DNA of 61,312 bases, from NCBI GenBank assembly GCA_964594545.1, contig CAZQNB010000004.1, positions 6,511-67,822 of the forward strand, given 5' to 3'. The notes beneath the pieces are model-generated. The model saw nothing but the letters and a program-made list of their open reading frames with translations, did no database searches and had not been told where the DNA came from. Each line of letters begins with the position of its first letter. Positions within the stretch are counted from its first letter, which is position 1. Source of the DNA: an uncultured bacterium (GTDB lineage: Bacteria > Chlamydiota > Chlamydiia > Chlamydiales > SM23-39). Positions 1-61,312 of this stretch are shown piece after piece. The position numbers were made by a program, and so were the translations under genes.

Positions 1-261
1 TCGCTTGTATCCTACACCTTGGAAGGGGGCCTTTCTCTTGCCAAAGCGAGCGCAAATGTTGTGTTATCCGGATGTAAAAAAGCAGCGTCTCTTGCCAAAG
101 ATTACATAAACTTTTGCAGACAAAACCCAAAAACAGGAACTGTAATTACAGCATCTCTAGCTTTAGGTCTTGCTATGTGGATTAAGCCAACAGAGGTTGA
201 AAAACTACATGCTAAGGCGCTTGAGATCTCAAAGAACTCATTGAGTTACTTCAGAAGATAA
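1..261 (+). CDS. hypothetical membrane protein, 3' part (frame open to left window edge)
   Basis: Frame 1 has no stop from nt 1 to the stop at 259-261. One hydrophobic segment (TGTVITASLALGLAMWI). No recognisable family. Confidence 0.4.
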   Translation, partial: SLVSYTLEGGLSLAKASANVVLSGCKKAASLAKDYINFCRQNPKTGTVITASLALGLAMWIKPTEVEKLHAKALEISKNSLSYFRR

Positions 262-299
262 AAACCTGAGTTTTGGGTTCGTTTTCCTCGAAATCCAGG

Positions 300-350
300 T
301 TAATACCAAACGCAGCAAATAAATTCATATTTAAGCTGCGTTTGGTATTA
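300..350. repeat. 50-bp hairpin element with perfect 16-nt arms; its first 37 nt are identical to 12842-12878
   Basis: TAATACCAAACGCAGC (301-316) pairs with GCTGCGTTTGGTATTA (335-350), loop AAATAAATTCATATTTAA. Nt 300-336 are identical to nt 12842-12878. Lies about 40 nt after the stop of the upstream ORF. Confidence 0.85.
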
Positions 351-357
351 CAGAGCA

Positions 358-453
358 CTAGCGCTCTAAAATTTTATGAACAATCTCTTCCGGGGGGAAG
401 CTGTGATCACTCTGGATATCTCTAAATTCCATGTGGTCTATATGACGCTCTAG
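358..453 (-). pseudogene. 3'-terminal remnant of a paralog of the 1876..2406 gene
   Basis: The minus strand translates to ERHIDHMEFRDIQSDHSFPPEEIVHKILER*. The C-terminus of the 1876..2406 product is ERHVNHMELRDIHSDHGFPIEQIVREV. An in-frame stop lies immediately upstream (454-456), so only about 30 codons survive. Confidence 0.6.
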
Positions 454-696
454 CTAAACTTTAATTTTCGTAAATGGTATAAACTCGCTCCCCCGAATAA
501 GCAAACAGATTTAAAACTCTATTGCCCTTTTGGAAAAGCCAACCACAACCAACTAAAAAACAAACACTTAACAATCAGATCAAAAAACAAGTTATTTTTA
601 AATTAAAAATTTATTTTGTTTGAAATTCATTTAAATAACTGATAAAATCTATATTAGATTTAGCTTTTCTTTGTTAAATAAGGATAAAAATATTTT

Positions 697-1887
697 ATGA
701 ACATCTTTCCCGCCACACACGGTATGCACGTTGAAATCTGTATTGCTCATTTTCCCGACGGACTCGGAGATACGACCGCAGCTTGCAAAACAGCTCAACT
801 AATCTCTGAGATTTGCAACGGCTCTGCTGAACTCTCATTTACTGCGATACCGCCCGATTTATCTTTTTGCGGGCAATACTTAAATACGGCTAGCGCTTTG
901 AGGGACTTTGAAAAAAACAGCCTCTCGATGCTATCTGAAGTATTGAGATCTTACGGCCGGACATTAACAGAAGATCCCGCAACCCTTCCAAAAAACAGAA
1001 TCAGAATCATTACCCCCTATAGCGGGGTATGCGAAGCGATCTCCGACGAAATTCCGACGATTGTTCTCTCAGAATATGATCGCGCCCCAATCTGTTCCCG
1101 ACCTGATTTGGGAGACCTCCTTGTTTACAGACAAACAGGATTAGGAGAATCAACGCTTGCATCTCAAACAGCGCTTGGAATTCACATCCTCCCTGACTGG
1201 CAATGGCGCCACATCTTTTCTCAAAAGCCGCGAGAAACTCGTTACACTGAATTGAAGGATCTCAAAGATTGGGGTTCTGTTTTAAAAGGGCTTGAAACCA
1301 AGATTCAAACCTCTCTAGAAGGTCAAATTATATTTGTTGGATATGGATATGATATAAAAGTATTCTCCCGTTTTGTTGCCCCACGTTTACAAGAGATCAG
1401 CGAAGAAAACCAGTTGCGCCTGCATCGAGGAGAGGCCCCCCTTCCCGATCCTGTTTTTTTCTTACCTAACCAGGCGGACAATCTTAGGATAATGAAAAAT
1501 CAACTAAACGAGTGGTTCCCCAAGATGACAAGTGTTCGATATTTTTGCGAAAAGCTTTCTCCTAAAGAATTTGATCTATTATTACTGCTAAGTGAGAAAA
1601 AGATTTGCATAACAGGAGACCAATCATTTGCTGAGGCGATCAGCTCTAATAAAAGAATTGCTCATTACGATTCCCGCTACCATAAAATGGGTTTATTGAC
1701 AGCCTACAACAAACTTTTGTCTGCTGATACCAACTGTTTCGATCCTTCTCAAGGCGGTTTAAGTGATGATGAAATAAGGGCCCGCAATAATAAAATAAGC
1801 GACAAGATAAACAAATTCATTTGCGAACACAAAAATCTCAAAACAGGGTTAATCTCTCTTTTTAACGCCCACCCATCAATGAGCTAA
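697..1887 (+). CDS. hypothetical protein; candidate GT-B glycosyltransferase with EarP-like motifs
   Basis: 396-aa ORF after an AT-rich upstream region. N-terminal FPDGLGDTT (DxxGD) and C-terminal EFDLLLLL..ICITGDQSFAEA have the same spacing as the EarP VDNYGDIG and YDRLLW..VRGEDSFVRA motifs. The match was made from memory only. Confidence 0.55.
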   Translation: MNIFPATHGMHVEICIAHFPDGLGDTTAACKTAQLISEICNGSAELSFTAIPPDLSFCGQYLNTASALRDFEKNSLSMLSEVLRSYGRTLTEDPATLPKNRIRIITPYSGVCEAISDEIPTIVLSEYDRAPICSRPDLGDLLVYRQTGLGESTLASQTALGIHILPDWQWRHIFSQKPRETRYTELKDLKDWGSVLKGLETKIQTSLEGQIIFVGYGYDIKVFSRFVAPRLQEISEENQLRLHRGEAPLPDPVFFLPNQADNLRIMKNQLNEWFPKMTSVRYFCEKLSPKEFDLLLLLSEKKICITGDQSFAEAISSNKRIAHYDSRYHKMGLLTAYNKLLSADTNCFDPSQGGLSDDEIRARNNKISDKINKFICEHKNLKTGLISLFNAHPSMS

Positions 1888-2406
1888 ATAATTAAACGAA
1901 ACTTCGCGAACAATCTGTTCTATGGGGAATCCATGGTCGCTATGGATATCTCTTAATTCCATATGGTTGACATGGCGCTCAACCACGTTCCCTTCCCCGT
2001 CATACGAACGAATAGTCACGTGATTCAAAACACATTTTCGGATCGTAAACTTTCCAATCTCTTCTCTTTTCTGTAAAAGCGCATCCCAATGATTATGATC
2101 CGCATACAAAGTCAACTCATTGCATACGATCTGATCGATGATCGTATTTTCTGCAAACAATCTTGTCAGCTGATATTCGATTCTTACCTCTTCAGCCATC
2201 AGGGCATAAGGCAAATCAAAACCTTTGGGATTGCGAATTTTCAGCCCTCGGATATTTGATTCTGTTGGCCAAATACTCACCCATTCCATCAATATAGGAA
2301 GGTCTAATTTTTTAGATATGTAGTGAGAGAGGAGTGGCGCTTTGACAAGCCAAAGGAACGCCGCAAAACCGAGAACTAAATACAATATGAACTTCCACTT
2401 CAACAT
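1876..2406 (-). CDS. membrane-anchored protein, AsmA/DUF748-like N-terminus
   Basis: N-terminal TM segment (ILYLVLGFAAFLWLV) followed by an APLLSHYISKKL pattern. Paralogous to the divergent neighbour 2435..3112 (shared C-terminal HxxDIxSDxGFPIxxI). Confidence 0.55.
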   Translation of the reverse strand: MLKWKFILYLVLGFAAFLWLVKAPLLSHYISKKLDLPILMEWVSIWPTESNIRGLKIRNPKGFDLPYALMAEEVRIEYQLTRLFAENTIIDQIVCNELTLYADHNHWDALLQKREEIGKFTIRKCVLNHVTIRSYDGEGNVVERHVNHMELRDIHSDHGFPIEQIVREVSFNYLAH

Positions 2407-2434
2407 ATCTCAAAAATGAAGCATTGCCCTTTTT

Positions 2435-3112
2435 TTGCAAATGATTTATTCGGAAAGTATGCGCAAATTTATTAAAATCATCCTCGCCCTCATCCTTATC
2501 CTAGTCGCCGTCTCCTGGATCGCCTGGGGAACAAAAACGCAAATCTTGGCTCGTTATCTTTCAGGTCATTTGAGGGTTCCTGTAACGATCGGTAGCTTTG
2601 AACTTACAAAAACGCAAATTGACATCTCAAGCCTTTGGATGGGGACGCCACTGAGATCTAAAACATCCACTTCCTTTACTGCAGAAACCATCGAAATCGA
2701 CACAGAACTTTCCCAATTCATGAGTGATCCTCTCATCATCGATCGGATCGAGATCTCCAATATCTTTGTAGGGCTTGAGTACTATGCAAACGGAGAGACG
2801 AACTGGAGCCTAATGCTCAAAGCGCCAGATCGGCCAAAAAAGGAAAGAGACTACCTCATTCGCACTCTTGTTTTAGAAAACCTAATGATTGAAGTCACTC
2901 AAGCCAATGGTCAAAAGAAGAGATACCCAACCCTTGCGCGAATGGAGTTTCATGACATCAGCAGCGATACAGGCTTCCCTATAAGCGAGATTGAAAAAGC
3001 CATATTCAACCAGATGATAAAAAATCTCCTAGACAAGTTCAATCTTCTGAAAACACCGCTTAATGTTCCGGGCAATGCCCCATTAAAATATTTACCAGGT
3101 ATATTTAATTAG
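2435..3112 (+). CDS. membrane-anchored protein, paralog of 1876..2406
   Basis: TM segment IILALILILVAVSWIAW, then ILARYLSGHL. C-terminal MEFHDISSDTGFPISEIEKAI matches the neighbour. The likely true start is ATG 2441 or 2459, not TTG 2435. Confidence 0.55.
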   Translation: MQMIYSESMRKFIKIILALILILVAVSWIAWGTKTQILARYLSGHLRVPVTIGSFELTKTQIDISSLWMGTPLRSKTSTSFTAETIEIDTELSQFMSDPLIIDRIEISNIFVGLEYYANGETNWSLMLKAPDRPKKERDYLIRTLVLENLMIEVTQANGQKKRYPTLARMEFHDISSDTGFPISEIEKAIFNQMIKNLLDKFNLLKTPLNVPGNAPLKYLPGIFN

Positions 3113-3169
3113 TTGTTTGGGTATAAACGCTTGTTTGAGTTATAATACTTCTTACGGGAGAAAAGCGCG

Positions 3170-3760
3170 TTGAAGGCTCAGACAACTAAACTTTATAATT
3201 GGGCCATTACTAAGGCCGAATCCACTAAATCCCCCCTCTGGCTTAGCCTCCTCTTTTTCCTTGAAATTACCCTTTTTCTGCCTCTCGATGCCGTTTTAAT
3301 GTTCTTCTGCCTTCAAAATAGAAAGAAAATTTTTCTTTACATTGCCCTTGCAACGATAGCCTCAACGATCAGCGGCTTAATGGGTTACTTACTGGGCCAT
3401 TTTCTTTGGGATCTGATTGGCTCCTATGTCGTCCCGCACATCATTTCAACCGCCGCTTTTACAAAAATTTCACTCCATTTTCAGCACTATGAGAATTGGG
3501 CCATTTTCTTTGGGGCGCTTGTCCCCTTCCCTTTAAAAATTCTCACCCTCTCCGCCGGGGTCTTTAAGTTGGGCATCCTCCCCTTCATCTCCTACTTTTT
3601 TGTCGCCAGATTTGTCCGCTTTTCCCTCATTGGCATCTCCATGATGGTTTGGGGACCCCAGGTCAAAAGCTTTCTCGATAGGAACTTCCATAAAGTTATG
3701 CTATTGATTGGGGCGAAAGTTGCTGCCGCCTTCATTTTCCTCTGGGCATTAGCTAAGTAA
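3170..3760 (+). CDS. YqaA/DedA-related inner membrane protein
   Basis: Multi-TM protein. LFFLEITLFLPLDAVLMF and TISGLMGYLLGHF resemble the YqaA family pattern. TTG start. Confidence 0.6.
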   Translation: MKAQTTKLYNWAITKAESTKSPLWLSLLFFLEITLFLPLDAVLMFFCLQNRKKIFLYIALATIASTISGLMGYLLGHFLWDLIGSYVVPHIISTAAFTKISLHFQHYENWAIFFGALVPFPLKILTLSAGVFKLGILPFISYFFVARFVRFSLIGISMMVWGPQVKSFLDRNFHKVMLLIGAKVAAAFIFLWALAK

Positions 3761-3779
3761 TTCACTATAATTTTTCGAC

Positions 3780-4397
3780 ATGTCTATTAGCCGTTTTGCT
3801 TTGATGTCCTTGCATGAACAGAGACTCCTATCGAAGGGATTTGTAAAAATTGCGGGCGTTGATGAAGCCGGCCGAGGCCCTCTTGCCGGCCCTGTAGTTG
3901 CAGCGGCATGTATCCTTCCCCAAAATGCCTTTTTCGCAAATCTCAACGACAGTAAACAGGTATCTGAGAAACAAAGAGAGCGCCTCTTTAAAGAACTTAC
4001 AGAAACTGATGGAGTCATCTACGGGATCGGAGAGGCAAGCGCGTTAGAAATAGATCAAATCAATATTCTAAGGGCCACCTTTTTGGCCATGCAAAGAGCT
4101 GTACAAGCACTCTCTATTTCCCCGGATTACCTACTCATCGACGGCAATAGAGCGCCTCATTTCAAAATCCCCACAGAGACGATCGTAAAGGGAGATTCCC
4201 TATCCATTTCGATTGCAGCCGCATCGATCATCGCTAAAGTCTATCGAGATAAATTAATGGAAGAGCTCGATCAAAAATGGCCGATGTACGGATTTTCAAA
4301 ACACAAGGGATATGGAACTAAAGAACATATCGAATCGATAAAGAAATGGGGCCCATGTCCTGATCACAGACAGACATTTGCCCCAATTAGGCATTAA
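3780..4397 (+). CDS. rnhB: ribonuclease HII
   Basis: GVDEAGRGPLAGPVVAAA catalytic motif, DSKQ, and length of 205 aa. Confidence 0.95.
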   Translation: MSISRFALMSLHEQRLLSKGFVKIAGVDEAGRGPLAGPVVAAACILPQNAFFANLNDSKQVSEKQRERLFKELTETDGVIYGIGEASALEIDQINILRATFLAMQRAVQALSISPDYLLIDGNRAPHFKIPTETIVKGDSLSISIAAASIIAKVYRDKLMEELDQKWPMYGFSKHKGYGTKEHIESIKKWGPCPDHRQTFAPIRH

Positions 4398-4768
4398 GCT
4401 TGAACAGATGCTTCAGCGTGGTACTGCTCTTTAATTTTAGCAGCTTTGCCAGCTAATCCTCTGATGTAATAGAGTTTCGCTCTGCGCACTTTTCCTGATC
4501 GAACCACTTCAATGCTCGAAATTCTTGGGCTGTGGATGAGGAAAACGCGGTCCATGCTTGAGCCATACGCTGTACGATAAATGGTAAACGTTTCAGATAT
4601 TCCGTAGCCTTTCTTTGCAACTACAGTGCCTGTAAACGCTTGAAGACGCTCTTTGTCGCCTTCAACAATTTTCGTATTCACACAAACGGTATCCCCGATG
4701 TTGAAGGAGGGAACCTCTTTCTTCATTTGTTCTGCTTCTAATTCTTGAATAACAGGTACTTTACTCAT
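4394..4768 (-). CDS. rplS: 50S ribosomal protein L19
   Basis: NIGDTVCV..IVEGDKERLQAFTG..IYR.....VFLIHSP is an L19 signature. The ATG at 4768 overlaps the trmD stop (ATGA), so the longer track ORF to 4837 is probably an artefact. Confidence 0.9.
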   Translation of the reverse strand: MSKVPVIQELEAEQMKKEVPSFNIGDTVCVNTKIVEGDKERLQAFTGTVVAKKGYGISETFTIYRTAYGSSMDRVFLIHSPRISSIEVVRSGKVRRAKLYYIRGLAGKAAKIKEQYHAEASVQA

Positions 4769-5442
4769 TGACTCTCTCCTTTCACTAAATCGGGACGAAC
4801 CCGGCACGTTTTTTTGATTGCTTTTTCTCTTCGCCATTTGCGAATTTCCGCGTGATTTCCATCGCGGAGAACTTGAGGGACTTCAACCCCTCCAAACACT
4901 AAAGGACCCGTATAATGCGGCGCATCGAAAATCCCCTCTTGAAAGGAGTCTTCTTTCACTGCATCCGGATGCCCTATCACCCCGGGAATAAACCGGGACA
5001 CCGCATCAATCAGAACAATTGCGGCCACACACCCATTTGTGAGTACGTAATCGCCAATACTGATCTCTTCGTCAATCTCCGTCTCAAGCACTCTTTCATC
5101 CACACCCTCATAATGGCCGCAGAGGATAACCAAATGCTCTACCTGAGACAACTCTTCACATTTCGCAGCGGTTAAAAGAGCTCCCTGCGGCGACATAAAG
5201 ACCACACGAGAACCCTTTTTCCTAACGCTTTGAATCGACTTCGCTACCGGCTCCGGGCATATAACCATTCCCGGCCCCCCTCCATATGGGCGATCATCTA
5301 CACGCCGTCTGTTCTCCGCAAAATCGCGAATATCTACATGGCGTATAGTGAGTAATCCTTTCTCTCTTGCTCGCGAAATCATGCTCACATCGAAAGGGCC
5401 CCGAAAATACGAGGGGAAAAGCGATAGGATGTCGATTTCCAC
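4765..5442 (-). CDS. trmD: tRNA (guanine37-N1)-methyltransferase
   Basis: Motifs LSLFPSYF, DDRPYGGGPGMV and ILCGHYEGVDERV, plus the conserved rpsP-trmD-rplS context. Confidence 0.95.
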   Translation of the reverse strand: MEIDILSLFPSYFRGPFDVSMISRAREKGLLTIRHVDIRDFAENRRRVDDRPYGGGPGMVICPEPVAKSIQSVRKKGSRVVFMSPQGALLTAAKCEELSQVEHLVILCGHYEGVDERVLETEIDEEISIGDYVLTNGCVAAIVLIDAVSRFIPGVIGHPDAVKEDSFQEGIFDAPHYTGPLVFGGVEVPQVLRDGNHAEIRKWRREKAIKKTCRVRPDLVKGESQ

Positions 5443-5448
5443 TTTAGT

Positions 5449-5763
5449 TTACGCTTGTTTTCGCTTAGCTCGCGCTTTAGCTACTTTCGCGACCTTTTTC
5501 TGCGTCATCTCTTTAACGACTTCAGGAGCCATCTTGGAAACAAGAGATTTTACTCGATCGCTAATTTGCGCGCCGCAGTCTAACCAATACTGGATACGTG
5601 GCACATCGAGGAAATATCCTTTCTCGTTTGGAGCAAAAGGATTGTACCACCCTAATTTCTCCATATATTTTCCATCTCGTGGATGACGAGAATCTGTCAA
5701 AACAATACGGAAACTTTGACGGCTACTTGCCCCTTGTTGTCTCATGCGTATAATTAACGCCAT
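5449..5763 (-). CDS. rpsP: 30S ribosomal protein S16
   Basis: MALIIRMRQQG....SFRIVLTDSRHPRDGKYMEKLGWYNP is an S16 signature. Confidence 0.95.
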   Translation of the reverse strand: MALIIRMRQQGASSRQSFRIVLTDSRHPRDGKYMEKLGWYNPFAPNEKGYFLDVPRIQYWLDCGAQISDRVKSLVSKMAPEVVKEMTQKKVAKVAKARAKRKQA

Positions 5764-7121
5764 TTGTTACCTTTAAGTTGATTTTTGATATCTTTTAAAT
5801 CAGGCATTCCTGAAAAACCCTTCATTTGGCTTTTCATGTCCGGCATGCCCTTAAATAACTGTTTTACTCTTTTAAACCCTTTGACCATCCGATTCACTTC
5901 TTCAAGGTCTACGCCGCTCCCCTTCGCAATCCTTTTGCGACGGAGGTGGGAAAGCTCATCCTTTTCTTCTCTCTCATTTGGAGTCATCGACAAGATCATC
6001 GCTTCCATCTGCCCAAATTGCGCATCAGAAAAATCCAAATCCCCAAGAGAACTAAAGCCCGGGATCATTTTCAAAAGGCTTTTCATCGACCCCATCTTCT
6101 TGACCATCCCCATCTGTTTGAGATAGTCGTTATACGAAAATGTGGCCTTACGGAGCTTTTGCTCCATTTTCAAACTTTCTTCTTCATCAAAATGGGCTTC
6201 CGCCTTTTTGACGAGATTGATCACATCGCCCATGCCAAGAATTCGGTCGGCCATGGAACGAGGATGAAACAACTGCAGATCAGAGATCTTTTCGCCAACC
6301 CCTTCAAATTTGAGCGGTTTTTGCGTAACTTCCCGAATTGAAATGGCGGCGCCAGCTCTCGCATTTCCATCGAGCATGGTCAATATCGTTCCGGTAATCG
6401 CAACCCGTTTATCAAATTCCGCAGCTGTACGCACGGCATCTTGACCCGTCGTCGCATTCGCAACAAACAAAACCTCGCGAGGATTTAGGAAAGACTTGAT
6501 CGCCTCAAGCTCTCGCATTAAATCTTCATCGATATGAAGCCTTCCTGCGGTATCGACAATCAAAACGTCAACCCCATCCGCTACTGCCTTTTCGTACGCT
6601 TTTTTTGCCACCTGAAGTGGGCTTTTCTCCCCATCCAAGCTAAACACAGGCACGCCGATCGAGCTGCCCAAAGTTTTCAGCTGATCAATCGCTGCCGGTC
6701 TTTGCAAGTCGCAGGCGGCGAGCATAATCTTTTTATGCTTTTCTGTCCCCTGGATATATGCAGCTATTTTAGCGCATGTTGTCGTCTTCCCGGAGCCTTG
6801 CAATCCGCAAAGCATGACGACGGACAACTTACCCTTAAGATCGAGAGGAACCTCACAGCTCCCCATGAGCGCAATCAATTCATCATGAACGAGCTTGATG
6901 AACTGCTCCCCGGGCTTAACCGATTTTGTTACAATCTCTCCGATCGCTTTTTCTTTCACCCTCTTAACAAACTGACTGACAACAGTAAAATTCACATCCG
7001 CATCGAGAAGCGCCAAACGGACATCTCGAACCGCATCCGAAATATTGTCTTCGGAAAGGGCTTTTTTGCCGGAGAGGGAGGAGAACAAACCCTGTAGTTT
7101 TTCTGTTAAAGAGTCAAACAT
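5754..7121 (-). CDS. ffh: signal recognition particle protein Ffh
   Basis: G domain with GLQGSGKTTT, DTAGR and TMLDG, plus a Met-rich M domain at the C-terminus. Confidence 0.95.
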   Translation of the reverse strand: MFDSLTEKLQGLFSSLSGKKALSEDNISDAVRDVRLALLDADVNFTVVSQFVKRVKEKAIGEIVTKSVKPGEQFIKLVHDELIALMGSCEVPLDLKGKLSVVMLCGLQGSGKTTTCAKIAAYIQGTEKHKKIMLAACDLQRPAAIDQLKTLGSSIGVPVFSLDGEKSPLQVAKKAYEKAVADGVDVLIVDTAGRLHIDEDLMRELEAIKSFLNPREVLFVANATTGQDAVRTAAEFDKRVAITGTILTMLDGNARAGAAISIREVTQKPLKFEGVGEKISDLQLFHPRSMADRILGMGDVINLVKKAEAHFDEEESLKMEQKLRKATFSYNDYLKQMGMVKKMGSMKSLLKMIPGFSSLGDLDFSDAQFGQMEAMILSMTPNEREEKDELSHLRRKRIAKGSGVDLEEVNRMVKGFKRVKQLFKGMPDMKSQMKGFSGMPDLKDIKNQLKGNKWR

Positions 7122-7162
7122 CTTCGTTAAATAGTTAATGGATACAAGGATACTCGAGAAAG

Positions 7163-7999
7163 TTATTGCTTTTCAAGGAAAAAGAAACGGTCTTTCCCAG
7201 ATAAATCTTGTATGAGCTCAGATTGGGCCCACACAGGCGATGAAAAAATTTCTTTTACCCCAGCTCCTTGAGCAGAGCCAATCTCTAAATATACCTGACC
7301 TCGGGGCCCCAAATAATGGGGGATTTCTTCAGCCAAACGGCGATAAAAATCAAGACCATCATCTCCGCCCACAAGAGCCAATTTAGGCTCAAAATCGCGC
7401 ACAGAAGGATCTATTGTAAAAAATTCACTTACAGTGACATACGGGGGATTAGAAATAATGATATCTGCTCTTTTATCTTTAAAAGGAGAGAATAAATCCC
7501 CTTGTAAAAAAGATATTTCCACCCCATTTTGGGCCGCATTTTCTTTCGCAAGTGAAAGGGCGTCAGAAGAAATATCGGACGCCCAAACCTCGATTTCTGG
7601 AAATCTTTTTTTTAACGCAACCGCAATGCACCCGGATCCTGTGCAAACATCGAATATACTTGTTTGACCCGTCATCCTCTTTGCAATGAGCTCAACTAAA
7701 AGTTCCGTTTCAACTCTAGGGATAAGCGCTCTTCGATCCACCCGGAGCCTGCATCCAAAAAAGTCCATCTCTCCCGTGATATATTCCAGGGGCTCATGTT
7801 TTGCGCTTCTTTTGAGCCACTCTCTTAAAACAGACAGCTCTGCATCTTCCAGCGGCCGGTCAAACTGCATGTAGAGATCAATCCTTTTACAGCGCAAAAG
7901 GGAAGATAAAAGATCCTCAACCAAACGCCTTGGCCTTTCAATATTTCTTTCTTGTAAAAATTGAGTGGATAGCTGAAGAACATCCTTCAAACTCTTCAT
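7163..7999 (-). CDS. prmC: release factor glutamine methyltransferase PrmC/HemK
   Basis: SAM motif [10 protein letters not shown] and NPPY motif (IISNPPYV). 4-nt overlap with upstream prfA. Confidence 0.9.
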
Positions 8000-9060
8000 G
8001 ATTGTAGTTTCTCTTGATGAAAATGGTTGACGAGAGGAATCGTCAAATCATCCAAATCCCCTTCCATGACCTTATCTAATTTATACAACGTCAAATTGAT
8101 TCTATGATCCGTCACCCGATTTTGAGGATAATTATAGGTTCGAATCCTCTCTGACCGATCTCCGCTGCCAACCTGAGAGAGACGAATCGCAGACATCTCT
8201 GAATGCGCCTTGCTTCTCAGAGCCTCCCCGATGCGAGCAGAAAGAAGACGCATCGCCTTGTCTTTATTCTTGTGCTGGCTCCGCTCTTCTTGGCACGCCA
8301 CAACGGTCCCTGTCGGAATGTGGGTAATGCGAACGGCTGAATCGGTTCGATTGACGTGCTGTCCCCCGGCGCCTGAAGCGCGATAGGTATCAATGCGCAA
8401 ATCTTTTTCCTCAATCTGCACCGTCTCTTCTTCATTCGGCTCGAGCAAAACGGCAATCGTAATCGCAGAGGTATGCACTCTCCCTTGCGTCTCCGTCTCC
8501 GGAACCCTCTGCACCCGATGCGTTCCCGCCTCGTATTGCATCAAACGATAGACGTTAGGGCCCGAAAGGGAAACGATATACTCTTTATAACCCCCTAACT
8601 CTGAGGCAGATGCAGAAATAACCTCAAGCTTCCATTTCTTTGTTACCGCATAATTGTGGTACATACGAGCGCAGTCAGCGACAAATAGAGCCGCCTCATC
8701 TCCGCCAGTACCTGCGCGCAATTCCAAGATAATATTGCGGCTATCATTGGGATCTGGGGGAACGAGGTGATTTTCGATTTGAGCTTTGAGATCCGTAACA
8801 GAAATTTCTAAACGGGAAATATCCTCGTTTAGAAGAGAAATCATATCAGAATCTTTTTCGGAAGAAAGAAGGGCCTTATTCTCCTCAAGCTGTTTTTGCG
8901 AGGAGATATAACGTTCCCAGAGGTCCCTTAATTCGGACAACTGGGAATGTTCTTGGGACAGAAGCTTATACCGCTTTTGATCGACTAAAGTCTCTGGCAT
9001 CCCCAGCTCAGCTTCGACCTGGTGTAGCCGAGTCAGAAGCTGCTGTACTTTCTCAATCAC
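7996..9060 (-). CDS. prfA: peptide chain release factor 1
   Basis: [15 protein letters not shown] (GGQ motif). [14 protein letters not shown] carries a PxT tripeptide at the RF1 position. Confidence 0.95.
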
Positions 9061-9374
9061 TTCTTTTTCGGGGCTTTAACTTTTGCTTTATTTGCTTCTT
9101 CTTGCTTATCTTGTGAGATCTTCACTTCAGCAGCCTTACGAGCATACTTCTTCGCGAATTTATCCATACGACCTTCTGAGTCGACAAACTGTTTGGATTT
9201 CGTGAAGAATGGGTGAGATGAGGAAGAAATCGGAACGCGGCAAACAGGATATTCTTTGCCTTCAAATTTTTCCTTATCTTTCACTTGCAGCGTGCTACCG
9301 ATGAGAAAAGTGGCGCCCGTTGAAGAATCGACGAAAAGAACTTCTTGATATGTAGGGTGGGTCTTTTTTTTCAT
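9057..9374 (-). CDS. rpmE: 50S ribosomal protein L31 (type B, Lys-rich C-terminal tail)
   Basis: [23 protein letters not shown], no CxxC pair, and the conserved rpmE-prfA context. Confidence 0.85.
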
Positions 9375-9481
9375 AAACTAGTTCCTTAAAATATCTAGCA
9401 AGACTACTGACTAATCCCAAAAAAAACAAGCTTTTTTTAAACAAGTAGAGGCAAAATCAACACTTAGGTACAATCAGACCG

Positions 9482-10300
9482 ATGAAAAAATATTTGATTG
9501 CTTGCGCCTTCCTAGCTACTCTCGCTATGATTTCGATCCAAAACACAAGACACCCGAAGGCATTTACCTTAGAGAAAATCGCTCAAGCTAAATGGAATGA
9601 GTTCCCAAGTACCGATTGCCCTCTTGAATTATTAAACCAGCCCTTTAAATATATCGCTCACGGCACCCAAATGATTGCCTTTGAGGGGCAAGACGGCAAA
9701 ACGATCTTAAAATTTTTTTTAGTGCAAAAAATCGACGGGAAAAGAAAAACGCCTCTTCGCTCATTCACCAACCTCATCCCCTCCCTTAAACTCAAGAAAA
9801 TGGAAAAAAAACAAAGCATTCAGACAGAAAACCTCCGTTTTGCTTTTAGCTGCTATGCAAAGGCGTTTGAAGAATTAAAAGAAGAATCCGGATTAATTGG
9901 CCTTCACTTATCTCCCACCAAAAAAGACTACTCCCCCTGTATATTGGAAGACTTTGATGGGAAAAAATGGGCCGTGGATTTAGATCACACCTCATTCATT
10001 CTTCAAAAAAAGGTTCAAACTGTCGGCGAAATTTTCCCAACCCTGCAAACAGAGGAAGAAAAAAGAAATTTCATGGAGGCGATGGAAACTCTTCTCGAGT
10101 ACCGGACACGCAAAGGATTCATTGAGCTCGGGCAAGGCAAAATGTTTAACGACAATTATGGATTTGTGGATGGAAAAGCTCTTGTGATTGATGTGGGACG
10201 ACTCGCTTATCGAGAAGAGGTAAAACAAAACCCTGAGGCAGAAATCGAAAGGATGAAAACGAGACTCCACACTAGATTTTTCACATGTGGTCCCTTTTAA
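9482..10300 (+). CDS. secreted hypothetical protein, possible atypical kinase-like fold
   Basis: Signal-peptide-like MKKYLIACAFLATLAMIS. Weak kinase-like landmarks (KTILKFF, FNDN, LVIDVG). No canonical HxD. Confidence 0.45.
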   Translation: MKKYLIACAFLATLAMISIQNTRHPKAFTLEKIAQAKWNEFPSTDCPLELLNQPFKYIAHGTQMIAFEGQDGKTILKFFLVQKIDGKRKTPLRSFTNLIPSLKLKKMEKKQSIQTENLRFAFSCYAKAFEELKEESGLIGLHLSPTKKDYSPCILEDFDGKKWAVDLDHTSFILQKKVQTVGEIFPTLQTEEEKRNFMEAMETLLEYRTRKGFIELGQGKMFNDNYGFVDGKALVIDVGRLAYREEVKQNPEAEIERMKTRLHTRFFTCGPF

Positions 10301-12837
10301 TTCCTTTTCTCGCAACGCACCTTTATGAGCTCGTAAAAATTCGATCACTTTCTAAGCTTTTTTTGCAAAATCTCTGGATTGTAAGTTCCTTTGCCCTTCT
10401 TTGCTTTCTCATCCCTACTTTTCTTGCGCTCCCCTTATGGATTTGTCTCTCTTCTTATCTACTTCTTCGCTGGTATTGCCTTTTTCACTTTCAAATAGAT
10501 CTCACTTTTCAGACATTCCATTTTTTAAAATCCTTTAGATGTTTTATTGATTCCATCAAAGCTCTCCCCAAATATTTCTTTCTCACAATCCTCATCTCTC
10601 TCCCCTCCCTCACAGCTTTTCAAACGCCCCCCTCTCTTTCATTTTGGCTTCCTCTTTTTCTTTTTAGTGGCTTCCTTTCCCTACTTTACACAACAAAAAA
10701 AACAAACCAGCGCCAAAACAGCCTTCCCATATTTCCCTTTCCAAACGAACTTTCTCTTCCCTTCTCCCCAAAATTTCCGGCGCTTCGAAAAACCCTATCG
10801 TTTCTCGGCGAAAAAAATATCCACATCCCTCCTACTAGGCCTCATGTAATTTTTATATTTCTTGAGTCATTTCGAGCAAAAAACATCGGGTGTTTAAACG
10901 CCCAAATCCCCGCGTCCCCTCATTTCGATGAGTGGGCTAAAAAAGGGCTCCTTTTTTCAAATTTTAGAGCCAATGGACTGCAAACCTTTCGGGCCTTTAT
11001 CTCTGCTTATTTTGGCATTCCGAGCCACATGCAAACGGTGAGTCTAAAACCGTTTTGCGAAGTATCTCTTTATGGACTCCCTCAAATTCTAAAAAAACAC
11101 GGCTATCATCCGGCCCTTATCCAGAGCGGAGATCTCTCTTTTGACTATCTCTACCCTTTCTTCAAACAACATGGATTTGAAACTATTTTAGGAGGAGAAA
11201 ACATCCCAACAAACAAAAAAAGACCCCATTCCTGGGGGATCAACGATGAGTGCACGGTTCGTTTCGCAGCAGATTTTCTTGCAAAACAAACCTCTCCCAC
11301 ATTTCTCTCCCTCTTTACAATCACAAACCACCATCCCTGGAAAGCCCCCTCGGACTGGAACTTTTCTCCTCCTCAAAACATCCCCCCTATCTATCAAAAT
11401 TTTCTCCAAACATTTGCCTTCACAGATCACTGCCTTGGAATTTTCCTCGATCTTTTGAAGGCAAAAGGGATTCTTGAGAACTCCATTGTCTTCATCGCAG
11501 GCGATCACGGCCAAGAAATGTATGAGAGGAGACCTTTTTCAGAAATGAACCACAGTCTTTTTGACGAGAGCATCCACCTTCCCCTTCTTCTATTGGGAGA
11601 AAAAATCCCATCCAAAGTCATCGATGACCCTGCGAGTTTCATCGACTTTCCTCCAACGGTCATGGACCTCTTAAATATTCAAGATGTCCACCATGGACTG
11701 GGAAGGAGTTTACTTCGAAAACATAACTCCCCTTCCTACTTTTCATTGCAAAGAGAACACACGGAAATCGGATCCGTTATGGGGAGGAAAAAAATCATCA
11801 TCGCGCCTAATCAAGTACTGAAATTCGACCTCGATTGCGACAAAGAGGAAAAAACCAATATTGCAACTCCGCAAGATCCGCAAGTCTCCGCCTGCATTGA
11901 CTATTTCCGGAAAATTGAAACAATCTATCATGCCAATGCCTGGGCGCCTGAACCTAAACTCCCCTTTGAAATGAAAGGGACCGAAGCGATGGATGATGAG
12001 GAATGGCTTTCCTTTCTTCATAGCCACCCCCCTGTTTCCGTGATCGATCTTTCTCAAAGCCATAGACTCACCGACAACGCGATCCTCCAAACAAAGCCGG
12101 AATACGGAGCTGTGTGGCATCGCCTGAACATAGCCAATGTAAACGTGACGGATCAATCGCTTGAGTGGATCTATAGCCACTGCCCAAACATCATGTCGCT
12201 CAATCTATCGTATTGCCATCTTCTCTCTGATGCGGGCGTAAAAGAGTTGCTCTCTAAGTGCCTACAGCTGCGCCATCTTTGGCTCGATGGAATTTACGAT
12301 CTTTCTGATTTTGTGCCCCACAACACGCTCTTTCCCCTCATCACCTGCAGTTTAAAAGATCTTCGTCATATCCCGGGGCAAACACTCGTCCGCCTCTATG
12401 CAAATTCACCGCATCTGATCAACTGGAGCGCTTCACTTGAAAACACAACAACAAAAGACCTTTTAGAAATGAGCGTCCACAAAAAACAATCTACCCACAT
12501 GAATTTAAGCCATGGACACAGGGTCAAAGACGAGGGTTTAACGGCCTTAATCGAGAGTCAAAACGAATTGCAAGAAATCCATCTCGAAGATTTCCCTCTT
12601 CTTGAAACCCCCCTCTTTTCCTCTCTACTCAAACTGCGCTATTTAGAGTTCTCAAACTGTCCGAATCTAACCGATGGCGCCTTACAATTGCTGCAACATC
12701 TTCCCTTAATGCGCTTGCAGCTTGACAAATGCCCAAAGATTACGCAAAAAGGGCTTTCCTTTCTTGCGCACAATCCAAATCTCCATATTTTCTTGAGTGA
12801 GTGTCCAGGGATAAAGCATGTGAGTGGCCCTTTATAG
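10285..12837 (+). CDS. polytopic LtaS/sulfatase-type (alkaline phosphatase superfamily) enzyme fused to C-terminal cysteine-type leucine-rich repeats
   Basis: About 5 N-terminal TM segments. IFIFLESFRAKN, GLQTFRAF, TNHHPW and IAGDHGQE are LtaS/OpgB-like motifs. From about residue 590 there are repeats of LxLSxCxxLTDxGLxxL type (NLSYCHLLSDAGVKELL, FSNCPNLTDGALQLL, LDKCPKITQKGLSFL). Confidence 0.75.
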   Translation: MWSLLIPFLATHLYELVKIRSLSKLFLQNLWIVSSFALLCFLIPTFLALPLWICLSSYLLLRWYCLFHFQIDLTFQTFHFLKSFRCFIDSIKALPKYFFLTILISLPSLTAFQTPPSLSFWLPLFLFSGFLSLLYTTKKTNQRQNSLPIFPFPNELSLPFSPKFPALRKTLSFLGEKNIHIPPTRPHVIFIFLESFRAKNIGCLNAQIPASPHFDEWAKKGLLFSNFRANGLQTFRAFISAYFGIPSHMQTVSLKPFCEVSLYGLPQILKKHGYHPALIQSGDLSFDYLYPFFKQHGFETILGGENIPTNKKRPHSWGINDECTVRFAADFLAKQTSPTFLSLFTITNHHPWKAPSDWNFSPPQNIPPIYQNFLQTFAFTDHCLGIFLDLLKAKGILENSIVFIAGDHGQEMYERRPFSEMNHSLFDESIHLPLLLLGEKIPSKVIDDPASFIDFPPTVMDLLNIQDVHHGLGRSLLRKHNSPSYFSLQREHTEIGSVMGRKKIIIAPNQVLKFDLDCDKEEKTNIATPQDPQVSACIDYFRKIETIYHANAWAPEPKLPFEMKGTEAMDDEEWLSFLHSHPPVSVIDLSQSHRLTDNAILQTKPEYGAVWHRLNIANVNVTDQSLEWIYSHCPNIMSLNLSYCHLLSDAGVKELLSKCLQLRHLWLDGIYDLSDFVPHNTLFPLITCSLKDLRHIPGQTLVRLYANSPHLINWSASLENTTTKDLLEMSVHKKQSTHMNLSHGHRVKDEGLTALIESQNELQEIHLEDFPLLETPLFSSLLKLRYLEFSNCPNLTDGALQLLQHLPLMRLQLDKCPKITQKGLSFLAHNPNLHIFLSECPGIKHVSGPL

Positions 12838-12841
12838 TCGA

Positions 12842-13009
12842 TTAATACCAAACGCAGCAAATAAATTCATATTTAAGCCGCGTGAAAGCTGCCAATAAAT
12901 CAATTAAAAAAAAGAGGGCAGTATTGAATGAATACAGCCCTCTTTTTTTAATGGATTATCAAAGCTTTGAACCCGTCCAAACGCCGATTCTTCAATCACG
13001 AGCGGTATA
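12842..13009. repeat. 168-bp palindromic element, chimeric (left outer module as at 300-336; core and right arm as at 41594-41761)
   Basis: AATCAATTAAAAAAAAGAGGGC / loop / GCCCTCTTTTTTTAAT core. The right end CCCGTCCAAACGCCGATTCTTCAATCACGAGCGGTATA is identical to 41724-41761. Starts 5 nt after the stop of the LRR gene. Confidence 0.85.
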
Positions 13010-13202
13010 AAATCCTCGCCTTCACGATTTGAAGCCCATGCAAAACACCTTCTTCATAACGAAAGAACGGGTTATTTTCTAAAGCGGGGAAGTCGTTTGG
13101 CTGCATGAGATCATCTAATGTCACATGCGAAACAATTTGCCGAGCCAAAGTGAGCATCACCTTTTGTTGATGCTCGATTAACTCATCAATGATTTCGTGC
13201 AT
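12996..13202 (-). CDS. small hypothetical protein (68 aa)
   Basis: ORF overlapping the tadA 3' end by 25 nt. Its last 4 codons and its stop lie inside the palindromic element. No family recognised. Confidence 0.4.
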   Translation of the reverse strand: MHEIIDELIEHQQKVMLTLARQIVSHVTLDDLMQPNDFPALENNPFFRYEEGVLHGLQIVKARILYRS

Positions 13203-13666
13203 TTCTTTTTCCTTGTTTGCTCAAAAAAACTCTTCAGCAAAAAGGCTGATTCCTCTTCCAAAACGCGCTGTGTGATCTCTAAAGAATGCATCGGATGCTT
13301 CATCGAAAAAAGATCAATCCAGCTTCCATTTGCGCCTAAGCGAAGATCGGGAGCGCCCCAAACAAGCCTCTCTACTCGAGAGGCAAGAATGGCCCCCGCA
13401 CACATGGCGCAGGGTTCGAGGGTACAATATAAAGTCGTTTTCTCAAGACGCCAATTCTCTAGAACAGTTGTCCCGGATGTGATGCAAAGCATTTCAGCGT
13501 GAGCTGTCGCATCTTGCAGCAATTCGACTTGATTATGGCCGCGAGCGATCACCTTGCCATTGCAAACCAAAACCGCACCGACAGGAACTTCATCCTTTTC
13601 AAAGGCCTTTTTGGCCTCTTTCAAGGCTTCCCGCATGAAGTGGATGTCTTGCTCTAGTTGATTCAT
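13178..13666 (-). CDS. tadA: tRNA-specific adenosine deaminase
   Basis: HAEMLCI and LEPCAMCAGAI deaminase zinc motifs. 162 aa. Confidence 0.9.
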   Translation of the reverse strand: MNQLEQDIHFMREALKEAKKAFEKDEVPVGAVLVCNGKVIARGHNQVELLQDATAHAEMLCITSGTTVLENWRLEKTTLYCTLEPCAMCAGAILASRVERLVWGAPDLRLGANGSWIDLFSMKHPMHSLEITQRVLEEESAFLLKSFFEQTRKKKCTKSLMS

Positions 13667-14319
13667 TGACTGTTAATCTTTTGTTGAAGGGCTCTCACCT
13701 GATTTTTCAAAGCCTCTATATCGGTTGTATACTTTTTCATTACGCCCGAGAGTTTATCCTCATATTTCTTTTCAAGGCGGAGAATTTCGGTTTTTTGCCG
13801 TTCGATTGCTTGATCTAGACTCATCTTGAGAGATAAAGCCTCATTCTCCTCTTTTTCTTTCGCTTGGGTTGTAACCACAAGCTCCTTAAGACGGCCAAGA
13901 ACTTTAGGAGAGATCACAACGCCGTTTAAAACAATAAATAGGTAGACAGGAAGAGCTCCAAAGGCTTCGGCGGCGCCTGACAACACCTGCTCACTTTGTT
14001 TATCATCTAAAGATTTTATTTGTTCAAAATCCGGGTTAATTTGACTTAAACGACTCGCAAAATGCTGGTAGATATCCCCATGACGAAATACCCATCGGTT
14101 AATCACCCATTCACCGAGCTCTTCTGTATCGTTTCCCAGTAGTTCTTTTTCATAAACAGCACAAATTTCTTCATTTGTTAGGCGATTGATGGGGCGGTTT
14201 CCAAAATGAGCCTTATAAAAGGTGGGACTCTTCGAGAGATGCTCAGATTTAATATCTTTTTTGATAGTATGCAAAACTTGAGAGAGCCAAGGTTGCAAAG
14301 TTTGAAATTTATCTTTCAT
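13663..14319 (-). CDS. hypothetical protein with C-terminal coiled coil
   Basis: 218-aa ORF with a 4-nt overlap onto the tadA start. Heptad-like C-terminus (EILRLEKKYEDKLSGVMKKYTTDIEALKNQVRALQQKI). Confidence 0.5.
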   Translation of the reverse strand: MKDKFQTLQPWLSQVLHTIKKDIKSEHLSKSPTFYKAHFGNRPINRLTNEEICAVYEKELLGNDTEELGEWVINRWVFRHGDIYQHFASRLSQINPDFEQIKSLDDKQSEQVLSGAAEAFGALPVYLFIVLNGVVISPKVLGRLKELVVTTQAKEKEENEALSLKMSLDQAIERQKTEILRLEKKYEDKLSGVMKKYTTDIEALKNQVRALQQKINSQ

Positions 14320-14415
14320 ATGACTTATCCGTTATTTCTTGTGGAAATATAGCAAGAAAAACCTCTAATTTGCAAGCATCTCTCAAGGTAGATAGGTTCA
14401 AAGATAGCTTCGGGG

Positions 14416-14444
14416 TTGAACATTTATCCAAAATAGCGTACAAT
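14416..14444 (+). promoter_or_regulatory. sigma-70-like promoter for rpsO-pnp
   Basis: TTGAAC (14416-14421), 17-nt spacer, TACAAT (14439-14444). About 40 nt upstream of rpsO, which has an AAGAGGAG Shine-Dalgarno sequence. Confidence 0.45.
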
Positions 14445-14486
14445 TAAGGGCATAATGTCATAAACCTCAAGAGGAGACCATCCTCC

Positions 14487-14756
14487 ATGTCTTTAGATAA
14501 AGGGACCAAGGAAGAAATTACAAAAAAATTTCAGTTACACGAGAAGGACACCGGTTCTGCCGACGTTCAGATCGCGATTCTAACTGAAAGGATTACGGAG
14601 CTAACAGAACATCTGAAAATTGCTCCGAAAGATCACAGTTCACGCCTCGCTCTACTAAAACTAGTAGGACAAAGACGTAAATTGCTTGATTATCTCAATT
14701 CAACGGACACAAAGCGATATCAAAGCTTAATCGTCCGGCTGAACCTGAGAAAATAA
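14487..14756 (+). CDS. rpsO: 30S ribosomal protein S15
   Basis: [45 protein letters not shown] is an S15 signature. Confidence 0.95.
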
Positions 14757-14761
14757 CGTGC

Positions 14762-14782
14762 AGGGGAGCCATTCGCTCCCCT
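14762..14782 (+). promoter_or_regulatory. rpsO-pnp intercistronic stem-loop
   Basis: AGGGGAGC / loop CATTC / GCTCCCCT, 6 nt after the rpsO stop, with no T-run. The position matches the processing/attenuation hairpin known for rpsO-pnp operons. Confidence 0.45.
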
Positions 14783-14850
14783 CACCATTTCCCTCTTGTC
14801 TTAAATAAATATATTCCTTAAACTAAGTCGTTTTTAGGAGTATAGCATTC

Positions 14851-16956
14851 ATGTTCAAAAAAGAAACGATCACAGTATCCCTTGGGCACACAACCCTCAC
14901 ATTCGAAACAGGAAAAATCGCTCGCCAAGCCAACGGATCGGTGACCGTTCAGTGCGGAGATACGATTGTCTTTGCCTCTGCCTGCGCATCTGCCAAACCT
15001 CCTGAAGGAGTAGATTTCTTCCCCCTCAGAGTCGATTATCAAGAAAAACTTTCATCAACTGGCCGTACAGCCGGAGGATTCATTAAGAGAGAAGGGAGAC
15101 CTGCAGAGAGAGAAATCCTCACTTGCCGTCTGATCGACCGCCCCCTGCGCCCGATGTTCGAAGAAGGATATTTCAACGAAGTGCAGATCCTCTCCTACGT
15201 ATTTTCCTATGACGGAGTCCATGCACCTGACGTTCTCGCTGTCTGCGCAGCCTCTGCAGCGCTGACCATCTCAGACATTCCTTTAATTAAACCCATTGGA
15301 GCTGTTCGAGTGGGCCGTATTGATGGCAAATTTGTCATCAACCCATCTCATGAAGAGATGAAAAAATCCACCCTCGATCTCGTCTTGGCCGGAACAGAAG
15401 ATGCGATTTTGATGATTGAAGGATTTTGCGACTTCCTTACCGAAGAAGAAGTCATCGAAGCCATTGAAACAGGGCACAAAGCCATTCAAACGATTTGCCA
15501 CGCGTTAAGCAATTGGGCCAAAAAAATTGGACAACCCAAGAAAAAAGACGCTCTCCGCACAATTCCTCAAGAAGTCAATGATGCCGTTCATGCATCTGCC
15601 GCAAACCTTCTCGAGCCTGCTCTTCGCATTTCTGCAAAGCAAGAGAGAGAAAAAATAATTTCTGAGATCAAAGAAAGCGTCACAAAAGCCCTTCTTCCTG
15701 AAGGCGTAGAAACAAAATATTCGAAAGCTGACGTCGCATTGAGCTTCAAAAATCTCCAATCCACTCTCATGCGAAAAATGATCCTCGATGAAAAACGGCG
15801 TATTGACGGTCGTGGATTAAAAGATATTCGCCAAATCGATGTAGAGCAATCCATTTTGCCAAGAACGCACGGAAGTTCTCTTTTCACAAGAGGCGAAACG
15901 CAAGCTCTCGCTGTTTGCACACTCGGCGGAGAGACAAGCGCGCAACGATATGAAGACCTCCACGGAGACGCAAACCAACGCTTTTATCTCCAATATTCCT
16001 TCCCCCCATTTTCTGTTGGCGAAGTAGGAAGAGTTGGGGCTGCAGGAAGACGAGAAATCGGCCACGGAAAACTCGCAGAAAGATCGCTCGCAGCTATCCT
16101 ACCTAAGCAAGAGGTTTTCCCCTATGTAATCCGTCTTGAATCCAACATCACAGAATCCAACGGCTCCTCGTCAATGGCCTCTGTCTGCGGCGGATGCCTT
16201 GCGATGATGGATGCGGGAGTTCCTATTCAGCGTCCGGTTGCAGGAATTGCCATGGGGCTTGTCCTTGAAGGGAATAAACATGCGATTCTCTCCGATATTC
16301 TGGGCGCAGAAGATGCACTTGGAGATATGGATTTTAAAGTCGCTGGAGATGCTAAAGGGATCACAGCTTTCCAGATGGACATCAAAATAGAGGGGATCAC
16401 CCACGCCATCATGCGAGAGGCTTTAGCCCAAGCAAAAGAAGGAAGAACCCATATTTTGAACAAAATGCTCAATGTATGCCCAGCCTTCCGCAGCGAAATG
16501 TCTTCTTACGCGCCGCGCATTGAAACACTCCAAATCAAACCGAGCAAGATCGGCATTGTGATTGGACCTGGCGGAAAACAAATCCGCGCCATTGTTGAAG
16601 AAACAGGCGTTCAGATCGACATCAATGATAGCGGTCTTGTCAGCATTGCGTCAACGAGTGCAGAAGCGATGGCGAAAGCAAAAGCGATCATCGTCAACCT
16701 TACATCTGAAGTAGAGATCGGGAAAACATATAAAGGCCGCATCACATCGATTGTCGCCTTTGGATTTTTCGTAGAAATCTTTGGAAAAGAAGGTCTTTGC
16801 CATATTTCTGAAATTTCAACACAACGAATTCATGACATTCGAGATATCCCTTTTAAAGAAGGTGATATGGTTGAAGTGAAAGTTTTGGATGTCAATGACC
16901 GTGGCCAAATCAAGTTAAGCCATAGAGCGATACTCGAACAACAGCAGCATGCATAA
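14851..16956 (+). CDS. pnp: polyribonucleotide nucleotidyltransferase (PNPase)
   Basis: Two RNase PH domains, a KH domain (IGPGGKQIRAI) and an S1 domain (YKGRITSIVAFGFFVEI). 701 aa. Confidence 0.95.
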   Translation: MFKKETITVSLGHTTLTFETGKIARQANGSVTVQCGDTIVFASACASAKPPEGVDFFPLRVDYQEKLSSTGRTAGGFIKREGRPAEREILTCRLIDRPLRPMFEEGYFNEVQILSYVFSYDGVHAPDVLAVCAASAALTISDIPLIKPIGAVRVGRIDGKFVINPSHEEMKKSTLDLVLAGTEDAILMIEGFCDFLTEEEVIEAIETGHKAIQTICHALSNWAKKIGQPKKKDALRTIPQEVNDAVHASAANLLEPALRISAKQEREKIISEIKESVTKALLPEGVETKYSKADVALSFKNLQSTLMRKMILDEKRRIDGRGLKDIRQIDVEQSILPRTHGSSLFTRGETQALAVCTLGGETSAQRYEDLHGDANQRFYLQYSFPPFSVGEVGRVGAAGRREIGHGKLAERSLAAILPKQEVFPYVIRLESNITESNGSSSMASVCGGCLAMMDAGVPIQRPVAGIAMGLVLEGNKHAILSDILGAEDALGDMDFKVAGDAKGITAFQMDIKIEGITHAIMREALAQAKEGRTHILNKMLNVCPAFRSEMSSYAPRIETLQIKPSKIGIVIGPGGKQIRAIVEETGVQIDINDSGLVSIASTSAEAMAKAKAIIVNLTSEVEIGKTYKGRITSIVAFGFFVEIFGKEGLCHISEISTQRIHDIRDIPFKEGDMVEVKVLDVNDRGQIKLSHRAILEQQQHA

Positions 16957-16973
16957 CTCTTAAGGAAAACCTT

Positions 16974-18785
16974 ATGTCCCGTATCTTATCGAAAGAACTG
17001 ATCAACCATGTTGAAAAGAACGTTCTGGTGCGGGGCTGGTTAAATAATCTGAGATCGTTTGGCAAACTCACCTTTTTGCTCCTCCGGGATAGAACAGGTC
17101 TTTGCCAAATCGTCATAGAAAACAAAGAAGAACTGCAAAAAATTTCTTCTCTTCAACCCGGTTCTATCCTCAGTGTTCGAGGAAAAGCGGTAGCGTCTCA
17201 ATCCGGATCTTTGAAAGTAGAGATTGTAGAGCCCACCATCACGGTTGAAAATCCGATCCGTGAAGTACCTCCTCTTGAGTATTACAAACCGGAAATCCAT
17301 ACGGATCTCGAATTTGTGCTCGACCATAGACCCATTGCGCTTCGCAATCGGGAACTGCAAGCGGTATTCAAAATACAAGCAGAGATTGCTCACGCCTATC
17401 GCCTGTTCATGCACGACGTTATCCATGCATATGAATATTTCGCACCGAACATCCTTGGGGCGTCCTCTGAAGGGGGCTCTGAATTTTTTAATGTGGACTA
17501 TTTTGGGTATCCAGCAACGCTTGCTCAAAGCAGCCAGCTCTATAAACAAATCATGGTTGGCGTAAACGAAAGAGTGTTTGCCCTCATGCCCTTTTTCCGC
17601 GCAGAACCATCGCAAACTTCGCGCCATCTCTCCGAAGGAAAACAATTTGAATTTGAGATGGGGTTTTTTAACGATTGGCATGAGATTCTTGACATTCAAG
17701 AAGCGTGCATAAAATCGATCTTATCTCACCTCCACACCCATGCTAAAACTGAAATTGAAATTCTCGGGAATACAATCATCAAAGCGCCGGAAAATATCCC
17801 CTTCCCTCGCCTCACCTTTGCGCAGGCGCAAGAGCTCTACTATAAGAGAACAGGTATTGATGAAAGAGACGAGCCCGACCTAAGCCCTGCCGCAGAAAGA
17901 GAACTTTGCGCGTGGGCGCTTACAGAAAAAGGGACCGAACTTGTTTTTGTTACAGATTGGAAGACAGAAAAACGGCCCTTTTACGCCTATCCCACACCGG
18001 AAAACCCAAAACTTACCAATACATTCGATCTTCTTTGCGCCGGCACAGAAATTACTTCAGGCGGTCAAAGAAGACACACCTACGAATCGATGATCGAAGG
18101 GATCAAATCCAAAGGGATGGATCCGGCCAATTTCACCGATTATTTGAGCATTTTTAAATATGGGATGCCGGCCCACGGTGGATTTGGAATGGGGCTTGAA
18201 AGGCTCACCATGACGCTTCTCAAACTCAAAAATATCCGCGAAGCATCGCTCTTTCCTTCCGATCCCAAACGCATTGCAGGCAATAAAATTAAGGCGCACA
18301 TCTTTTTTGGCGCGGAAAACATTCGGAATGAAATCATCCGCCTTTGCCACAAAAACACCCTCCCCATCAAACACCAAAAGCACGAAGAGACCCCGACATC
18401 ACAAGCCTCTGCCGAGATTCGGAACACCAAGATGGAAGAGGGCATTAAAGCGCTCATCCTCCGCGGCAAAGGCTCGAAAAAGAACTACCAATTCAACATC
18501 CCGGCCCATCTTAAACTCGATGTGAAAGCCGCATCTGAAATTGTGGGCGAAAAATGTGAGTTTGAAGACCCCGCTGTCATCTTGGAAAGATTCGGCCTCA
18601 AAGTAGGCGGCGTTCCTCCATTTGGGAATCTTCTAAACATCGATAACTATTTTGATGAAGCCATTAAATCTGAGGCCAGAGCCGCATTTAACTGCGGTTT
18701 TTCGACAGAATCGATCATCATGGCGTCTAAAGACCTATTTTCGATCGCCGATCCAAAATGGGGCCATTTCTCAAAGACCCCTTAA
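16974..18785 (+). CDS. aspS: archaeal/eukaryal-type (class IIb) aspartyl-tRNA synthetase fused to a C-terminal YbaK/ProX-like aminoacyl-tRNA deacylase domain
   Basis: OB fold (VLVRGWLNNLRSFGKLTFLLLRDRTG), AQSSQLYKQ, FRAEPSQTSRHLSE, SGGQRRH, GFGMGLERL. After about residue 440: IKALIL...LKVGGVPPFG...AFNCG, which matches the YbaK family pattern (Lys plus GG(V/I)xPxG). Confidence 0.85.
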   Translation: MSRILSKELINHVEKNVLVRGWLNNLRSFGKLTFLLLRDRTGLCQIVIENKEELQKISSLQPGSILSVRGKAVASQSGSLKVEIVEPTITVENPIREVPPLEYYKPEIHTDLEFVLDHRPIALRNRELQAVFKIQAEIAHAYRLFMHDVIHAYEYFAPNILGASSEGGSEFFNVDYFGYPATLAQSSQLYKQIMVGVNERVFALMPFFRAEPSQTSRHLSEGKQFEFEMGFFNDWHEILDIQEACIKSILSHLHTHAKTEIEILGNTIIKAPENIPFPRLTFAQAQELYYKRTGIDERDEPDLSPAAERELCAWALTEKGTELVFVTDWKTEKRPFYAYPTPENPKLTNTFDLLCAGTEITSGGQRRHTYESMIEGIKSKGMDPANFTDYLSIFKYGMPAHGGFGMGLERLTMTLLKLKNIREASLFPSDPKRIAGNKIKAHIFFGAENIRNEIIRLCHKNTLPIKHQKHEETPTSQASAEIRNTKMEEGIKALILRGKGSKKNYQFNIPAHLKLDVKAASEIVGEKCEFEDPAVILERFGLKVGGVPPFGNLLNIDNYFDEAIKSEARAAFNCGFSTESIIMASKDLFSIADPKWGHFSKTP

Positions 18786-18825
18786 AATCAGTATTTTAAG
18801 AAAATCAAGTTATGCAACTCCCTCT

Positions 18826-18908
18826 CCAGAATACCCACAAAAACTAGGAATTCTGGATAAAAAGAAGCGATTACTATCCAGAATAACGACAAGAAATGGG
18901 TATTCTGG
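18826..18908. promoter_or_regulatory. two inverted-repeat pairs upstream of abiEi (candidate operator)
   Basis: CCAGAATA (18826-33) / AATTCTGG (18849-56) and CCAGAATA (18878-85) / TATTCTGG (18901-08). The pairs are spaced 52 nt apart and end 12 nt before the abiEi ATG. Confidence 0.5.
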
Positions 18909-18920
18909 TAGGATAAAGAT

Positions 18921-19562
18921 ATGAAAACAAAAAATATCTTTACCTCGATAGAGACCCCCTATATAGATGCGCAAAGTCTTTTGGTATTATTTCAAACATA
19001 CCAAAAACCTCGTGAAAAAATCCGACGCATGGTCAACAACGGTGAGCTCATTCGATTAAGAAATGGGTTTTACCTAATAGCCGAAAAGATCCAACACGGC
19101 ACTGAAAAGATTATTCCCTATGAACAGGTGGCCAATCTTCTCTACGGCCCCTCTTATGTAAGTCTTGAATGGGCGTTATCATTTTATGGCATGATCCCGG
19201 AGAGAGTCTTCACAGTCACCTCAATGACTCTCGGCAGGCAAAAAGAATTCCATACCCCTGTCGGAGATTTTACCTACTTTCCATTAAGCGCCTCTTGCTA
19301 CCCAATTGGTGTGGAACAAAAAAAATCGACAAGTTCGCTCGGCAATTTTTTAATGGCTAGCAGGGAAAAAGCATTAGCTGACTTAATCCATATTACTTGC
19401 AAAGGTTTAAGCCTAGAAGAGCTTAAAGTAGAATTGATTGAATCGAAGAGGTTGAATATGGAGATCGTACGAGAATTGGACAAAAATCTTCTTAGTGAAA
19501 TTGCAAAAAATTACAGATCGAGATCGGTGAGAAATTTGATCCATTTGATAGGTGTATTATGA
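18921..19562 (+). CDS. abiEi: type IV toxin-antitoxin / abortive infection AbiEi-family antitoxin (transcriptional regulator)
   Basis: The N-terminal IRRMVNNGELIRLRNGFYL pattern is typical of AbiEi. 4-nt overlap (ATGA) with the downstream AbiEii gene. Confidence 0.7.
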   Translation: MKTKNIFTSIETPYIDAQSLLVLFQTYQKPREKIRRMVNNGELIRLRNGFYLIAEKIQHGTEKIIPYEQVANLLYGPSYVSLEWALSFYGMIPERVFTVTSMTLGRQKEFHTPVGDFTYFPLSASCYPIGVEQKKSTSSLGNFLMASREKALADLIHITCKGLSLEELKVELIESKRLNMEIVRELDKNLLSEIAKNYRSRSVRNLIHLIGVL

Positions 19563-20443
19563 GTTCAGAAATAAAAAAGATGTGGAAAGGATTCCCCGAT
19601 ACAATGCCCCAAGCGGATAAAATCCGTGAAATTTTACAACAAACAGCCCTATTGGGACTCTCTCGGCACCGTTTTTTTGAGCATGCCATTTTTTATGGAG
19701 GGACGGCGCTCAGAATCTTATATGGCCTCGATCGATATAGTGAAGATCTTGATTTTTCTTTGCTCAAGCCAAGCGGGCAATTCGATTTTCATCCCTTTCT
19801 TGAAGGGATGCGACTTGAACTTGAGGCCATGGGTTTTAAGCTCAATTATACCAAAAGGGAAAAAAATCAAGAGTCAGGTATTTGGTCTGCCTTCTTAAAA
19901 GCGAATACATTAGAGCTCCTTCTTTCTATTGAAGAAGCTTCGATTACGCGAGGGATCCATCCGGAGCAAAAGATTCAAATCAAGTTGGAAATTGATATAG
20001 ATCCTCCTATATTTGATATGCCCATTGAAACGAAATTGGTCAAAAATCCGGTTCCTTTCTACATCACAACCATGCGCATCATCGATTTGTTTGCCGGTAA
20101 AATGCATGCCGTTCTTTGCAGAGCTTGGCGCAATCGAGTAAAAGGGCGCGATTGGTACGATCTTATTTGGTACATTCAAAGTGGGATTCCGGTCAATCTA
20201 GCGTACTTGCGAGCCAAAATGATACAAACGGGCCATTTGGTTGAAGGGGCCTCATTCAGAGAAAAAGAACTTCATCAGAAATTGGAAGAGAGAATTGATC
20301 AGATCAATTGGGACTTAGCAAAAGCAGACGTATACCCCTTTATCCAAGACAAGCGGGCATTGGATCTTTGGTCAAAAAACTTCTTCCTCGATCTAATCAA
20401 GCACTTGCGTTGGGTGGATGTACCGAAGATACTTCAAGAATAG
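19559..20443 (+). CDS. abiEii: AbiEii/AbiGii-family nucleotidyltransferase toxin
   Basis: FYGGTALRILYGLDRYSEDLDFSL is the DUF1814/AbiEii NTase signature. 294 aa. Confidence 0.8.
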   Translation: MSSEIKKMWKGFPDTMPQADKIREILQQTALLGLSRHRFFEHAIFYGGTALRILYGLDRYSEDLDFSLLKPSGQFDFHPFLEGMRLELEAMGFKLNYTKREKNQESGIWSAFLKANTLELLLSIEEASITRGIHPEQKIQIKLEIDIDPPIFDMPIETKLVKNPVPFYITTMRIIDLFAGKMHAVLCRAWRNRVKGRDWYDLIWYIQSGIPVNLAYLRAKMIQTGHLVEGASFREKELHQKLEERIDQINWDLAKADVYPFIQDKRALDLWSKNFFLDLIKHLRWVDVPKILQE

Positions 20444-20478
20444 AATTGACTGTCAAAACCAACTTAATATCAGTGTTT

Positions 20479-20514
20479 TACGATAATCAATCGATGAATC
20501 GATTGATTATCGTA
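20479..20514. terminator. 36-bp near-perfect palindrome between convergent genes
   Basis: TACGATAATCAATCGAT-GA-ATCGATTGATTATCGTA followed by GTTTTT. Lies between the abiEii stop and the stop of 20519..20956. Confidence 0.55.
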
Positions 20515-20518
20515 GTTT

Positions 20519-20956
20519 TTAATCGATTGATCGATCGATAGTCTCTTTCATCTCAGGAAGTTCACCGGCAATAATCGTTTCCTCTTCATCTTTCACAAAA
20601 TGAATTTTGGAAATGAGATCGGTCGAAATCTCCTCGGTAAGTTTGTGAAGTATGCTCGCGTATTTATTGTACTCCGGCCACAAAACTAAATCCATAAACG
20701 GTTTAGAAACACGAACCATTGCTGTCGTATATTTTTGCCGCGCATAGCGATATGTATGAAGTCCATGTTTAGAGCAAATAGCGACAAAAAGCCTTTTCTC
20801 CCAGCGGCTATGCAATCTAACTGTGTACTCAAGCGGCTGCGCAATGATTTTTTCCTGGAGACGTTGCTTGGCAAACTCGGCAGACTGCCGCTCCCCATCA
20901 CTCTTGGCTCCCGCAATCAGGGCCTCAATTTTACGAATTTTCTCCGCAATATCCAT
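20519..20956 (-). CDS. hypothetical protein, DUF2786-like N-terminus
   Basis: AEKIRKIEALIAGAKSDGERQSAEFAKQRLQEKI resembles the DUF2786 helix seen in plasmid and phage proteins. Weak call. Confidence 0.4.
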   Translation of the reverse strand: MDIAEKIRKIEALIAGAKSDGERQSAEFAKQRLQEKIIAQPLEYTVRLHSRWEKRLFVAICSKHGLHTYRYARQKYTTAMVRVSKPFMDLVLWPEYNKYASILHKLTEEISTDLISKIHFVKDEEETIIAGELPEMKETIDRSID

Positions 20957-20970
20957 ACAAAATCCGAGAG

Positions 20971-21396
20971 TTAATGAATGATCATAGCTTTGTAAATATC
21001 TGTAATCACCTTGGCTATCAGGTCATACGCAGCTTTTGACTCCGGAGTATTTGTTGTGAATTTTCCATCTACACAAATCCCATCTTTAAAACAGGCTCGA
21101 AGCTCGGGAGAATTGACCAATTTATCTGCGACTTCTCGGCCCGCTAATTCGCAGATCTCCGTAAGTCGAGACTTTATCTTTTCTTGCCATCGATTACCTG
21201 CTTGATCAAGCTCTTTGATTGTACTGTATACGGCAAATGCAAAAATCGCAAAAAGACCCACCTGAGCCACTCTTTTCGCTACAAAAACAGCTCGGGGATG
21301 ATTCTGTACCCAATCGGCTCCGGCTTCGTGTGCATTGTTGGAGAAAGCTGCCACACTCGACCCAATTTCCTGAAGCCCTAAATCTATCGAATTCAT
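20971..21396 (-). CDS. hypothetical membrane protein
   Basis: 141-aa ORF with one TM segment (VAQVGLFAIFAFAVYST). No family recognised. Confidence 0.4.
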   Translation of the reverse strand: MNSIDLGLQEIGSSVAAFSNNAHEAGADWVQNHPRAVFVAKRVAQVGLFAIFAFAVYSTIKELDQAGNRWQEKIKSRLTEICELAGREVADKLVNSPELRACFKDGICVDGKFTTNTPESKAAYDLIAKVITDIYKAMIIH

Positions 21397-21565
21397 AAGA
21401 ATGTCCCTCTTAGTTAAATGACACCGGAAAAGTCTATACGATTTTTGCCATATTGAAAATGCAAATTAATATTTGAAATAATCCGAACAAAAAACAATAC
21501 AGTTTATTTTAATATGTTTTAAAAAGTGAGTATTAATTATAATATATGTAAACAAAGGAACTACA

Positions 21566-22072
21566 ATGATCAACTTAAATTATCTTTTACGTTCAGCGCC
21601 AATTCAAACTACTGTTAAGAGAGCGCTATTAGCCAAAACCAAAACATCTGCTCTTGTCAAAACAATTCTTTATGGACAAAATTGGGCTGCGCAACCTCCA
21701 CGGATCCCTTTGTCTCAGCGATTTGAAGGGGCAAAGCAAGGCATCAATACAATTCTTTACGGACAAAACGGGGCTGCACAAAAGCAGGTTCCTGCATCCA
21801 AATCAGAATCAGCCTACGAAATGGCTGTGAGATTCTCTTACGATACGAACAGCTCTAGACTCGAAAAAATCCTCCCGCAGCTTACAGAAGAGCAGAGATT
21901 TGATTTCGCAAAAGAAGCAGTCAAAAAAACAAGTGGAATTACGGACTGCTGCAGTTTCGTAAGATACAAATTAGACAAATACAACCTTAGCGAAGAAAAC
22001 CGTCGAACTCTTCTTCAAGAGCTCGACAGCAAAAGCCGAGGGAACGCCTCAATAGTAGCTAAACAACACTAA
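21566..22072 (+). CDS. hypothetical protein with internal repeat
   Basis: 168-aa ORF with GGAAC 6 nt upstream of the ATG. TILYGQNWAAQ and TILYGQNGAAQ are repeated 29 codons apart. Confidence 0.4.
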   Translation: MINLNYLLRSAPIQTTVKRALLAKTKTSALVKTILYGQNWAAQPPRIPLSQRFEGAKQGINTILYGQNGAAQKQVPASKSESAYEMAVRFSYDTNSSRLEKILPQLTEEQRFDFAKEAVKKTSGITDCCSFVRYKLDKYNLSEENRRTLLQELDSKSRGNASIVAKQH

Positions 22073-24861
22073 CCTAGCTCAGGCTCCAGCCCTTTCCCCT
22101 TCGAAGGAATCGGGGGCAAGGGCGGCGGGGTAATCATTTGTAAATCATCAGCAGCTTTTACTCTGCCCCGCTTTACTCCTGCATCCCAAGTTCCGGCCAT
22201 AATCTCTTTGACATCTATCGCATCTAAAGTTTCAAACTCCATCAACATGTCTGTCATGAGCCTTACTTGCGCTTCATGTGTCTTTAAAATGTCAATTGCG
22301 CCTTTGTGTGCTTCATCGATCAACAATTTAACTTCTGCATCGATCTTCTTCGCTGTTTCGTCTGAGTAGGCTTTTTCACGGTAACTGGACATGCCTAAGT
22401 ATTGACCGGATTCACTTTTCTCATCATATGTGACAAGCCCTAAATTATCGCTCATCCCCCATTCGCACACCATACTGCGAGCAATCTTCGTCGCCTGCAA
22501 GATATCGTGTTGGGCCCCGGACGACATATCGCCCACAAAAAGCTCTTCCGCAGCTCTTCCTCCCATCAAGACAATCAGCTGGTCTAACACCTCTTTCTTC
22601 CAGTAGCTTAAGCGATTTTTCTTCGGCATAAAGTGGGTTGCGCCCAAAGAAAATCCGCGAGGAATAATCGTCACTTTGTCTACAGGATCACTATTTTTCA
22701 CAAGCAGGGCGGTGATCGCATGGCCTGTTTCATGGAAAGCTGTTGTTTTCTTTTCCCCTTCATCCATTTCAAGGCTGCGTCTTTCTTTACCAAAGCGAAC
22801 TTTATCACACGACTCTTTCACTTCACTCTGCGTAACAGCTGACCTTCCTTTACGCGCAGCAAGTAGTGCCGCTTCATTGAGGACGTTTTCCAAATCAGCC
22901 CCTGACGCGCCGGGAGTATTTCGAGCGATATCTTGTAGATTTACAGAAGGGTCAATTTTGATTTTTCGGGCGTGTACTTTTAGAATTTCAAAACGTCCCT
23001 TCACATCCGGGAGCTCCAAAACCACTCTACGATCAAATCTGCCCGGACGAAGGAGCGCTTTATCAAGAACATCAGGACGGTTTGTCGCCGCCATCAAGAT
23101 AACCCCTTCTTTCGTATCAAACCCATCCATCTCGACCAAGAGCTGATTTAACGTCTGCTCTCTTTCATCATGGCCGCCGCCAATGCCTGCGCCTCTATGG
23201 CGCCCTACCGCATCGATCTCATCCATAAAGATGATGCAAGGGGCGTTTTTCTTGGCCTGGTCAAACATGTCCCGGATACGGCTTGCGCCCACACCCACAA
23301 ACATCTCAACGAAATCTGATCCTGAAATAGAAAAGAAGGGACGGTCCGCTTCACCGGCAACCGCTTTGGCAATCAACGTCTTTCCGGTTCCCGGAGAACC
23401 CACAAGCAACACCCCTTTAGGAATGCGCGCGCCCAAAGCCGTAAATTTCTGAGGGTCTTTCAAAAACTCAACAATCTCTTTTAACTCTTCTTTTGCTTCA
23501 TCCGCGCCGGCCACATCTCTGAACGTAATTTTATTTGTCTCTTTTGTCATCAGCCTTGCAGGAGACTTCCCAAAATTCATTGCAGAAGAACCCACACCCC
23601 CCTTCATCTGTCTAGAAAAGACGAACCATAAAAAGAGGATCACCATCACGACAGGGAGCAGGGTCAAAAAATAGCTCAAATAATTAGGAGCCGGTTCTTG
23701 GCTTTTAAAGGTTTTTTCTAAAACTGTATTTCTCGGCTGATCCGGCGCCCGATAGGCAAGCCCTTTATTCGCCTCAAAATTATCCCACTCTTGTTTTGCC
23801 TGAGCAAACCAATAGGTAAATGCGTCAGAATCTTGTTTTTCCAAGCTCTTCGTAGAGAGTTCTTGGTTGTTGAAATACCAAATGACAGAAGCAACTTTTT
23901 GACGCGCCTTATCTAAAAGGACAACATTGGTTTCCAATTCTTGAGAAATTTTGGAAAATTGCTGCAATTCATCAACATAACTTCTCACGCTACGCAAGCT
24001 GCCCAAACGGACGCCATCGCGCTCAATACCTAAATCCCGAATGATGACCGCCACTTGATCGAGAGCTGATCGGTACACTGCAATCTGTTTCTCTAGGGAT
24101 CCGTTCGCAGCCGAAACAACTTGCTGATCTAACGCTTTTAATTCCTGCTTCAAACTCTCTGTTCCAATCCCTAAAACAGGAGAGCGCATCTGCGCAATCA
24201 AATCCCGCAGTTCTTTATAGGCAACATCTACCGAATCAATCGTCGGCATCTGCTGGGCGTTCTGGAGCGTTTTCTGAACCGACGGGAGAGTCACCATTTC
24301 AATAGAAGGAACTTGCTTAATCACGATCGATCCATTGCGGTCGGTCGTATCGTATTGCGTCCCTACAACAACAAAGCCAGAGCGAGAAATCGCCTGACCG
24401 CTAAGCCCTAAATAAAGCTCGGAAGCGTCCTTAACGCTCTTGGCAAGAGAGTCTAATTGAGAAGAAAGACGGGTAGACTCTTCATTTAACTCATGGTTTT
24501 GATTCAAAAGCTCAAGGTATCGATACCGAACCTTGCTTTCATCAGACAGACTATCGCGAAATTTTCCGCCAAAAGTGACTAAATTCTCATTTTGAGCGAT
24601 CTTGTGATTTGCTTCAGGAATTGTCAAATTCAAATTCGTAAGATGCTCAACTTGATGGCTAAAGGAAACGCGCCCTTCCCGATCCGCTGTCAACGACTGA
24701 ACCCCGAAAATCAAAATAACAGCAGCGAGCACTAAAAGAAAAAAACCACCGGGGAATCCCTTTTTCTGTTCTGTTTTCATCGTCCTCAACCACCTTGTTT
24801 TATCGCTTTTAAACTGATTTTTCGCGCCATTGATTAAAGCATCTTTCCTCCTTAATAGCAA
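22069..24861 (-). CDS. ftsH: ATP-dependent zinc metalloprotease FtsH with long extracytoplasmic insert
   Basis: Walker [14 protein letters not shown], Walker [15 protein letters not shown] zinc site. About 340 aa lie between TM1 and TM2. Start uncertain (TTG 24861 or ATG 24780). Confidence 0.95.
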
Positions 24862-24939
24862 GAGCCATGGGAAGAAGAGATACCCCTAGAAAATTTCTAA
24901 TAACAAAAAGGGATTAAATTGTCTGTTCTTCTTAATTTT

Positions 24940-26079
24940 TTATTTGTAAATACATGACAGGCAAGTATTTAAATTAGTAAAAGTCCTATTTTCGTCGGAA
25001 AGGAGAAAAATAACCCATCCCCGGCCACTCACAATCCATCTCGATTGAAAAAACAGCTTTCTCCTCTCTCCCAAGTCATCGATCCAATCTAAAATCGGCT
25101 CCAAAACAGTTCTTGTGAGGACAAGGTCGCGCTCGCGCGCAACCTTTTGGAGTAAGTGCCTTCGCTCTAAGCGCTCAAACCCCTCACAACAAATAGCAAA
25201 ACCCCAACTGCCCTCTACAACCTTAAAACCTGCTGTTTTTCGATCCAAATAGCGATTTAGCTCGTAGGATCTTTCCGAAAGCAGACAAAGATTGTCCCTC
25301 ACACTTTTCCCAAAACTATCACACAAAAAGGGAATCGTTTCCCCCCTGAGTCGGGCTCTTAAATACGTTGGATCAGAGTTGGTCGAGTCAAAAAATGGTT
25401 TTAGTTGCCGCTCCTCTAAAAATGAGAGGAGTTCTTGTTTTTTCATTTTTAAAAGCGGGCGCCAAACGGGCATTGAGCCTATACCGCAACAACTTGAAGA
25501 ATCGGTTTTGGCTTTCGTCGGCTTCACCTCAAAATTCTGATTCTCGCTCGCGCCTTGCCTACCGGCAATGGTCGCTTGCTCCGAATCAAAATTTTGAGGA
25601 GCCTCCTTGCCAAAATCCCGGTTCTTCAAGTTATTTCGGTATAAAACGGAAGAGCCTTCCATTCCGCCTAAGTGAGAAAGGGGGGCTCCTTCAAAGAGTC
25701 TTTTCAATGCAGTCTCTGCCAAGTCATCTGCATGATGGCCCAAAACAAGCGCTTGGAAAGGAACTTTTTCAAAGAGAGAAAGAAAGAAATGGAGCCTTGC
25801 CTCTCGAGCCATCTCCTCTTTATTCTTCTTAAAAGAAATATTTAATCGCGTTGTATAAAAGGGAAGCTTGAGATCGAAGATCTCTTCACGGATTTGCTCT
25901 GCCTCTGCCCTACTTTCCTCTCTCCATCCATGATCTATATGGGCTACATGTAAATGAGGGCCCACGGATTCAAAAAGCGCGTATAAAAGAGCTTTTGAGT
26001 CGGGTCCCCCGGAATATCCAAGGAGCAGAGGACTCTTCCCGTCCCAATAGTTTTTTAGAAACTCTTTTACTCTTTTCAT
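24940..26079 (-). CDS. tilS: tRNA(Ile)-lysidine synthase, carrying an in-frame palindromic insert
   Basis: PP-loop LLGYSGGPDSKAL, HIDHGWR and GHHADDLAET. ATG 26079 (MKRVKEF) is preferred over TTG 26106. Confidence 0.85.
   Translation of the reverse strand: MKRVKEFLKNYWDGKSPLLLGYSGGPDSKALLYALFESVGPHLHVAHIDHGWREESRAEAEQIREEIFDLKLPFYTTRLNISFKKNKEEMAREARLHFFLSLFEKVPFQALVLGHHADDLAETALKRLFEGAPLSHLGGMEGSSVLYRNNLKNRDFGKEAPQNFDSEQATIAGRQGASENQNFEVKPTKAKTDSSSCCGIGSMPVWRPLLKMKKQELLSFLEERQLKPFFDSTNSDPTYLRARLRGETIPFLCDSFGKSVRDNLCLLSERSYELNRYLDRKTAGFKVVEGSWGFAICCEGFERLERRHLLQKVARERDLVLTRTVLEPILDWIDDLGERRKLFFQSRWIVSGRGWVIFLLSDENRTFTNLNTCLSCIYK
25480..25643. repeat. palindromic element (TATACCG...CGGTATA family) inserted in-frame in tilS
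   Basis: Termini TATACCGCAACAACTTGAAGAATCGG / CCGGTTCTTCAAGTTATTTCGGTATA. Inner arms 25527-25543 vs 25583-25599. The termini match the 41594 and 13009 elements. Both strands are open through it. Confidence 0.8.
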
Positions 26080-26123
26080 GTGGTGAATTATAACTGTAGT
26101 ACGCAATCTGGGTCAAACAAACT

Positions 26124-27209
26124 ATGCCTATTGTATGGCGCTATCTACTCCTCGGCTATCTTCGGGTTTTTTCCCTGTCGGTCTGCAGCTTTATCGCCGT
26201 TTTGCTCGTCTCCCGTTTTAAAGAGATCGCGCGGTTTGCAGCGCTCAGCGCAAACCTCCCTAAAACGGTTCTGTTTGTCGCCACCCAAATCCCCCTCATT
26301 ATTCCGATCACCATCCCCTTATCTGCGCTCTTAGCCTCTCTTCTCCTTTTCCAAAGACTCTCTAAATCGTATGAGCTTACCGCTTTTCGAGCCTCAGGAA
26401 TAAGCCTACAGAATCTTTTTTCACCCCTCCTTGCGATGTCGCTACTCCTCTCCACTCTTAATTTTGTCGTCTCTGCCAATATCACCCCCTATTGCAGAAG
26501 GTGTGCAAAAGAGCTCCTCTACTATGAAACATCGGTCAATCCGCTCTTGCTTTTGCAAAGGCAAAATCTAGCCAAAATGAAAGAAAGCTTCATCCAAATG
26601 AAAACAGAGCAAGACGGGCAAGTCGCAAGAGATTTCATTTTAGTTTCCCACAATCAAAGCTCCAACCGTTTATCTCTCATCGCATCGAGGAAACTAACAA
26701 TGAAAAACGAACAGCTCGAAGGAAAGGATGTCGCCATTATTTCCCATTTAAAAGGGGAAAACGACTCTGCGTTTGATCCTTTAATCATTGAAAATGAAGC
26801 GTGGATGTCAACGGACGCCTCTGCCTTGTCCTCTTCATTAAAAAAACACCGCCCTAAGATCGACCCTTCCGCGCTTGAATTTCCTATGTTGCGCATTCAA
26901 AGCAACGAGGGGGGGAAAATCGGCAAAAAAGCGTTTGTTGAAATGCTTCGGAGAATGAGCCTTTCTCTTTCTGTCTTTAGTTTTACTCTCCTCGGGTGTT
27001 CTTTTGGCATTGAACAAGGGAGAAATCCGTCAAAAAAAAACCTCTTCAAAGCCCTTGGATTTACGCTCATTTTGATGCTCAGCTACCTTCTGGGGAAAGA
27101 ATTTAAGGGCAATCCCCTTCTCGCCTCTGCAATCCTTTTTTCTCCTCATCCGATCATCTGGATGGGAAGCTTTCTAAAAATTAGGCAAGTGGCCAAAGGA
27201 ATCTCATGA
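26124..27209 (+). CDS. lptF: LPS export ABC permease LptF (YjgP/YjgQ family)
   Basis: N-terminal IVWRYLLLGYLRVF, a 6-TM layout with a large central loop, and pairing with a second family member through a 4-nt overlap. Confidence 0.75.
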   Translation: MPIVWRYLLLGYLRVFSLSVCSFIAVLLVSRFKEIARFAALSANLPKTVLFVATQIPLIIPITIPLSALLASLLLFQRLSKSYELTAFRASGISLQNLFSPLLAMSLLLSTLNFVVSANITPYCRRCAKELLYYETSVNPLLLLQRQNLAKMKESFIQMKTEQDGQVARDFILVSHNQSSNRLSLIASRKLTMKNEQLEGKDVAIISHLKGENDSAFDPLIIENEAWMSTDASALSSSLKKHRPKIDPSALEFPMLRIQSNEGGKIGKKAFVEMLRRMSLSLSVFSFTLLGCSFGIEQGRNPSKKNLFKALGFTLILMLSYLLGKEFKGNPLLASAILFSPHPIIWMGSFLKIRQVAKGIS

Positions 27210-28261
27210 AACTTTGGGAGCGGTATCTTTTCGGCCTTGTCGCCAAAACATTTCTTTTCCTCCTCGCTTGCATTTTTCTCATCTATACGATCATTGATCT
27301 CTCGATTCACGGTGTTCGCTTTTTTTCTCACGGGGAGATTTTTTGGGTAGATCTGCTCTTCTACTATGTCCACAACTTTGCAAACCACATAGAATTTTTC
27401 TTTCCACTCACCCTTTTGCTCTCTTCTCTCAAAGTGCTTCTCGATCTCAATGCCCATCATGAGCTTGTCGCGCTCCAAATGGCAGGCCTATCGCAAAAAA
27501 AACTGCTCCTCCCCTTTTTTGCTTTTGCCGGGATTTTGACTTTAATCTCGCTTGCCAATTACGAATGGTTTTCTCCTAACTCCCAAGAAATGGCAGACAC
27601 ATTCCGCTCCCAACACAAAAAACGGCACAAAGAACATGCCTCCCGCGTATTTAGCGTGAGCCTTGAAGATGCGACCGAACTTGTCTATCAAGGGATCCAA
27701 GACGGCGAGTTGTTTGACGTTTTTTGGATTAAAAGCAGTAAAGATATTTGGCATATGAAATATCTCAATATCGACGATATTCCAAAGGGGCGCTATATCG
27801 ATCATTTCCAACGAAATTCCAGTAAAAAACTAGAAAAAACCGAAAGCTTTGATCAACTTGCATTCCCCCACCTTATTTTAAACCCCGAATCTTCTATAGA
27901 AACCTTCATCCCCTTTGAAAACAGATCCCTTTCCACCCTTTTTAAACAAGCAGGCAGGAGTTCCTCAGAAAGGGCAAGCGTCTTATGTTATCTCCATTAT
28001 AAACTGGCCACGCCGCTCCTCTCTTTTCTGCTTTTGATCGCAGTGGGGCCGATTGCGATTCGCTATCAACGAGCCAAACCGGTATTTTTAATTGTTGCTC
28101 TTTCTCTTTTTGGTTTGATTGGATTCATGACGATTTTAGATGGGATGTTCATCCTTGGAGAAAACCAAGTCCTCCCAAGTTACCTCACCATCTGGGGCCC
28201 ATTTCTCTTAGGTTTATCTCTTAGCGTGACCACTCCCTCGCCTAAAGGCGAAGGCTTCTAG
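27206..28261 (+). CDS. lptG: LPS export ABC permease LptG (YjgP/YjgQ family); last codons derive from the IS end
   Basis: MKLWERYLFGLVAKTF and the same topology as lptF. The C-terminal PSPKGEGF* overlaps the IS terminal hairpin and the tnpB stop. Confidence 0.75.
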   Translation: MKLWERYLFGLVAKTFLFLLACIFLIYTIIDLSIHGVRFFSHGEIFWVDLLFYYVHNFANHIEFFFPLTLLLSSLKVLLDLNAHHELVALQMAGLSQKKLLLPFFAFAGILTLISLANYEWFSPNSQEMADTFRSQHKKRHKEHASRVFSVSLEDATELVYQGIQDGELFDVFWIKSSKDIWHMKYLNIDDIPKGRYIDHFQRNSSKKLEKTESFDQLAFPHLILNPESSIETFIPFENRSLSTLFKQAGRSSSERASVLCYLHYKLATPLLSFLLLIAVGPIAIRYQRAKPVFLIVALSLFGLIGFMTILDGMFILGENQVLPSYLTIWGPFLLGLSLSVTTPSPKGEGF

Positions 28262-29363
28262 GGATTTCTCCCAAGCCATCTAGTCCGAGGGCTAAAATAT
28301 TTTGCGCTGCGTTGAGATCCCTACTCACTGTGTAACCGCATTGAGAACAAGCGTGATGTCTTTCTGCGAGACTTTTTTCTTCTCGGGATTGACATCGGTT
28401 ACATGTTTGTGTTGTGTAAGCAGGGTTCACCAATCCCAACTTCCTACCAGCTTCTGCCGCTTTGTAGGTAAGGAATTGACGAAACTGATTCCAACTCGCG
28501 TCTGTAATGTTTTTTGCTAGATAAGATCCTTCCACCATTTTCTTGATGTTCAGATCCTCTACGCAAATATATTGATACTGATCAATGATTTTTCTAGATT
28601 CTTTGTGGCAAAAATCCTTTCTTTGGTTTCGGATCTTCTCATGGATTTTTGCAACGGCTTTACCTTTTTTTCGACGTTCTTTAGAGCCTTTTTTTTCTTT
28701 GGCAAATTTTCTTTGCATGACTGCTAAAGCCTTTTGTCCTTTTAGGAAAAATTTAGGATTGGCAATTTCTTGTCCATTAGAAAGCGTAGCAAAATGAGTA
28801 AGCCCGACATCAATGCCGATGGCTTCCTGATTTGAAGGAAGGGGCGTTGTCTTTACTTCACAGGAAAGAGAAAGATCCCACTCCCCTGAGGGAGTTTTTC
28901 TTAAGGTACACGTCTTGATTTCTCCTACGCACTCGCGATGCATCTTGATCCGAATATTGCCAATTTTTGAAAGCCTGATTACTTTACCCACTAAGGCAAA
29001 TCCGCTTTGCGGATAACAAAAGCTGTCATATCTATGGAGCCCTCGAAACCGAGGGAATCCCGGTTTTTCACCGGTTTTGCATCTACGGAAAAATCCCTGA
29101 AATGACTTATCTAAACGATCGACAACATTTTGTAAGACTTGTGAATGAACTTGGGCGAGTGTAGGTCTTTCCTCTTTCAAAAGAGGAAGAAACATGAGTT
29201 GTTGATATTTGGAAAGAGAAACGTCTAAATCGTCATGCGACAATCTGCGCTGCGCAAGCAGTTCATTGTAAAGCCATCTACATTCGGTCAAACAGGCTTC
29301 CAATATCTTTCGTTGACTCTTTGTTGGACAAAGCCTGAATTGAAAAGATTTCCGAACTAACAT
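28242..29363 (-). CDS. tnpB: TnpB (OrfB, RuvC-like RNA-guided nuclease family)
   Basis: FQFRLCPTKSQ N-terminus. RuvC residues present in IGIDVGL, ICVEDLNI and VSRDLNAAQNI. Zinc finger CNRCQS...CSQCGY. Confidence 0.9.
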   Translation of the reverse strand: MLVRKSFQFRLCPTKSQRKILEACLTECRWLYNELLAQRRLSHDDLDVSLSKYQQLMFLPLLKEERPTLAQVHSQVLQNVVDRLDKSFQGFFRRCKTGEKPGFPRFRGLHRYDSFCYPQSGFALVGKVIRLSKIGNIRIKMHRECVGEIKTCTLRKTPSGEWDLSLSCEVKTTPLPSNQEAIGIDVGLTHFATLSNGQEIANPKFFLKGQKALAVMQRKFAKEKKGSKERRKKGKAVAKIHEKIRNQRKDFCHKESRKIIDQYQYICVEDLNIKKMVEGSYLAKNITDASWNQFRQFLTYKAAEAGRKLGLVNPAYTTQTCNRCQSREEKSLAERHHACSQCGYTVSRDLNAAQNILALGLDGLGEIPRSLRL

Positions 29364-29374
29364 AGGGATATGGT

Positions 29375-29806
29375 ATGATTTGGTCTATGAATTTGTCAAA
29401 TGATTTAAGAAGAGGTAGAACATGTGTGTTTCTTATGCACGTGCACTTGGTCTTTGTCACTAAATACCGACGAAAAGTATTCACCAAACAAGTCCTCGAT
29501 GATCTGAGAGGGATTTTCTTAAATGTTTGTAGTGATTTTGAATCTTGTTTGGTTGAATTCGAGGGAGAAGGTGACCACGTACATCTTTTGGTTGAATATC
29601 CTCCAAAGGTGTCTGTCTCGAAATTAGTCAACAGCTTAAAAGGAGTATCCTCGAGACTCATCCGAAAAAAAGACTATCCGAGCATTAGAAATGCGCTATG
29701 GGGAGACAATCTCTGGTCCCCTAGTTACTTTGCCGGGGCTTGCGGAGGCGCTCCTCTTGCTGTAATTCGTCAATACATTGAACAGCAAGCAACCCCTCAA
29801 GCTTAG
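29375..29806 (+). CDS. tnpA: IS200/IS605 Y1 (HUH) transposase TnpA
   Basis: HUH motif GDHVHLLVEYPP, WSPSYFAGACGG, and Tyr helix VIRQYIEQQ. Start possibly ATG 29387. Confidence 0.9.
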   Translation: MIWSMNLSNDLRRGRTCVFLMHVHLVFVTKYRRKVFTKQVLDDLRGIFLNVCSDFESCLVEFEGEGDHVHLLVEYPPKVSVSKLVNSLKGVSSRLIRKKDYPSIRNALWGDNLWSPSYFAGACGGAPLAVIRQYIEQQATPQA

Positions 29807-29901
29807 AGGCGCGATTCATCTCGGCCCTAAAGGACCGAGTTTTCTCGCGTCCAGGGATAAAATCATGGCGAAGAAAAACTCTCTAAGATAGATTTCAAAA
29901 T

Positions 29902-31413
29902 ATGACGAATGCATCATTTAAAGAGCTCAAAGAGCTCTCGACAAAAATCCACACCTACCACTCTGTTTTGGCCCTTCTCCATTGGGATCAAGAGACGCAT
30001 ATGCCTGAAGGAAGCATTACGCCCCGCAGCGAACAAATAGCGCTCCTCTCCACACTGATCCACGAAGAAAAAACAAGCAAACAATATAAACACCTTCTAG
30101 AAAAACTCGTCTCTCTCTCCACAGGAAAACCCAAGGTTAAAGGGCTGTCTAAAGTAGAGCAAGCCATCATTCGAGAATGGAGAAAAGAGTTTATTCGATC
30201 GACGAAACTTCCCACCTCGTTTATTCAAACATTTTCTCAAGTCACTTCAGAAGCAAGTCAAATATGGGCAACTGCCAAAAAAAACAATCAGTTCAAACTC
30301 TTCGCCCCCTTTCTGCAAAAAATCATCGGCCTATGCAGACAAAAAGCAGAAATTCTCGGATTTGCTGAGCACCCATACGACGCTCTTCTCGAAGGCTATG
30401 AACCGTGCATGACGACAAATAAAGTAGGAACAATTTTTTCCGGGCTAAAAAAAGAACTCATCGCTCTTCTTAAAAAAATAGATAAATCCAAACAAATCGA
30501 TGATCGCTTTCTGCATGCAAAGATCAATGATGAAATCCAAGGCAACATAAGCCGGGCGCTTCTCCTTAAACTCCCGATGGAAAAAGAGTACACGCGACTT
30601 GACATTTCATCGCACCCATTTTCGACAGCTCTTCATCCCCACGACAGCAGAATCACGACAAGAATTTTGCCTAAAGCCTTCATGAGCAATATTTTTTCCA
30701 TCCTCCATGAAGCCGGCCATTCCATGTATGAAATGGGGCTCCCTTTAAAACATTGGGGAACGCCGATTTGCGAGGCGGCATCACTCACCGTTCATGAAAG
30801 TCAATCTAGATTTTGGGAGACTCTCATAGGACGAAGCCTCCCCTTTTGGGAAGGATTTTATCCGACCCTTAAAAAACAGCTCCCCACCCATTTAAAAACG
30901 ATTCCGCTAGAGCGTTTTTATCGAGGGATTAACAAAGTAGCGCCCTCTTTTGTCCGCGTAGAGGCAGATGAGGTAACCTATTGTTTACATGTGATTTTGA
31001 GATTTGAAATTGAAAAAGAGTTAATTTCAGGAACGCTTCAAGTGGCAGATCTCCCCGCAAGGTGGAACGCAGGGATGAAAGAGCTTTTTGGAATCACCCC
31101 TCCCAATGATACCCTCGGCTGCCTGCAAGATATCCACTGGTCTCTTGGCGATTTTGGCTATTTCCCCACCTACGCGCTCGGCAACCTCCTCGCCGCGCAA
31201 TTTTTCAAAGCGTTTGAAAAAGATCATCCCGACTGGGAAGAGAATCTAGCTTCAGGAAATCTAGCCTTTGTCAGAGAGTGGCTCAAAACAAACGTCCATC
31301 AGTGGGGCAAAATGTACGACGCCGAGCAGCTTGCTAAAAAAGTGACCGGCAAACCCTTTAGCGAAGATGCCTACTGCGCGTATCTCAAAAACAAATATCA
31401 AGATATTTATTAA
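29902..31413 (+). CDS. M32 family carboxypeptidase (Taq-type)
   Basis: SSHPFS, HEAGHSMYE, HESQSRFWE and VRVEADEVTY motifs. Confidence 0.9.
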   Translation: MTNASFKELKELSTKIHTYHSVLALLHWDQETHMPEGSITPRSEQIALLSTLIHEEKTSKQYKHLLEKLVSLSTGKPKVKGLSKVEQAIIREWRKEFIRSTKLPTSFIQTFSQVTSEASQIWATAKKNNQFKLFAPFLQKIIGLCRQKAEILGFAEHPYDALLEGYEPCMTTNKVGTIFSGLKKELIALLKKIDKSKQIDDRFLHAKINDEIQGNISRALLLKLPMEKEYTRLDISSHPFSTALHPHDSRITTRILPKAFMSNIFSILHEAGHSMYEMGLPLKHWGTPICEAASLTVHESQSRFWETLIGRSLPFWEGFYPTLKKQLPTHLKTIPLERFYRGINKVAPSFVRVEADEVTYCLHVILRFEIEKELISGTLQVADLPARWNAGMKELFGITPPNDTLGCLQDIHWSLGDFGYFPTYALGNLLAAQFFKAFEKDHPDWEENLASGNLAFVREWLKTNVHQWGKMYDAEQLAKKVTGKPFSEDAYCAYLKNKYQDIY

Positions 31414-31473
31414 ACACCACTTGAACTCAATACCTTAAACCTGTATACTCGCAACCCTTTTATCCCTATAAAG

Positions 31474-32337
31474 GTGCCCCCCATGACAATTGCAAGACAC
31501 GACTTTCGAACAGTTCCCCTTAGCGGAGAAGCCTATGAATTCATAACTGAATTTTTCGATACTGAGAACCGCTCTCATTCCGAAATAACTGTTGTATTTA
31601 ATCGATCAAGAGACTTCCGTGAAGGAACAATTGTAGATATCTATTCTCAGAACGGAAAATGCGACGAAACGGATCCTCTCGAACTTTTAGGCAACGGCCC
31701 CTCACATCTTTTTAGCCAACATGATATAAGAGGTCTCAATCGCGTGGCTTCGTTATTAACTACACTTGATCCTAATGACCGGACTGTTTTGGTTCTTGAT
31801 CTAAAAGACAGCAATGGTTCCTATATTAATCCAGCTCAAATCGTTAATGCAGAAAAGGTTGTGTGTGAGTATATAGGCAATCCAGATCCTGCGAGAGATC
31901 TAGGCAAAAGAGCAAAACGGGCTCACGAAATTTTTCACAGTACTGTACGTGTCGATCATGTCCTTAAAGAAGGGTCCTTGAAAAATACACTCTTACAATT
32001 TCTGTCCGAGGATCAAGCACAATATTTTCTTTGTAGAGGGGCCGAAGGTCACTCTGCATTTTGCGAGCTTACAGAACCATTTATTAATGCTTTAAAACTA
32101 GGTCACAGCATTCCCCGGGTTCAAGACTCTACTTCATTTTTCTCCCCTATGAAGAGGGAAAAACCCTTTCACCCGGGAACAGTGAGTATTGTCCACTATC
32201 CAGAACAGTATAATGATCTTTATTCTCCTCACTCGCCAATCCCTCGGGCCCTCAGAAACTCTTTCCCCAACTTTAACATGGCAGTAAATGAACTCACAAG
32301 AACTACCTCTATGACAATCGATGAGAATAACACATGA
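31474..32337 (+). CDS. hypothetical protein, translationally coupled to the dapF-like gene
   Basis: 287-aa ORF (likely ATG 31483). ATGA overlap with the downstream gene. No family recognised. Confidence 0.45.
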   Translation: MPPMTIARHDFRTVPLSGEAYEFITEFFDTENRSHSEITVVFNRSRDFREGTIVDIYSQNGKCDETDPLELLGNGPSHLFSQHDIRGLNRVASLLTTLDPNDRTVLVLDLKDSNGSYINPAQIVNAEKVVCEYIGNPDPARDLGKRAKRAHEIFHSTVRVDHVLKEGSLKNTLLQFLSEDQAQYFLCRGAEGHSAFCELTEPFINALKLGHSIPRVQDSTSFFSPMKREKPFHPGTVSIVHYPEQYNDLYSPHSPIPRALRNSFPNFNMAVNELTRTTSMTIDENNT

Positions 32338-33098
32338 AAGAATGCCTAGCAGAAGCGTGCAACAACACCTTTGTCCTTATTGACTGCTTGGATCAAACGC
32401 GTCTGGAAGACAAAGATTTACGATATGCTCATGAGCGTTTAAAGGCAGAAGAAAGAGATGACGCCCTGATTCTTGTCGATGGACGCGTCGAGGGAAACAG
32501 CTTTTCAGCCCAAATGGTTGTGCTCGGTCTTGACGGCGCTCTTGGAGAATACTGCGGTAACGGCGCAAGAGCTTGCGCCGCATATCTTTTTGCCCATTAC
32601 GGATCGTATGGCAAATTATTCTTAAGAACAGGAAATTTTTACCATCGGTTATCTCAATTAGGGAAAGATCAATTTTCTGTCACCTTGCCCCCTGTCCGCT
32701 TTGCTTTAAACCCTAAATTTATCGCGCCACATACTGAACTTCACTCTTTCGAATATGTCGAAGCAATCGAACCCCATCTTGTCACCCAGAAAGATATGAG
32801 CGATGAAGAACTTCTCTCCATGGGGAGAAAGTTAAATGGTCAAAAAGATCTCTTCCCCCTCGGCATCAATGTCAACGCGTGGCATTATTTGGCACCAAAC
32901 GCCATCACCGTAAAAACCTATGAAAGAGGCGTCCAAAGACTCACAAAATCTTGCGGAACCGGCTCGATTTCCTGCGTCGCCTCATTATTGAAAGCACAAA
33001 ACAAGTTAGGCGCTATCGATGTCATCACGCCTGGAGGGCCTTTAAAAATCATTGTCCGCGAAGATGAAATCGAGCTATGCGGAGAGGGGAAAATCTGA
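32334..33098 (+). CDS. dapF: diaminopimelate epimerase-like protein (short form)
   Basis: Two catalytic-Cys motifs, YCGNGARACAAY and KSCGTGSISC. 254 aa. The N-terminal NNTFVLID takes the place of GNDF. Confidence 0.7.
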   Translation: MKECLAEACNNTFVLIDCLDQTRLEDKDLRYAHERLKAEERDDALILVDGRVEGNSFSAQMVVLGLDGALGEYCGNGARACAAYLFAHYGSYGKLFLRTGNFYHRLSQLGKDQFSVTLPPVRFALNPKFIAPHTELHSFEYVEAIEPHLVTQKDMSDEELLSMGRKLNGQKDLFPLGINVNAWHYLAPNAITVKTYERGVQRLTKSCGTGSISCVASLLKAQNKLGAIDVITPGGPLKIIVREDEIELCGEGKI

Positions 33099-33122
33099 AT
33101 CCCCCCTCTCGTCTCTCGATTT

Positions 33123-33953
33123 TTAAGAATTCTTTTCAGGCATAAACCCCAAACCTTTGGCTTGAGAAGTTTCTTCCTTAGATTTATTTGGATAAAGATC
33201 GAAATCTATCTGACTATAACACGCATGTGGGGCCTGAGATTGCATGGCCCATTCTCTATCTCCATAAGAAAAGTGCCACCATTCTCCGTAAAAAGGGGCA
33301 AATCCTGCTTGCTGGAAAAGATCGAGAAGCAGCATTCGATTGGCAAGCTGCGCCTTAGAAATTTCCTCTGAAAAGGTCACGATTTTATTCGGCTGATCGA
33401 AATCAAAAATTTTACCTCCCATATCGAGTTCTTCACCATCCAATACAATCGAAGCATCAACGGCTCCGCCTGTTGGATGTCCCGCCACAGAAGGATGTGC
33501 GATAAATAGATTCACCCTCTCTTCAAACAGAGCTGGAGACTCTCCTTCCTTCTTGATTTTATTACCAATCTCCTCAAAATAGAATTTCTGCACCTGCGGG
33601 TGTCGATACCCATAATAGATCAACAACTTCATCTTCGAATTAAACGCCGTTAATTCTTTTTGCATCGACAAGAGTTTATCCCGAACCAAGGAGCGCACAA
33701 AAATTTGTTTACCTGTATAAGGAAACATATCTTCCATTTTAGAATAGCATACAATCGAAGGCTCTAGTTCATTAAGAGAAACCATAGGGTCCCCATTATC
33801 TCGAACTTCAATCTTTCTAAGTTCTGCTAATGTTGGAATATAGACTTCCTTTTTCCTCTGATTAATAGAAGAACTATTAAATCTTAAAGCCATGAATCCT
33901 CCATTGAAAATGATATTTTGGCATAATCCTCGTCCGACACAATGCATGATCAA
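33123..33953 (-). CDS. M15D D-alanyl-D-alanine dipeptidase (VanX/DdpX-like)
   Basis: LLIYYGYRH, AGHPTGGAVDASI, MGGKIFDFD and GEWWHFSYGD align with the VanX motifs (GYRP, SxHxxGxAxD, EWWH). Start possibly internal (MALRF). Confidence 0.75.
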   Translation of the reverse strand: MIMHCVGRGLCQNIIFNGGFMALRFNSSSINQRKKEVYIPTLAELRKIEVRDNGDPMVSLNELEPSIVCYSKMEDMFPYTGKQIFVRSLVRDKLLSMQKELTAFNSKMKLLIYYGYRHPQVQKFYFEEIGNKIKKEGESPALFEERVNLFIAHPSVAGHPTGGAVDASIVLDGEELDMGGKIFDFDQPNKIVTFSEEISKAQLANRMLLLDLFQQAGFAPFYGEWWHFSYGDREWAMQSQAPHACYSQIDFDLYPNKSKEETSQAKGLGFMPEKNS

Positions 33954-33954
33954 T

Positions 33955-34539
33955 CTATTTTTTTAATTCAGGTTTTGACAAATTCAACTCGTACACTCTT
34001 CGAGGTCCGTTAAATTTTTCTACTTGCTCAAGAAATTGCATTCCTAATTTTTCCAAAATTTTCCAAGATCCCTTGTTCTCAGGATGAGCAGTAGCTACAA
34101 GTCTCTTTACTCTAGGATTTCCCTGCGAATGCAGATCACGCGCATAGCTTGTAAGCCCCTGTGCGATCTCGGTCCCATATCCCTTTCCTTGATGCTCTGA
34201 TTTCAAAATAAATCCAATTTCCACATCTTCGCCAGGACGTTCTTGATCGATGGTGAAAAAATCGGCATGGCCAATAACCTCATCATTATCAGTTCGGGAA
34301 ACTACATAGATCCCAAAAGGAGGAAAATCGCGAAACTGCTGCGTAGCAAACTCGTCAATATACTTAGCTGTTTCTTCTGCTGTCTTTGGTCCACTTTCAA
34401 AATACCGATTCTCTTCCGCCCTTCCATAAAGATTCACGCTATCAGCTAAATCGTTGTTCCCATCAAGAGGACGCATATAAAGTCGTTTCGTCTCTAAAAC
34501 ATTACCTGTTAGAGGTTGTATTACAGCACTCATTTTCAC
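33955..34539 (-). CDS. GNAT family N-acetyltransferase (RimJ/RimL-like)
   Basis: ETKRLYMRPL N-terminus and acetyl-CoA motif HQGKGYGTEIAQGL. Confidence 0.8.
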   Translation of the reverse strand: MKMSAVIQPLTGNVLETKRLYMRPLDGNNDLADSVNLYGRAEENRYFESGPKTAEETAKYIDEFATQQFRDFPPFGIYVVSRTDNDEVIGHADFFTIDQERPGEDVEIGFILKSEHQGKGYGTEIAQGLTSYARDLHSQGNPRVKRLVATAHPENKGSWKILEKLGMQFLEQVEKFNGPRRVYELNLSKPELKK

Positions 34540-35828
34540 TCTCCAATTCTAAAAATTTTTACAATATACAAAGCCCGCGCCCAAATCGCTAACATAAGAG
34601 CAACAATACACCCAAACACAAGGGGTAAGCTCAGAAGAGATTTTGGCACAAACACACCTACGAGGTAGGTTCCCAAAATAGCCACGAGCCCAGTCACAAA
34701 AAGCATAATGGCTGAAGCGTTCGATTTGTCTTTAGCCTCTGACAGTCCTCGAGAGGAGACGTTAGCATACAAAATGGCATCTCCTAGTTGGATTATGGCT
34801 TGAGGAAGAAAAAGAGCCCAGCCACTGATCCAAGAACACTTAAGAAAACCGGTCATAAAGCAAGTGCCTATCAAAATCACCAAAATCCCTACAAAAATCG
34901 CTCGAGCAGAATCCACCCGATTTGCGAGATACGTTGTGAGAAGGGAACCAAAAACAACGCCGAAAGCAGGAACCATCGTGAGCATCCCATATTCTTGAGA
35001 CGAAATACCCATCAGATTGCTTGCGATAAAAGGGGCCTGCTGCGCAAAAATACACACAATAGCCGTGGACAATCCCAGTAAACAGCCCCACAAAACTAAA
35101 GATCGATTTCGGAATTGATCAGCGTAGGCAGAGATGATCCGTTTGACTTGTAAAGCTGCCGGGTCTTTTTTTCCGACCGTTTCCGGGAGAAAAAACAACG
35201 AAAGAATTAAAAGAATCGTAAAAATAAGAAAAAACCAAAACCCCCCTCTCCATCCCCAAAAAGGGGTCAGAAGACCCGCAACGGCAGTCCCAAAAGCCGG
35301 CACAAAAGCAAAAGAAATAGCCCCATAAGAAAACACTTTTGTCGCCTCGGCGCCGGAAAGAAGATCTCCAATCATTGTTTGTCCGATTTTTAAAGCAGCA
35401 GCGCATCCAAAAGCCTGGACAAATCTTCCTAAACACACAAAGAGATAACTTCCCGAGAAGATCGTTAATAACGTGCCGATCACAGAAATACATAGACCCA
35501 GCAACAAAGCCGGTTTACGCCCAAATCGATTGGCCAGAGGACCGTAAGGAAGCCTCCCTAAGGCCGTTCCAAAGAGAAAAAGAGTCATCATCCACTGCGC
35601 TTCAGAGTCTTTCAACTGAAATTCGGCCATCAAGCCGGGAAAAGCCGGCGTAAAAATGACAGCAGCCAACGTCAAAAAAGGGAAAAGGGCCATCAAAATC
35701 AATATTCGAGGAAATCGAACTAAGCCCCCGGAGATAAGCGACAGAGGAACAATCATACTAGCCTGCGTTTTGAATAAATGAGTCTTTTTTCGAAAGAAGA
35801 TTGTAACAGCGCACATCAATCCCCTCAA
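34536..35828 (-). CDS. MFS transporter, Bcr/CflA-like
   Basis: 12-TM profile and GPLANRFGRKPALLLG motif. Start possibly ATG 35756. Confidence 0.8.
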   Translation of the reverse strand: MRGLMCAVTIFFRKKTHLFKTQASMIVPLSLISGGLVRFPRILILMALFPFLTLAAVIFTPAFPGLMAEFQLKDSEAQWMMTLFLFGTALGRLPYGPLANRFGRKPALLLGLCISVIGTLLTIFSGSYLFVCLGRFVQAFGCAAALKIGQTMIGDLLSGAEATKVFSYGAISFAFVPAFGTAVAGLLTPFWGWRGGFWFFLIFTILLILSLFFLPETVGKKDPAALQVKRIISAYADQFRNRSLVLWGCLLGLSTAIVCIFAQQAPFIASNLMGISSQEYGMLTMVPAFGVVFGSLLTTYLANRVDSARAIFVGILVILIGTCFMTGFLKCSWISGWALFLPQAIIQLGDAILYANVSSRGLSEAKDKSNASAIMLFVTGLVAILGTYLVGVFVPKSLLSLPLVFGCIVALMLAIWARALYIVKIFRIGE

Positions 35829-35841
35829 TAAAAATCACAAT

Positions 35842-35869
35842 TTGACATAAATGATTATTTGATTAAAAT
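35842..35869 (+). promoter_or_regulatory. sigma-70-like promoter upstream of the YqcI/YcgG-like gene
   Basis: TTGACA (35842-47), 16-nt spacer, TAAAAT (35864-69). AAGGAG Shine-Dalgarno sequence before ATG 35902. Confidence 0.45.
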
Positions 35870-35901
35870 TCTCTCCCTTCTTCGTTATTAAAGGAGAAAT
35901 T

Positions 35902-36621
35902 ATGAGCGATCATTACTTAAAATTTGAAAACGGAAAACTGATTTCCGCAATTGACGATACGCCGCCATCTGAAGCTGCCCTGTTTATTCATACGCAGTAT
36001 CGGAATATGATTCTTTCCCCTTCTTTCGCGTGCCCGGGCGCAAAAACAACGTTTCTTCAAGGAACCTACCGTTTTGGCGTTTTCGATGTCATGGGAACAA
36101 AAGAAACGGCCCATGCGCTCGGAGATAGTTTGCGCAGATTCATTGCAGATCGAGCAACTTGGAATACCATGTTTACAGGGTTTGTCTCTTGTTATAAAGA
36201 ACCGATCCCCATGAGCCAGGAACAATTTGCCCGCGGGTTGTGGCAGATGCTGCAAGAACTGCATGTCAATGATCTCTCAGAATGGGATCCGCTTACTTCC
36301 GCAGATCCGGAATCTCCCGACTTTGCGTTTAGCTTTGGCGGCATGTCATTTTTTATTGCCGGCATGCACTCAGGAAGCCCCCGTTTCACAAGGCGTTTTG
36401 CTTGGCCCACACTCAACTTCAACGCGCACGAACAATTTAGACATCTGAGAAGTGAAGGCATTTTTGAGAAATTCAGAGATAAAGTGAGAGAGAGGGATAC
36501 CAAACTCCAAGGATATGTCAATCCGGTATCAACAGAATTTGGAAACATCTCAGAAGCCATTCAATATACAGGGCAAATACAAAACCCCGAGTGGAAGTGC
36601 CCTTTTCATAAAAAACAATAA
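35902..36621 (+). CDS. YqcI/YcgG family protein (family includes heme-dependent guanidino N-hydroxylase GntA)
   Basis: FACPGAKTTF and FAFSFGGMSFFIAGMHSGSPRFTRRFAWPTLNFNAHEQF match my recollection of the PF08892 pattern. Confidence 0.6.
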   Translation: MSDHYLKFENGKLISAIDDTPPSEAALFIHTQYRNMILSPSFACPGAKTTFLQGTYRFGVFDVMGTKETAHALGDSLRRFIADRATWNTMFTGFVSCYKEPIPMSQEQFARGLWQMLQELHVNDLSEWDPLTSADPESPDFAFSFGGMSFFIAGMHSGSPRFTRRFAWPTLNFNAHEQFRHLRSEGIFEKFRDKVRERDTKLQGYVNPVSTEFGNISEAIQYTGQIQNPEWKCPFHKKQ

Positions 36622-36634
36622 CAGGAGTGCAACA

Positions 36635-37315
36635 ATGCGATTCACAATTTCAAATGAAGCCCGAAATCTTATCCCCAACCCGGTCGTCTGTTTGTTTGAT
36701 CATACACAGATCAAACCTCCAGGGGACTGTCCAGAATACAACCCTCTCATTGCTTCCGCCATGTCTGATCTTGCGGGCATTCGAGAGCGACACTTAAAGA
36801 CACCTGAAGTACAAGGATTCCGCAAACTCTATCCTGCCGAGCCCGCCGGAGAAAGACTTTTGAGAGTCGTTGAAGAAAGAAAAGAGTTTCGCAGATACAA
36901 CAATCTTGTTGATGCAATCAATATCGCTTCACTTACAACCATCACCCCTCTTGGCTCACATGATGCAAGAGACGTAAACGAAAATACGGAATTACACTTG
37001 AAACTTGCGGACGGTACAGAACAACTCGTCCCCTCGTTTCAAAAGAAAAAAAAGACTATACCCAAGGACGAAGTCACATATGGTTTGAAAACAGAAACCT
37101 CGTTTACCCCCCTTGCTTGGCTCGGCACACAAGATGTCGATAATAGAGACTTCCAAATCAAAGAAGATACAACCCGTTTCCTTGTGACCGTTATCGGGCA
37201 CAGAGAAACGTCTCAAGAACACAATGTCGGGATAGCTCACCGGATCAACGAATTGATCCAAATGAGCTGTCCTCTTGCGCAGATGACATTGCTTATGCCA
37301 GAATCGGCTCCATAG
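36635..37315 (+). CDS. B3/B4 tRNA-binding-domain-like protein
   Basis: AGGAG is 7 nt upstream of ATG 36635. NNLVDAINIASLTTITPLGSHDARDV...LHLKLADG resembles the stand-alone B3/4 domain family. Confidence 0.55.
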   Translation: MRFTISNEARNLIPNPVVCLFDHTQIKPPGDCPEYNPLIASAMSDLAGIRERHLKTPEVQGFRKLYPAEPAGERLLRVVEERKEFRRYNNLVDAINIASLTTITPLGSHDARDVNENTELHLKLADGTEQLVPSFQKKKKTIPKDEVTYGLKTETSFTPLAWLGTQDVDNRDFQIKEDTTRFLVTVIGHRETSQEHNVGIAHRINELIQMSCPLAQMTLLMPESAP

Positions 37316-38171
37316 CCTGCAAGATCTGCAAAACATATTGGAGCGACTGACCCTCCTGATCTAAGGGAGGGTTAAACTCCACAAATTCAAAAGCAATGGG
37401 AGGATTCTCGTTAAACAAGGCGCAATTTTCCAAAAACTCTTCCGGGTCCGGGCCCCCTTTCTCAGGAGTTCCCGTCGCAGACATCTTTGATGGATCAAAA
37501 AAGTCGATATCCATTGAAATTCCGTAACGGATATTTCTTGTAGAGAAATTACTCAAAATCTCCTCTAAAATCGCCTTCAACCCTCTTTCCTTCACCTCTT
37601 CGGCGTAATAGACGCGGACACCCAATCTTTCTAAAAGCTGCCTCTCCGGAGTCTCGTAACTTCGAATCCCGATTAAAAAGAGATTTTCCGGCTTTACTTT
37701 AGGACGATTTGAAAGAATGTGAGTGAGTTTAGAAGAGCCTTCTCCAAGCAACGCAGCAAGAGGCATCCCGTGAGGATTGCCCGATTCGCTCGTATCCACT
37801 GTATGAGAATCCATGTGCGCATCAAACCAAAGCAAACCCATCTCTTCGCCAAGCAGGTGTCTTGCCTCAGAAACACCGGACCAAGTGCCCACCGCGCAAG
37901 AATGATCCCCCCCAATAGAAATCAAGGACGAATTTTCATTTGCCATCTTAAAACTCGCTTGAGCGAATTCTTGATTTAACTTGGAAATCTGCTCTAACTT
38001 ATCTGTAGAGGACAAGTCACAAGAAATCATTGCTTCCCATCTTCGATCCGATAATTTCGATTGAATGAGAAGAGGCCCCCCGCCGCTTCCTGCGTGACTT
38101 CCGCCAAGACCTGAGGCCAAACCAATATATGGAATTACTTTTAATTTCGTTTTTTTAATTACAGTTGTCAT
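37293..38171 (-). CDS. ureohydrolase (arginase/agmatinase/formiminoglutamase family)
   Basis: Mn-binding motifs SIGGDHS, FDAHMDSHT and SMDIDFFDP. Confidence 0.85.
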   Translation of the reverse strand: MTTVIKKTKLKVIPYIGLASGLGGSHAGSGGGPLLIQSKLSDRRWEAMISCDLSSTDKLEQISKLNQEFAQASFKMANENSSLISIGGDHSCAVGTWSGVSEARHLLGEEMGLLWFDAHMDSHTVDTSESGNPHGMPLAALLGEGSSKLTHILSNRPKVKPENLFLIGIRSYETPERQLLERLGVRVYYAEEVKERGLKAILEEILSNFSTRNIRYGISMDIDFFDPSKMSATGTPEKGGPDPEEFLENCALFNENPPIAFEFVEFNPPLDQEGQSLQYVLQILQAMEPILA

Positions 38172-38178
38172 AACAATC

Positions 38179-39063
38179 TCAAATTTTTATTTCTAAAGAT
38201 ATCTTTTTCGCAATCCTTGCCTTTACAAGCTCCAAATAAACGATACTGAAAAGGATAATGGCTCCTCCGCACAAAATGAATGCATTGGGAAGTGATCTCG
38301 TAATGATCGCATCAAAAAATGCAGCAAAAGCAGGTTCCAAGCTAAAAATCAACGCCGCACTCTGGACCGAAACATATTTTTGATGTTTCGACTGCAACGC
38401 AATGGCTAGCACGGTACAAATAAAACTGCAGGCAAAAAGAATCCCGGCTCCATGAAGACTCATAAAAGGAGCAAAATGAAAATCCCCAAATAGCATGCAG
38501 GGAATCCACGAAAAAAGCGCTGTCATCACAATCTGTGAGTACGCAAGCATGTAAGGATCAGCAAATTGTTTTGAGAGCTTTCCGATATAAACAATGGATA
38601 CGGCAATACAAATAGCGCCCGCAAAAATCCACCCGTCTCCTCGCGTCATCGCTCCAAGATCGCATCCCATGAGAACGTAAACGCCAAAACAACAAATCAA
38701 CGCGCTGAAAAAATCATGCTTCCCCGGCCGTCCCATCTTAAATAAAGGCGCCATCAAAGGAATCATCAACACATATAAGCTCGTTAAAAAAGCCGCCCTT
38801 GATGAGCCCACTGTTTGCAGTCCAATTGTCTGGGTCAAAAATGCCCCGCAATGGACGATCCCAAGAAAAATACCCCCAAGAAAAATCTCTTTGGTAAGCC
38901 CCCTGATAAAGTAGGGTAAAATAGGGAGCGCAGCCAAAGTAAATCGAAGAGAGACAAAAAGAAAAGGGTCCTGCGTTTTCATCGATTCTGTGATCAAAGG
39001 AAACGTCAGACCCCAAATCGCGGCAACCAGTGTAAGATAAAATAGGGAGATCTTTTGCTGCAT
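38179..39063 (-). CDS. EamA/DMT family transporter
   Basis: 10-TM profile and LVAAIWGLTFPL start pattern. ATG 39063 is preferred over the longer track ORF. Confidence 0.75.
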   Translation of the reverse strand: MQQKISLFYLTLVAAIWGLTFPLITESMKTQDPFLFVSLRFTLAALPILPYFIRGLTKEIFLGGIFLGIVHCGAFLTQTIGLQTVGSSRAAFLTSLYVLMIPLMAPLFKMGRPGKHDFFSALICCFGVYVLMGCDLGAMTRGDGWIFAGAICIAVSIVYIGKLSKQFADPYMLAYSQIVMTALFSWIPCMLFGDFHFAPFMSLHGAGILFACSFICTVLAIALQSKHQKYVSVQSAALIFSLEPAFAAFFDAIITRSLPNAFILCGGAIILFSIVYLELVKARIAKKISLEIKI

Positions 39064-39230
39064 AACGGGAGGATTCTGCCCTATTTTTGGATAAAATAAC
39101 AAGGATTTTCCAAAAGGAACCGACCAACAGTAACTCTTGCAGTTATGTAAACAATTAAATTGATATTGACTAGTTAATTTATATATTGTTAATATATAAC
39201 TTTTACAATTAACAATATTGAGATTTTATC

Positions 39231-40271
39231 ATGATACAGCAACACAACCCCTATCCAACTCCACCCCGCTCCCCTTCCCCTTGTTGTGTTTGCGAACATC
39301 ATTCCGAGATCCCCTCTACTCTCGAGTCTCTAGATCAAATGATCTCTGGAATATGGGAAAGATTACGTTTTATTGACCGTTCTCAACACGCATTCCATCT
39401 AAGGTTAGAGGGGGTTGCAGTAACGAGTGAAGAGCAAAACAAAACATTCGAGGACCAATTCGAGGAAATAAATCGTCGAATAGAACAGATTCCGAAGCCG
39501 TCTGCCCCTGACCATACAGAAGAGTTAGAAGGATTGCGCAAGGAACTTGCAGAATCGAAGAAAATAATCCAAGATCTGAAAATCAATAACGAACAGCAAG
39601 ATAAACGCATCTTATCACTAGAAGCAACCAATAAAGCTTTGGTCAATCAAATTTCTCAATTGTTCCACCGAATGACCCTTCTCGAAGAAAAAACAGGAAG
39701 AAACAACAATCATTGGGAAGCTGTACACGCAAAGAGAGGATCAGAACACGCAGACCTCGTAAATGCCCTTGCGCGATTAACCTCTCAAACAGAACAAAAC
39801 CGTGTGGATCAAAATACTCAAGTCAACTCGCTACAACAAGCTGTGCAACAATTAGGAAAACTGTTAAAGCCAACTGAACCGGCACAACCGGCCCATAGAG
39901 CGAAGACAAAGCCAACACCCAACGACGGTGACGATAAACTATTGTCAGAATTTAAAGCAGCGCAACCTCCAGCTAAGACAAAAAGTAAACCCACCGAAAA
40001 AAAGGAGCACACAGCGCTTAAAACTTTGCACGCTTTGACTCAATTCTTAAACAATCCAGATCAATCCGATTTTACTTTAGAAACACGAGACCTACTTACA
40101 GAACAACTTTGCAAGGAACATTCAAAAACTATAACCGCTGCATTCTTACAAGCACGACAAGAAGGCCTTCTAACAGAGTTTTTCGGTAGAGCTAGACAAA
40201 ACGGATTCGAACTGGTCTTGTCCCACAAAACTAGACACGAAGTCTATGTTATTCCCGCCCCAACACCTTGA
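39231..40271 (+). CDS. hypothetical coiled-coil protein
   Basis: 346-aa ORF after a very AT-rich upstream region. Pro/Ser/Cys-rich N-terminus, long heptad region, Lys/Pro-rich linker. Confidence 0.45.
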   Translation: MIQQHNPYPTPPRSPSPCCVCEHHSEIPSTLESLDQMISGIWERLRFIDRSQHAFHLRLEGVAVTSEEQNKTFEDQFEEINRRIEQIPKPSAPDHTEELEGLRKELAESKKIIQDLKINNEQQDKRILSLEATNKALVNQISQLFHRMTLLEEKTGRNNNHWEAVHAKRGSEHADLVNALARLTSQTEQNRVDQNTQVNSLQQAVQQLGKLLKPTEPAQPAHRAKTKPTPNDGDDKLLSEFKAAQPPAKTKSKPTEKKEHTALKTLHALTQFLNNPDQSDFTLETRDLLTEQLCKEHSKTITAAFLQARQEGLLTEFFGRARQNGFELVLSHKTRHEVYVIPAPTP

Positions 40272-41490
40272 TCTGTTTAAAACTCAAGGAAGCAATCACA
40301 AAAAAGCTCAAAAAGGCTAAAAACATCCAATACCACGCAACGCTTCCGAGCGTCCCTGTTTTTTGAAAGCACCAGAGAGAGATCGCGGCAGTCGGTCCCC
40401 CAAAAAGTTGCGATCCTAGAGCGTAACCAAAAGAAATAATTAGGTACCTGCTTTTCATGGGAACAAAGTTTTGCGCCCAAGAATGAAAAGGGGCGCAGAA
40501 TGCAACGCCGGACAATACAAAAAAGATCCGAACAAAAATAATAGTGACAAACGTTGCTTGAGACAGGAGCATACATGCGGGTATCGATCCCGTTAGAATA
40601 CAAAAACAAGCGATCAACATCATTTTTTCTCGAGAAATCTTTGATGAAAGCCATCCAAAAAAAGGCAACGCGCAAAAATCCAAAGCAAGGAGAAACGTAT
40701 TTACGCTTAACATTTCTGCTTTAGAAAATGGGGTCACAAGCGGGATGAGACCATTCATTAAAACTAAGGAAATTGAGTAGTTTGCATAGCTAAAACCTGC
40801 CACAATCATAATGGCCAAGAGGTATCTTTTATTCTCGAAAAGATCTTTCCCTAAATTCCTTGCCGATTCTCGAAATGAAATCTGTTTTATCGTATGCATT
40901 TGTTTTGACTGCCATCGGATCATGCATCCAAAAAAAGTTGTTACACATCCAATGAGATAAAGAACGCGCCATAGAGAGGAAACAGCGTCAAAGAGGCTTA
41001 AAATAGCAACAGCTGAAGACGCCAGGAGGATACCTCCGATTGTTGACGAGCCGTACGCCCCACTTAAAAGATCGTGCCGCTTTTCATCTACGTTTTCTAA
41101 AAGATAAATGGCTCCGCCCATGACCTCTCCGGAGGCGAAAAAATTTTGCAAAATCCGCCCCATACAAAAAATCAACGGGGCTAAAATTCCCCCTTGCGCA
41201 TAGGTAGGACTCAGGGCTGTCATAAAAGAAACTATTCCCATCCCCAAAAAGGTGATGAAAAGAGCGTAGCCCCTCCCATTTCGATCTCCAATATAGCCAA
41301 AAAAAAGAGCTCCAAAAGGACGGGCAAGCATCCCTAAAGGGATCATCGCATAGGTCAATATCAATGCGGTCAGAGGCTCTTGAGACGGGAAAATCAATGG
41401 GGCAAAAAATGGAGCTAAGAAACTAAAAAGGGCGGCGTCGTAATGTTCGAAAAGATTCCCTAAACAGGAATTCCAAAATGTATTCTTCAT
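40249..41490 (-). CDS. MFS transporter, metabolite:H+ symporter (ProP-like) family
   Basis: FEHYDAALFSF and GALFFGYIGDRNGRGYAL motifs. GGGAGAG Shine-Dalgarno sequence before ATG 41490. Confidence 0.8.
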   Translation of the reverse strand: MKNTFWNSCLGNLFEHYDAALFSFLAPFFAPLIFPSQEPLTALILTYAMIPLGMLARPFGALFFGYIGDRNGRGYALFITFLGMGIVSFMTALSPTYAQGGILAPLIFCMGRILQNFFASGEVMGGAIYLLENVDEKRHDLLSGAYGSSTIGGILLASSAVAILSLFDAVSSLWRVLYLIGCVTTFFGCMIRWQSKQMHTIKQISFRESARNLGKDLFENKRYLLAIMIVAGFSYANYSISLVLMNGLIPLVTPFSKAEMLSVNTFLLALDFCALPFFGWLSSKISREKMMLIACFCILTGSIPACMLLSQATFVTIIFVRIFFVLSGVAFCAPFHSWAQNFVPMKSRYLIISFGYALGSQLFGGPTAAISLWCFQKTGTLGSVAWYWMFLAFLSFFVIASLSFKQIKVLGRE

Positions 41491-41593
41491 ACACTCTCCC
41501 TCCGCCGGCATTACCCGGATCAGGTGTTTTAAAAGGGTATTTCTCAGCTAAATGAACATTTTTGAGAAACGTTTAATTAGCACCCCTGGTGTT

Positions 41594-41761
41594 TATACCG
41601 ATCGTAATTGAACAATCGGCGTTTGGACGGGTTCAAAGCGCCGAAAATCAATTAAAAAAAAGAGGGCTGTATTCATTCAATACTGCCCTCTTTTTTTTAA
41701 TTGATTTATCGGCAGCTTTCAATCCCGTCCAAACGCCGATTCTTCAATCACGAGCGGTATA
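41594..41761. repeat. 168-bp palindromic element (TATACCG...CGGTATA family), about 75-nt arms
   Basis: Left arm TATACCGATCGTAATTGAACAATCGGCGTTTGGACGGGTTCAAAGCGCCGAAAATCAATTAAAAAAAAGAGGGC. Loop TGTATTCATTCAATAC. The right arm is its near-perfect reverse complement. Confidence 0.9.
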
Positions 41762-41798
41762 TTCTTTGGGATTATGATGAAGGCGATCTTGATTGATT

Positions 41799-42344
41799 TC
41801 AAGTTCTTTCTAAGCGCAATCTACGGCGCATTTCGGCAGCTTCATACCTGCGGATTTGATCCTCGGTTTCGGGGATCACGGGAAGGACCGGAATCGGATG
41901 ATGATCGTCATCAATTGCTACGAAAGTAAAATAGGCAGTCAAAATATCTTTTTGCTCCAAGGTGCGGAAATCCTCAGACAAAATTTTAACACCCACTTCT
42001 AATGAGGTTTTCCAAGCTCGATTGACTGAAGATCTGCAAATTAGAATATCGCCTCTTCGCGCGGGATTAATGAACCGAACAGAGTCAATGGCCAAGGTCA
42101 CACAGACCAACCCGGAGTGTCTTTTAGATACGATCGCGGCTAAATTATCAGCGATTTGCAAAGCTCTACCGCCAAATAATGTTCCATGAGGATTTAAATC
42201 GTTTGGGAAAACTTCAACGACTTGGTCAATGATTGCAGAGACTGATACAGACTTGCCTTCCATAATCTCCCCATAACAAGGGAAGATATAAAGAGCAAAT
42301 AATAAAAAAAGCGATGAGGGCAAGAAAAAGCCTCTCATCGCCAT
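41799..42344 (-). CDS. acyl-CoA thioesterase (hotdog fold)
   Basis: FPNDLNPHGTLFGGRALQIADNLAA, SVRFINPARRGD and SLEVGVKI. Hydrophobic N-terminal leader, or an internal start at MEGKS. Confidence 0.75.
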   Translation of the reverse strand: MAMRGFFLPSSLFLLFALYIFPCYGEIMEGKSVSVSAIIDQVVEVFPNDLNPHGTLFGGRALQIADNLAAIVSKRHSGLVCVTLAIDSVRFINPARRGDILICRSSVNRAWKTSLEVGVKILSEDFRTLEQKDILTAYFTFVAIDDDHHPIPVLPVIPETEDQIRRYEAAEMRRRLRLERT

Positions 42345-42355
42345 ATAAGAAAGAA

Positions 42356-42751
42356 TTATCGTTTTGAGAACTGGAAGCGTTTACGGGCTTTCTTACGTCC
42401 GTATTTCTTACGTTCTTTTTTACGTGAATCCCGTGTGAGATATCCAAGTTGGCTCAAATCTCCACGAATCGTTTCATCGTTTTCCAAAAGAGCTCTGCTA
42501 ATCCCGAGTCGGGTTGCAACTGCTTGAGCCTCAAGGCCCCCACCTTTTACACGAATCACGAGATCCGTTTTCGTTGGATCTGAAAATTTTGCTAATGGAG
42601 CGAGAATCAAATCGCGCTGCAATTGAAGAGGAAAATATTCTTCAAAACCGCGTCCGTTTACGTCGATGATCCCAGATCCTCTTCGTACTCGTACTGAGGA
42701 AACTGCGGTCTTTCTTCGGCCTACTCCAATTGTCTCATTATCTTTATGCAT
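42356..42751 (-). CDS. rpsI: 30S ribosomal protein S9
   Basis: [18 protein letters not shown] and C-terminal [12 protein letters not shown]. Confidence 0.95.
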
Positions 42752-42762
42752 GGGTCGGATCC

Positions 42763-43209
42763 TTAAATGTTAACAGGGGTTGGATTTTGCGCTTGCATTG
42801 AGTGGTCAGAACCTACAAAAATTCGTAGTTTCTTGACTTGCTGATCGCCTAAACGGGTCTTCGGCATCATCCCTTCAATTGCTCTTTTCAAGATATAAGC
42901 AGGTCTTCGGGCTCTCATCGTTCCTAAAGGAACTTCTCTCTGTCCACCGATAAATCCAGTATAGCTCTTATAGATTTTGCGCGCTTCTTTCATCCCTGTA
43001 ACGGCAATCTTGTCCGCATTGATAATGACGACTCCGTCACCACAATCGACGTTAGATGTAAACTCAGGGCGGTGCTTGCCTCGCAATATCTTTGCGATTT
43101 CCGCCGAAAAACGTCCTAGGGTCTTCCCCTTGGCATCGAACAGAAACCACTTTCTCGAACCGAGCGCCTGGGCTTTTGTTAAAATAGAGGTCTTTTGCTT
43201 GTGATTCAT
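42763..43209 (-). CDS. rplM: 50S ribosomal protein L13
   Basis: [27 protein letters not shown] and [16 protein letters not shown]. Confidence 0.95.
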
Positions 43210-43351
43210 ACTCAGAAACCTTTTAAACTAAATCGAAATAGCAGGATATCTCATTTCCTCTATTTTTCGAAAGAGTTTTTTCTTCGCCCATCAAATATCT
43301 CCTTTTCAGCTTGCAAAAGAGAGCCTATCTCATATACAATACCCCCCCAAT

Positions 43352-44689
43352 ATGATGCGCGAACCAAAAACTTATTTTATCCGTACCTACGGTTGCCAGA
43401 TGAACGAGCTCGACACCCAGATCATGACGGGGCAGCTCGAAAAGCGGGGTCTTACCTCTATCGATGATGAAGAGACGGCCGACCTCCTGATCTATAACAC
43501 CTGTTCTATCCGGGACCTTGCCGAAAGGAAGGTCATGGGGAAGCTCGGCCAGTTGGGCAGGGGAAAGAAAAAGCACATCATTGGCGTCACCGGCTGTATG
43601 GCGATGGCAAAAAAAGATTCGCTATTTAGAAAATTTCCTCACCTTGACTTCGTGGTCGGGACCAACAATATCACCGACCTCGGAATGGTTCTCGACGAAG
43701 TGCTCTATACCCAGCGCCAGGTCTATAAAACAGATGACCGATTTGAAGAAAATTTAGACTACCTCGTCGCAAAGAGGGACCATAAAATCAAAGCTTTTGT
43801 ATCGATTATCCGCGGCTGCGATAAGTTCTGCACCTACTGCGTCGTCCCCTATACCCGAGGCGGAGAGGTTTCAAGACCCCCTGAAAGTATTCTTGAAGAG
43901 TGTAAACAACTCGTAGATCAAGGATACAAAGAGATCACCCTTCTCGGCCAAAACGTCAATAGCTACGGGAAAGACAAACCTGAGTGGAATTGCCTTTTCC
44001 ACGATCTTCTCTATAAAATTGATAAAATTCCGGGCATGGAGCGGGTCCGATTTATCACCTCTCATCCGGTAGATATTACGCTCGATTTAATGCATGCCAT
44101 TAGAGATCTCCCCTCGCTTTGCGAATTTGTCCATTTCCCCATCCAAGCAGGATCGAATCGCATTTTGAAAAAAATGCACCGGATCTATACAAAAGAGCAA
44201 TATTTTGAGAAAGTCTCTCAACTCCGAAGCATTGTTCCTCATGTCTCTTTGGGCACCGATATCATCGTTGGATTCCCAACAGAAACCGAAGAAGAGTTTC
44301 TAGAGACCTATAATGCGATTAAAGACATCCGTTACTCTGTCGGATTCTTCTACGCCTACAGCCCTCGCAAAGGGACGCCCGCAATGCGCTGGAAAGACGA
44401 TATCCCTGAAGAGGTCAAGCAAGACCGCCTGCAACGCCTTCTCGACCTACAAGACAGGGTCGGGAACGAACTGCGTCAGGAGATGCTTGGGAAAACATAC
44501 GAAGTGCTTGTCGAAAGGCTCAATAAAGACCACAAGATGCTTAAAGGAAGAACAAGGTGCTGGAAGAAGGTCATTTTTGAAGGACCGGAAAACCTCATCG
44601 GCACTTTGCAACAAGTCAAAGTTCATAGTTATAGTTTTGAAACATTGATCGGAGAAATTGTTCCCACTCAAACCCTAAGGATTTTATGA
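43352..44689 (+). CDS. miaB: tRNA-2-methylthio-N6-dimethylallyladenosine synthase
   Basis: TYGCQMNELD, radical SAM CDKFCTYC, and a C-terminal TRAM-like domain. Confidence 0.85.
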   Translation: MMREPKTYFIRTYGCQMNELDTQIMTGQLEKRGLTSIDDEETADLLIYNTCSIRDLAERKVMGKLGQLGRGKKKHIIGVTGCMAMAKKDSLFRKFPHLDFVVGTNNITDLGMVLDEVLYTQRQVYKTDDRFEENLDYLVAKRDHKIKAFVSIIRGCDKFCTYCVVPYTRGGEVSRPPESILEECKQLVDQGYKEITLLGQNVNSYGKDKPEWNCLFHDLLYKIDKIPGMERVRFITSHPVDITLDLMHAIRDLPSLCEFVHFPIQAGSNRILKKMHRIYTKEQYFEKVSQLRSIVPHVSLGTDIIVGFPTETEEEFLETYNAIKDIRYSVGFFYAYSPRKGTPAMRWKDDIPEEVKQDRLQRLLDLQDRVGNELRQEMLGKTYEVLVERLNKDHKMLKGRTRCWKKVIFEGPENLIGTLQQVKVHSYSFETLIGEIVPTQTLRIL

Positions 44690-45162
44690 ATTCAGTTACG
44701 CTATTTCAACGCCATATACTCCCTTCTTTAGTTAACCTGGAGCTCGAAGAGGCAAGAGATAAAATCCAAATTGGCGCTACTGCTGCCCAAGTGATTTTCG
44801 GCATTGGCCTTACCCTTTCTGTCGTAAAAACAATTGGACAGGTCGGATCATTCCTGAATGGGGGATCCTTCTTTCTCCTTGCCTTTCATGCTTGCCAAGC
44901 AGTTGCATACCACGATCTTTTCCGCATTGCTTCTAATGTATCGTCTTTATTTAAAAGTGAAATCGTCAACCGTTATGCACACGCTTATCTAAAAAATGTG
45001 CCCCAAGTTTTCTCTTCTCTTTGCAACAAGAACCACGATTTAGGACATTCAATAAAAAAACTAAAAAGCTCTTTAAGTTTTATACGTGCTGTAACAGAAG
45101 ATACGCTGATCGCCCGTTGTTTCAACCGAGAAATCGCTAATTTTCTGGACCAGGAATATTGA
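44686..45162 (+). CDS. hypothetical membrane protein with bilobed hydrophobic domain (Inc-like)
   Basis: AAQVIFGIGLTLSVVKTIGQVGSFLNGGSFFLLAFHACQAVAY forms two adjacent TM segments with a short loop. ATGA overlap with the miaB stop. Confidence 0.4.
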   Translation: MNSVTLFQRHILPSLVNLELEEARDKIQIGATAAQVIFGIGLTLSVVKTIGQVGSFLNGGSFFLLAFHACQAVAYHDLFRIASNVSSLFKSEIVNRYAHAYLKNVPQVFSSLCNKNHDLGHSIKKLKSSLSFIRAVTEDTLIARCFNREIANFLDQEY

Positions 45163-45661
45163 AGAAGCGATCGATAGAAACAACAACACAATCTTGTCTT
45201 TCTAGAGGGCGAACCGTAAACTTTATTGGAGATAGACTAAGGAGTTCCTCCCACGTTCTTTCCTCTTCATTATAAAAGAGATTTGCTATTTCTTCATAGA
45301 GAAGAGACGTGACCCTGCGTACATTGTCTGCAAGAGAACCACTTAAAGAAGGGTTCACAACATTCAAAGGGGCATCTCCATGACAATCAATTGTAGATTC
45401 GACTGTTTCTGATTTTTCAACCACTAAATACACACATTTTCCTAAGATCCTTCGAATCGGATGTTCAAATCCGGTGCTATCTACCAAAGAACTAAAAGAC
45501 ATACAGGCTATATAAAGCTCTCGAACTTTGTTCTCATTGGCAATGACGTAATTTTGAAAATCTGTATCTATACTGAATTTCAAGCTCAAATTTCTATACC
45601 ATCCAGGGAAAGGTTCGTCTACCGAAAAGGGGAGAAACTCGCGAAACAAACGTATCGACAC
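45137..45661 (-). CDS. hypothetical protein (174 aa), distant tandem paralog of 45690..46214
   Basis: Same length as the neighbour. Shared N-terminal pattern LP...P.G(W/F)...F....D..F..Y...N......L...C..F. Confidence 0.4.
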   Translation of the reverse strand: MSIRLFREFLPFSVDEPFPGWYRNLSLKFSIDTDFQNYVIANENKVRELYIACMSFSSLVDSTGFEHPIRRILGKCVYLVVEKSETVESTIDCHGDAPLNVVNPSLSGSLADNVRRVTSLLYEEIANLFYNEEERTWEELLSLSPIKFTVRPLERQDCVVVSIDRFFNIPGPEN

Positions 45662-45689
45662 AAAGACCTCTTTCGAAATTCAGGGCCCG

Positions 45690-46214
45690 TCAATTTCGCA
45701 AAGCATAAGAAAACACTCTAGATACACCATTTCCTCTCACACGAACACCAGCGTAAATTCCGTTATATGAGCTCATTTCGAAATTCAAACTCCCTAAACC
45801 ACCAAGGTTGTTGCATACATGTGGACCTTGGGTTGCCAAAACCCCAATGATCACACTAATACACAAAGATTGTATATGATCCAAAGAGGTCTCGCCTTGG
45901 AGGGAAGAGTCTGTAGAGCCTGTAGAGGTGAATACACAAGAAAATTGGTCATGTTTCGTTTTTTCCATCGTAATAGAAACTCCTCCGGATATTCTCCTCC
46001 TTAATTCACTTTGCTGCGGAAGCCCTACATGACGCCAAAAATCTGCGCAATCATCAAAAAGATTCTTAAATCTATGTTGATTCGTCTTCATATAAGCAGC
46101 AAAAGAAGGATCTGTTGTCAATCTTTGCGTGAATGCATTCTGCGCACGCTGAAAACCCTCCGGAGGATTCTCCCTTAGAGTCGGCGGCAAATAGTTTACA
46201 AGATTTAACGTCAT
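45690..46214 (-). CDS. hypothetical protein (174 aa)
   Basis: ORF directly downstream of ligA on the same strand. Weak similarity to 45137..45661. Confidence 0.4.
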   Translation of the reverse strand: MTLNLVNYLPPTLRENPPEGFQRAQNAFTQRLTTDPSFAAYMKTNQHRFKNLFDDCADFWRHVGLPQQSELRRRISGGVSITMEKTKHDQFSCVFTSTGSTDSSLQGETSLDHIQSLCISVIIGVLATQGPHVCNNLGGLGSLNFEMSSYNGIYAGVRVRGNGVSRVFSYALRN

Positions 46215-46219
46215 AGACC

Positions 46220-50332
<4,113 letters not shown>

Positions 50333-50333
<1 letters not shown>

Positions 50334-50668
50334 TATTTCTTAGATCTCAAAGCAAAAACATAAAGTAGAGCGCCTAAAATAATGAGTACAATCCCACCTA
50401 TGAGAAGATTTTGCGCCATGTTGGCATAATAGGAGATCTCCCCTTTTGCATTACTGATCTTACGATCCGCAGATTTTGCCATCTGATCGCCGATTCCTTC
50501 CGTTGCAGGGCTTAAAGAAAATATCGCCTTTCCTCGATTTACTTTCCTTTCCGCACTAGACACTTGCATTTTCCCTTGCTCTACCTGATTATTGATGTAC
50601 ATTGAGCCGCCCACCATAACAATCCCAACCACGACGACAACAATTGCAATAATTTTCTTAACATTCAT
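50333..50668 (-). CDS. small two-TM membrane protein
   Basis: 111 aa with TM segments at both ends (IAIVVVVVGIVMVGG, LLIGGIVLIILGALLYVF). Its stop overlaps the glgB start by 1 nt. Confidence 0.5.
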
Positions 50669-50899
50669 AAAAAACTCCTTTGATTTCAGAAACCTTACTC
50701 ATATCTTATAAGAGTTTTTTTAGCTCCAATAACCGCTTTTTTGAAAAAATATTCGCAAAATTAAAAATTATTCTTGCATGAATAAAAATTTTCTTACATC
50801 AGTAATTGTTGAAGAGGAGAAAAGCGAAAGACCTACCTTAGGTTAAATTTTGTAGGATTAGCCTCGCCACTTTCTCCCAAGTTAACAAGGAAACACGGT

Positions 50900-51226
50900 A
50901 TGAAGAAAAAAGCAAAAAAAAGTGCAAAGAAAGCAACACCAAGAGCAAAGAAAAAAACAGCAAGTGCAAAGCCGAGAAAAAAATCTGGCCTAACACAGAC
51001 TACCTATTCAGTCTCTGAAGAGCTCCAAGCGGTTGTCGGATCAAAAAACCTCACACGCCCTCAAATTGTAAAAAAATTGTGGGAATATATTAAGGCAAAA
51101 AAATGCCAAGACTCTAAAAACAGACGCATGATCAACCCGGATGATAAATTATCTAAAGTGATCGGCAACAGACCTGTGGACATGCTAAAACTAGCAACCC
51201 ACCTCAACAAGCACATTAAAAAATAA
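50900..51226 (+). CDS. SWIB/MDM2-domain protein with Lys-rich N-terminal tail
   Basis: KKKAKKSAKKATPRAKKKT tail, then LTRPQIVKKLWEYIKAKKCQDSKNRRMINPDDKL (SWIB pattern). Confidence 0.85.
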   Translation: MKKKAKKSAKKATPRAKKKTASAKPRKKSGLTQTTYSVSEELQAVVGSKNLTRPQIVKKLWEYIKAKKCQDSKNRRMINPDDKLSKVIGNRPVDMLKLATHLNKHIKK

Positions 51227-51241
51227 TTTTACACTTATTCT

Positions 51242-51281
51242 AAGACCCCTCTTGTTCAAAGCTGGGGTCTTCTTCTTTTTT
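51242..51281 (+). terminator. rho-independent terminator
   Basis: AAGACCCC (51242-49) / GGGGTCTT (51264-71) followed by CTTCTTTTTT. Confidence 0.7.
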
Positions 51282-51376
51282 CCATCCCAAGTATATAATT
51301 TTATTTTTACTTCGTGAATAATATAAATAAATCGCGTATAATTACATTATAAAACAAACAATAAAAATGATTTAAT

Positions 51377-52096
51377 ATGACAATCACAGGAATAAACACA
51401 ATAACCCCTGCCGAAGCCCTAAGAGCCGTAAGAATGGGCGTAATTTCAAGCGCAAAAGCTCTAAAAGTCATCGTACCTCCAGTCTTAGGACTTACTGTTG
51501 GTCTTGCTGGCGGATCAATAGCTACAAGCATGCTGTATGATAAGTTCTTCGCAATGAGACAAGTAAATGTTTTAATCCCGGAAGTTTTGCCGGAAGTTCC
51601 TGCGGTTACACCGGAACCCCTCCCAGCCCCACCTGTTACCACCGAAGCAGAGCCGGAAGCTCCGACAGCTACACCGGAACACCCAAATCCCAAAGTTACA
51701 AAAGGCGCTGTCAAAGCCCTCCAAATCGGACTCGGGGTGCTTTTTGCTGCAAGCATCGCTGCGACTGTTTATGGAGTCTATAAGGAAGAAGCCTCTGTAT
51801 CCGCAGCGATCAAAAAAGGTGCTGCATTTGTAGAGTTAAAGCTAAACGACGGCGTCGTTCCTATGGGCAATAAAGAAACTCTAGCTGAGGGGCTGCCTGA
51901 TTTTTCAGCGTTCCCAACTATCACACAAACTCCTACAGGGGAGTCTTTGAAAAAGCTCATGGATGAATTCACTCTACCAACGATTTTTATTTCTTTAAAA
52001 TCGATAATGAATGGATTCATTTTACCAGACATATTGAACACCCCAAGCAATCTCCCGATTGCAAGGATCGCTGTCAGCGCTCTACTCAAAAGATAA
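51377..52096 (+). CDS. hypothetical membrane protein with Pro/Glu/Thr-rich linker
   Basis: 239-aa ORF with TM segments and PEVLPEVPAVTPEPLPAPPVTTEAEPEAPTATPEHP. Confidence 0.45.
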   Translation: MTITGINTITPAEALRAVRMGVISSAKALKVIVPPVLGLTVGLAGGSIATSMLYDKFFAMRQVNVLIPEVLPEVPAVTPEPLPAPPVTTEAEPEAPTATPEHPNPKVTKGAVKALQIGLGVLFAASIAATVYGVYKEEASVSAAIKKGAAFVELKLNDGVVPMGNKETLAEGLPDFSAFPTITQTPTGESLKKLMDEFTLPTIFISLKSIMNGFILPDILNTPSNLPIARIAVSALLKR

Positions 52097-52106
52097 TTTA
52101 TCTCTA

Positions 52107-52147
52107 GGGGCATCTTCTTAAAAGAGAAGATGCCCCCTTCTTTTTTC
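52107..52147 (+). terminator. rho-independent terminator
   Basis: GGGGCATCTTCT / loop TAAAAG / AGAAGATGCCCC followed by CTTCTTTTTTC. Confidence 0.75.
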
Positions 52148-52282
52148 TAATAAATCAAAAAATTTCTAGAAAAGAACTCTTCAATCAGCAAATATCTCTG
52201 GCAATAAAGAGCTAGGTGTTGTTAACATTTACCACGCCGGCACCCCTCAGAAACGCCGGTAGATAAACTGGAAAAAAGAGTA

Positions 52283-53584
52283 TTGATGGCTAACAAAAAA
52301 AAGATTGAAGGACCTCGCTCTAATTACCGATGGGTAGTTTCCGGATTAATTTTTTTTATCACTCTTGTTAACTTCATCGACCGATCAGCCATCTCCTTCA
52401 TCATCGACCCCCTAAAGCAAGAATTCCATTTTACAGATACTGAGTTTGGACTCATTCTCTCGTCCTTTGGCGCCGGGTATTTCGTCCTTACGATATTGGG
52501 CGGTTGGCTTGTCGACAAACTAGGCGCCAGACTTATTTGGCCGCTTGCAGCTTTAGGATGGTCTCTATGCGTCGGATTTTTAGGTCTTGCCGCCGGTTTT
52601 TGGGGATTCATGGGACTCCGCTTTCTTCTTGGCGTCGCAGAAGGCCCTCACTTCCCGGCCATGTCCCGCTCCATCAGCAATTGGCTTTCCCCCTCTGAAA
52701 GAGCCCGAGCCCTCTCGATCGGCCTTGTAGCGATCCCCCTTTCTTCTGTCATCGGAGCCCCGATTACATCGTATCTTGTTGAAGATTACGGCTGGCGCGC
52801 TATGTTTTTCATCATCAGCTCTGTAGGAATTCTTTGGGCAGGTGTATGGTATTGGCTTTTCCGAGATAGACCGGAAGACTCCCCTTATGTAAATCAAGCA
52901 GAACAAGAACATATTGCAGCCACAAAAACCCAAAAAACCGGCGAAAAGAACGCCCCTCGATGCTGGCGCTTCATCTTGACTCACCCTGTGCTTATTGCCA
53001 ATAACATCGCTTATTTCGCATTCGGGTATATGCTCTTTTTCGCTACATTATGGCTCCCCGGATATTTCATCTCTCAATACGGACTTAACCTCAAAGCTGT
53101 TGGATGGTACCTGACCATTCCGTGGCTTGCGGGCGCTCTCTTTTTAAAAGCAGGCGGCATTTTTTCTGACTATATCCACAAAAAAACAGGAAGAAATCGC
53201 CTGGCCAGATCTCACATCATTTGGGGCAGCCAGCTCTTAGCCGCAATATGCTTTGTGATCTTGAGCTTTACCGACACACTGGGGCTTTCGATTCTGTTCC
53301 TCAGCTTAGGACTTGGATTTGGCTTGATGCCGCAATCCGTTATTTTCAGCGTCAACATAGATGTCGCAAAAGAGCGAGCCGGATCCGCTCAAGGGATCAC
53401 CTCAGGATGCCTTTCTCTAGCAGGCGTCATTGCCCCATTGATCACTGGATGGTTAGTCGAAGTAACAGGCGATTTTCAAGCAGCATTTTTATTGCTTGCC
53501 GGCCTTTCCCTGATCTCCGTTCTCACAGTCATTATCTTCCATCACCCTGACCGACAATGGTCCCTCCGCGCCTCGCAGTACTAA
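52283..53584 (+). CDS. MFS transporter, anion:cation symporter (ACS) family-like
   Basis: FIDRSAISFIIDPLKQEF, GGWLVDKLGAR and a 12-TM profile. Confidence 0.8.
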   Translation: MMANKKKIEGPRSNYRWVVSGLIFFITLVNFIDRSAISFIIDPLKQEFHFTDTEFGLILSSFGAGYFVLTILGGWLVDKLGARLIWPLAALGWSLCVGFLGLAAGFWGFMGLRFLLGVAEGPHFPAMSRSISNWLSPSERARALSIGLVAIPLSSVIGAPITSYLVEDYGWRAMFFIISSVGILWAGVWYWLFRDRPEDSPYVNQAEQEHIAATKTQKTGEKNAPRCWRFILTHPVLIANNIAYFAFGYMLFFATLWLPGYFISQYGLNLKAVGWYLTIPWLAGALFLKAGGIFSDYIHKKTGRNRLARSHIIWGSQLLAAICFVILSFTDTLGLSILFLSLGLGFGLMPQSVIFSVNIDVAKERAGSAQGITSGCLSLAGVIAPLITGWLVEVTGDFQAAFLLLAGLSLISVLTVIIFHHPDRQWSLRASQY

Positions 53585-53784
53585 ATTATTTGCCTCCGTA
53601 CCGGACAAAAAAAGGGACAAGATCGATCGTCCCCGAATCTAGGCCCCGGATCGGCAGGATCGGAAAGACGCCGGCAGGAAAAGAAAATATATCTTGTTTA
53701 TCCTGCCGGCGTCTTTCCGATCCTGCCCGCACGTCTCGTGCGGATCCTGTTATTATTTTTTTGTCCGGTACAGAGATTATTTGC
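53585..53784. mobile_element. 182-bp MITE (53594-53775) flanked by a 9-bp direct repeat
   Basis: 20-nt terminal inverted repeats CTCCGTACCGGACAAAAAAA / TTTTTTTGTCCGGTACAGAG (1 mismatch). Inner 27-nt arms GGCAGGATCGGAAAGACGCCGGCAGGA. ATTATTTGC occurs at 53585-93 and 53776-84. Confidence 0.8.
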
Positions 53785-53838
53785 AGACAAATCGACCCTC
53801 ATCTATATACAAAATAAAGAGTCTTTAATGAGGAATTT

Positions 53839-53973
53839 ATGCACCCAATAATCGGTCCAGTCATTTCAATCATCGCGGGAATTCTCGTGCTGATGTATCC
53901 ACGTCTTTTAAACTATGTTGTGGCCATCTACCTGATTCTTTTCGGGATCGTAGAGCTCCTCAACAGATATTAA
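53839..53973 (+). CDS. DUF3096-like small membrane protein (44 aa, absent from the ORF track)
   Basis: MHPIIGPVISIIAGILVLMYPRLLNYVVAIYLILFGIVELLNRY. GAGGA lies 4 nt upstream of the ATG. Matches the remembered DUF3096 pattern (AGILIL..PRLLNYIVAIYLI). Confidence 0.6.
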   Translation: MHPIIGPVISIIAGILVLMYPRLLNYVVAIYLILFGIVELLNRY

Positions 53974-54045
53974 AAAAGTAAGTTGTTATTTACTTGACGC
54001 CTATGTAAGATAATCCGCTTTAGAGTTCTAAAGCGGATTTTCCTT

Positions 54046-55857
54046 ATGAAAGCACTTGTGATTTTTCTCTGTACCCTCGCGCAGCTTCAAGCTTCTATTT
54101 TTGATTGGTTTAGTCCTCTTTCCGACAAAGCCAAACGGGCGCAAACCATTCTAGAAGGATTTGATCCAATTGTTGAGAAAGCACTCAAAGATTACCTCAT
54201 CCCGGGAGTTGCCATCGGCGTTGTTGTCGATGGTCATATCGTATATACGAAAGGCTTTGGGTTTCGCGATGTAGAAAAAAAACATCCCATGACCATCGAT
54301 ACGATGCTTCCCATCGGCTCATGCACTAAAGCGTTTACCACATTTGCCATCGCCACTCTCGTTGATGAAGGGCTTCTTCATTGGGACCAAAAGGTCATCG
54401 ATATTCTCCCGGAATTTCGCATTAACGACCCTTACGCTACGCAAAATCTAACGATCAGAGACCTATTGACACACAGATCCGGTTTACCGAGACACGATTT
54501 CATGTGGTATAACTCTAACTTAACAAGAACGCAAGTCATGCAAAGACTGCGCTTCCTCGAACCCTCGTGCAACATCCGCGAAAGATACCAATACAACAAT
54601 TTGATGTATCTTACCGCAGGATATGCAATTGAAAATCTCACAGGAGAAAGCTGGGAAGCGTTAGTCCAAGAAAAAATCTTGCAGCCGCTCAATATGTCCC
54701 ACACCAACTTTTCCATTGCCGACATGCAAAAAACAAATGATTTTGCCTGTCCCTACATAGAAAAAAACGGGAAGATTGAAAAAATGAACTTCCGAGATAT
54801 CTCTCTCATTGGCCCCGCAGGATCGATGAATTCAAGCGTCCGCGACCTCACATCATGGGTACAGATGAATCTCAATGGAGGAGTGCATAAAAACAATTCC
54901 CTTCTCAACCCCGCGCTATTACAAGAAATCCATTCCCCTCAAGTAGTTGTTCCCGGAGCGCCGGAGACAAAAGAGGCGGTTTTATATGCCTATGGCTTGG
55001 GCTGGGGAATCTCATCCTACCGAGGTCAATATTATTTAAGCCATGATGGCGTGTCCGATGGATTCACTTCGACTGTAGGACTTCTCCCCATGCAAGGGAT
55101 TGGAGTCATTGTTCTTGCCAATCGCAATCTCTGCTCATTTCCCCGCATCATCTCGCTTCTACTGATTGATCGCGTTCTTGAATTACCTTTTATCGACTGG
55201 ATTAAAGAAGGTCTTGAAGGAATGCAAAAAATGCAACCCTCGGAATACGCAGATGAACGCAAAGGAGATCCTTTACAAAAAAAGGACACAAAACCCTCTC
55301 ATCCACTCGAAGATTTTGTAGGGACTTTTGAAAATCCCGGATATGGCTCCCTCTCGTTTGAACTAGAAGACGGCAAACTAAAAGCGATTTTTAATGGGGT
55401 CTCTAGTGTATTAGACCATTGGCACTATGATGTATTCAATGTCGTTTCTGAAGATCAACACACCCTTTTTTCGAGAACAGGGACAAAAATGACTTTTCAT
55501 GGGGATCTCCGTGGAGATATTGCCGAAGTTAGCATCCCTTTTGAGCCTGCAGTCGGAGATATCGTCTTCAAAAGAAAAAGAGAAGAGATCCATTCTAACA
55601 CCTCCTATTACAAAAAATTCATCGGCCTCTATGAGATCTACGGCTATACAGTTGAAATCGCAATCCGAAATCACACCTTATGTGGCATCATTCCCGGACA
55701 GCCGATCTATGAGCTTGTCCCGGGCGCTGAAAATGAATTTACCGTAAAATCGATGTCCGGATATAACCTCCGCTTTATCCTGTCTCCGGACGGTCGGGTG
55801 GAAGAAGCTCTCTTCGTTCAACCTTATGGAGCCTTTACCGCAAAACCAAAACGGTGA
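54046..55857 (+). CDS. secreted beta-lactamase-family serine hydrolase with C-terminal extra domain
   Basis: Signal peptide MKALVIFLCTLAQLQA. SxxK (GSCTKAF), YxN (YQYNNLMY). About 200-aa C-terminal beta-rich domain. Confidence 0.8.
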   Translation: MKALVIFLCTLAQLQASIFDWFSPLSDKAKRAQTILEGFDPIVEKALKDYLIPGVAIGVVVDGHIVYTKGFGFRDVEKKHPMTIDTMLPIGSCTKAFTTFAIATLVDEGLLHWDQKVIDILPEFRINDPYATQNLTIRDLLTHRSGLPRHDFMWYNSNLTRTQVMQRLRFLEPSCNIRERYQYNNLMYLTAGYAIENLTGESWEALVQEKILQPLNMSHTNFSIADMQKTNDFACPYIEKNGKIEKMNFRDISLIGPAGSMNSSVRDLTSWVQMNLNGGVHKNNSLLNPALLQEIHSPQVVVPGAPETKEAVLYAYGLGWGISSYRGQYYLSHDGVSDGFTSTVGLLPMQGIGVIVLANRNLCSFPRIISLLLIDRVLELPFIDWIKEGLEGMQKMQPSEYADERKGDPLQKKDTKPSHPLEDFVGTFENPGYGSLSFELEDGKLKAIFNGVSSVLDHWHYDVFNVVSEDQHTLFSRTGTKMTFHGDLRGDIAEVSIPFEPAVGDIVFKRKREEIHSNTSYYKKFIGLYEIYGYTVEIAIRNHTLCGIIPGQPIYELVPGAENEFTVKSMSGYNLRFILSPDGRVEEALFVQPYGAFTAKPKR

Positions 55858-55876
55858 TAAAATATATTTTACCCTA

Positions 55877-56211
55877 GGGAGTGTTCCATAAAGATTCTTC
55901 TGTCGATTTTCGGGTTCTTTTGCGCCGATTTTTGATTTAAATTTGGGGGGTAATATCGACATAGGTATATAACCCCCCAAATTTAAATTGAAAATCGGCC
56001 AAAATAATACCAATCGCAAAAAATAACTTCCTATTTAAGCGCGTCAAAGCGTCGAAAATCGAAGATCGTAAGTGGCATTGTATTGACTTAATACTATGCC
56101 ACTTACGATCTTCGATTTGTCGACAGCTTTCACGCAGCTTAAATAGGAAGTTATTTATTGCGTTTGGTATAATCCCGAAAATCGACGAAGCAATCTTTAT
56201 GGAACACTCCC
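55877..56211. repeat. nested palindromic complex (outer 38-nt arms enclosing a 74-bp and a 167-bp palindrome)
   Basis: Outer arms 55877-55914 vs 56174-56211. Palindrome 55925-55998 (arms CCGATTTTTGATTTAAATTTGGGGGG). Palindrome 56004-56170 (arms ATACCAATCGCAAAAAATAACTTCCTATTTAAGCGCGTCAAAGCGTCGAAAATCGAAGATCGTAAGTGGCAT). Confidence 0.85.
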
Positions 56212-57311
56212 CAGCACTTCTCTTGCCATTTGTGAGCATTTATGGTAAAAATGTAGGGCATATGATTTGGTCAATCTATACCTTCATCATTTACCTTATG
56301 GCGTTTATCCATACGCCGGGGAATGCGCTCACAAGAAGCGACACGCAATCTGCCTTCAATAATGAAGCCATTGGAGTCCGGACATTCCAATACCAGGATG
56401 GAAGCCGCAATCGGCCTGTCATCGTTGAATTTTGGTACCCAACCGATGAAGTCGGCGTATCTCTTGACATTGCCGAAGATAGCGTCTGGATTCACCCCAA
56501 AGAAGCTCGAAATGTCGAAATTTCTAGTAGTAAACGATCTTACCCTCTGATCCTTATGTCTCATGGATACCGAGGAGACCGGAGAGAAGGGACATGGCTT
56601 GTCGATGCTCTTGTCAGACAAGGTTACGTAGTCGCCTCAGTCGAGCATCACGGGAATACTTGGCACCACTTCAATCCCCTCTCAGGCTTCTGTTTTTGGG
56701 ATCGAGCGAAGGATATTTCTTTTTCCATTACCCGGATTCTTGAGGAACAGAGTATTAAAGATTTTATAGATAAAGAGCGGATTGGCTTTGTTGGCTATTC
56801 TATGGGTGGGATGACGGGCCTTGCTTTGGCCGGCGCAAAGGTGAAAGAAGCAAAACAGATCGCGATTGCCCAACAAGGCCAGACAGGCCTTGCGATTCCT
56901 CCGGAAGCCCTCAATCAAATCGATTTTTCTGAAGCTGAAAAAAACTATAAAGACGAAAGAATCAAGTCCATCTTACTTATTTGCCCAGCTACTTTTGCCT
57001 ATCTCCCCGATTCTCTCAAACAAATTAGAATGCCGATTGGACTCATCGCATCTATCGATGATGAGCTTCTTCCCCATAGAGAGCATGCAAATAAAATCAT
57101 TAAAAGCATAACCCCCTATAAATTAAAGCTTTTGAGAAATAAGACATCCCATTACGCGTTTCTCAACAAGATGACAGAAAAGGGTTACCAAATTTTACAG
57201 AAGACAACGACATCGGCTTCTGCTTTAAACTGGGCGCCGATCCATAAAGAAGCGACCTCATTTGCGATTAAATTCTTCAAAGAAACACTCCCCCCTACTG
57301 ACAATAAATAA
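56199..57311 (+). CDS. alpha/beta hydrolase (dienelactone hydrolase / PAF-acetylhydrolase-like)
   Basis: YPLILMSHGYRGDR and nucleophile elbow VGYSMGGMTG. ATG 56199 lies inside the repeat arm, so the true start may be ATG 56262 (MIWSIYTFIIYLMAF). Confidence 0.7.
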   Translation: MEHSPALLLPFVSIYGKNVGHMIWSIYTFIIYLMAFIHTPGNALTRSDTQSAFNNEAIGVRTFQYQDGSRNRPVIVEFWYPTDEVGVSLDIAEDSVWIHPKEARNVEISSSKRSYPLILMSHGYRGDRREGTWLVDALVRQGYVVASVEHHGNTWHHFNPLSGFCFWDRAKDISFSITRILEEQSIKDFIDKERIGFVGYSMGGMTGLALAGAKVKEAKQIAIAQQGQTGLAIPPEALNQIDFSEAEKNYKDERIKSILLICPATFAYLPDSLKQIRMPIGLIASIDDELLPHREHANKIIKSITPYKLKLLRNKTSHYAFLNKMTEKGYQILQKTTTSASALNWAPIHKEATSFAIKFFKETLPPTDNK

Positions 57312-57370
57312 CTTTACGCTAAATATTAAATTTTTCTACCATGAATCCCTTTTTATGAAAGGGGTTAGTT

Positions 57371-58717
57371 ATGTCGTCCGGGCTAGGCCCTCTTACCAGG
57401 CAAGATCTAAAAATTGAAATCGACCGATTAAAGGCATCACTAGTTCAAACCACAGATCCATCTCAGATTGAGAAAGCCACGCGCATCATGTCTGCACACT
57501 CACAGGCGCTGAGAGGGAACTCAAATCGGTACGTTGACCGGGAGACCGGTCGAGAGTACACCCTGACGCACGGTCCGTTGATGGGCGGGGGTGGGCATCC
57601 CTCAAAGATGACCTACACTTTAGAAAATGCAAAAAACTTTGATCAGGCGGGAAGAGAAGGGCTAGCAATGAGTTCTCGCTCCGACATATTTGGAATAAAA
57701 GGGGCTGATACAACTCGTACTGAGGAAGCAGTAAAACTCTTTCAACTCGGACTGAAAATTAAGAAAAAACTTGCGCCCAATAGTTTGGATATCGCCGAAT
57801 CTTATTATGAAATCGGCAAAGCATATAATTCGATTTTTTTTCCAAAACCGAAGTATAAACAGCTCGCTTTAAATTTTTTGCAAAAAGCCCTTAATTTACA
57901 ACAGACCCTGGCCCCAAATAGTCTAGCGTTTGCAAGAACTTCAATCGAAATGGCCCATGCGTCTTCTGATCCGCAGGTAACGGACATTCCTCTCATGGAA
58001 AAGGGGATACGAATGTATAAGTCATTGGAAGGCGGTAGCGAGGAGGAGCTCAAGAGCGCCTATCTACTCTTGGCAAGAAGCTATTCTCAGCAGAAATTTT
58101 CATCTATCGATAGTCAGCTTGTTAACTTGCATAAAGCGCTTGAGATATATACCAACTTAGGTGACATTTCCCTCGCCTGCAACGTGTATACGATCATAAA
58201 GAGCGTACAAACTAAAAATAAACAATGGGCACAAGCGCTTAAGACAGTAGAACAACATTTCTATTGGAGCCATGAGATTGCTAATATCTATGCCGCAAAT
58301 GGTCAGTATGAACAGCTTATGATATACTACGAACATTGTTGCTCTCCACTATTACGTGCAGTTTATTCTAAAGACGCACCTAGCCAGAACAAAGTGCTCT
58401 CGTGTTCTAAATATCTATCTGCATGGAAAGACTGTTGCACAACTCCCGAGCAAAATCATATGCTCTTGATCCACTATGAGAAATGTATTCAGATAGCAGA
58501 GACTATATTAAGTCAGGCTACTCGTCAGAAAAAGACTCCTTCTTGGCACTTAGAAGACACAAAATACGAGAAATCTTACGTGAAGCATTTATTCGAGATG
58601 TGTGTAGCAGTACATGAAATCTCTCAACAACATGGTACTCCAGAGCAAATTTCCTTTGCTGGACAACGAGTCTGTGAAGTCCAGAAGAAGCTCCAATCGC
58701 TGGAAGATGTTCAATAG
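57371..58717 (+). CDS. TPR-like repeat protein
   Basis: Repeats of the type A..LFQLGLKIKKKLAPNSLDIAESYYEIGKAY and ALNFLQKALNLQQTLAPNSLAFA. Confidence 0.55.
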   Translation: MSSGLGPLTRQDLKIEIDRLKASLVQTTDPSQIEKATRIMSAHSQALRGNSNRYVDRETGREYTLTHGPLMGGGGHPSKMTYTLENAKNFDQAGREGLAMSSRSDIFGIKGADTTRTEEAVKLFQLGLKIKKKLAPNSLDIAESYYEIGKAYNSIFFPKPKYKQLALNFLQKALNLQQTLAPNSLAFARTSIEMAHASSDPQVTDIPLMEKGIRMYKSLEGGSEEELKSAYLLLARSYSQQKFSSIDSQLVNLHKALEIYTNLGDISLACNVYTIIKSVQTKNKQWAQALKTVEQHFYWSHEIANIYAANGQYEQLMIYYEHCCSPLLRAVYSKDAPSQNKVLSCSKYLSAWKDCCTTPEQNHMLLIHYEKCIQIAETILSQATRQKKTPSWHLEDTKYEKSYVKHLFEMCVAVHEISQQHGTPEQISFAGQRVCEVQKKLQSLEDVQ

Positions 58718-58751
58718 ACCTCTTGCGTAACCTAGGTTACGCAAGAGGTCT
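58716..58751. terminator. perfect 36-bp palindrome between convergent genes (bidirectional terminator candidate)
   Basis: AGACCTCTTGCGTAACCT|AGGTTACGCAAGAGGTCT. It overlaps the TAG stop of the TPR gene. Confidence 0.65.
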
Positions 58752-58764
58752 AATTTCCCCCACG

Positions 58765-60081
58765 CTAAAACAAATAGGGGATCATCTTATAAGGCACTTT
58801 TTCGCAGTACATCTGCCAAAAAGGTCCATATTTGTCTGCACATCTCTTATCGTGGCGAAAGGCGCGATCGACAAGAAGGATTGTTAAGAAACAGACATAA
58901 AAGTAAGGGAAGAAATTGGTAAATAATGCAGGCACGCTCCAGAAAAACGCGGCGCATAGCTCGGGAATGTAATGGAAGTGACGCGATAATCCCCACCATC
59001 CGGAAGCGAGAAGCAAACTTTGTTTCACTTGACCATCTTGCGTCTGATAGACCGCCTCAATCAAAGAGGGGTTCGCCCCCCAAACAAGACACTTTCCGTT
59101 TTTTGCCCGAACTTTCTGTCTTTGATGATCCGCTAAATAATTAATCAAAATCGACACGCATCCTAGCGTGAAAATCATAAAAGCGACAACGTTGCCTAGC
59201 TGCAGCGGATGGTGGACGAGATAGAATGCGGGAGATGTGTAAATGCAAGGAACCCAAACAAGACATCCCCAACAAATCATAAATCCGGCGCGGTCATGCA
59301 TAATGTCCAGCGATCTAAAATATCCTGTCTCCCAAACGAAAAATTTGGCGATATAAATAAGTTGTAAGGCAACAGAAATAAGCATCGCATTGCTAAGACC
59401 ATAAAGTTCACTTTGCTTGGCTGCAAAAGAAATGATTAAAATCGGCCAAGCCATCATCCCAAAACGGCAATTTGTAAATTGCTTAATATCCCAACCAAAG
59501 ACCCTCGGATACAATTCTGTACCCCAGTAGTAATCAAATAAGAAATTGCCGGATGACCCCGAGTCGTTTGTCGATGGAGCGAAAATCCCCTTCAAATAGA
59601 GGAGAAAGCACAAAATGAGGCTCGAGCAATTTAAGGCGCCGAGCAAAGGTCCTAATTCATCATAGAGAATCGATGCAGGAAACCAACCGAGCCCATAAGA
59701 ACACCCAAGGAAAGCGGTTACTGTAATTAAAAAACAAGCCACGCCATTGGCTTTATATATCGGGATGTTCCCTTTTGGGGTAATCGGCCCTAAAAAGGGT
59801 TTGCCCGGGATGACGCGCATCAAAAAAAGCTGAGACACTGCGTAGATACCAATGATTTTCCATGCAAGGGGCGATCCGAAAAACACAGGTTTCGAAATGC
59901 TCCAAAGCGTCGTAAACAAACCTTGTTGCCAAACAAGATGCCAAAAAGCCATGAACGATCCCTCAAGATGAGATCCCACATACCAAAATACAAATACAGC
60001 GGGAGGGCAAAGAGTCAAAAGAAGCAAAGGGACTAAATTTTGATGGACCCAAGGATTGTTACGTAAAGATGGTGCTGACAT
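58765..60081 (-). CDS. ERG4/ERG24-family sterol reductase (7-dehydrocholesterol/C14-reductase-like)
   Basis: Polytopic protein. C-terminal signature GWWGLSRHFHYIPELCAAF...LLVDRAFRHDKRCADKYGPFWQMYCEKVPYKMIPYLF. ATG 60081 lies 10 nt after the alr stop. Confidence 0.85.
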   Translation of the reverse strand: MSAPSLRNNPWVHQNLVPLLLLTLCPPAVFVFWYVGSHLEGSFMAFWHLVWQQGLFTTLWSISKPVFFGSPLAWKIIGIYAVSQLFLMRVIPGKPFLGPITPKGNIPIYKANGVACFLITVTAFLGCSYGLGWFPASILYDELGPLLGALNCSSLILCFLLYLKGIFAPSTNDSGSSGNFLFDYYWGTELYPRVFGWDIKQFTNCRFGMMAWPILIISFAAKQSELYGLSNAMLISVALQLIYIAKFFVWETGYFRSLDIMHDRAGFMICWGCLVWVPCIYTSPAFYLVHHPLQLGNVVAFMIFTLGCVSILINYLADHQRQKVRAKNGKCLVWGANPSLIEAVYQTQDGQVKQSLLLASGWWGLSRHFHYIPELCAAFFWSVPALFTNFFPYFYVCFLTILLVDRAFRHDKRCADKYGPFWQMYCEKVPYKMIPYLF

Positions 60082-60091
60082 TGCGATTACC

Positions 60092-61222
60092 TCATGTGTA
60101 AATACGGGACAGTCGACCATTTAAAGAGCAAAGCAATTCATAGGGAACGGTGTCAGCAATCAACGCCGCATCCTCCAGTGAAATTCGTTGCATTCCTTGT
60201 CTACCGATCAATGTCACTTCGTCCCCAATATACACTTCGTTCATTCCGATATCAACCATAAATTGATCCATGCAAACAACGCCGGAGATCTTGTATTTTT
60301 GCTCTCGAATCAAAACAAATCCCTTGTTTGAGAAAGCGCGTCTGTATCCATCTCCGTAACCAATCGGCACAGTCACAACGCGCGTTTGCTTAAGTGTTTT
60401 ATAGGCATGTCCATAACTAATCCCCATGTCCGCTTCTACAACTTTAAAGTAAGAGATTTTCGCCTTCAAAGAAAAGCAAGGGGCAATCTCCCCTGAAATA
60501 TCTTCACTCCCATCGGGGAAATATCCATAACACAAAAGTCCGGGTCTCACCATATCAAAATAGGAATCGGGATAAAACGCAACGCCACCCGAATTCGCCA
60601 AATGCCAAATGAGATTTTTCTCCTTAAAACACTCTCTCAGTTTATGAAACTCTTCGATTTGTTCGTAAGCAAATGCGTTATTGGGCAAATCTGCTGTGGC
60701 AAAGTGGGAATAGACGCCGACCAATGTGAATCCCTCTTGCTTTAAGATCCAGGGAAGCAAATCAAAGGCTGTCTCCATCCGAACGCCCGTTCTTCGCATT
60801 CCCGTGTCCACTTCTAAATGGACGCGGCACTTTCTTTGCAACCGCGCGCAAACAGCTAAAACCAAATCCGCTTTATATCTAGAGCTGAGAGTAAATTCCA
60901 AATTCCACTCAATTAAGGATTGAATCTGATCCTCATGAATCGCCCCCAGAACAAGGATCGGAAGAGAGACTCCTTTAAGACGGAGCTCAATCCCCTCTTT
61001 CAAGCAAGCAACGCAAAGATAATCGACCCCCGCTCCTTCCGCCGCCATCCCAATTTCGCAAAGGCCATGTCCATAAGCACCTGCCTTAACGCAAAGACAA
61101 AACAAACGCTTCCCAATTCGATTGCGGACAGCCTTTAAGTTTTTCTTAAACTGCACGAGATCGATTTCAATCCAGGCGGGATGAGGAATCATTTGTTGAA
61201 GATAGGAATGCATGGAAACCAT
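60092..61222 (-). CDS. alr: alanine racemase
   Basis: PLP-lysine motif CVKAGAYGHG, VYSHFATAD and PIGYGDGY. Confidence 0.9.
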   Translation of the reverse strand: MVSMHSYLQQMIPHPAWIEIDLVQFKKNLKAVRNRIGKRLFCLCVKAGAYGHGLCEIGMAAEGAGVDYLCVACLKEGIELRLKGVSLPILVLGAIHEDQIQSLIEWNLEFTLSSRYKADLVLAVCARLQRKCRVHLEVDTGMRRTGVRMETAFDLLPWILKQEGFTLVGVYSHFATADLPNNAFAYEQIEEFHKLRECFKEKNLIWHLANSGGVAFYPDSYFDMVRPGLLCYGYFPDGSEDISGEIAPCFSLKAKISYFKVVEADMGISYGHAYKTLKQTRVVTVPIGYGDGYRRAFSNKGFVLIREQKYKISGVVCMDQFMVDIGMNEVYIGDEVTLIGRQGMQRISLEDAALIADTVPYELLCSLNGRLSRIYT

Positions 61223-61270
61223 CCTATCATTATATTTTTTTTAGCTCAAAAAATAGCGAAAAAAGTGTAT

Positions 61271-61312
61271 TATACCGTTCGTAATTCATTAAGGGATCGG
61301 AATGAAACGACG
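61271..61312. repeat. left end of another TATACCG-family element, truncated by the window edge
   Basis: TATACCGTTCGTAATT matches TATACCGATCGTAATT at 41594 in 15 of 16 positions. The downstream part diverges. Confidence 0.45.

What the first reader, a model, noticed from the sequence alone, without database searches (positions are those of the whole stretch)
16974..18785. Archaeal/eukaryal-type AspRS fused to a YbaK-like trans-editing domain
Seen directly:
- Residues 1 to about 435 carry all class IIb AspRS landmarks: the OB fold, QSSQLYKQ, FRAE...RHLSE, GGQRRH and GxGLERL.
- The ORF then continues for about 165 residues. This extension has the hallmarks of the YbaK/ProX/EbsC deacylase fold: the conserved Lys in IKALIL, the GGVPPFG loop and AFNCG.
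- The gene sits directly after pnp (17-nt gap).

Established knowledge:
- YbaK-type modules are known as free-standing proteins or as the ProRS INS domain, clearing Cys- or Ala-tRNAPro.
- Chlamydiae generally rely on a non-discriminating bacterial-type AspRS plus GatCAB.

Inference:
- I do not know of a characterised AspRS with this fusion.
- This enzyme could be a second, specialised or horizontally acquired synthetase with built-in proofreading of an unknown mischarged species.
Basis: partly seen in the sequence, partly recalled or inferred. Interest (0 to 1): 0.65.

Follow-up and report, generated by a model that had tools for sequence, protein, structure and literature searches.

The report
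AspRS fused to YeaK-like editing domain
This gene encodes an aspartyl-tRNA synthetase with a complete, apparently active tRNA-proofreading domain on its C-terminus; the combination is standard in environmental chlamydiae and recurs in other tiny-genome symbionts, yet no study of it was found, and AspRS is not known to need proofreading.

Summary
ORF 16974..18785 (+), 603 aa, is one uninterrupted gene. It has an OB anticodon-binding domain, an archaeal-type class IIb AspRS core, a short conserved linker and a complete PF04073 editing domain.

The interpretation needs three corrections.
- The editing domain is closest to E. coli YeaK/ProXp-ST1, a Ser/Thr-tRNA deacylase, and not to YbaK proper.
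- The fusion is not peculiar to this genome. It is the usual AspRS form in at least 80 species-level Chlamydiota genomes, 177 with the unlisted tblastn relatives, and is annotated only as "aspartate--tRNA(Asn) ligase".
- The same deacylase clade is also fused to bacterial-type AspRS, with or without the GAD domain, in DPANN archaea and CPR bacteria. When free-standing in DPANN it usually lies within 4.5 kb of aspS or asnS.

This repeated fusion and linkage argues that the domain works with AspRS on Asp/Asn-tRNA. The catalytic Lys, the GxxPP loop and purifying selection argue that it is active. The substrate cannot be read from sequence. Candidates are Ser/Thr on tRNAAsp/Asn, or Asp-tRNAAsn that escaped GatCAB. 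I found no paper describing this fusion. Verdict: real, and a new variant of a known kind. Moderately high interest.

The parts
16974..18785 (+). Whole aspS-edit fusion ORF (603 aa plus stop codon)
   Evidence: Same architecture in at least 120 homologues and 80 genome loci. Junction spanned without indels by independent assemblies.
16962..16966 (+). AAGGA Shine-Dalgarno-like motif, 7 nt upstream of the ATG, inside the 17-nt gap after pnp
   Evidence: Read directly from the sequence. No promoter or terminator signal above chance between pnp and aspS. Inference: co-transcription with rpsO-pnp.
17022..17240 (+). N-terminal OB-fold anticodon-binding domain (residues 17-89)
   Evidence: PF01336, 50.7 bits against a cut-off of 27.
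17310..18263 (+). Class IIb catalytic core (residues 113-430) with motifs 2 and 3 and the QSSQ Asp-binding motif; no GAD insertion
   Evidence: PF00152, 227 bits. NF003483, 442.5 bits against a cut-off of 353. Best PDB match 1n9w/3kfu, the non-discriminating archaeal-type AspRS2.
18282..18311 (+). Short basic linker (residues 437-446, NKIKAHIFFG) between the end of the AspRS core (FPSDPKRIAG) and helix 1 of the editing domain
   Evidence: Free-standing homologues start aligning at about residue 447-452. Residues 436-450 show 81% mean pairwise identity among the fusions, higher than the editing domain. AF2 pLDDT is below 50 for residues 426-445.
18312..18782 (+). Complete YeaK/ProXp-ST1-like aminoacyl-tRNA editing domain (residues 447-603)
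   Evidence: PF04073, 58.8 bits. Domain model pLDDT 96.7, pTM 0.91. Foldseek TM 0.77-0.84 to the free-standing deacylases 2cx5, 1wdv, 1dbu, 1vki, 2dxa and 3op6. Closest characterised family is YeaK.
18447..18449 (+). Codon of K492, aligned with the catalytic Lys of the superfamily (K46 of H. influenzae YbaK)
   Evidence: Present in 99% of 131 clade members. Invariant in alignments A1, A2 and A3. Aligned with the Lys of YbaK, YeaK and 2cx5.
18606..18626 (+). GGVPPFG loop (residues 545-551), the GxxxP substrate/oxyanion loop of the fold
   Evidence: G545 98%, P548 92%, P549 100%, G551 94% conserved in the clade.
18687..18698 (+). FNCG motif (residues 572-575), a clade-conserved pocket strand
   Evidence: F572 95%, N573 80%, G575 93% conserved. 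Shared with E. coli YeaK, which has FNAG.
14851..16956 (+). pnp (polynucleotide phosphorylase), upstream neighbour and probable operon partner
   Evidence: TIGR03591, 974.7 bits. pnp lies directly upstream on the same strand in 34 of the 70 related loci that have enough upstream sequence.

Best explanation
The gene encodes a bifunctional enzyme. Its archaeal-type class IIb AspRS body is probably non-discriminating and feeds GatCAB. A short conserved linker tethers this body to a complete, catalytically competent aminoacyl-tRNA deacylase of the YeaK/ProXp-ST1 branch of the INS (YbaK) superfamily.

Proposed mechanism (inferred):
- After aminoacyl transfer, the 3' end of the tRNA bound to, or just released from, the AspRS dimer is sampled by the tethered deacylase.
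- The deacylase hydrolyses a wrong aminoacyl ester using K492 and the G545-G551 loop.
- It thereby acts as a quality-control step dedicated to the Asp/Asn-tRNA branch.

Shown: domain identities, fold, conservation of the catalytic residues, purifying selection, and repeated fusion or gene linkage of this clade with aspS.

Inferred: that the domain is active, that it acts on AspRS products, and which ester it removes. My ranking for the substrate is a small hydroxylated residue such as Ser or Thr on tRNAAsp/tRNAAsn (as for YeaK), or Asp-tRNAAsn that has not been handed to GatCAB.
For: Domains:
- Domain identities.
- The editing domain is full length relative to 150-165-aa free-standing proteins.
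- Its model has pLDDT 96.7 and matches only YbaK/ProX/INS structures.

Likely activity:
- All clade-conserved residues are present: H470, T475, S476, R483, K492, G545, P548, P549, F550, G551, D561, F572, N573, G575, S580, D587.
- Among 79 Chlamydiota fusions, median dN/dS is 0.11 for the editing domain, 0.07 for the core and 0.19 for the OB domain.

Functional link to AspRS:
- The same clade is fused to the C-terminus of three AspRS body types. These are archaeal-type (P0127, P0131, P0241, P0251), bacterial-type with GAD (P0177, P0209) and bacterial-type without GAD (P0132, P0146). No fusion to AsnRS or LysRS was seen.
- The fusions occur in Chlamydiota, Nanoarchaeota/Woesearchaeota and Candidatus Dojkabacteria.
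- Five of six free-standing members sampled on long contigs lie within 4.5 kb of a class IIb synthetase gene. One cluster reads aspS-SET-edit...asnS with gatB nearby.
- One fusion sits 3 kb from gatC-gatA. Another sits 1.2 kb from an AsnRS-like gene.

Closest characterised family: E. coli YeaK, reported as a Ser/Thr-tRNA deacylase (PMC11295145).

Tolerance of the fusion site: an AspRS-GatC C-terminal fusion is a curated NCBIfam family, NF009460.
Against: - AspRS is not known to need amino-acid proofreading. Bacterial AspRSs tested in vitro made no misacylated species (PMC6523644).
- No assay exists for any member of this clade, so the activity and the substrate are inference.
- The sampled DPANN neighbourhoods are partly syntenic with each other, so they represent about two independent lineages, not five.
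- One free-standing member, from Patescibacteria, has no synthetase nearby.
- The full-length AF2 model has low confidence in the linker and part of the core (pTM 0.51). The geometry of any cis-editing path is therefore unknown.
- E. coli yeaK is not annotated next to aspS, so linkage is not a property of the whole YeaK-like family.
Confidence: 0.6

Rival explanations
1. Generic trans-editing factor riding on a housekeeping enzyme. The domain would be a broad-specificity Ser/Thr-tRNA deacylase like YeaK, clearing errors of other synthetases (ThrRS, AlaRS, LysRS, ValRS). Fusion to AspRS would only ensure co-expression or proximity to tRNA, with no special relation to Asp/Asn-tRNA.
For: The closest characterised relative is YeaK/ProXp-ST1, described as having broad tRNA specificity (PMC11295145). 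No residue signature separates fused from free-standing members. In small genomes, fusions can arise by loss of intergenic DNA.
Against: The partner is always AspRS. Three different AspRS body types in three distant phyla carry the fusion, and none of the fusions found involves AsnRS, LysRS or any other synthetase. Free-standing members also cluster with aspS/asnS.
Confidence: 0.2
2. Non-catalytic accessory domain. The YbaK fold would be retained as a tRNA-binding or protein-docking module, for example to hold tRNAAsn or to recruit GatCAB in a transamidosome, without hydrolysing anything.
For: Appended domains of other synthetases act as tRNA-binding aids, for example the Yqey-like domain of Deinococcus GlnRS (PMC1865053). 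The linker is basic and strongly conserved. Some fusions sit near gat genes.
Against: The catalytic Lys and the GxxPP loop are invariant or nearly so across fused and free members. A pure binding module would not be expected to keep the whole pocket.
Confidence: 0.1
3. Artefact: two adjacent genes (aspS and a ybaK-like gene) joined by a sequencing frameshift or a chimeric assembly.
For: None found for this window. In one related genome (Candidatus Dojkabacteria CP129478.1) the fused gene is instead broken into three ORFs, which shows that frameshifts do occur in such assemblies.
Against: The reading frame is uninterrupted in at least 120 homologues and 80 genomes. The identical protein appears in two independent assemblies. 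Contigs of three runs cross the junction with no indels. The linker is under strong purifying selection.
Confidence: 0.01

Closest known systems
E. coli YeaK (ProXp-ST1), a free-standing Ser/Thr-tRNA deacylase of the INS superfamily
   Same: Same fold. Shared motifs are EIRGT...GAKAL with the catalytic Lys, PPF in the loop, and FNAG...S. It is the best profile match among characterised families.
   Different: YeaK is a single-domain protein and is not annotated next to aspS. Identity to the window domain is only 29%. YeaK has KC where the clade has TS (T475/S476), and PPFS where the clade has PPFG. The window's clade is not YeaK's nearest cluster: the Chlamydiota fusion representative P0122 ranks 92nd of 140 for YeaK. 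It may correspond to one of the uncharacterised clusters ProXp-8 or ProXp-9, which I could not test.
ProRS INS domain and the ProXp-ala-ProRS N-terminal fusions of protists
   Same: An INS-superfamily deacylase covalently joined to a class II synthetase, proofreading that enzyme's own product (PMC11295145 and PMC11286415).
   Different: The partner here is AspRS, not ProRS. The domain is C-terminal, neither inserted nor N-terminal. The subfamily is different. The error being corrected is unknown.
T. thermophilus AspRS2 (1n9w, 3kfu), a non-discriminating archaeal-type AspRS of the transamidosome
   Same: Closest solved relative of residues 3-434: 309 bits, about 35% identity. It is an archaeal-type body in a bacterium.
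   Different: AspRS2 ends after the core (422 aa) and has no editing domain.
AspRS-GatC fusion (NCBIfam NF009460)
   Same: A curated family in which a partner that acts on Asp-tRNAAsn is fused to the C-terminus of AspRS.
   Different: The body is bacterial-type. The appended module is an amidotransferase subunit, not a deacylase.
H. pylori GluRS2, which hydrolyses excess Glu-tRNAGln
   Same: A conceptual precedent for removing surplus misacylated intermediate of the indirect pathway at the synthetase itself (PMC3241645).
   Different: The hydrolysis is attributed to the synthetase itself, with no separate editing domain. It also concerns the Gln branch, not the Asn branch.
Legionella lpg1207 (PDB 3op6), an uncharacterised YbaK-fold protein
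   Same: Best solved-structure match to the clade profile: 108 bits, E 4e-30.
   Different: It is free-standing with no known function, and it lacks the conserved Arg at the position of R483.

Membership tests
Class IIb aspartyl-tRNA synthetase, archaeal/eukaryal type | N-terminal OB anticodon-binding domain plus class II core with motifs 2 and 3 and the Asp-binding QSxQ motif | tested here: met
   PF01336 and PF00152 score above their cut-offs. The motifs were read in the translation.
Class IIb aspartyl-tRNA synthetase, archaeal/eukaryal type | Scores above the curated cut-off of the archaeal-type model and lacks the bacterial GAD insertion | tested here: met
   NF003483 scores 442.5 against 353. 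The bacterial models NF001750 and TIGR00459 score only 159-163 against cut-offs of 443 and 374. There is no PF02938 hit.
Non-discriminating AspRS (charges tRNAAsp and tRNAAsn) | Charges tRNAAsn. Sequence proxies are His at the position of T. kodakarensis W26 and Pro at the position of K85 (positions recalled from memory). | tested here: inconclusive
   The query has an invariant N24 at the W26/His position, and the L1 loop region does not align cleanly. The best PDB relative is the non-discriminating AspRS2. TIGR00458 aspS_nondisc scores 354, just below its cut-off of 368.4. GatB is a core gene in 37 Chlamydiales genomes (PMC3899948). Charging itself is not testable here.
INS / YbaK superfamily (PF04073 tRNA_edit) | The YbaK fold | tested here: met
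   Model pLDDT 96.7. All 37 significant Foldseek hits belong to this fold, TM up to 0.84.
INS / YbaK superfamily (PF04073 tRNA_edit) | Conserved catalytic Lys and GxxxP loop | tested here: met
   K492 and G545-G-V-P-P-F-G551 align with the equivalent residues of YbaK, 2cx5 and YeaK. Both are conserved in the clade.
YbaK proper (Cys-tRNAPro deacylase, TIGR00011 / NF007951) | Score above the equivalog cut-off | tested here: not met
   TIGR00011 scores 34.1 against 153.25. NF007951 scores 19.9 against 243.
YeaK / ProXp-ST1 | Closest characterised family by profile comparison | tested here: met
   hhalign E 8.4e-32 to YeaK against 2.8e-15 to YbaK. The clade HMM scores YeaK 134.9, 3op6 115.3, ProXp-x 77.7, the two YbaK sequences 73.5-75.9 and 1wdv 71.9 bits.
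YeaK / ProXp-ST1 | Orthology to YeaK, that is, falling in the same cluster rather than in ProXp-ST2, ProXp-7, ProXp-8 or ProXp-9 | tested here: inconclusive
   No reference sequences for ProXp-ST2, -7, -8 or -9 were available. The window's clade is not YeaK's nearest cluster. Only a neighbour-joining tree could be built.
YeaK / ProXp-ST1 | Ser/Thr-tRNA deacylase activity | not testable with these tools
   Requires biochemical assays.
YeaK / ProXp-ST1 | Single-domain, free-standing protein | tested here: not met
   Here the domain is the C-terminal part of a 603-aa synthetase.

The most novel reading that the evidence does not exclude
This YeaK-like clade would be a dedicated Asx-tRNA surveillance module: the first proofreading domain of a class IIb AspRS. 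It would recognise the tRNA acceptor stem (for example U1-A72 of tRNAAsn against G1-C72 of tRNAAsp). It would then hydrolyse Asp-tRNAAsn that has not been captured by GatCAB, or, in organisms that also have AsnRS, Asp-tRNAAsn made by a relaxed AspRS. That would be editing of a tRNA-selection error rather than an amino-acid-selection error. It appears to have become fixed, by fusion or tight linkage, in three groups generally known for small genomes and host- or partner-dependent lifestyles: environmental Chlamydiota, DPANN and CPR.
Probability: 0.2. Interest if true: 0.85.

Novelty: new variant of a known kind. Interest (0 to 1): 0.62.

Why it matters
To my knowledge, AspRS is counted among the synthetases that work without proofreading, and a 2024 review treats free-standing INS-superfamily deacylases as single-domain proteins. 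Here a complete deacylase has become attached to, or genetically linked with, AspRS in three distant groups that are generally known for small genomes and host- or partner-dependent lifestyles. That pattern implies an unrecognised error, or an unrecognised control point, in making Asp-tRNA and Asn-tRNA.

If the substrate is Asp-tRNAAsn, this would be a new way of protecting the genetic code in organisms that use the indirect Asn pathway. If the substrate is Ser or Thr on tRNAAsp/Asn, it would reveal a fidelity problem of class IIb AspRS that has not been described.

The question is directly testable with recombinant protein. It would also assign a function to a large, unannotated clade of "YbaK/EbsC family" proteins. 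For annotation, hundreds of database entries named only "aspartate--tRNA(Asn) ligase" omit a whole enzymatic domain.

Tried and rejected
- A single-sequence PDB search of the domain pointed weakly to ProXp-x (2cx5, E 4.5e-6) and YbaK. This misled because YeaK has no solved structure. Profile searches and a direct comparison with E. coli YeaK corrected it.
- The full-length AF2 model was too poor to judge how the editing domain sits relative to the active site. It has pTM 0.51, with residues 153-228 and 426-445 below pLDDT 50. Its Foldseek hits only re-found AspRS.
- Discriminating versus non-discriminating status from signature residues was inconclusive.
- A search for residues that separate fused from free-standing editing domains found only weak differences of a phylogenetic kind.
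- The promoter and terminator scan around rpsO-pnp-aspS gave counts at the chance level.
- The window contains no tRNA genes.
- A search for a second class IIb synthetase, a free YbaK-like ORF or GatCAB found none in the window or the 80 Chlamydiota loci. This covers only about 10 kb on each side.
- I tried to use the Chlamydiales pangenome paper to learn whether environmental chlamydiae keep a bacterial-type AspRS. AspRS is absent from its core list, but so are LysRS, ProRS and ThrRS, so the absence is uninformative. The supplementary FASTA is truncated just before the AspRS sequence.
- The Liu et al. 2015 paper and the Kuzmishin Nagy et al. 2020 review were not available in the library.
- The frameshift or chimera explanation was rejected.
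Full report
**1. The observation**

The ORF at 16974..18785 (+) is real. It starts at ATG, encodes 603 codons and ends at TAA. It begins 17 nt after the stop codon of a gene that NCBIfam identifies as pnp (TIGR03591, 974.7 bits). An AAGGA motif lies 7 nt upstream of the ATG.

Pfam finds three domains above their gathering scores:
- PF01336, OB anticodon-binding domain, residues 17-89.
- PF00152, class II D/K/N core, residues 113-430, 227 bits.
- PF04073, tRNA_edit, residues 470-588, 58.8 bits against a cut-off of 25.5.

NCBIfam's archaeal-type AspRS model NF003483 scores 442.5 against a cut-off of 353 over residues 2-434. The bacterial-type AspRS models and the AsnRS and LysRS models fall far below their cut-offs. 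The closest solved structure of the body is T. thermophilus AspRS2, the non-discriminating archaeal-type enzyme of the transamidosome (1n9w/3kfu, E 4e-91).

**2. The fusion is not an artefact**

- The best 120 database homologues (74-86% identity, about 600 aa) all carry the same three Pfam domains.
- A scan of one genome per GTDB species found 177 relatives. The best 80 are all full length at 69-85% identity.
- The identical protein is called in two independent Logan assemblies.
- Contigs from three wastewater-metagenome runs cross the core/editing junction with no insertions or deletions.
- Among 79 orthologous fusions, median dN/dS is 0.07 for the core, 0.11 for the editing domain and 0.19 for the OB domain. 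The editing domain is therefore under purifying selection comparable to the rest of the enzyme.

**3. Anatomy of the C-terminal part**

The AspRS body ends with FPSDPKRIAG at about residue 436. Free-standing homologues of the editing domain (150-165 aa) start aligning at about residue 447-452 and run to the C-terminus. The appended module is thus a whole deacylase, not a fragment.

The linker is only about 10 residues long (NKIKAHIFFG). It is basic and is more conserved than the domain it tethers: 81% against 67% mean pairwise identity. This suggests a defined docking geometry.

Modelled alone with a diverse alignment, the domain gives pLDDT 96.7 and pTM 0.91. All 37 significant PDB matches are YbaK/ProX/INS-fold proteins. 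The free-standing deacylases match at TM 0.77-0.84, the ProRS INS domains somewhat lower.

The full-length model is poor in the linker and part of the core (pTM 0.51). The relative position of the two active sites is therefore unknown.

**4. Which kind of editing domain**

The domain is not YbaK proper. TIGR00011 scores 34 against a cut-off of 153.

An exhaustive search with the domain found 578 representative clusters at E up to 1e-3. These share a characteristic motif set, in window numbering: H470, T475, S476, A480, R483, G490, K492, G545, P548, P549, F550, G551, D561, F572, N573, G575, S580 and D587. The window protein has all of them.

I fetched E. coli yeaK and ybaK from MG1655 and compared them with the domain and with the clade profile:
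- The domain is 29% identical to YeaK (E 9e-16) and 24% identical to YbaK (E 3e-10).
- The clade profile matches YeaK at hhalign E 8e-32 and YbaK at 3e-15.
- A clade HMM scores YeaK 134.9, the uncharacterised Legionella protein 3op6 115.3, ProXp-x (2cx5) 77.7, the two YbaK sequences 73.5-75.9 and 1wdv 71.9 bits.

YeaK is ProXp-ST1, described as a Ser/Thr-tRNA deacylase with broad tRNA specificity (PMC11295145).

The window's sub-clade is not YeaK's nearest cluster. It could correspond to one of the uncharacterised clusters ProXp-8 or ProXp-9. I could not test this because the defining review is not in the library.

**5. Distribution, and the main new point**

In Chlamydiota the fusion is the common form. 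The listed loci include records labelled Parachlamydiales, Parachlamydiaceae, Rhabdochlamydiaceae and Simkania. All are annotated simply as "aspartate--tRNA(Asn) ligase" or "nondiscriminating aspartyl-tRNA synthetase".

Outside Chlamydiota, the same deacylase clade is fused to the C-terminus of other AspRS bodies:
- Bacterial-type AspRS with the GAD insertion: P0177 and P0209, 744-748 aa.
- Bacterial-type AspRS lacking GAD: P0132 and P0146, 625-627 aa.
- Further archaeal-type AspRS: P0127, P0131, P0241 and P0251.

No fusion to AsnRS, LysRS or any other synthetase was seen. Two unrelated architectures did turn up, a triple tandem of the domain and a GmrSD_N fusion. Source names place the bacterial-type fusions in Nanoarchaeota, Woesearchaeota and Candidatus Dojkabacteria.

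Free-standing members are named YbaK/EbsC or Ala-tRNA(Pro) deacylase. They come from Nanoarchaeota, Woesearchaeota, Patescibacteria and Planctomycetes.

I looked at the neighbourhoods of six free-standing members on long contigs, chosen only for contig length. Five lie within 4.5 kb of a class IIb synthetase gene:
- Three are near a bacterial-type aspS.
- One sits in the cluster aspS-SET-edit...asnS, with gatB nearby.
- One lies 1.1 kb from a 433-aa class IIb gene.
- The sixth, from Patescibacteria, has none within 6 kb.

Two fusion loci add to this. One sits 3 kb from gatC-gatA. Another sits 1.2 kb from an AsnRS-like gene.

The DPANN neighbourhoods are partly syntenic with each other, so they count as roughly two independent lineages. 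Even so, a genome of about 1 Mb with two or three class IIb synthetase genes gives a chance proximity of only a few percent per lineage (my own rough estimate). Fusion to three different AspRS body types cannot be inherited from one event. Taken together, this is a classical fusion-plus-neighbourhood signal that the clade works with AspRS or on tRNAAsp/tRNAAsn.

**6. How it most likely works**

Shown:
- A complete deacylase fold with the superfamily's Lys (K492) and the GxxPP loop.
- The domain is selectively maintained, and is tethered by a short conserved linker to the C-terminus of an AspRS.
- An NCBIfam family of AspRS-GatC fusions (NF009460) shows that this end of AspRS tolerates a partner that acts on the aminoacylated 3' end.

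Inferred:
- The domain hydrolyses a wrong aminoacyl ester on a tRNA that AspRS has just charged.
- It does so either by movement of the CCA end while the tRNA body stays bound (as in ProRS INS), or by recapture immediately after release.

The substrate cannot be read from sequence.
- By homology the default is a small hydroxylated residue (Ser or Thr).
- By context the attractive alternative is Asp-tRNAAsn that has escaped GatCAB. GatB is a core gene in 37 Chlamydiales genomes (PMC3899948).
- The literature already shows that organisms protect themselves against the misacylated intermediates. H. pylori ND-AspRS releases Asp-tRNAAsn slowly (PMC3367201). H. pylori GluRS2 hydrolyses excess Glu-tRNAGln (PMC3241645).
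- INS-family deacylases are known to read acceptor-stem elements (PMC11295145). Such elements could in principle distinguish tRNAAsn from tRNAAsp.

Against any amino-acid editing need, bacterial AspRSs tested in vitro produced no misacylated species (PMC6523644).

My estimates:
- About 0.6 that this is an active deacylase functionally coupled to AspRS.
- About 0.2 that it is a generic Ser/Thr editor merely hitch-hiking.
- About 0.1 that it is a non-catalytic tRNA- or GatCAB-docking module.
- About 0.01 that it is an artefact.
- About 0.2 for the specific Asp-tRNAAsn reading, which falls within the first category.

**7. Comparison with what is known, and novelty**

The parts are known: archaeal-type AspRS in bacteria, INS-superfamily deacylases, and synthetase-editing fusions for ProRS. 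The combination is not described in any paper I could search. A 2024 review states that INS-superfamily members other than the ProRS INS domain are single-domain proteins; its exceptions are the ProXp-ala-ProRS fusions and the plant C-terminal domain.

The architecture is visible in databases and is widespread, so the bare fusion is not a discovery. What is new is threefold:
- The domain is assigned to the YeaK-like branch.
- It recurs on all AspRS body types.
- It is linked to aspS/asnS even when free-standing.

I rate it a new variant of a known kind, with interest about 0.6.

**8. What remains open**

- Is this AspRS the only one in the genome?
- Is AsnRS absent?
- Is the enzyme non-discriminating? 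The signature residues were inconclusive.

None of these could be settled. Only the 61-kb window and 10-kb flanks of related loci were accessible, and none of them contains a second class IIb synthetase, a free YbaK-like gene or GatCAB.

Noticed in passing
window 18921-20443 (+): Directly downstream of aspS lies a two-gene pair whose ORFs overlap by 4 nt. The first is a 213-aa AbiEi-like antitoxin (NF047376, 52 bits, below its cut-off of 150). The second is a 294-aa ORF with no NCBIfam hit, possibly an AbiEii-type toxin. Neither has a relative in the 80 related Chlamydiota loci, so this looks like a strain-specific insertion.
   Followed up: partly
window 28242-29363 (-): A 373-aa TnpB-family RNA-guided endonuclease (NF040570, 315 bits; IS200/IS605 type) lies next to the lptF/lptG-like genes.
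   Followed up: no
window 22069-24861 (-): The FtsH homologue is 930 aa. The FtsH model matches only from residue 300, leaving an unexplained N-terminal extension of about 300 residues.
   Followed up: no
window 54046-55857 (+): A 603-aa serine-hydrolase / class C beta-lactamase-fold protein (101 bits against a cut-off of 415). It is more likely a penicillin-binding or esterase-type protein than a beta-lactamase. About 240 C-terminal residues (after about residue 360) are unassigned.
   Followed up: no
window 18282-18326 (residues 437-451): The linker between the AspRS body and the editing domain is more conserved among the Chlamydiota fusions than the editing domain itself (81% against 67% mean pairwise identity). 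It is rich in basic residues. This suggests a structural or tRNA-contacting role rather than a passive tether.
   Followed up: partly
L103 4949-7206 (Candidatus Dojkabacteria CP129478.1): In a complete 1.04-Mb CPR genome the AspRS-GAD-edit gene is split into three consecutive ORFs (84, 228 and 401 aa, the last two overlapping). Its syntenic counterpart in L083 (P0177) is one 748-aa ORF. The split is either a set of assembly frameshifts or a decaying gene. Several other 370-420-aa 'GAD + half core + edit' database proteins may have the same origin.
   Followed up: partly
L092 1-8400 (Nanoarchaeia MAG, GCA_035289885.1): Gene cluster gatB ... aspS (archaeal-type, 439 aa) - SET-domain protein - free-standing YeaK-like deacylase - 99-aa ORF ... 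asnS (433 aa). The SET-domain gene lies between aspS and the deacylase gene, with 1-nt gaps on both sides, and is unexplained.
   Followed up: partly
P0162 (448 aa) and P0158 (286 aa): Other architectures of the same deacylase clade: a protein made of three tandem tRNA_edit domains, and a GmrSD_N (restriction-endonuclease N-terminal domain) fused to tRNA_edit.
   Followed up: no
L004 9989-12034: In one related Chlamydiota MAG the orthologous open frame (stop to stop) is 682 codons. The editing-domain match stops at about residue 582 of that frame. This may be a frameshifted or altered C-terminus.
   Followed up: no
L059 (CAMBTZ010000016.1): A MAG labelled 'Chlamydia trachomatis' carries the environmental-type fused AspRS at 72% identity. 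Other loci carrying the fused gene are labelled Verrucomicrobiota, Verrucomicrobiae or Legionella. These look like mislabelled or misbinned environmental Chlamydiota.
   Followed up: no
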